A stretch of 26,430 nucleotides of DNA, from the NCBI GenBank assembly GCA_038209745.1, contig JBBQXJ010000066.1:1-26430 (forward strand). Reading direction: 5' to 3'. A model generated the notes under the pieces. The model was not told the origin of the DNA and ran no database searches. It saw nothing but the letters and a program-made list of their open reading frames with translations. Below are positions 1 through 26,430 of the stretch, in pieces. Position 1 is the first letter of the stretch; the number at the start of each line of letters is the position of its first letter. The translations under genes and the position numbers were made by a program. Source of the stretch: Verrucomicrobiota bacterium. GTDB taxonomy: Bacteria; Verrucomicrobiota; Verrucomicrobiia; Limisphaerales; CANJSG01.

Positions 1-1468
1 GCGCTTCATCGGTCCCTCCCTTCCCCCCGAACGGAATGAAGAGCACCCGCCAGCGCGAACCGTCCGGACCGGACTTGTGCTGGAACAGGCCGAAGAACGC
101 GGACTGGGTCCGGGTCGTCGCGGTCCGGTCGCTCCGGAACAGGTTGAAAAGCACCGAGCGGCTGGCGGCCCCGGTCTTGGGGTTGCTCTCGCTCCGCCAG
201 ACGGACCAGAACGGCGACCAGTTCCGTGAAATGGATTCAACGTTCGGCAGGACCGGCTCGATGGGTGCGAAGACCTGCAAACTGTGGTTGCCGTTCGCGT
301 CCGTGCGGGAGGTCCACAGCGGCCAGGCATCTTGTCGACGGCCCATCTGGTTGCCCGTCTCGCGCTCGGTGAGCTGGATGTCCGAATACAGGAAGAACAA
401 CCACCGGGTGCGTTCCCGGTCCACCGGTCCCAACTGGGCCTTTCGATGGCCGTAGACCGGCCACAGGACAAAGTCGCTTCGAAGCGTGGGCGAATGATAG
501 TCGCCGTAGAGCGGAAAGAAACGGAACCCTTCCTTGGCGGGACCCGTCGACCAGCCGATCAACGGCCACGGAACACCGTATTCCTTGTAGCCATTGGCCC
601 GGTCGTCGGCCACGGAGAAACCGAAGGGCCAGCCGTAGGTCACCCAGTCGCGCGAGGCCGAATGCTGCGAAGCGAAGAACGGGACCACGGCCTTGGAGCG
701 GCTCTCGTTCGTGGTGCCGATCCCCGTGTGCTGCCACATCCCGAGCGGCCACAAGACGAAGCTTTTATCGTAGCCCCCCATGGGCACGGTCTCGTTGAGG
801 AGGTTGGTCGTCCAGGTCAGGCGCTTCGTCTCGTGTCCGGCAAAGGGCAGGAACTGCCAGCCGGTCATCCCGTCCCCCTTGCGGGAGTGGATCAACGGAT
901 AGGGGAAGTTGTGCGTGACGACGTCCTTTTTCCGCGACCAGACCCACAGCGGCCAGGCCGTCCAGCCAACTTCGTCCCGGTTGAACTTGTTCTTCGCAGA
1001 CCCATAGAACGGCAGGACGGCGATGTAGTCGTTGGTTCCGCCCAGCGTCTCCTGCTGGAGAAAGAACGGATAGATCGCCCGGCGTTTGGTGACGTCGCCC
1101 GACTGGGTCGCGCCCCCCGCGAGATTGAAGATCTGGAAAAGCTGCCAGCGGTATTCCGTGGCCGACTTCTTGTAGGTGAGGAACGGGTAGCCGAAGTCGA
1201 GCAACGTCCGGTCGAGATCACTGTCCCGATAGACCGAGAAGAACGGGGCCAGCCCATATTGATCGACCGAATCGCTGGTTTGGTGGAACCAGAACGGAGC
1301 CACCACCTCGGTGCGCTCCCCGGGTTCCAGGGTCAGATCGAAACGGCTCCGCAGCGGTCCCGCCAAATCCCAGGACGACGCGGGCTCGGCCGCCGAAAGA
1401 CCCATCGCGGCAAACGCCGCCACCGCCGCCCAAGGGCGGAATCCGACGGTGCGCAGACGGCGAAACAT
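1..1468 (-). CDS. Hypothetical exported protein rich in recurring aromatic-Pro motifs (WP/FP/YP/PF); partial, runs off the window's left edge
   Basis: Translated by hand: ATG at 1468 (MFRRLRTVGFRPWAAVAAFAAMGLSAAEP..., signal-peptide-like), open without a stop for 489 codons to position 2 (...GSRWRVLFIPFGGKGGTDEA). It is missing from the ORF track because the stop lies outside the window. The + ORF 284..2053 is its antisense shadow. Confidence 0.85.
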   Translation of the reverse strand, partial: MFRRLRTVGFRPWAAVAAFAAMGLSAAEPASSWDLAGPLRSRFDLTLEPGERTEVVAPFWFHQTSDSVDQYGLAPFFSVYRDSDLDRTLLDFGYPFLTYKKSATEYRWQLFQIFNLAGGATQSGDVTKRRAIYPFFLQQETLGGTNDYIAVLPFYGSAKNKFNRDEVGWTAWPLWVWSRKKDVVTHNFPYPLIHSRKGDGMTGWQFLPFAGHETKRLTWTTNLLNETVPMGGYDKSFVLWPLGMWQHTGIGTTNESRSKAVVPFFASQHSASRDWVTYGWPFGFSVADDRANGYKEYGVPWPLIGWSTGPAKEGFRFFPLYGDYHSPTLRSDFVLWPVYGHRKAQLGPVDRERTRWLFFLYSDIQLTERETGNQMGRRQDAWPLWTSRTDANGNHSLQVFAPIEPVLPNVESISRNWSPFWSVWRSESNPKTGAASRSVLFNLFRSDRTATTRTQSAFFGLFQHKSGPDGSRWRVLFIPFGGKGGTDEA

Positions 1469-1515
1469 GGCGCGGAGCCTCGACAACGCTTCTTCACCCG
1501 TCAAGCGCCGGCCGG

Positions 1516-2460
1516 TCACTTCGATGTGGTCTTCGCCTTGGGCTTCGTCGCCGCCTTCGTCGCCGCCTTCGGTCCGCGTCCCTTGAAGGTCAGTTCCGCG
1601 ACGCCGGATTTGTCCAGTTCGCCCAGGCCCAGCTTGACCATCAGGTCGAACTGCCTCTTGGCGGCCTTGGCCAACGGCAAGGCGAGCTTCTGCTGGTTGC
1701 CGAGCGCGAGCGCGATGCCGCTGTCCTTGGCGGCGTGGGCGGCGGAGAAGAAGCACGCGTGGTCGCGCTTCTGCATGTCCTCGCCATCCGTCACCAGCAC
1801 GCGTGAACCGGCCCCGGTCTCGGCGAGGATCCCTCGCAACATCGCAAGATCGATGCCCAGCGCCTGGCCCAACGCCAACCCTTCGGCCAAGCCGGCGGTG
1901 TTGATGTTCATGACCATGTTGACCAGCGCCTTGACCTGCGCGGCCTTGCCCGGAGCCCCGATGAAGCGGAGCAGCTTGCCCTCGTCGGTCAGTGCCTTCA
2001 GCACGGGCTCGACCTCGAAGAACGTGTCCTTCCGGCCGCCGACCATCAGGTAGAGCGTGCCGTTGCGGGCCTGGGTGATGCTCGACGCCATGCAGGCTTC
2101 CAACGATTTCGCACCGGCCTTGCGGGCCAGCTGGTCGACCCCCACGTGGATGGCCGGAGAGACCGTGGCGCAGTTGATGAAGATCCGACCCTTGGCCCCG
2201 ACCAACAGGCTGTCTCCCTTGACGGCGAAGACCGCGCGCATCGACTTGTCGTCGGTCACCACGGTGAAAACAATGTCCGACAGCTCGGTCACGCGGGCCA
2301 GGGTGGAACAGGCTTCGGCGTTGAGCTCCTTGCCCAGCGCGGCGGCGGCGGCCATGTTGTGGTCCAGAACGGCCGTGATGTTGAAGCCGCTCTCCTGAAG
2401 CCGGCGGGCCATGTTGGCCCCCATTCGACCGACTCCGACAAATCCAATTCGTTGGGACAT
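1516..2460 (-). CDS. NAD(P)-dependent oxidoreductase, 3-hydroxyisobutyrate dehydrogenase / tartronate semialdehyde reductase family
   Basis: N-terminal Rossmann motif IGFVGVGRMGANMARRL, then FINCATVSP, GTLYLMVGG, catalytic-Lys segment AQVKALVN and AAKDSGIAL. Ends in a Lys/Ala-rich tail. Confidence 0.9.
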   Translation of the reverse strand: MSQRIGFVGVGRMGANMARRLQESGFNITAVLDHNMAAAAALGKELNAEACSTLARVTELSDIVFTVVTDDKSMRAVFAVKGDSLLVGAKGRIFINCATVSPAIHVGVDQLARKAGAKSLEACMASSITQARNGTLYLMVGGRKDTFFEVEPVLKALTDEGKLLRFIGAPGKAAQVKALVNMVMNINTAGLAEGLALGQALGIDLAMLRGILAETGAGSRVLVTDGEDMQKRDHACFFSAAHAAKDSGIALALGNQQKLALPLAKAAKRQFDLMVKLGLGELDKSGVAELTFKGRGPKAATKAATKPKAKTTSK

Positions 2461-2732
2461 AATGGTGGGATTATCGCTGCAAGTTCGCGCAAGAAGAAGC
2501 CATGGGCCGGACCGAACCGCAAGGATTGAGCGGTCCAGACGGCGTTCAAACCGCCGTCACCCGCCCCGGATGCGCGGAGAAGTCCATCCCGCCGTCGCGC
2601 AGGAATCCGACCCGCGTCTGCCCGCTTTCCCGGGCGAATTCCACCGCCAAACTCGACGGCGGGGAACCCGTGTCCCATCACCGTGACGGATCGGAAGTCA
2701 ATCGCGCCAGCCGCCACGGTCCGGCCCCGCGC

Positions 2733-3479
2733 TCACCGCCCCCACAAACCGCGCCACCACGCCTTCAGATTCCGTGACGGATAGCGCGCGGTGATGCGCG
2801 TCAGAGCGAGCAGACCACACCCCGGCTTGTTCACGCCGAAGTCCACCGTGGTCGCGGTGCGGAAGCCCGCTTCGCCCACCAGATCGCGGACGGCAGGATT
2901 CCAGTCGCCGTAGGGGTAGCAGAAGTGTTCCACCGGCCGCTGGAAGAGATCCTCCAGCCGCTTGCGACTGGCGGTGATCTCTTCGCGGGCCCGATCGACC
3001 GGCAACCGAGTCAGCCGGGGATGGGTGCAGGTGTGCGCGCCGATTTCCTGCCCGGCGGCGAGCCACTGCTTCACCTCATCGACCGTCATCAAAAGCTCCT
3101 CCACTTCGCCGACCGCGAGGTCCCAGACGTTCGACTTTCCGATGAGATCCGGGACGAGGTAGTTGATCGACGTCATCCCGTGCTTCCGGAGAACCGGCAA
3201 CGCGCGCTGGAGCACGCTGCGATAGCCATCGTCGAAGGTCAGGACGACCTGGTCGCGCGCCGCGAGACTGGAGGGAAGTTCGTCCAGACTGCCGGAGCGG
3301 AATCCGTGGCGGCACAGCTCGTCCAATTGGCGGTCGAAGATGGGCGGAGGCATGTAGAGTCCGCGCAGCCGGGCTCGGCGCGGTGGGCGGCCGCACTTGT
3401 GATACATGAGCATGGGCAACCCTTCCGCAAAGAGCGCGCGGAACGGAGGCAGCGAACTGTAGAAGCCCGGCAACGACAC
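2733..3479 (-). CDS. Polysaccharide deacetylase (NodB/CE4 family)
   Basis: CE4 motifs LMYHK, VVLTFDDGY, EIGAHTCTHPRL and HFCYPYG. Start uncertain: GTG 3479 preferred, the ORF track extends to 3623. Confidence 0.88.
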   Translation of the reverse strand: MSLPGFYSSLPPFRALFAEGLPMLMYHKCGRPPRRARLRGLYMPPPIFDRQLDELCRHGFRSGSLDELPSSLAARDQVVLTFDDGYRSVLQRALPVLRKHGMTSINYLVPDLIGKSNVWDLAVGEVEELLMTVDEVKQWLAAGQEIGAHTCTHPRLTRLPVDRAREEITASRKRLEDLFQRPVEHFCYPYGDWNPAVRDLVGEAGFRTATTVDFGVNKPGCGLLALTRITARYPSRNLKAWWRGLWGR

Positions 3480-3629
3480 GCGGTGGTCATAGCCGGGCCC
3501 GGTCCATCGGCGGAAGGCTAAAGGATCCGGCCCAGCCCGAACCGGGCCCCCGACGGAGTGGAATGTCTGTTTCTTCGCCGCAGCCTTCACTACGGGAAGA
3601 GTGGGCCTGCTTCGATAAAACATAAAACG

Positions 3630-4359
3630 GACACCAACGCCTTCTACGTCGCGGCCTGGGGTCGGAGTGGACGGTCGATGAAAACTTCGAACAACGCGCC
3701 CACGAATCTCTCCTACCCGGCCGATCTCAAAACCGAGCTCGGCCTGCTAGTGGATGAGCGCGGGATCTACCGCGAGAGCGTTCGCTCCACTGAGATCGGC
3801 GAGCGCGTTCTTGCGGGCCGCAACATCGCGCCCGACCTGGCGGCCTTGAACCGGGTCGCCGGAATTGCCATTCGCCACGGGCACGCGTATTTCCGGCGGC
3901 AACCTTTCCGACACCGACGGCGAATTCGGTCACTTGGCCGGCGTTCTGAATTCGGCGTTCGCCCGATTGGAGACGCCTTTGCCCAACCGCAGCAGTTCAC
4001 GGCCGACGCTTCCCGTGAGCTGCGCCTCCCCCAATCGCCGTCCTGACCTCCGAAGCCCAAACGACGCTGGCCCGCGGGTGGTCGCCGGAGGACTGCCGCG
4101 AAACCGTCGAAGCCTGTCTCGACACCGCCCGACAGATGCGCCGCCCGACGGAATCCCTCCTCCCGCTCGCGCGCTTCGACGCCGGCCAGGAAGCGAAGCA
4201 GCGGCAACCGCTCGAACTCTCCGAACTCACCCACGACTGCGCCGAGCGGATCCGGCCCATGGTGGAACCATCGACGTCATGAGCGGGGCGGGCCACGGCA
4301 CGGTCTTTACCGTGCGACTGCCCCGGGGCGAAGACACCGCTTCCCGAAAACCAGGCTGA
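3630..4359 (+). pseudogene. Degraded two-component sensor histidine kinase (HAMP-HisKA-HATPase relic)
   Basis: Fragments in different frames: HAMP-like RISGGNLS...EFGHLAGVLNSAFARLE, H-box QQFTADASRELR (His replaced by Arg, CGT at 4014-4016), and HATPase end HGGTIDVMSGAGHGTVFTVRLP. Frameshifts and internal deletions are present. Confidence 0.8.
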
Positions 4360-4402
4360 AGACCAGGCTTCATCCCCAGACAATCCACTGATGAAGCCCC
4401 CC

Positions 4403-4768
4403 ATGAAAATCCCGCTCGAAACGCGATCCACCACCACACAACCCCACGCGAGGCGGCGGTTCTACCACCGGTTCCTCGTGGCACTGGGACTTTCTTCCGT
4501 TTTGCTCGGCGTTTCGCTCGGCCTCGGAATCCTTGGCTATCATTTCATCGCGCATCTCGGCTGGATCGATTCGCTGCTGAACGCCGCCATGATCCTGACA
4601 GGCATGGGGCCTGTGGACACCCTCCACTCCGACCCCGCCAAAATCTTCGCCTCGGCCTACGCTCTGTTTTCGGGAGTCGTGTTCATCACCGCCACGGGCA
4701 TCTTGCTGAGTCCCGTCTTCCACAGGGTCCTCCATCGGTTCCACATCGAAGAGAAGGATCTAAAATGA
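4403..4768 (+). CDS. Small 2-TM membrane protein resembling a stand-alone K+-channel-type pore domain (Ion_trans_2-like)
   Basis: TM1 (FLVALGLSSVLLGVSLGLGILGY), pore-helix-like WIDSLLNAAMILTGMGP, TM2 (KIFASAYALFSGVVFITATGILL). Start at ATG 4391 or 4403. Confidence 0.7.
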   Translation: MKIPLETRSTTTQPHARRRFYHRFLVALGLSSVLLGVSLGLGILGYHFIAHLGWIDSLLNAAMILTGMGPVDTLHSDPAKIFASAYALFSGVVFITATGILLSPVFHRVLHRFHIEEKDLK

Positions 4769-4913
4769 GCGAGGAACGGAAAGGCGGGACGCTGGTTTTT
4801 GGAAGGGCTGTTTGCCCGGGCGCGCGGCCAGCCGACAGCTTCCCCGACACCCAAAAGCCGGGCAAACTCGGACGCTGACAAAATCGACCGGGGAGGATTG
4901 TATCACCTCCCAC

Positions 4914-5858
4914 ATGAAAGCCCTCCTCCTGGCCGCACTGATGGCCACCACAGCCCTCCACGCCGCCGAAATTCCAACCTACCTCGACGCCGCGTCCGGC
5001 GGACCCGACTACGTCGCACAGGGCGAATACAAAAACGACTGGGGCGGCGCACAGGTGATCGCCTTGGGCAACGACACCTTCCGGATGGTGACCTACCCCG
5101 GCGGACTTCCCGGAGCGGGTTGGAACCAGGAGGCCAAGACGGAAAGCCCGGGCAAGCGAGAGGGCGGCAAAATCGTCTTCACCGGAGGCACCGCCGGTTA
5201 TCGCGCCGAACTGGCCGACGGGAAGATCACCATCACCACGGACAGCGGCGGACCCTACACCATGGAGAAGACCGAGCGGACGAGCCCGACCATGGGAGCC
5301 AAAGCCCCGGCGGGTGCCGTGGTCCTGTTCGACGGCACGAGCGCCGCGGCGTGGGAAGAGGGCCACATGGACGAACGGCACCTCCTCGCTGCCGGATCCA
5401 AGAGCAAGCAGGCCTTTCAAAACTTCACCGCGCACGTGGAATTCCTGTTGCCCTTCAAGCCCCTTGGCCGTGGTCAAGATCGGGGCAACAGCGGCGTGTA
5501 TGTGCAGGATCGCTACGAGATCCAGGTGCTCGATTCATTCGGGCTCAAGGGCGAGAACAACGAATGCGGCGGTCTCTACACCCTAGCCAAGCCGGCAGTG
5601 AACATGTGCTTTCCCCCACTGGTCTGGCAGACCTATGACATCGATTTCACGACCGCCAAATACGACGCCGCCGGAGCCAAGACCGCCAACGCCCGCCTCA
5701 CCGTTCGGCACAACGGCGTCGTGATCCAGGACAACCTAGAACTGAAGAGCAACACCCCGGGCAATGGCCGCAAGGAGGATGCGACTCCCGGTCCGTTCTT
5801 CCTGCAAGGCCACGGCAACCCGGTCTTTTACCGAAACATCTGGGTCGTTTCCAAGTGA
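4914..5858 (+). CDS. Secreted DUF1080 (3-keto-disaccharide hydrolase-like) domain protein
   Basis: Signal peptide MKALLLAALMATTALHA from ATG 4914. DUF1080 motifs AVVLFDG, HVEF, RGNSGVY, YEIQVLDS, WQTYDIDF, LQGHGNPVFYRNIWV. Confidence 0.9.
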   Translation: MKALLLAALMATTALHAAEIPTYLDAASGGPDYVAQGEYKNDWGGAQVIALGNDTFRMVTYPGGLPGAGWNQEAKTESPGKREGGKIVFTGGTAGYRAELADGKITITTDSGGPYTMEKTERTSPTMGAKAPAGAVVLFDGTSAAAWEEGHMDERHLLAAGSKSKQAFQNFTAHVEFLLPFKPLGRGQDRGNSGVYVQDRYEIQVLDSFGLKGENNECGGLYTLAKPAVNMCFPPLVWQTYDIDFTTAKYDAAGAKTANARLTVRHNGVVIQDNLELKSNTPGNGRKEDATPGPFFLQGHGNPVFYRNIWVVSK

Positions 5859-5909
5859 GCGGGACCTGAGCGAGACCAAGCCCCCAAAAGAGAGGCTCCA
5901 CAAAGAAAC

Positions 5910-5943
5910 AGCCCGGCATCCGTCGAGCGGATGCCGGGCTTTC
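5910..5943. terminator. Probable bidirectional intrinsic terminator between the convergent DUF1080 and katG genes
   Basis: Perfect 13-bp stem AGCCCGGCATCCG / CGGATGCCGGGCT with a 5-nt loop. Short T run on +, and GTTTCTTTG on -. Confidence 0.75.
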
Positions 5944-5979
5944 GATTCCAGAAGAGCACGTCCAGAGAGCGGCAAGCCC

Positions 5980-8232
<2,253 letters not shown>

Positions 8233-8372
8233 TTATCAGTTGGTCGGTTGAACTGTTCGAAAGAGGCGTTTCACCGTTCCACGCCCAGAAACGGGCGGGA
8301 GCCGGACGCTGGCCCCGGGGGGCGGGCGCAGCCGAATGGAGATCACGTAACGATCAGCGACAATTCTTGGGC

Positions 8373-8387
8373 TTAGAACGTTTCCAA
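8373..8387. promoter_or_regulatory. Putative PerR/Fur-family operator upstream of katG
   Basis: TTAGAACGTTTCCAA matches a 7-1-7 TTAGAAT-N-ATTCTAA-type box at 11 of 14 positions. It lies ~145 nt upstream of the katG ATG, next to a -10-like GATAAT (8395-8400, minus strand). Confidence 0.45.
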
Positions 8388-8510
8388 GAAAGCCATTATC
8401 CACCGGGATTTACTTTGGAACATGACCGGCCCGCCCCGCTTCGCAAGGGACTACCGTGATTTCTGGATGTCTTTGAACACCCGGCGCCGCTCCATGCCGC
8501 CAAGAGGGCG

Positions 8511-9490
8511 TGCTCCCCGAAAGTTGAGCCATTTGCTATGAGAGTCTGAGGCGCGGAAGCGCCACCGAGACTCGAAGCATGAAACGGAAACGACACAGAC
8601 CCGAAGAGATCATCAAGAAGCGGCGCGAAGCGGCGGCGCTGCTGGCCGGAGGCCAGAGAGTGGAGGCGGTAAGCAAGATGCTGGAAGTGAGCGTGCCGAC
8701 CTACCACCGATGGAAGGAGGAATACGGCGGAGCCAAGGAAGAAACGGTCAAACGGCTCAAAGCGCTGGAGAAGGAGAACGCCCAGCGCAAGAGGCGGGTG
8801 GCCAACCAGGTGCTGGACCTCTCGATCATGAAGGAGGGGGCGGAGGGAAAATGGTAGGCCGGGAGCGCCGACGCCAGGCCGTGCAACAAACGCGGCAACA
8901 GGTGGACGTCAGCGAACGCCGGGCCTGCCAGACGCTGGGCCAACCCCGGGCCACCCAACGCTACCAGCTGCCTCGGGCCCAGCGAAGCCGGCACCCAACG
9001 GCTCAAAGCCGAACGGGTCGACCCCGTGTGGAGCTACGACTTCGTCTTCGCCCAGACCGAGGACGGACGGCGGCTCAAGTAGCTGCCGATCTGCGACGAG
9101 TTCACCCGCGAACTCGTGGCGCTGGAAGTCGAGCGGACGATGGAAGCCAAGGACGTGATCCGCATCCTCGACCAAGCCGTGACCGCGCGGGAAGGTTCCC
9201 AAGTAAATCCGCAGCGACAACGGCCCCGAATTCGTGGCCGCCGCCGTGCAGGGCTGGATCGCCCGGAGAGGGTTAAAGACCCTCTATATCAAACCCGACA
9301 GCCCGTGGCAGAACGCGGACAGCGAAAGCTTCAACAGCCGCTTCCGCGACGAGTTCCTGAACCGGGAAGCCTTCGCGTCGTTGCTGGAGGCGAAAGTCCT
9401 CGGCGAAGAACACCGGCAGTGGCACAACCCAGGCCGGCCCCGCTCGTTCTTGGACGACCAGACCCCCGAAGAATACGCGCAGCGCAGCCA
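8511..9490 (+). mobile_element. Degenerate IS3-family element (IS407-like), right end missing
   Basis: Left-IR-like TGCTCCCCGAAAGTTGAGCCA at 8511. orfA 8579..8857 (MKRKRHRPEEII...EGKW). orfB pieces SERRAC, VWSYDFV, DEFTRE, IRSDNGPEF, KPDSPWQN, ESFNSRFRDEFLN, with an in-frame TAG (9080-9082), frameshifts and an internal deletion. Confidence 0.9.
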
Positions 9491-9927
9491 TACGAACGCG
9501 AGATCCGTTTTGAAACCCGGAGCCATTCAAGGGCCATCAGTTCGAGGGTGCTTTCAGAGAAATACTGGGCACTTTCGCGAACGGCTGCGAAAAAAAAGCG
9601 TGGAGGCGTCGGAAGTTTAACCCGCTGGGAAATTTCGCCGGCTGTCGCGTCCATTCGGAACCCTCTGTCTGTGTGCCTTTTGCTTCGCCAGGTGGAAATA
9701 GGATTTTACGTGCCTATGCGAAGAATGACGAACTTTCCGTGGCTCTGAATCGCTATAAACCCATCAAACGCTGGCCCACCGCTGGGGATCCTCACGCGAC
9801 GGGCTTCGCAAAATATCGGCCTTGGCCGACGACGATGCTTTTCAGCGGAACAAGGATCGTCGAATTGTCCTAGCCTAGTCTACGCTGCGTCCACCAAAGC
9901 CGACACACCAACTACGCCGTGGCTAAT

Positions 9928-10248
9928 ATGAAACGATCCGAGATCTCAGGGCTGGACTGCATCGCCGCGCTGAAGGCGTTGGGTGAGGAGTCGCGGCTGC
10001 GCATCCTCCGTTTGCTGTTCGCCGAAGCCTTGAGCGTGTCGGAGATCACCGAGCGGCTCGGCCTCTCCCAATACAACGTCTCGAAGCATCTCCGGATCAT
10101 GCGCGAGGCCGGCCTGTTGGAATCGGAGAAGCAGGGCAAACTCCGTCTCCACCGAATCTCGGGGAACCTGAAGAAACAGGCTTCGGCCAACGACAACGTC
10201 CTCGACTTGGGTTGCTGCACCTTCCGGCTCGACAAGCTGCCCGTCTGA
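9928..10248 (+). CDS. ArsR/SmtB-family transcriptional regulator with a C-terminal Cys-Cys pair
   Basis: LKALGEESRLRILRLL, wHTH LSVSEITERLGLSQYNVSKHLRIMREAGLL, C-terminal LDLGCC. Start at ATG 9928 or GTG 9919. Confidence 0.92.
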   Translation: MKRSEISGLDCIAALKALGEESRLRILRLLFAEALSVSEITERLGLSQYNVSKHLRIMREAGLLESEKQGKLRLHRISGNLKKQASANDNVLDLGCCTFRLDKLPV

Positions 10249-10290
10249 CCCCGGTTTTCGGTTGCATTCCGGAACTCTCGTATGCACGTA

Positions 10291-10306
10291 TTCGCATGTA
10301 TGCGAA
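10291..10306. promoter_or_regulatory. Palindromic candidate operator at the start of the pstS-like gene
   Basis: Perfect 7-2-7 inverted repeat TTCGCAT-GT-ATGCGAA, overlapping ATG 10300 and lying just downstream of the arsR-like gene. Confidence 0.5.
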
Positions 10307-11160
10307 CGTTGTCCCGATGGATGGTTGGTATCGGAGTGCTTGCTGTTTGGCTCGCGTCTCCAAGCCGGTCGCTCGCCGCGACCCTGAAGATCAACGGATC
10401 CACCACGGTCAATCTGCCCGTGGCCGAAGCGGCCGAAGTCCTGCGAGCGGAACGCAAGATGGACATCCAGGTGGACACCCAAGGGGGAAGTTCCGGCGGC
10501 ATCTCGGCGTTGGGCGACGGGCTCGTGCAGATGGGCATGTCCTCGAAGCACCTGACGGCGACCGACCGCACCAAATATCCAAAAGTTCGGTTCAAAGAAA
10601 TCCACGTGGGCGAGGACGCGGTTGCTCTGGTGGTGTCCCGAGACGTCTGGGAGTCGGGCCTGCGGGCGTTGACCAAGACGCAGGTGCGGGACATCTACGA
10701 AGGCCGGACCGACAACTGGAAGCAGGTTGGCGGGCCGGATCGGCGGATCGCGTTCTTCAACAAGGAACCAGGACGCGGCACGTGGGAGGTGTTCGTCATT
10801 TGGCTGTATGGAAACCCAAAGACGGCTCCCGCCGTCAATTTCCTGGAAGTGGGAGGCAACGAGGAAACGAGGAGCAAGGTGGCGTCGACGCGGGGCGCCA
10901 TGTCGCAGCTGTCGTCGTCCTGGGCGGATGGCAAGACCGTGTTCGCTCTCGGGCTCACGGACGAATCGGGCCAGACCATCGAGCCGACCGCTGCGACCAT
11001 CGCGACGCACAAATATCCTATGAGCCGTCCGCTCTTCCTTCTGACCAACGGCGAGCCGAAGGACGAGGCAAAACAGTTCGTCGACTTCATGTTGAGCGCA
11101 CCGGGCCAGGCCCTGGTGAGGAAGCACGGCTATCTCTCCCTCGATGAGTTGAAGCAATGA
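10300..11160 (+). CDS. pstS: PstS-like periplasmic oxyanion-binding protein of an ABC importer, with a divergent binding motif
   Basis: Sec signal ending SLA-A; INGSTTV, GGSSGG, MGMSSK, NWKQVGG, YPMSRPLF, FVDFMLS..GQ. KEPGRGT replaces R-x-x-GSGT. Alternative start ATG 10282. Confidence 0.85.
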   Translation: MRTLSRWMVGIGVLAVWLASPSRSLAATLKINGSTTVNLPVAEAAEVLRAERKMDIQVDTQGGSSGGISALGDGLVQMGMSSKHLTATDRTKYPKVRFKEIHVGEDAVALVVSRDVWESGLRALTKTQVRDIYEGRTDNWKQVGGPDRRIAFFNKEPGRGTWEVFVIWLYGNPKTAPAVNFLEVGGNEETRSKVASTRGAMSQLSSSWADGKTVFALGLTDESGQTIEPTAATIATHKYPMSRPLFLLTNGEPKDEAKQFVDFMLSAPGQALVRKHGYLSLDELKQ

Positions 11161-12065
11161 AAGCGGCGGGTTGGAAACGGCGGCTTACGCCCACGCGGCT
11201 TCTCGCCTACGGGTTCAGCGCGCTGACGCTGGCCATTGTTGGCTCGGCGCTCGCGATGTTCCTTTGGCAGAGCTTTCCGGTGTGGCGACACGAGGGGCTA
11301 GGCTATCTCACAGGCAAGCAGTGGCACTACCGGGGGCAGCAATTTGGCGCGTTGCCCATGATCTATGGCAGCGTCGTGGTCTCCGTATTGGCTCTTTTGT
11401 TGGCTGCGCCGATAGGAATCGGGACTGCCGTCTTCGCCGTCGAAGTGGTTCCGGGCAGACTTCGGATCGCGCTCAAGATTCTGGTCGAGCTGCTCTCAGG
11501 AATCCCATCCGTGGTCTACGGGCTGCTGGGGATCCTCTTCCTGCGGAACTGGGTCTACACCGCGTTCGAGCGGTTCGATCCCCTGAGCGGCGACACCTTG
11601 TTGACGGCGTCCCTGCTGCTCGCGGTGATGATCCTCCCGACCACCATGACGCTCAGCGAGGACGCGCTGCGCGGGGTTCCCAACGCCCAGCGGATCGCGG
11701 CCAGAGGCCTTGGCCTGACCAGGGCCGAAACCGTCTTTTCCGTCACGCTGCCACAGGCCGCGCCGGGCATTGTCTCGGCCGTCCTGCTCGGGCTGGGGCG
11801 GGCATTGGGCGAAACCATCGCCGTCTTCCTCGTGGTGGGCCGTCAGGACAACCAATGGCCTTCGAATCTGTTTTCGCTGCGCCCGCTGATAGAGGGAGGC
11901 CAGACGCTGACCAGCAAGCTGGGCGGTTCCGAGACGAACATCGCCTTCGGAGATCCTCTTCACTGGGCCGCGATCGTGGGGCTCGGCCTGATCCTGTTCG
12001 CTCTGACCGCGGCGGCGACTTTGGCCAGCCTCTGGTTTGGAGCCCGAAGGAGGGACGATGCGTAG
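11157..12065 (+). CDS. pstC: PstC-like ABC permease
   Basis: FGALPMIYGS, ELLSGIPSVVYGLLG, MILPT..TLSEDALRGVP, LGLGRALGETIAV. ATGA overlap with the pstS-like stop. Confidence 0.92.
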   Translation: MKAAGWKRRLTPTRLLAYGFSALTLAIVGSALAMFLWQSFPVWRHEGLGYLTGKQWHYRGQQFGALPMIYGSVVVSVLALLLAAPIGIGTAVFAVEVVPGRLRIALKILVELLSGIPSVVYGLLGILFLRNWVYTAFERFDPLSGDTLLTASLLLAVMILPTTMTLSEDALRGVPNAQRIAARGLGLTRAETVFSVTLPQAAPGIVSAVLLGLGRALGETIAVFLVVGRQDNQWPSNLFSLRPLIEGGQTLTSKLGGSETNIAFGDPLHWAAIVGLGLILFALTAAATLASLWFGARRRDDA

Positions 12066-12909
12066 GGCGAAAAACGTGCTGTTCGTCGCCACGACCGCCG
12101 GATGCGCGGTGCTGTCCTGTGGAGTGTTGCTGGCCATCGTTGGCGCCGTTCTCAGTCGGGGATTCCATGCGGTGAGCTGGGGCTTTCTCACCGAGCAGAT
12201 CCGCCTGGTAGGGGCCGATGGCGGGATTTTCTACAACCTGATCGGAACCCTCATTCTGATCACCACCGCGCTGGTGGTTTGCACGCCGTTCGCGCTCGGG
12301 ATCGGCCTGCTCTGCGGCGTGTATTGGAGGCGGAGCCGTTGGCGGCGCGGTCTGGTGTTTCTTCTTTATCTGCTGAACGGCGTGCCTTCGATCCTGTTGG
12401 GTCTTCTCGGGCTGATGGTCTTCGTGAAGTATCTGGGGTGGGGCAAATCCTGGCTCGCGGGTGGAATCATCCTCGGGGCGATGATCCTTCCTTCCGTCGC
12501 AATCGCTCTGATCGAACGCATCGATGGACTCCCGGCGAAATACGCCGAAGCGGCGGCGGGCCTCGGACTGAGCCCCGGCCAGATCATCTGGTCGGTCATC
12601 GTGCCACAAAGCCTCAACGGACTGGTCACGGGATTGCTTTTGGGCTTGGCCCGGGCGGCTGGCGAAACCGCCCCCATCATGTTCACGGCGACGATCTTTG
12701 CGGGGGCCACTCTGCCCCACGAAATCAAGGAAAGCCCCGTTCTCTCGTTGCCCTACCACATCTTCGTATTGGCGCAGGACTCCTTCGATCCGCAGGTCGC
12801 GGGGAAGCTTTGGGGCACCGCGCTCGTCCTGCTGGGCATGGTTTTTATTCTCAGCCTCGCCGCGCTGCCCGTCCGCCTGCGGACCCGCGAGGAGGCGCAG
12901 CATCCCTGA
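12058..12909 (+). CDS. pstA: PstA-like ABC permease
   Basis: GGIFYNLIGT, LNGVPSILLGLLG, EAAAGLG, LARAAGETAPIMFT, LSLPYHIF. Overlaps the pstC stop. Confidence 0.92.
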   Translation: MRRAKNVLFVATTAGCAVLSCGVLLAIVGAVLSRGFHAVSWGFLTEQIRLVGADGGIFYNLIGTLILITTALVVCTPFALGIGLLCGVYWRRSRWRRGLVFLLYLLNGVPSILLGLLGLMVFVKYLGWGKSWLAGGIILGAMILPSVAIALIERIDGLPAKYAEAAAGLGLSPGQIIWSVIVPQSLNGLVTGLLLGLARAAGETAPIMFTATIFAGATLPHEIKESPVLSLPYHIFVLAQDSFDPQVAGKLWGTALVLLGMVFILSLAALPVRLRTREEAQHP

Positions 12910-13721
12910 TGAAAACCCCGGATCCATTGCTTGAAGCGCGAGGCCTGACGGTGACGGTCGGTGGCAGGACGATTCTGCGCGACGTCGATCTGAAGGCCGT
13001 CCGCCACCGGGTCGTGGGGATCATCGGACAGTCGGGCGCCGGCAAGAGCACGCTGTTGAAGTGTCTCAACCGCCTGATCGAACTGGATCCGCGCTACACC
13101 TTGACGGGAGATGTTCGACTCGACGGTCTCTCCATCTATGGCGCCGGAGTCGATGTGGAGGCGCTTCGCGCCCGCGTCGGGATCCTCTTCCAGCAGCCCG
13201 TCGTCTTTCCCCGGAGCATTTTCCAAAACGTGCTGTTCGGCGTGCGCCATCACGGAAAGGTGCCTCGGCGCAACTGGCCGGAGGTCGCCGAGCGCGCCCT
13301 CGAAGAAGTGACCCTGTGGAACGAAGTCAAAGACCGTCTCCACGATTCGGCCCTGCGTCTTTCCGTGGGCCAGCAACAGCGGCTCTGTCTTGCCCGAACG
13401 CTGGCGGTCGGTCCCGAGGTGATCCTGATGGACGAGCCCACCAGCGCGCTCGACCCGCGCTCCGTCGCCGCGATCGAGGAATTGATCCTGCGGCTGAAAG
13501 CCACCCGCACCGTCGTTCTCGTGACCCACAACCTGGAACAGGCCCGCCGGGTCGCGGACACCCTCGTCTGTCTCTGCGTCCGCGACGGAGCCGGAGAGAT
13601 CGCGGAATCCGGATCTTGCGCCGATGTCCTGACCCATCCCCGGTGCTCCGAGACCATTCATTTTCTGGAATCGGAGGGCCGCTCAAGCCTTCAAACCGAC
13701 AGTTCCCTCAAGAAAGGCTGA
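12909..13721 (+). CDS. pstB: PstB-like ABC ATPase
   Basis: ATG 12909 in a TGATG overlap. Walker A GQSGAGKST, CLNRL, LFQQP, signature LSVGQQQRLCLAR, Walker B ILMDEPTSALDP, VTHNLEQARRVAD. Confidence 0.92.
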   Translation: MKTPDPLLEARGLTVTVGGRTILRDVDLKAVRHRVVGIIGQSGAGKSTLLKCLNRLIELDPRYTLTGDVRLDGLSIYGAGVDVEALRARVGILFQQPVVFPRSIFQNVLFGVRHHGKVPRRNWPEVAERALEEVTLWNEVKDRLHDSALRLSVGQQQRLCLARTLAVGPEVILMDEPTSALDPRSVAAIEELILRLKATRTVVLVTHNLEQARRVADTLVCLCVRDGAGEIAESGSCADVLTHPRCSETIHFLESEGRSSLQTDSSLKKG

Positions 13722-13723
13722 CC

Positions 13724-16228
13724 ATGTCGAAACTGTCCCGTCGCGACTTCCTCAAAGCCGCCGCCATCACCTCGGCGACCCTTCCCGCCGCGACGTTGTT
13801 GAGCCAAACAAAGTCGCTCGCAGCCACAGCCCCGGACAACCCTACCAGCAAGTCGGTTTCCCATGGATTCGACTTCACCCGCCAGTCCGCCGCGTTGCAG
13901 CCGGACAAGGTGGTCGACAGCGCCTGCCAGTTCTGCAACTCGCTCTGCCGCCTGAAAGTCCACCTCAAGGACGGGCGCATCATCGAGGTGCGCGGCGAAC
14001 CCGCCGACCCCGTCCAGGCGGGCGGTCTCTGCGTCAAGGGCGAGACCATGATGACCCAGCTGGTCTACAACCGGTTCCGCCTGACCCGCCCCATGAAGCG
14101 CGTCTCGGGCGAGAAGGGTTCGGCCGACTCCAAGTTTGAACCGGTGTCATGGGATGAAGCCCTCGACATCGTCGCGAAGAAGTTTCTCGCTCTGCGGGAC
14201 GCCGGTGAAGCCCGGGCAATCGCCAACAAGACGTCGGGGCGCCTGCCCCGCGGCACCGGTTCTGTCGTGGGCCGGTTGTTCACCCTGCTGGGAAGTCCGA
14301 ACGACACGGACGTCGGACCCGTGTGCAACGACGCCGGCGGGAACGCGCTGGCCTGGACCTTCGGTCTCGGCAATTTCACCAACGGCTACGGCGTGGATGG
14401 CGCGACGGGCCAAGAAGACCTGGGTTCGGCGAAGTTCTTCCTCTTTCTCGGCACCAACCAGGCGGAGACCCATCCGGTCACGTTCGAGTATCTGCTGCGC
14501 GAGCGCGCCAAAACCGGAGCCAAACTGGTCGTGGTCGATCCCCGGCTGACGCCGACCGGCGCCCAGGCGGACGATTGGTTGGCGCCCAAACCCCAGACCG
14601 ACATGGCGCTCGTGCTGGCCATGCTCCATCACATCGTCGAGCGGGAACTGCACGACAAGGCGTTCGTTGCCCAGTGGGTCGTGGGTTTCGAGGAACTACG
14701 CGCCCATCTCAAGGAGAAGAACTATACCCCGGAGTGGGCCGAATCCGTGAGCGGCGTCGCGGCCGCGACCATTCGCCGGATCGCCGGGCAATACGCGACG
14801 AGCAAGCCCGCCGCGATCTTCTGCAACGCGGGGATTTCGCATCAATTGAACGCCTTCGACACCTACCGCTGTTTGGCCTTCTTGGCGGCCATCACGGGAA
14901 ACGTCGGGATCAACGGAGGCGGTTGCAATTTCATGCACAACACGTGGCCCGGCGGGTTGAACCTGCCGCCCGTCAAAGGCACGACGCCGAAGAAGGACGT
15001 GGCCTTGCCCGTGGGACCGGACTACTTCGCCGAGTCCATTCTCAGCGGGAAGCCCTACCGGCTTCGGGCCATCGTCACCCAGGGCAATCCGATCCTCGGC
15101 AGCGCGAACACCGGCAAGGTCAAAGACGCGTTCCGCAAGCTGGAGTTCTACGTCTACACCGGTCTTTTCATGGAGGAGGCGGCCTACTATGCCGACATCA
15201 TTCTCCCGGCCTGCAGCGGCTTCGAGATGGAGACGGTCTACATGCGCCGCGACGACCGCGCGATCCGCTGGCAGGAGCAGGCCGTGCCCCGCGTCGGCGA
15301 ATCGAAGCCCGACTGGGAAATGTGGATCGACCTCGGGCGTGCCATGGCGAGGCACGACACCAGGAATCCACCCAACTACTGGACCGACAATTTGGCGGAA
15401 GAATGGAGGGACTATCGCAACCTGTGGGACGTCTTCGTGGGGAACACGCCCGGAATGGGCGGAATGACTCGCGACCGGATGTCGGCTCGCACCGAGCCGT
15501 TGCGTTGGCCCTGCCCGACCGTGCAGCACCCCGGCGTCAGCACCCTCTATCTGGACCATGCTTCCTGGTATGAAGCCGCCGTGGCGCTGGATCCGGCGAA
15601 CGCGGGCAAACGGTTCCTGACGCCGAGCGGCAAGATCGAGCTCGCCACTCCCGCCATCCAAGAAAAGCTGGCATCGGCGGGCCACTTCGCGCTGCCAATT
15701 TTCTACACCCATCCAGAAGTCACCGGCCGAAATCCCGGCATCGAATACCTCGATCAATTCGTCCGCAATCCGGTCAATCCCCAGGCGCTGACCCCCACGG
15801 TGAAAATTGGCGGGCTGTCGGATGGCGAGGTCCACCGGCGCTTCCCGCTGATGGGCATGATCGGCCGACCCAGCGTCGTCCACTTCGCCGGCGTGACCCA
15901 GTGGACCTATATCGGCAAACAGATGAACGGTCTGCGTCTGGTTCAGATTCACCCCGCGGCCGCTCAACGAGCAGGCATCCAGGACGGTGACAAGGTGGTG
16001 GTCGAAAGCCCGCAGGGTTCCGTCACCGGCACGGCTCTCTTCTGGGAAGGGATCCGGGAAGACACCATTTTCGTCCCAAATACGTTCGGCCCGATGCAGA
16101 GGATGGGCGACGAGTTCGGCGTGCCGGCCTATGAGCCCGCGAACACCCTCGTGAGCGACCGCTATTTCGACAACCTCTCCGGCCAGCAAGCCTACAAGTG
16201 CTTCGCCTGTCTCGTCCGGAAGGCGTGA
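13724..16228 (+). CDS. Tat-exported molybdopterin (Mo/W-bisPGD, DMSO reductase superfamily) oxidoreductase catalytic subunit, 834 aa, substrate unknown
   Basis: ATG 13724, 2 nt after the pstB stop. Twin-arginine signal SRRDFLK. [4Fe-4S] motif C-X2-C-X3-C-X27-C-V-K (CQFCNSLC...LCVKG). Also RLTRPM, SWDEAL, GTNQAETHP, VVVDPR, ADIILPA, FLTPSGKIE and the C-terminal molybdopterin-binding domain (IHPAAAQRAGIQDGDKVVVES). Confidence 0.93.
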   Translation: MSKLSRRDFLKAAAITSATLPAATLLSQTKSLAATAPDNPTSKSVSHGFDFTRQSAALQPDKVVDSACQFCNSLCRLKVHLKDGRIIEVRGEPADPVQAGGLCVKGETMMTQLVYNRFRLTRPMKRVSGEKGSADSKFEPVSWDEALDIVAKKFLALRDAGEARAIANKTSGRLPRGTGSVVGRLFTLLGSPNDTDVGPVCNDAGGNALAWTFGLGNFTNGYGVDGATGQEDLGSAKFFLFLGTNQAETHPVTFEYLLRERAKTGAKLVVVDPRLTPTGAQADDWLAPKPQTDMALVLAMLHHIVERELHDKAFVAQWVVGFEELRAHLKEKNYTPEWAESVSGVAAATIRRIAGQYATSKPAAIFCNAGISHQLNAFDTYRCLAFLAAITGNVGINGGGCNFMHNTWPGGLNLPPVKGTTPKKDVALPVGPDYFAESILSGKPYRLRAIVTQGNPILGSANTGKVKDAFRKLEFYVYTGLFMEEAAYYADIILPACSGFEMETVYMRRDDRAIRWQEQAVPRVGESKPDWEMWIDLGRAMARHDTRNPPNYWTDNLAEEWRDYRNLWDVFVGNTPGMGGMTRDRMSARTEPLRWPCPTVQHPGVSTLYLDHASWYEAAVALDPANAGKRFLTPSGKIELATPAIQEKLASAGHFALPIFYTHPEVTGRNPGIEYLDQFVRNPVNPQALTPTVKIGGLSDGEVHRRFPLMGMIGRPSVVHFAGVTQWTYIGKQMNGLRLVQIHPAAAQRAGIQDGDKVVVESPQGSVTGTALFWEGIREDTIFVPNTFGPMQRMGDEFGVPAYEPANTLVSDRYFDNLSGQQAYKCFACLVRKA

Positions 16229-16242
16229 TCCCAGGGACTCGG

Positions 16243-16449
16243 ATGACCATTGAGATTTTCAATCGTGAAGACCGCTCTGCGGAGCTCGTGGAGCTCGTGG
16301 AGCTGATCCACTTGCCGCGCGCAGGCGAAAAGTTCATCGCCCGCAACGGTAAAGAATTCTTGGTGTTCCGCGTTGTCCATACACCCTTCGACTCCAACCG
16401 GTCCGTGCGGATCATCGTGGGAATTCGGGGCTCCTTTGCTGAAAGTTGA
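16243..16449 (+). CDS. Small hypothetical protein (68 aa), probable last gene of the operon
   Basis: ATG 14 nt after the molybdoenzyme stop, with AGGGA upstream. MTIEIFNRED...HLPRAGEKFI..GKEFLVFRVVH has globular, beta-rich composition. No family recognised. Confidence 0.5.
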   Translation: MTIEIFNREDRSAELVELVELIHLPRAGEKFIARNGKEFLVFRVVHTPFDSNRSVRIIVGIRGSFAES

Positions 16450-16499
16450 ATCGACGGTCCCGAAGAAGCCGCCCAATCAAACCAGCGCCAACATCGCGC

Positions 16500-16750
16500 C
16501 CTCGATCACGGTTCATCCGGAAGGACTGCGCCCAGAAGCCTGCATCCAACCGCATCCTCCAAGAAAGGGGTCAGTGTTCGGGCAGAGCCCGACGACCGTC
16601 TGGATCCCGAGCTGCCCTATCCGTTGGCGGCCCGTCGAAGAAGACCGGAAGAGGCGGTCCTGATGGACGTCAAAGTCACCGCTCAAAGTCTTCCTCTTCG
16701 GGTCCAACTCAAGCGCAGCTCGGGCATCCCGTCCTCGCCGAAGCCGATCC
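16500..16750 (+). pseudogene. TonB C-terminal domain relic
   Basis: Frame from 16561 reads VRAEPDDRLDPELPYPLAARRRRPEEAVLMDVKVTAQ...VQLKRSSG, then PVLAEA after a frameshift. This matches the TonB_C pattern YP..ARR...EG.V...V.V....V....SSG...LD.AA. No start, TM anchor or complete C-terminus. Confidence 0.7.
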
Positions 16751-16804
16751 CTGCGACGCAAATTTCCGCTTCAATCTCACGTTTTAAGCTCATAGCGTCT
16801 TGTG

Positions 16805-17155
16805 ATGCACAGTCTGTCAGTTTGCTTGCAGGCACTTGTGGCGGCGGCGGTTTTTTTCGTGTGGGTGGTGCGCTACGCCAACATCGTTCAAGAGTTCAAA
16901 AAGTATGGCCTGCCCGACTGGCTGCGCGACCTCGTGGGTGTCTTGAAGATGACCTTCGCTTTGCTGCTGTTGATTGGAGTCGAGCGTCCTCAATTTGCCT
17001 TGGTGGGCGGCGTCGGCATCGCCCTCATGATGATCGCGGCCTTCGTCGCGCATCTGCGGGCGAAAAATCCCATCTTCAAAATGCTGCCGTGCCTCGGCTT
17101 GCTGGTTCTCGCCACTCTCATCGCGTGGATCAACTTTGGATTGCTGGGAAAGTAG
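16805..17155 (+). CDS. DoxX-like membrane protein
   Basis: About four hydrophobic segments; [19 protein letters not shown] and [12 protein letters not shown] are typical of DoxX_2-type proteins. Confidence 0.8.
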
Positions 17156-17291
17156 CCTTCGCACGACGGCAGGCGTCGCTGCAAAACTTTACGTTCTCCC
17201 AATCGCGCGCCCACTTCCTTCGCCAGGCGAACGGCCGGCCGCGCGCCACACAAAGCTTCGCCGGCAGATGTTGCTTCTTCACCCCGCGCAT
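17130..17291 (-). CDS. DUF2256 family small protein
   Basis: [42 protein letters not shown] matches the family pattern LP.K.C..CGRPF.WRKKW...W..V.YCS..CR. The second Cys is replaced by Arg. Confidence 0.82.
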
Positions 17292-18280
17292 CTTGATCCC
17301 CTCTTCCACTGCTTGAGGATTTCCGCCGCGGCCCAACCCGACAGCGCCGCGCCCTCGACTTTTGATCCCGCAAAGGCATCGCCAGCAAAGATCAGTGGCG
17401 GCGCTTCATTCGCGAGCAGGCAGGCGCATTCTTCCACCCGCAGCGGCTTGCTGTAGCGCCACGCGTGGACTTGAAATTCCTTCACCGCCGCGCCCAGCCA
17501 AGGGGCGGCGGCCCGCAGGAGTTCACGACCACTTTCCTTCCGGTCCTCCTGCCAGTGTTCGACGCTGAAGGCGTGGCTGGCGTGAATTGTCACGGCGGCC
17601 TGGGGCGAGATGCCTTTCAATTGATTGTCGGCCAGCCACGAGATCGGACCTTCGGTGAATTGCCGGCCGCCCGGCGAAGGAATCTGCGACGGCCCATCCA
17701 ACACCGCGAGCACGGCAAGACAGCGTTCGTATTCGATGGTTTCGAGCCGCGTCCTCATCGGCTTTACCAGTGCAAATCCCCCGTGGTCCAAAAGCGCGAG
17801 GGACTGCGGCACTGGCGGTGTGAGCAGGAGCGCGCCAGCGGTGAATGTTTCGCCGTCCTTCGTGCGCGCCAGCCAGCCCGACGCCATTGCGCTCAACGAT
17901 GCGATCGGTTTCTCCAGGCGCACCTCTACCTCTTTCGCGAGGAGTTTGGACACGGAGTTCATCCCGGGATTGCCACGCCATCGGGGGTGACCATCGGCCT
18001 GTTCGGCAAAACCTCGACACCATTCGACGACCGCGCCGTCCTCGACCAAACCGCCCAGCATCCCCTGGAAACGCGCGCTGCGCGCCGTCATGAACTGGGC
18101 ACCGTGATCAAACACGGCCTCGCCCAACCGCCGCGTCGCCATCCGGCCGCCCACGCTCCGGCTTTTGTCGAGCACCAGCACGCGACGCCCCGCGCGCTGC
18201 AACTCGGTTGCCGCGCTCAGCCCGGCCATCCCGGCGCCAAGGATCAAAATCTCTGTGTCGTGGTTCGAAGACAGGTTCAC
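17279..18280 (-). CDS. FAD/NAD(P)-dependent oxidoreductase, renalase-like
   Basis: [60 protein letters not shown]. Start GTG 18280 inferred; the track's extension to 18487 overlaps the divergent gene. Confidence 0.9.
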
Positions 18281-18409
18281 TCGGGAGATAACTCGTCGGA
18301 AGTTGGACGAGTTGCAAATCAAGCCCGGAGTTTGACGCCGACAATCACCTGGTTTGTCCCTCGACAACGTTCCGACTATATCTTTTCTGCCGTGACTGCA
18401 CCCTTGCCA

Positions 18410-19162
18410 ATGCCACACCCACCGGACGAGGCCGGGCGCCTCGCGATGCGCCAGCGGCCACCCGCGCAACCGGTCATGTTTCAGCAATGGCGCGACTTGC
18501 TCTTCCTACACTGGGAGTTTTCCGTGCCGGAGATTCAGAGGACGCTGCCGGACGGGTTGTTCGTGGACACATTTGCGGGAAAGGCGTACCTCGGCGTCGT
18601 CCCGTTCTTCATGCAGAACATCCGGCCACGGTTTTTTCCCGCCGTGCCTGGCATTTCAAATTTCATGGAGATGAACCTGCGCACCTACGTTCATGATCGC
18701 GCCGGCGTGCCCGGCGTCTGGTTCTACTCGCTCGATGCAAACCAGCGATTGGCGGTGGCCATCGCGCGACGTTTCTTTCATCTGCCCTACGAGGACGCGA
18801 AGATGAAATCCAGCCGAACGAAATCAGGCGCTATCCGTTACGAATCGAAGCGCAGTGGTGGCGACGCGGACGGCGTGGTTTGTGCGTTTGAGTATGCGCC
18901 CGGTGCTGAACTACCGACGGCAGGCCCCGCATCGCTGGAGTTTTTTCTCGTCGAGCGCTACCGGCTCTATGCGGGGACTGGCAGCCGCCTCTGGCGCGGC
19001 GCGGTGTTTCATCAACCGTATCCGCTGTGTCGCGTCGAGGTGACGGCATGGGACGACCATCTCTTGTCGATCAACCGTTTCACACCCGCTTGCAGGCGTC
19101 CCCCGCACATTCTCATGTCACGCGGTGTCGACGTGAGCATCTTTCCATTGGAGCGCGTTTGA
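18410..19162 (+). CDS. DUF2071 / YqjF family protein
   Basis: VMFQQWRDLLFLHW, GVVPFFM, EMNLRTYV, PGVWFYSLDA, FHLPY, FFLVERYRLY. Start at ATG 18410 (or GTG 18392). Confidence 0.9.
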   Translation: MPHPPDEAGRLAMRQRPPAQPVMFQQWRDLLFLHWEFSVPEIQRTLPDGLFVDTFAGKAYLGVVPFFMQNIRPRFFPAVPGISNFMEMNLRTYVHDRAGVPGVWFYSLDANQRLAVAIARRFFHLPYEDAKMKSSRTKSGAIRYESKRSGGDADGVVCAFEYAPGAELPTAGPASLEFFLVERYRLYAGTGSRLWRGAVFHQPYPLCRVEVTAWDDHLLSINRFTPACRRPPHILMSRGVDVSIFPLERV

Positions 19163-19236
19163 CGACACCCCGATGCCGAAGACCAACTGTACGAGTTAAA
19201 GGCCCTTGTCGGGGGGTCTCTGGGGCGGCGCGCCCA

Positions 19237-19719
19237 GCAGCCTGCCGGACTTAGGAAACGCGATTTTTTCATGGCGGGGCAACTTTTGGGCTTGGCCGTC
19301 GTCTTTCTGCGCATGGACACGCGCTTGGTTTCCATTGACCGCGATACTCCGCTGCTTCTGCCGCCCAACCTGCGCGACTAGCTGTCCGCCGTGAGAACCA
19401 GGCCCAGTTCAATGGGAGGTTCGTCAAAGTCCTGCAGCTGGCCCAGAAGCTCAACGTGCTGAAGTTCGGCCAGCTCACCGTGGCGGCCGACGGCACCAAA
19501 GTCATGGCCCACGCCAGCAAACACATCGCGGTGAGCTACCAGAGCGCCGGGGAGATGATCGCCGAAGTGGGACTGGTAGCGACCCAGCTGCCGGCCAAAG
19601 CCGAGCAAGCCGACGCCACGCCCTTGCCGGACGGGCTGGCGATCCCCAAGGAGATTGCCCGGCGCCAGGAACGGTTCCACCGGCTGGGCGGGAGTCTTCA
19701 ACCGGCGCTGGCGACCTGA
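19237..19719 (+). mobile_element. Probable IS1182-family transposase remnant
   Basis: MDTRLVSIDRDTPLLLPPNLRD* (from ATG 19313, premature TAG), a deletion, then VAADGTKVMAHASKH..SY and QADATPLPDGLAIPKEIARRQER. IR-like GCAGCCTGCCGGACTTAG at 19237. The C-terminal DDE part is absent. Confidence 0.78.
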
Positions 19720-19774
19720 AACGCGGGGCGCGCCGCGCCGACCAACCTCTCCTCCCCGGTGGGCTCGCACCCTC

Positions 19775-20839
19775 CTAGACCGCTTCAGCCTGTCGTCTCC
19801 GGAGTTGTCCGCACGCGGCATCGATGTCCTTGCCCCGCGACCTCCGGAAGTGCGCGACCAATCCCCGCTCACGCAGAATGGCGACGAAGGCTTCGGCGAC
19901 GTCGAGCGGCGTCGGCTGATAGATGACGCCGCGCAGGCTGAGCCCGGTGGGATTGTAGCGCAGGAGATTCACGTGCATGCGCCGCGCGCCGAGCAACGAA
20001 GCCAAGGCGTGGGCGTGGTCCGGCGAATCGTTCACTCCCTGCAACAGGCAATACTGGATCGTCACCGGGCGGCCGCGACCCGCCTGGAATCGATCCGCCG
20101 CCGCGAGGATGTCGGCGATGGGGAAGCGCTTCCCCATGGGCAGAAGTTGCGCGCGGGTGGCGTCGTCCGGCGCATGGAGCGACACCGCGAGATGAAAGCC
20201 AAGACCGGTCGCGGTCAGCGCCTCGATGCCGGGCACGATCCCGACGGTCGACACGGTGATCTGCCGCCAACCAAGCGCGCCCTGCCGGTTGTCCGCGATG
20301 CGTTCCACGGCCGGGAGGACGTTGTCCAGATTCAGCAAAGGCTCCCCCATGCCCATGAAGACGAGGGTGCGCAGCCGCCTGCCCACGGCCTCGGCCTCGC
20401 GCCTGAGGGCGAGGAACTGCTCGACCATTTCCGCCGAGGTGAGATTGCGTTCAAAACCCGTCTTGGTCGTCGCGCAGAAGTCGCAGCCCATGGCGCAGCC
20501 GACCTGGGACGACAGGCAACCCGCCACGCGATCGTCGCGATAGTCGGGCATCATGACGGACTCGACCGTGCGACCGTCCCGCAGTCGGAGCAGGAGCTTG
20601 GTGGTGCCGTCTTCGGCCACTTGCCGGACGGCGAGCGTGGTCGCGCTTGGCGGCGTTTCGACGCGCAGCTTTTCCAGGAGACCTTCGGGCAGCACGAGAG
20701 TCGATTCGTCCATCTCGCCGTTGCCCGCGTAGAACGCCCGCAACAACCGGCCCGCATGGGAACGCTTGAAGCCCCACTCCCCGAGCCGCTGCTCAAGGTC
20801 GGGTAGGCCGAAATGGGCGAGCGCGACGTTCACGACCAC
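19775..20839 (-). CDS. rlmN: RlmN/Cfr-family radical SAM RNA methyltransferase (RlmN-like)
   Basis: DGTTKLL, VESV, CLSSQVGCAMGCDFC (CxxxCxxC plus the upstream catalytic Cys), MGMGEPLLN, VSTVG, SLHAP, GVNDS, RG.DIDAACGQL (second catalytic Cys). Confidence 0.85.
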   Translation of the reverse strand: MVVNVALAHFGLPDLEQRLGEWGFKRSHAGRLLRAFYAGNGEMDESTLVLPEGLLEKLRVETPPSATTLAVRQVAEDGTTKLLLRLRDGRTVESVMMPDYRDDRVAGCLSSQVGCAMGCDFCATTKTGFERNLTSAEMVEQFLALRREAEAVGRRLRTLVFMGMGEPLLNLDNVLPAVERIADNRQGALGWRQITVSTVGIVPGIEALTATGLGFHLAVSLHAPDDATRAQLLPMGKRFPIADILAAADRFQAGRGRPVTIQYCLLQGVNDSPDHAHALASLLGARRMHVNLLRYNPTGLSLRGVIYQPTPLDVAEAFVAILRERGLVAHFRRSRGKDIDAACGQLRRRQAEAV

Positions 20840-20879
20840 AGTCAGGCAGAGAACGGCCCGGAAACCAAGCCCCTCGCCT

Positions 20880-21616
20880 TCAACCGCCGCACTCCGCCCA
20901 CGTCAGCCCGAAGCGCGCCAGATACTTGTTCAGGCGATCCGCGTCGTTGGTGTGTTTGCGGCCGAGGCGGGAGACGCGAAACAGCTCCCGCCCGGCGTCG
21001 GACTGGTTCTTCGACTCGCGGCAGACACGGATGACGTAGGCGAGCTGCGCCTGGTCGAAGGGATCGATCTCCGCCAATCGCTTGGGCCCGAGCACCGAGT
21101 TTAGCAACTCCGCTTCGTCGTCCTCCATCTCCGGTTCCGACCACGCGTCGCGCAGGCGAGTGAGCTCGTCGTCGAGGACGGCGGACGTGATCCGGCCACC
21201 TTCGGCCAAGGTGGCCATGCGGGTGATGGCGGCGTTCAGGTCCCGGAAGTTCGCGCTCCAGCGGGCTTCCGGTGCATGGGCAAACTTCAGAAAGGCCGAC
21301 CTCGCTTCCTTGCTCAGCGTCACCCGCGTGCCGTGCTTGCGGGCGAACTGCTCCAGCTCGTAGTCGAGGTTCGGCTCGATGTCTTCCGCCCGCTCGCGCA
21401 AGCCCGGAAGGCGAAAGGTCCAAAGGTTGAGCCGCGCCATCAGATCCTCGCGGAAACGGCCTTCACGCACGCGCTCCTGGAGATCGCGGTTCGTGCCGGT
21501 GATGAGCTGGAAGTCGCTCGTCACTTCATGGTCGCTGCCGAAGGGCGGGAAGCACTTCTCCTCCAGCGCGCGCAAAAGAATCGCCTGTTCGTCCAGGCCC
21601 AGTTCGCCCACTTCGG
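20880..21616 (-). pseudogene. rtcR: 5'-truncated RNA-repair sigma54 activator RtcR (C-terminal half of the AAA+ domain plus HTH)
   Basis: EVGELGLDEQAILLRALEEK, SDFQLITGTNRDL, FREDLMARLNLWTF, EDIEPNLDYEL, WSANFRDL, RMATLA, IDPFD, NDADRLNKYLARFGL. The N-terminal CARF domain, Walker A and GAFTGA are replaced by IS3 sequence at ~21616. Confidence 0.9.
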
Positions 21617-22698
21617 CCTGAACGAAAGCCTGCTCTTCGCCTGGCGCAAGCTCCTGCCCCCGCCGACGGGGGAGGGCGGGAAGGCCCTTGGCCTCCACCC
21701 TCCGGTCCCAGCTCGAGGACGCCCGGCGGGAGATTCGTCACCTCCGTGAGCAGCGCGACATTTTAGAAAAACGTTGGGCATCCTCTCCGAAGCACCGTCG
21801 AACGCCATGAACGGGTTCACGCGATGAGAAACGACCACGCCATGGCGCGGCTCTGCGAGAACCGCCTGGTCTCTCCCAGCGGCGTCTACGACGGGACCGA
21901 CGCCGTTTGGCTCCCGGCTTCCGGGCCCCGGAGGATGAGGCGCTGGCCGAGCAGATCACCGTCATCCACGCCGAAAGCCGCCGGACCTGCGGCTCGCCGA
22001 GGATCGTCGACGAACTCCGCCCGCGCGGGAGCCGGCATGGACGCAACCGCATTGCCCGCCTCATGAAAAGCCGGGGCCTCTGTGGACGCCGAAGAGCCGC
22101 CACCGCGTCCAGACCACCGACAGCCGCCACGGACCATCCCGTCGCCCCCAAATCGTCCGCAAGCCACGGCACCCAACCAGATCCGGGTCGCCGCCCTCAC
22201 CTGCATCCCCACCGCCGAAGGCTGGCTCTATCTGGCCGGCGTGATGGATCTCCACAGCCGCAAGATCTTGGGCTGGGCCATGGGCCCGACCATCGACTCC
22301 GCGCTCGTCCCCTCCGCCCTTTCGATGGCGACCCTGCACCGCACCCCGCCACCGGGCCTGCTCTTCCACTCCGACCGCGCCGTCCGATACGCCGCCGGGA
22401 ACTTCCGCGCCGCCCTCCAGGCCGCCGGCCTGCTCGCCTCCATGAGCCGACGCGGCAACCGCCACGACAACGCCGCCATAGAAAGCTTCTGGAGCACCCT
22501 CAAACCCGAGCTCGTCTGCCCCCGCCAGTCCGACACCCGCCTCCAAGCCAAAGCCGAGATCTTCTGGCTCCATCGAAGCCTTCTACAACCGCCTCCGCCG
22601 CCACACCTCCCTCGCCGGCCTCTCCCCGGCCAACTTCGAACGCCTAAACAACTAACCAACACCCCCTTTTCCCTGTCCGCTTTTTCGAACCAGGCCCA
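21616..22698 (+). mobile_element. Degenerate IS3-family element, left end deleted
   Basis: orfA tail GLNESLLFAWRK...REQRDILEKTLGILS. orfB pieces GSPRIVDEL, RIARLM, APNQI, TAEGWLYLAGVMDLHSRKILGW, FHSD, SMSRRGNRHDNAAIESFWSTLK, with frameshifts. Right-IR-like TGTCCGCTTTTTTCGAACCAGGCCCA ends at 22698. Confidence 0.88.
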
Positions 22699-23044
22699 CA
22701 GGTGCCGTTTTTGGTCCAGCGGCGGAAGACGTGGTAGACGGTCTGCCAAGATGGGAAGTCCTTTGGCATCTGCCGCCATTGCCAGCCGGTTTTGGTCAGG
22801 TAGAAGATCGCGTCGAGGATCCAGCGCAAGCAGGTGCGGGAGCGTCCCTTCTTGGAGGGCTTGGGCAGAAGGGGCTCGATCCCGGCCCATTGGCGTCGGT
22901 GAGACCGCTCTCGAAAACGGTGTTTTTCATCGCTCCAAACACCGCTTTCGCTACGGTTCTGAGCCGTTCGTCACCCGCCGTTCGACAAGCTTTTTCCTGT
23001 AACAGGCCGCTTTTATCGGGATTCTATCTTTTTCAGACGGGCTC
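22699..23044 (-). mobile_element. IS5-family element, left-end fragment (copy 1), interrupted by the IS3 element
   Basis: IR GAGCCCGTCTGAAAA at 23044 reading leftward. Transposase ATG 22930: MKNTVFESGLTDA-[frameshift]-QWAGIEPLLP...RWILDAIFYLTKTGWQWRQMPKDFPSWQTVYHVFRRW (DUF4096-type N-terminus). Confidence 0.88.
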
Positions 23045-23069
23045 CTGGAACGCAGATTCGAATCTTAAT

Positions 23070-25625
23070 ATGAAGTCCATCATCACACCGCGCATCGCCG
23101 CTGGAATCGTTGCCTTCTTTTTGTCGTGCAACCCTCCCGTCGCTCACGCCGGGCCGGTGCTCGACAAGGACGCGGCGCTCGCGGCGCAGACGTTTTGGGA
23201 CAACCGCGACTTCGACTGGTTCAAGGAGAACATCCCGTTCTTCGATTGCCCGGATGCGGAGATCGTCACGACTTACTATTACCGCTGGGAACTCATCACC
23301 AAGCACCTCACCTACGGCTCGCCGAACAGCGGCTACAGCCTTACCGAGTTTATTGATCGGCCTTTCTGGAGCGGCGCGTACGGAGCGATTAGCTGTCCGG
23401 CTGGGCACCAGTTTTACGAAGTGCGCTGGCTGAATGATCCCACGATTGCCCGCGATTATTCGCGCTACTGGTTCCGCACGCAGGGCGCACAGCCGCGGAA
23501 TTACGGCACGTGGATTGCAGATGGCATCTGGGCCGTGCATCAGGTGCATCCCGATGATGCGTTCGTGAAGGACTTGCTGCCCGACTTGAGGAAAAACTAC
23601 GAGGCCTGGGAGAAGCGACAGTTCGTCCCCGAGGTCGGCCTTTTCTGGCAGAACGGGCACGACGACGGCATGGAGTTCAATATCAACAGCCGCCAGACGA
23701 AGGACATCCTGCGCGGCGCGAACGGCTATCGTCCGGGCTTCAACGCCTATATGTGGGCCGACGCGCTGGCCATTGCGCGCATCGCCCGGCTCGCTGGCGA
23801 CGAGGCAACGGCGAAGATTTACGAAACGAAGGCGACGGGCTTGAAGGAGAAGCTTCAGAGGCTGCTGTGGGATCCGGAGCGCGAGTTTTTCTTTCCCATG
23901 TCCATGCGCGACGAGGAGGACAAGGAAGGCAACGTGGTCAAGAAGCACACGCTGACCTATCAGTCGGGCAAGTTCGCCGGCGACGGGCACGGGCGCGAGG
24001 AGCACGCTTACATCCCGTGGCAGTTCAATCTTCCCGACCCCGGCTACGAGTCCGCGTGGAAGTTCCTGATGGACCCGAATTTTTTCTACGCTGAATTTGG
24101 TCCCTCGACCGTCGAGCGCCATGACCCGATGTTTCTGCTGAAAGATTCCTGCTGCTGGTGGAGCGGCCAGTCATGGCCTTACTCGACGGCGCAGACGCTC
24201 AAGGCGCTGGCCAACCTGCTGCAGAACTACCAGCAGGACGTCATCACGCCGGCGGATTACGCTAAGCTGCTGCGCATTTTCGCCGTCTCGCATCGGAAGA
24301 AAGGCTTGCCGTATCTCGCCGAGGCACTTCATCCGGATACCGGATCGTTCGAGGGGCACGATGGCTACAATCACAGCGAGCATTACTTCCACAGCAGCTT
24401 CAACGACCTCGTCATCACCGGCCTCGTCGGACTCAAGACGCGCAACGACGACATGCTCGAGATCGATCCGCTCGCGCCGAAGGAATGGCCATACTTTGCG
24501 CTCGACGACGTATCGTATCGCGGCCATCGCCTGAGTATATTGTGGGACAAGGACGGTTCGCGTTACCACAAAGGCGCCGGTTTCCGCGTGCTGGCGGATG
24601 GCGGGGAACTCGCGGCGCTCGACACGCTCGGGAAGATCACCGCGAGGCTTCCGGCAGCCGCTGCGCCGAAGCAGTCGAGGCCGGCGAAGCTGAACTTCGC
24701 CGTGAACAACGATGGCGACTATTACCCGCGTCTTGCGGCGACCTTTACCGCGCCGGATACCGCTCTCGAAAAGGTGAACGACGGCAATTATTGGTTTACG
24801 ATCAATCCGCCGAACCGCTGGACAACGGTGGGTTCGCCGAACGCCGCCGACTCGGTGGAACTGGACTTCGGCACCGCGCGCCGCCTCGACACGGTGAAGC
24901 TCTATTTCCTCGATGACGGCAAGGAAGTGGTCGCGCCCGCGAGTTACGCGCTGGAGTTTCACGACGGCAAGACGTGGGAGACGATTCCCAATCAGCAGCG
25001 CGCTCCGGCGGAGCCTTCGGGGCACCGCGCCAACACGGTCCAGTTTGTCGCGCGCGACATCACGAAACTGCGCGCCGTGTTCACGCACGCGAAAAGCGGC
25101 TTCACCGGCCTGACGGAAATCGAAGCGTGGGGCGAAGGTGCGTTGCCTTACATCGCGCCGCCCGCGAAACCCGGCAATCTCGCCTACAATCCGACGGCCC
25201 AAGGTTTCCCCAAGGCCAGCGCGTCACACTCGGATGTTTTCGGAGGCGTGCCCACGAGAGCCACCGATGGCCGCATCGTCTACAAACCCACGCCGGTGAA
25301 CCGGTGGACGAGCTACGGCTCCCCGAACCCGAGCGACTGGCTTGAAGTGGATTTCGGCGAAGCGAAGGAAGTCAGTCGCGCGGAACTCTACCTCTACGAC
25401 GACCGCGGCGGTGTGCAGCCTCCCGCCAGCTACGCAGTGCAATACTTCCTCGACGACGAGTGGCGCGACGCGGCGAATCAATCCAAGTCGCCTGCCACGC
25501 CCATCGGCGGGGCGATGAACACGGTCACGTTCACGAAAGTCACCACCAAGAAAGTCCGCATCGTCTTTACCCACCAAGGCAATGCCCGCAGCGGCGTGAC
25601 GGAGTTGGAACTCTGGAAGGAATGA
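23070..25625 (+). CDS. Secreted (alpha/alpha)6-barrel glycoside hydrolase (MGH1-like / GH63-GH121-like) with two C-terminal F5/8-type C (CBM32-like) domains, 851 aa
   Basis: ATG 23070, signal peptide ending VAHA. NIPFFDCPD.EI..TYYYRW, DDGME, CCWWSGQSWPY, SEHYFHS. Two homologous discoidin-like modules (NRWT..GSPN..D..E.DFG ... G.TE.E.W). Exact GH family not certain. Confidence 0.85.
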   Translation: MKSIITPRIAAGIVAFFLSCNPPVAHAGPVLDKDAALAAQTFWDNRDFDWFKENIPFFDCPDAEIVTTYYYRWELITKHLTYGSPNSGYSLTEFIDRPFWSGAYGAISCPAGHQFYEVRWLNDPTIARDYSRYWFRTQGAQPRNYGTWIADGIWAVHQVHPDDAFVKDLLPDLRKNYEAWEKRQFVPEVGLFWQNGHDDGMEFNINSRQTKDILRGANGYRPGFNAYMWADALAIARIARLAGDEATAKIYETKATGLKEKLQRLLWDPEREFFFPMSMRDEEDKEGNVVKKHTLTYQSGKFAGDGHGREEHAYIPWQFNLPDPGYESAWKFLMDPNFFYAEFGPSTVERHDPMFLLKDSCCWWSGQSWPYSTAQTLKALANLLQNYQQDVITPADYAKLLRIFAVSHRKKGLPYLAEALHPDTGSFEGHDGYNHSEHYFHSSFNDLVITGLVGLKTRNDDMLEIDPLAPKEWPYFALDDVSYRGHRLSILWDKDGSRYHKGAGFRVLADGGELAALDTLGKITARLPAAAAPKQSRPAKLNFAVNNDGDYYPRLAATFTAPDTALEKVNDGNYWFTINPPNRWTTVGSPNAADSVELDFGTARRLDTVKLYFLDDGKEVVAPASYALEFHDGKTWETIPNQQRAPAEPSGHRANTVQFVARDITKLRAVFTHAKSGFTGLTEIEAWGEGALPYIAPPAKPGNLAYNPTAQGFPKASASHSDVFGGVPTRATDGRIVYKPTPVNRWTSYGSPNPSDWLEVDFGEAKEVSRAELYLYDDRGGVQPPASYAVQYFLDDEWRDAANQSKSPATPIGGAMNTVTFTKVTTKKVRIVFTHQGNARSGVTELELWKE

Positions 25626-25699
25626 CCGGATGAAAATCGGCCCGTTGCCTCGATGGAATGTTACCAACCACCGGAGGCAATAAATGAACACAGTAAGGA

Positions 25700-25830
25700 A
25701 GCAATCGTGTCCATCGTCGGCTGCGGCAACCGGGGTGGATGGCGCACGGCTGGGGGCCTGGAAGACCCGGTCGCGCGTCGGGTTTGGCAGGGTGTCCGCG
25801 CCTCGGTTTCCGGCGGCAAATCTTGTGAAA
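25700..25830 (+). pseudogene. Possible N-terminal relic of a Gfo/Idh/MocA-type oxidoreductase
   Basis: IVSIVGCGNRG Rossmann-type motif directly downstream of the glycoside hydrolase. No further domain follows. Confidence 0.3.
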
Positions 25831-25857
25831 AGCCACACAAAGCCGAAGAACAGACTT

Positions 25858-26020
25858 AACGCCGGCCTGGCCGCCGCCAGCCCACACCATCACCCCGGCC
25901 TCGGCTTCACCGACGAACACTGGATCCCCCTCGGCGTCCAACGCGTCCGCGAAGACGTCGCCAGCGGCCGCGCCTTCCTCCAGGAACACGGCCCCCGCTT
26001 CGACGCCGCGCTTTCAATTG
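25858..26020 (+). mobile_element. Short transposase N-terminal fragment (probably IS4-like), truncated near IS5 copy 2
   Basis: LAAASPH..PG..FTDEHWI.LGVQRV.EDVASGRAFLQEHG resembles, from memory, the N-terminus of transposases seen in Verrucomicrobia. C-rich codon style like the neighbouring IS relics. Confidence 0.45.
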
Positions 26021-26033
26021 CCCACAGTCCTCA

Positions 26034-26430
26034 GAGCCTGTCTGAAAAAGATATAATCCCGAACAATAGCGGCCTGTTACAGGAAAAAGCTTGCTGAACG
26101 GCGGGTGAAGAACGGTTCAGAACCCTCGCGGTAGCGGTGTTTGGAGCGATGAAAAACACCGTTTTCCAGAGCGGTCTCACCGACGCCAATGGGCCGGGAT
26201 CGAGCCCCTTCTGCCCAAGCCCTCCAAGAAGGGACGGCGCCGGACCTGCTTGCGCTGGGTCCTCGATGCGATCTTCTACCACTGCAAACCCGGGGCCCAA
26301 TGGCGGGAGAGGCCGAAGAACTTCCCGCCCTGGCAGACCGTCTACCCTGTCTTCCGCCGCTGGACCAAGGACGGCACCTGGGCCGTCATCAACGCCCGGC
26401 TCCGTGCGAGGGTGCGCCACGCCGCCGGCA
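26034..26430 (+). mobile_element. IS5-family element, left end (copy 2), runs off the window
   Basis: IR GAGCCTGTCTGAAAA at 26034. Diverged inverted copy of 22699-23044. Transposase ATG 26149 with the same frameshift after LTDA; continues ...WQTVYPVFRRWTKDGTWAVINARLR. Confidence 0.9.

Follow-up and report, generated by a model that had tools for sequence, protein, structure and literature searches.

An uncharacterised arsenic-associated module coupling a Pst-like ABC transporter to a stand-alone molybdoenzyme in a Verrucomicrobiota bacterium

Arsenic islands pairing aioBA with pst genes are described in PMC3834237. Table S6 of PMC4943196 lists SLI1095 (840 aa, "anaerobic dehydrogenase") of the bisenarsan cluster beside two ArsR genes and SLI1099–1101, which encode, in that order, a PstS-like protein, a 603-aa permease and an ATPase. 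RT-PCR with S. lividans in the same source showed SLI_1099 to be induced by 500 µM arsenate in the presence of 3 µM phosphate. The available text of this 2016 paper (PMC4943196) and of a 2025 review assigns no role to either the enzyme or the transporter, and the literature that we found on SCO6820, SLI_1095, SCO6814–6816 and SLI_1099/1100, apart from that genome-mining paper of 2016, consists of omics studies, with no functional characterisation. An initial sequence-only reading of the locus described here knew of no characterised operon with its layout. This holds as far as function is concerned, but the gene set itself had already appeared, without a role, in the table cited above (PMC4943196).

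The locus is a real, uncharacterised arsenic-associated module. It is an ArsR-linked unit which couples a phosphate-type importer with an altered pocket to a partnerless, presumably exported molybdenum enzyme that is found in arsenic islands and across five phyla.

Gene organisation and products

The window, that is, the whole stretch of 26,430 nucleotides that was analysed, holds seven co-oriented ORFs (Table 1), the coordinates of which agree exactly with those of the sequence-only reading. The module is intact and translationally coupled. From the ORF coordinates pstS and pstC overlap by 4 nt, while the sequence itself reads as an 8-nt overlap at pstC/pstA, TGATG at pstA/pstB, and TGA-CC-ATG at pstB/enzyme, the enzyme starting 2 nt past the pstB stop. 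Gaps of 33 nt and 14 nt separate arsR from pstS and the enzyme from orf68, respectively. Matches to consensus promoters and terminators were no more numerous than in shuffled sequence, and the operon structure is therefore based on the gene junctions alone. GC3 is 0.77–0.85 for the six genes with names and 0.70 for orf68, as fits coding sequence.

Table 1. Genes of the module and their family matches
Product	Coordinates	Strand	Family matches
ArsR/SmtB-family repressor, 106 aa	9928..10248	+	NF033788 76.6 bits (cut-off 55); Pfam HTH_5/HTH_20
PstS-like binding protein, distinct PstS-derived subfamily, Sec signal	10282..11160	+	PBP_like_2 3.7e-31; TIGR02136 165.8 bits (cut-off 206.6)
PstC-type permease	11157..12065	+	TIGR02138 233.9 bits (cut-off 196.45)
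PstA-type permease	12058..12909	+	TIGR00974 191.3 bits, slightly under cut-off 193.45
PstB-type ABC ATPase	12909..13721	+	TIGR00972 279 bits (cut-off 343.2); Pfam ABC_tran
Stand-alone Mo/W-bisPGD enzyme, 834 aa, Tat signal	13724..16228	+	Molybdop_Fe4S4, Molybdopterin and Molydop_binding above Pfam cut-offs
orf68	16243..16449	+	coding-like composition; without family match

The seven intact genes and their tight junctions had been claimed at the outset and were borne out, as was the domain content in Pfam and NCBIfam (ArsR/SmtB HTH, PBP_like_2, two permeases of BPD_transp_1 type, ABC_tran and molybdopterin domains). The claimed lack of phoU, phoB and phoR likewise held among the 24 window ORFs scanned against Pfam. 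The window contains no arsC, arsM or bsn genes, and no Rfam matches, thus no Moco riboswitch. Orf68 has GC contents of 0.58/0.38/0.70 by codon position and no Pfam or NCBIfam match. A tblastn search of the surroundings of the enzyme in 80 related loci gave no relative of it (best E = 2.1), so its membership of the system is not demonstrated.

The ArsR-type protein possesses Cys11 and a Cys95-Cys96 pair (GCC[TS]F) which are kept in 9 of 10 aligned rows, namely in the window protein and in 8 ArsR-like ORFs adjoining enzyme genes; the ORF of locus L073 retains only the C-terminal CC. By analogy with the site types of other ArsR proteins these cysteines presumably bind As(III), and the window protein is probably a sensor of trivalent arsenic.

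The closest solved structure to the binding protein is C. perfringens PBP-1 [4gd5/4q8r, E 1e-25]. Of the nine residues that bind phosphate in PBP-1, seven are unchanged; Arg125, the sole arginine among the nine, is replaced by Lys and Ser129 by Arg. The signature NKE[PS]GRGT occurs in 118 of its 120 best relatives, which places the protein in a PstS-derived subfamily of its own. According to PMC5381212, in PBP-1 a Ser replaces the aspartate that makes classical PstS prefer phosphate to arsenate, and arsenate is discriminated against only about 150-fold. The window protein retains this Ser, and its subfamily, lacking the selectivity aspartate, is a poor candidate for arsenate discrimination. 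The pocket changes are observed; the ligand may be a pentavalent tetrahedral oxyanion.

The enzyme carries a twin-arginine motif (SRRDFLK, residues 5–11), the SRR of which is invariant in 14/14 aligned relatives, and Tat export is predicted from this signal. Its FS0 motif is formed by Cys 68, 71, 75 and 103. The probable metal ligand is Cys201, at whose position in the alignment PsrA, FdhF and ArrA have their own Cys or Sec ligand. No curated family or equivalog cut-off in NCBIfam is reached, and the best 120 relatives bear only generic names. The enzyme belongs to a tight, unnamed clade with 64–82% identity across Cyanobacteria, Verrucomicrobia, Planctomycetes, Acidobacteria and Actinobacteria. 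Its invariant motifs (NKTSGRLPRG, GPVCNDAGG, FCNAGISHQ, GGGCNFMHNTWPG and KCFAC) are missing from PsrA/PhsA and FdhF-type relatives. The early description of the enzyme as an orphan was upheld: no Rieske, Fer4 or cytochrome family, and no quinol dehydrogenase or ferredoxin-like subunit, occurs among the annotated representatives of neighbour clusters. The evidence supports an orphan enzyme belonging to an uncharacterised clade.

Neighbourhoods of the enzyme in five phyla

Neighbours were counted within a radius of 6 kb in 80 related loci (full set 233), 67 of which have at least 6 kb of flank. Arsenic-specific genes (arsC, arsM, acr3, arsH, arsS, bsnMN-like) lie within this distance in 23/80 loci, or 19/67 with the full flank. 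The individual counts are ArsC 12, ArsM 9, ACR3 6, EPSPS 6, iPGM 6, ArsH 3 and ArsS 3, and the ArsH, ACR3 and ArsS representatives pass their NCBIfam cut-offs. Immediate, co-oriented gene orders include ArsM-enzyme-ArsS (L005), ArsM-enzyme-pstSCAB-like (L039) and enzyme-ArsR-PstS-ACR3-ArsH-ArsC (L048). A Streptomyces plasmid, according to its NCBI annotation, carries arsR-ACR3-ArsO-enzyme, with Pst-like genes, arsC, trxAB and gpmI within 12 kb. Pit-type PHO4 transporters adjoin the enzyme in 7 loci and aquaglyceroporin genes in 5.

Such neighbourhoods support an arsenic role for the module, and of the three substrates proposed in the sequence-only reading (arsenic and antimony, reduced phosphorus, selenium and tellurium) arsenic is the one that they back; reduced phosphorus draws no more than indirect support from the Pit-type transporters and the Nostoc phosphatases, and selenium and tellurium found none. 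Counting against arsenic, 57/80 loci lack arsenic-specific genes inside the 6-kb radius. Such genes occur in only 6/35 cyanobacterial and 1/13 planctomycete loci, and in five Nostoc loci genes for giant secreted alkaline-phosphatase/GDPD/phytase proteins flank the enzyme on both sides instead.

A Pst-like system with at least 40% identity to that of the window adjoins the enzyme in 8/80 loci, namely in Verrucomicrobia (L039, L047, L049, L053), Phycisphaerales (L066) and Actinobacteria (L077, L079, L080). The linkage which the sequence-only reading had put forward as the mark of a real system thus recurs across phyla, but in a minority of loci and, outside the window, usually not as one operon, the arrangement varying from locus to locus. 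On the enzyme tree it requires 7 changes of state. All 8 loci with a binding protein on the contig show the signature KEPGRGT, and a tblastn search with the binding protein at E <= 1e-25 of 72,556 plasmids gave a sole match, the enzyme-carrying plasmid.

Proposed role and alternatives

We tentatively favour, at something short of an even chance, an arsenic-responsive accessory module which combines As(III)-type oxidation by the enzyme with oxyanion import by the Pst-derived ABC system. The repressor would sense trivalent arsenic via Cys11/Cys95/Cys96 and free the operon. The Mo-bisPGD enzyme would be loaded with cofactor and folded in the cytoplasm and then exported by the Tat route; alone in the periplasm it would oxidise As(III) or methylated As(III) to a pentavalent form, electrons leaving via its single 4Fe-4S cluster for a general soluble acceptor. 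Under arsenic stress the co-translated ABC system would import arsenate and/or phosphate as its pentavalent tetrahedral oxyanion. Elsewhere the enzyme may be an exchangeable part of arsenic islands, together with arsM, arsS, arsC, acr3, Pit-type transporters and arsonate-forming bsnMN-type genes. We infer the reaction and its direction; since no gene for an electron acceptor or donor is conserved near the enzyme in the 80 loci, direction is not backed by the neighbourhoods. The single cluster is of low-potential type, unlike that of the known aerobic arsenite oxidase, which counts against arsenite oxidation, and import of arsenate is harmful unless the arsenate is processed, for which the window offers neither arsC nor arsM nor a bsn gene.

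One might instead assume that the enzyme works in the periplasm to reduce pentavalent arsenic, served by a general periplasmic donor and acting on arsenate, methylarsonate, dimethylarsinate, trimethylarsine oxide or arsonates such as 2-hydroxyethylarsonate, with the transporter taking up or excluding the substrate. This is rather unlikely, although the nearest solved or curated relatives (PsrA, PhsA, NapA, FdhF, ArrA) work as reductases or reversibly and have a Cys or Sec ligand, ArsM (9 loci) and ArsS (3 loci), both users of trivalent arsenic, adjoin the enzyme along with the aquaglyceroporin genes, and in Actinobacteria so do genes making pentavalent arsonates. The hosts are mostly aerobes, the neighbour clusters offer none of the electron-transfer subunits sought, the substrate contacts of ArrA are not kept, and extracellular arsenate reduction would oppose the As(V)-consuming reaction of bsnM type. 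A different view of the transporter, also unlikely and distinctly so, makes it a phosphate scavenger placed under arsenic control as arsenate competes, and merely co-regulated with an enzyme whose substrate it does not share. The PstC score above the equivalog cut-off, the best matches of the other two components to PstA and PstB, the seven kept ligands, the Pit-type neighbours in 7 loci and the islands with pst genes described in PMC3834237 all fit; the replacement of two ligands, sole arginine included, under a signature shared by 118/120 relatives, the lack of the selectivity aspartate, the 2-nt spacing of pstB and enzyme, and the sharing of one plasmid by enzyme and the only plasmid copy of the binding protein in the collection do not.

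The sequence-only reading had left out two options, a transporter that supplies molybdate or tungstate and an enzyme of non-redox type. In the former, the importer would feed the enzyme cofactor, as tup/mod genes do beside other Mo/W enzymes. The tight coupling to a Mo/W enzyme, the altered pocket with its gained arginine, the PBP_like_2 fold family, to which tungstate-binding TupA also belongs, and the presence of the transporter in a minority of loci, as for an optional supply line, are consistent with it. It is nevertheless very unlikely: none of the NCBIfam families listed for the binding protein is one that binds molybdate or tungstate, the permeases score far lower as ModB or WtpB than as PstC and PstA and are two of Pst type rather than one, the window has no Moco riboswitch, and control is by ArsR, the Streptomyces homologue being arsenate-induced (PMC4943196). 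Extracellular oxidation of phosphite or hypophosphite followed by import of the phosphate, an earlier proposal, is of similarly low probability. It draws on the Pst-like and Pit-type neighbours, the Nostoc phosphatases and the top curated family, formate dehydrogenase alpha (308 bits), the X-H bond chemistry of which would be analogous, yet the residues of that hydride chemistry are missing (the catalytic His that follows the metal ligand in FdhH is replaced by Asn202, and opposite Arg333 the window enzyme has a gap), arsM, arsS, arsH and acr3 play no part in the use of phosphite, and no ptx or htx gene occurs among the neighbour clusters. Least probable of all is that the enzyme acts on an arsenic or other compound without redox chemistry, comparably to monomeric acetylene hydratase. 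Such a reaction would explain why five phyla, among them Gram-positives, show no redox partner, none being conserved in the 80 loci, and the solved relatives include acetylene hydratase [2e7z, E 3.6e-39]; that enzyme, however, is cytoplasmic whereas the window enzyme has a Tat signal, and nothing positive points to a hydration or hydrolysis substrate.

Comparison with known systems

Like the window, the bisenarsan (bsn) cluster of S. lividans and S. coelicolor (SLI_1077–1103; MIBiG BGC0001283) combines a putative enzyme of this kind with a PstS-like protein, permease, ATPase and ArsR; SLI1095 is placed in the enzyme clade by length, annotation and neighbours and not by sequence comparison. In the Streptomyces loci L078–L081 the enzyme is accompanied by EPSP-synthase-like and iPGM-like genes, and L079–L081 also have a KEPGRGT binding protein. 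The window lacks the biosynthetic genes bsnM, bsnN, bsnJ and PKS. The Streptomyces transporter differs in the fusion of its two permeases and in forming a unit separate from the enzyme.

The aioBA/pstSCAB/phoU islands share with the window a periplasmic, Tat-exported Mo-bisPGD enzyme (in the window by prediction) and phosphate-type transport genes. The relation to AioA [78 bits, cut-off 359] is at superfamily level only: AioA contains a 3Fe-4S cluster and its metal lacks a protein ligand, while the window enzyme has the Cys ligand and a four-Cys FS0 motif. Rieske subunit, phoU and aioXSR are lacking in the window, where transporter and enzyme form one translationally coupled unit.

ArrAB and ArxAB belong to the same superfamily and share the Cys metal ligand, the Tat signal and, as Arg173, the kept arginine of (R/K)GRY. 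The window enzyme scores only 193 bits against ArrA (cut-off 1600), SGRL replaces RGRY, and four of five alignable residues which we take, from the ArrA structure, to be arsenate contacts are lost (Tyr166/His189/Ser190/Lys198 to Leu/Val/Gly/Gly). No ArrB- or ArxB-type 4Fe-4S subunit occurs among the neighbour clusters. The best solved or curated matches are 2vpw [E 1.3e-57], PhsA (280 bits) and, as given above, formate dehydrogenase alpha. PsrA, PhsA and FdhF share domain order and ligand position with the window enzyme, but the PhsA and Fdh-alpha scores fall far short of the respective family thresholds (694 and 666), and PsrB/C-type genes are absent.

PstSCAB-PhoU and PBP-1 systems resemble the transporter in having four components and two permeases, with PstC above its cut-off. 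The window PstS, PstA and PstB are under theirs, and the neighbouring regulator is of ArsR type in place of the Pho regulators of canonical PstSCAB.

The operon and its surroundings

The ArsR, Pst-like and molybdoenzyme genes form one translationally coupled unit (see table). The ORF list and the junctions bear out the seven co-oriented genes of the sequence-only reading, and the junctions are as it described them: a 4-nt ATGA overlap (taken from the coordinates), an 8-nt overlap, a TGATG overlap and a 2-nt spacer. Pfam and NCBIfam agree with it on the domain content, that is, an ArsR/SmtB regulator, a PBP_like_2 binding protein, PstC- and PstA-type permeases, a PstB-type ATPase and the Mo enzyme, and the lack of PhoU and Pho-regulator domains that it remarked upon holds for the 24 window ORFs scanned against Pfam. 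In lieu of PhoU/PhoB an arsR gene is placed 33 nt 5' of the pstS-like gene. The last gene, orf68, has a coding-like composition and zero Pfam or NCBIfam matches; as a partner of the enzyme it was rejected, no relative lying beside the enzyme in other loci. Consensus promoter and terminator scans gave matches no commoner than in shuffled sequence.

Features of the window and of related loci (L028, L048 and L082)
Sequence	Position	Strand	Feature	Observation
Window	8710-9276, 9116-9748		ORFs upstream of arsR	no Pfam match at 1e-5
Window	9830-9862		11-nt inverted repeat	91% complementary; about 11-19 nt between arms; 66-98 nt 5' of arsR start
Window	9928-10248	+	arsR	
Window	10282-11160	+	pstS-like	
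Window	11157-12065	+	pstC	
Window	12058-12909	+	pstA	
Window	12909-13721	+	pstB	
Window	13724-16228	+	enzyme	834 aa
Window	14822-14824	+	Cys367 of enzyme	clade-invariant
Window	14924-14926	+	Cys401 of enzyme	clade-invariant
Window	15512-15514	+	Cys597 of enzyme	clade-invariant
Window	16199-16201	+	Cys826 of enzyme	clade-invariant
Window	16243-16449	+	orf68	
Window	20880-21698	-	sigma-54 activator fragment	Sigma54_activat profile positions 100-165 of 168 only, plus AAA lid
Window	21907-23002		IS3-type transposase, broken	HTH_21 (ORF 21907-22647) and rve integrase core (ORF 22082-23002) out of frame with each other
L028	13791-14819		lone canonical-type PstS gene	no permeases; just 3' of enzyme
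L048	3209-4237		lone canonical-type PstS gene	no permeases; just 3' of enzyme
L082	11548-12045	same as enzyme	small gene (Nostoc plasmid)	directly 3' of enzyme; annotated GNAT N-acetyltransferase

Elsewhere in the window the ordinary genes are of the KatG, DUF1080-type hydrolase, RlmN-like radical SAM and glycoside hydrolase kinds, and mobile-element and regulator genes are broken. The sigma-54 activator fragment is devoid of its N-terminal part, since its match is confined to the end of the profile. A second IS remnant, which had been placed upstream of arsR, found no confirmation in the two ORFs there.

The window ArsR exceeds the cut-off of its family [NF033788, 76.6 bits vs 55]; the helix-3 cysteine site (ELCVCDL-type) is absent. 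Cys11 and Cys95-Cys96 are kept in nine of ten aligned rows (the window and eight ArsR-like ORFs adjoining the enzyme), the related locus L073 retaining the C-terminal CC only. We take this set to be akin to, though different from, the C-terminal site of A. ferrooxidans ArsR, and by analogy it may represent an As(III) or methyl-As(III) site. The inverted repeat is a candidate ArsR operator which we do not claim as such; a pattern search for similar repeats with gaps of 9-17 nt, too short for the window repeat's own spacing, hit a single stray site, in another locus (L016), and none within the window.

An unnamed, partnerless molybdoenzyme clade

The enzyme belongs to a clade which is unnamed, strongly conserved, partnerless and Tat-signal-bearing. 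Its membership of the Mo/W-bisPGD (DMSO reductase) superfamily is clear [Molybdopterin, PF00384, 167.8 bits; Molydop_binding, PF01568, 62.3; Molybdop_Fe4S4, PF04879, 58.8; each above cut-off], and the Fe4S4-domain cysteines 68, 71, 75 and 103 are kept throughout the alignment. A twin-arginine motif, SRRDFLK, can be read at residues 5-11, with S-R-R invariant in 14 of 14 aligned sequences, and the Pfam TAT_signal profile gives 18.1 bits, under its cut-off of 22.7. Based upon this signal the enzyme is presumably Tat-exported.

No NCBIfam equivalog cut-off is reached, be it that of formate dehydrogenase [TIGR01591, 308 bits vs 666], ArrA/ArxA [NF041714, 193 vs 1600], AioA [TIGR02693, 78 vs 359] or PsrA/PhsA [NF012032, 279.7 vs 694]. 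The nearest solved structures, each of them distant (E 1e-57 to 1e-45), are those of Thermus PsrA, FdhF-type formate dehydrogenases, monomeric NapA and ArrA. Cys201 lines up with the metal-binding Cys or Sec of PsrA, four formate dehydrogenases and ArrA.

A word-indexed search, in which 7,999 candidates were scored, gave 1,644 related clusters, the best 120 of which bear generic names only and are 72-82% identical to the enzyme (plus the window's own protein, at 100%). Among 1.84 billion representatives scanned with HMMER there was a single full-length clade member (63% identity), beyond which identity falls to 44%, 43% and 38%; these nearest outsiders reach no curated family cut-off either. 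The clade is marked by the specific invariant motifs NKTSGRLPRG, GPVCNDAGG, FCNAGISHQ, GGGCNFMHNTWPG and C-terminal KCFAC. Four further cysteines, besides the cluster and metal ligands, are invariant in it (see table); Cys367, Cys401 and Cys826 are clade-specific, save that the sequence P0123 also has a Cys at position 826. Together with Cys829, whose conservation extends more widely, Cys826 makes up a CxxC at the C-terminus.

A scan of species-representative genomes gave 233 confirmed matches, the best 80 of which were kept and assigned to phyla by record title: Cyanobacteria 35, Actinobacteria 15, Verrucomicrobia 14, Planctomycetes 13 and Acidobacteria 3. The FastTree tree has 71 rows, ten loci having been left out (eight because the match was shorter than 750 residues, two because its translation contained a stop or X). 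The Cyanobacteria fall to one side of a branch, and the Actinobacteria form a single clade, excepting L001, whose contig is titled Bifidobacteriaceae. The window and L001 pair beside the cyanobacterial clade, apart from most Verrucomicrobia. No relative is closer to the window's enzyme than that of L001 (CAYWMD010000081.1), at 81% identity. Its contig, of 61% G+C and from a MAG of that title, may be a binning error; the pst genes there belong to the canonical type, at 29-38% identity. One Nostoc assembly (DedQUE08) has two enzyme gene copies on separate contigs (L020 and L034), which lie in separate sub-branches of the Nostoc clade. A distant plasmid homologue, H3 (34% identity), was dropped, its betaine/oxygenase context being unrelated.

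Gene neighbourhoods and the altered binding protein

The enzyme clade is placed in arsenic gene clusters often, not always. When the 3,111 neighbour ORFs of the 80 loci were clustered all-against-all no universal neighbour family emerged, the commonest, ArsR-like, reaching 22 of 80 loci; PstS-like proteins, low-molecular-weight-phosphatase ArsC and PHO4/Pit transporters follow with 10 each and ArsM-like methyltransferases with 8. The stricter tblastn count within 6 kb of the enzyme gave ArsC in 12 of the 80 loci, ArsM in 9, ACR3, EPSP-synthase-like and iPGM-like genes in 6 each, and ArsH and ArsS in 3 each. At least one such arsenic-type gene occurs within 6 kb in 23/80 loci, or 19/67 where the flank is at least 6 kb, these being raw counts; by phylum they are Actinobacteria 9/15, Verrucomicrobia 7/14, Cyanobacteria 6/35, Planctomycetes 1/13 and Acidobacteria 0/3. 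The ArsH, ACR3 and ArsS representatives lie above NCBIfam cut-offs; those of ArsM and ArsC have the ArsM and ArsC families as best NCBIfam matches, under cut-off. Arrangements include ArsM-enzyme-ArsS (L005), ArsM-enzyme-pstS-C-A-B (L039), enzyme-ArsR-PstS-ACR3-ArsH-ArsC (L048), PHO4-ArsC-enzyme with ArsM on the opposite strand (L067) and, on a Streptomyces plasmid as annotated by NCBI, arsR-ACR3-ArsO-enzyme. The lone PstS genes of L028 and L048 stand in cyanobacterial ars operons (ArsR-PstS-MIP or ACR3-ArsH-ArsC).

No ferredoxin, Rieske or cytochrome partner was seen among the annotated neighbour-cluster representatives. Some Nostoc loci (L018, L019 and L022, besides L082) have a small same-strand gene directly 3' of the enzyme; the L019 representative of a similar 165-aa cluster has no Pfam match at 1e-8 and no NCBIfam match at 1e-10. 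A CobW/COG0523-type GTPase recurs near the enzyme in five loci (L036, L041, L063-L065) and a "CTP synthase C-terminal region-related (seleno)protein" in seven (L057, L062, L069, L074, L078-L080); the best NCBIfam matches of both are families described as selenoprotein-related.

The sequence-only reading had looked to conserved pstSCAB and arsR adjacency across genera as support for a real system. Linkage does recur, with relatives at least 40% identical to the window's Pst proteins; it is limited to 8 of the 80 loci, in varied order (upstream, downstream, divergent, convergent), and requires seven changes of state on the enzyme tree. As to the transporter itself, PstC is above its NCBIfam cut-off (233.9 bits vs 196.45), and PstA (191.3 vs 193.45), PstB (279 vs 343.2) and PstS (165.8 vs 206.6) are below, so that three of the four subunits fall short of PstSCAB.

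The binding protein represents a subfamily whose anion pocket is altered and which recurs with the enzyme. The closest solved relative of the binding protein is C. perfringens PBP-1, for which nine phosphate ligands are listed and which discriminates phosphate over arsenate only about 150-fold (PMC5381212). Seven of the nine are kept, as is the Ser that stands for the classical selectivity aspartate; Arg125 is changed to Lys and Ser129 to Arg, NKEPGRGT replacing SREDGSGT. Of the 120 best relatives 118 carry the signature, as do all enzyme-linked binding proteins present on the contig (8 loci, Verrucomicrobia and Actinobacteria); it is absent from the canonical-type PstS of L001, L028 and L048. 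Among 72,556 plasmids the sole binding-protein match at E <= 1e-25 is on a plasmid that also holds the enzyme.

Putative function and known systems

A counterpart of the locus probably exists in the bisenarsan cluster of Streptomyces lividans. Cruz-Morales et al. 2016 (PMC4943196) give, in their Table S6, the contents of this arsenate-induced cluster, SLI_1077-1103, among them a CTP-synthase-like protein (SLI1094, the counterpart of the recurring neighbour noted above), an 840-aa "anaerobic dehydrogenase" (SLI1095), AroA-like and mutase genes (SLI1096, SLI1097), a periplasmic phosphate-binding protein (SLI1099), a 603-aa permease (SLI1100) and an ATPase (SLI1101). The main text gives SLI_1102 and SLI_1103 as ArsR-type regulators, and SLI_1099 was induced, by RT-PCR, under 500 uM arsenate and 3 uM phosphate. 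We infer that SLI1095 is a member of the enzyme clade, since it agrees with loci L074 and L078-L081 in length, annotation and gene order. The bisenarsan section of a 2025 review gives roles to bsnM, bsnN, bsnJ and the PKS only, and a 2026 preprint reports that ArsR-family regulators bind within the S. coelicolor cluster, with transporter-related genes as targets. Our search on SCO6820, SLI_1095, SCO6814-6816 and SLI_1099/1100 returned nothing but omics papers and the 2016 work, and the arsenic resistance review PMC6205960 mentions neither molybd, pstS nor phosphate-binding. A 2014 review (PMC4284471) calls the mechanism of cyanobacterial extracellular arsenite oxidation unclear; we found no literature on arsenite oxidation in Nostoc. 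A paper on "alternative arsenite oxidation" in Thioalkalivibrio was set aside, its subject being SoeABC rather than the present clade. The locus is neither an artefact nor a characterised system, and the enzyme clade and binding-protein subfamily have apparently been studied by nobody.

We might suggest that the substrate of the enzyme is an arsenic species and that the enzyme would serve as a periplasmic oxidase of trivalent arsenic, a direction we prefer in view of the mostly aerobic hosts and of the use of As(V) by the Streptomyces pathway; the cargo of the transporter would be arsenate and/or phosphate. Quite tentatively, the enzyme may found a fourth clade of arsenic-transforming molybdoenzymes, the first partnerless one, carrying out extracellular arsenite oxidation (or organoarsenical redox) in aerobic soil and freshwater bacteria and cyanobacteria, with the Pst-derived system as the first dedicated arsenate-accepting ABC importer, feeding As(V) to cytoplasmic arsonate (bisenarsan) synthesis or to reduction then methylation.

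Of the alternatives, a reductase of pentavalent (organo)arsenicals ranks highest, a possibility about which we are doubtful, followed by a transporter that is a plain phosphate scavenger, which we think rather unlikely. The arsenic reading must contend with the 57 of 80 loci in which no arsenic-specific gene lies within 6 kb. Five of these, all Nostoc (L007-L009, L013, L014), are a phosphorus-scavenging context that counts against it, the enzyme being flanked by giant secreted proteins of ~1,600 aa (alkaline phosphatase, GDPD and phytase-like domains) and ~1,850 aa (phytase domains). A Mo/W supply system, next in order, is improbable, there being no Moco riboswitch in the window (0 Rfam matches). 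Phosphite oxidation, placed after it, is an equally improbable role: the five Nostoc loci speak for it, but the His which follows the Sec/Cys ligand in FdhF/FdhH is Asn202 in the enzyme, after Cys201, and the FdhH "RG" that includes Arg333 aligns as an insertion, with no counterpart in the enzyme; we take this His and Arg333 to be catalytic residues. A non-redox function comes last and is very improbable indeed.

The clade is abundant in species-representative genomes, unusually conserved over five phyla and found in arsenic islands, and is annotated merely as "molybdopterin-dependent oxidoreductase." Should the enzyme transform arsenic, a major player goes unnoticed when soils, lichens and cyanobacterial mats are surveyed, and two role-less genes of the bisenarsan cluster gain functions; should it be unrelated to arsenic, the repeated arsenic linkage would still want explaining. 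The binding-protein subfamily, with its relocated arginine, is a natural test case for anion-specificity change in phosphate-type receptors.

To our knowledge, arsenic redox cycling is today read from genomes and metagenomes via three molybdoenzyme families only (Aio, Arr and Arx), all needing an iron-sulfur partner. Unlike ArrA, with its RGRY motif ((R/K)GRY), the enzyme has SGRL at the same place, and ArrA His189, Ser190 and Lys198, around Cys193, are Val197, Gly198 and Gly206; these residues and the motif are presumably features of the ArrA substrate site. No Fer4 (ArrB-type) subunit occurs among the enzyme's neighbour clusters. AioA has an adjacent Rieske subunit, AioB, and no Cys ligand, whereas the enzyme has Cys201 at the ligand position and no Rieske gene in the window or among its neighbour clusters; nor were PsrB/PhsB and membrane subunit neighbours found. 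The locus varies a known theme, that of arsenic islands which pair a Mo-bisPGD enzyme with phosphate-type transport.
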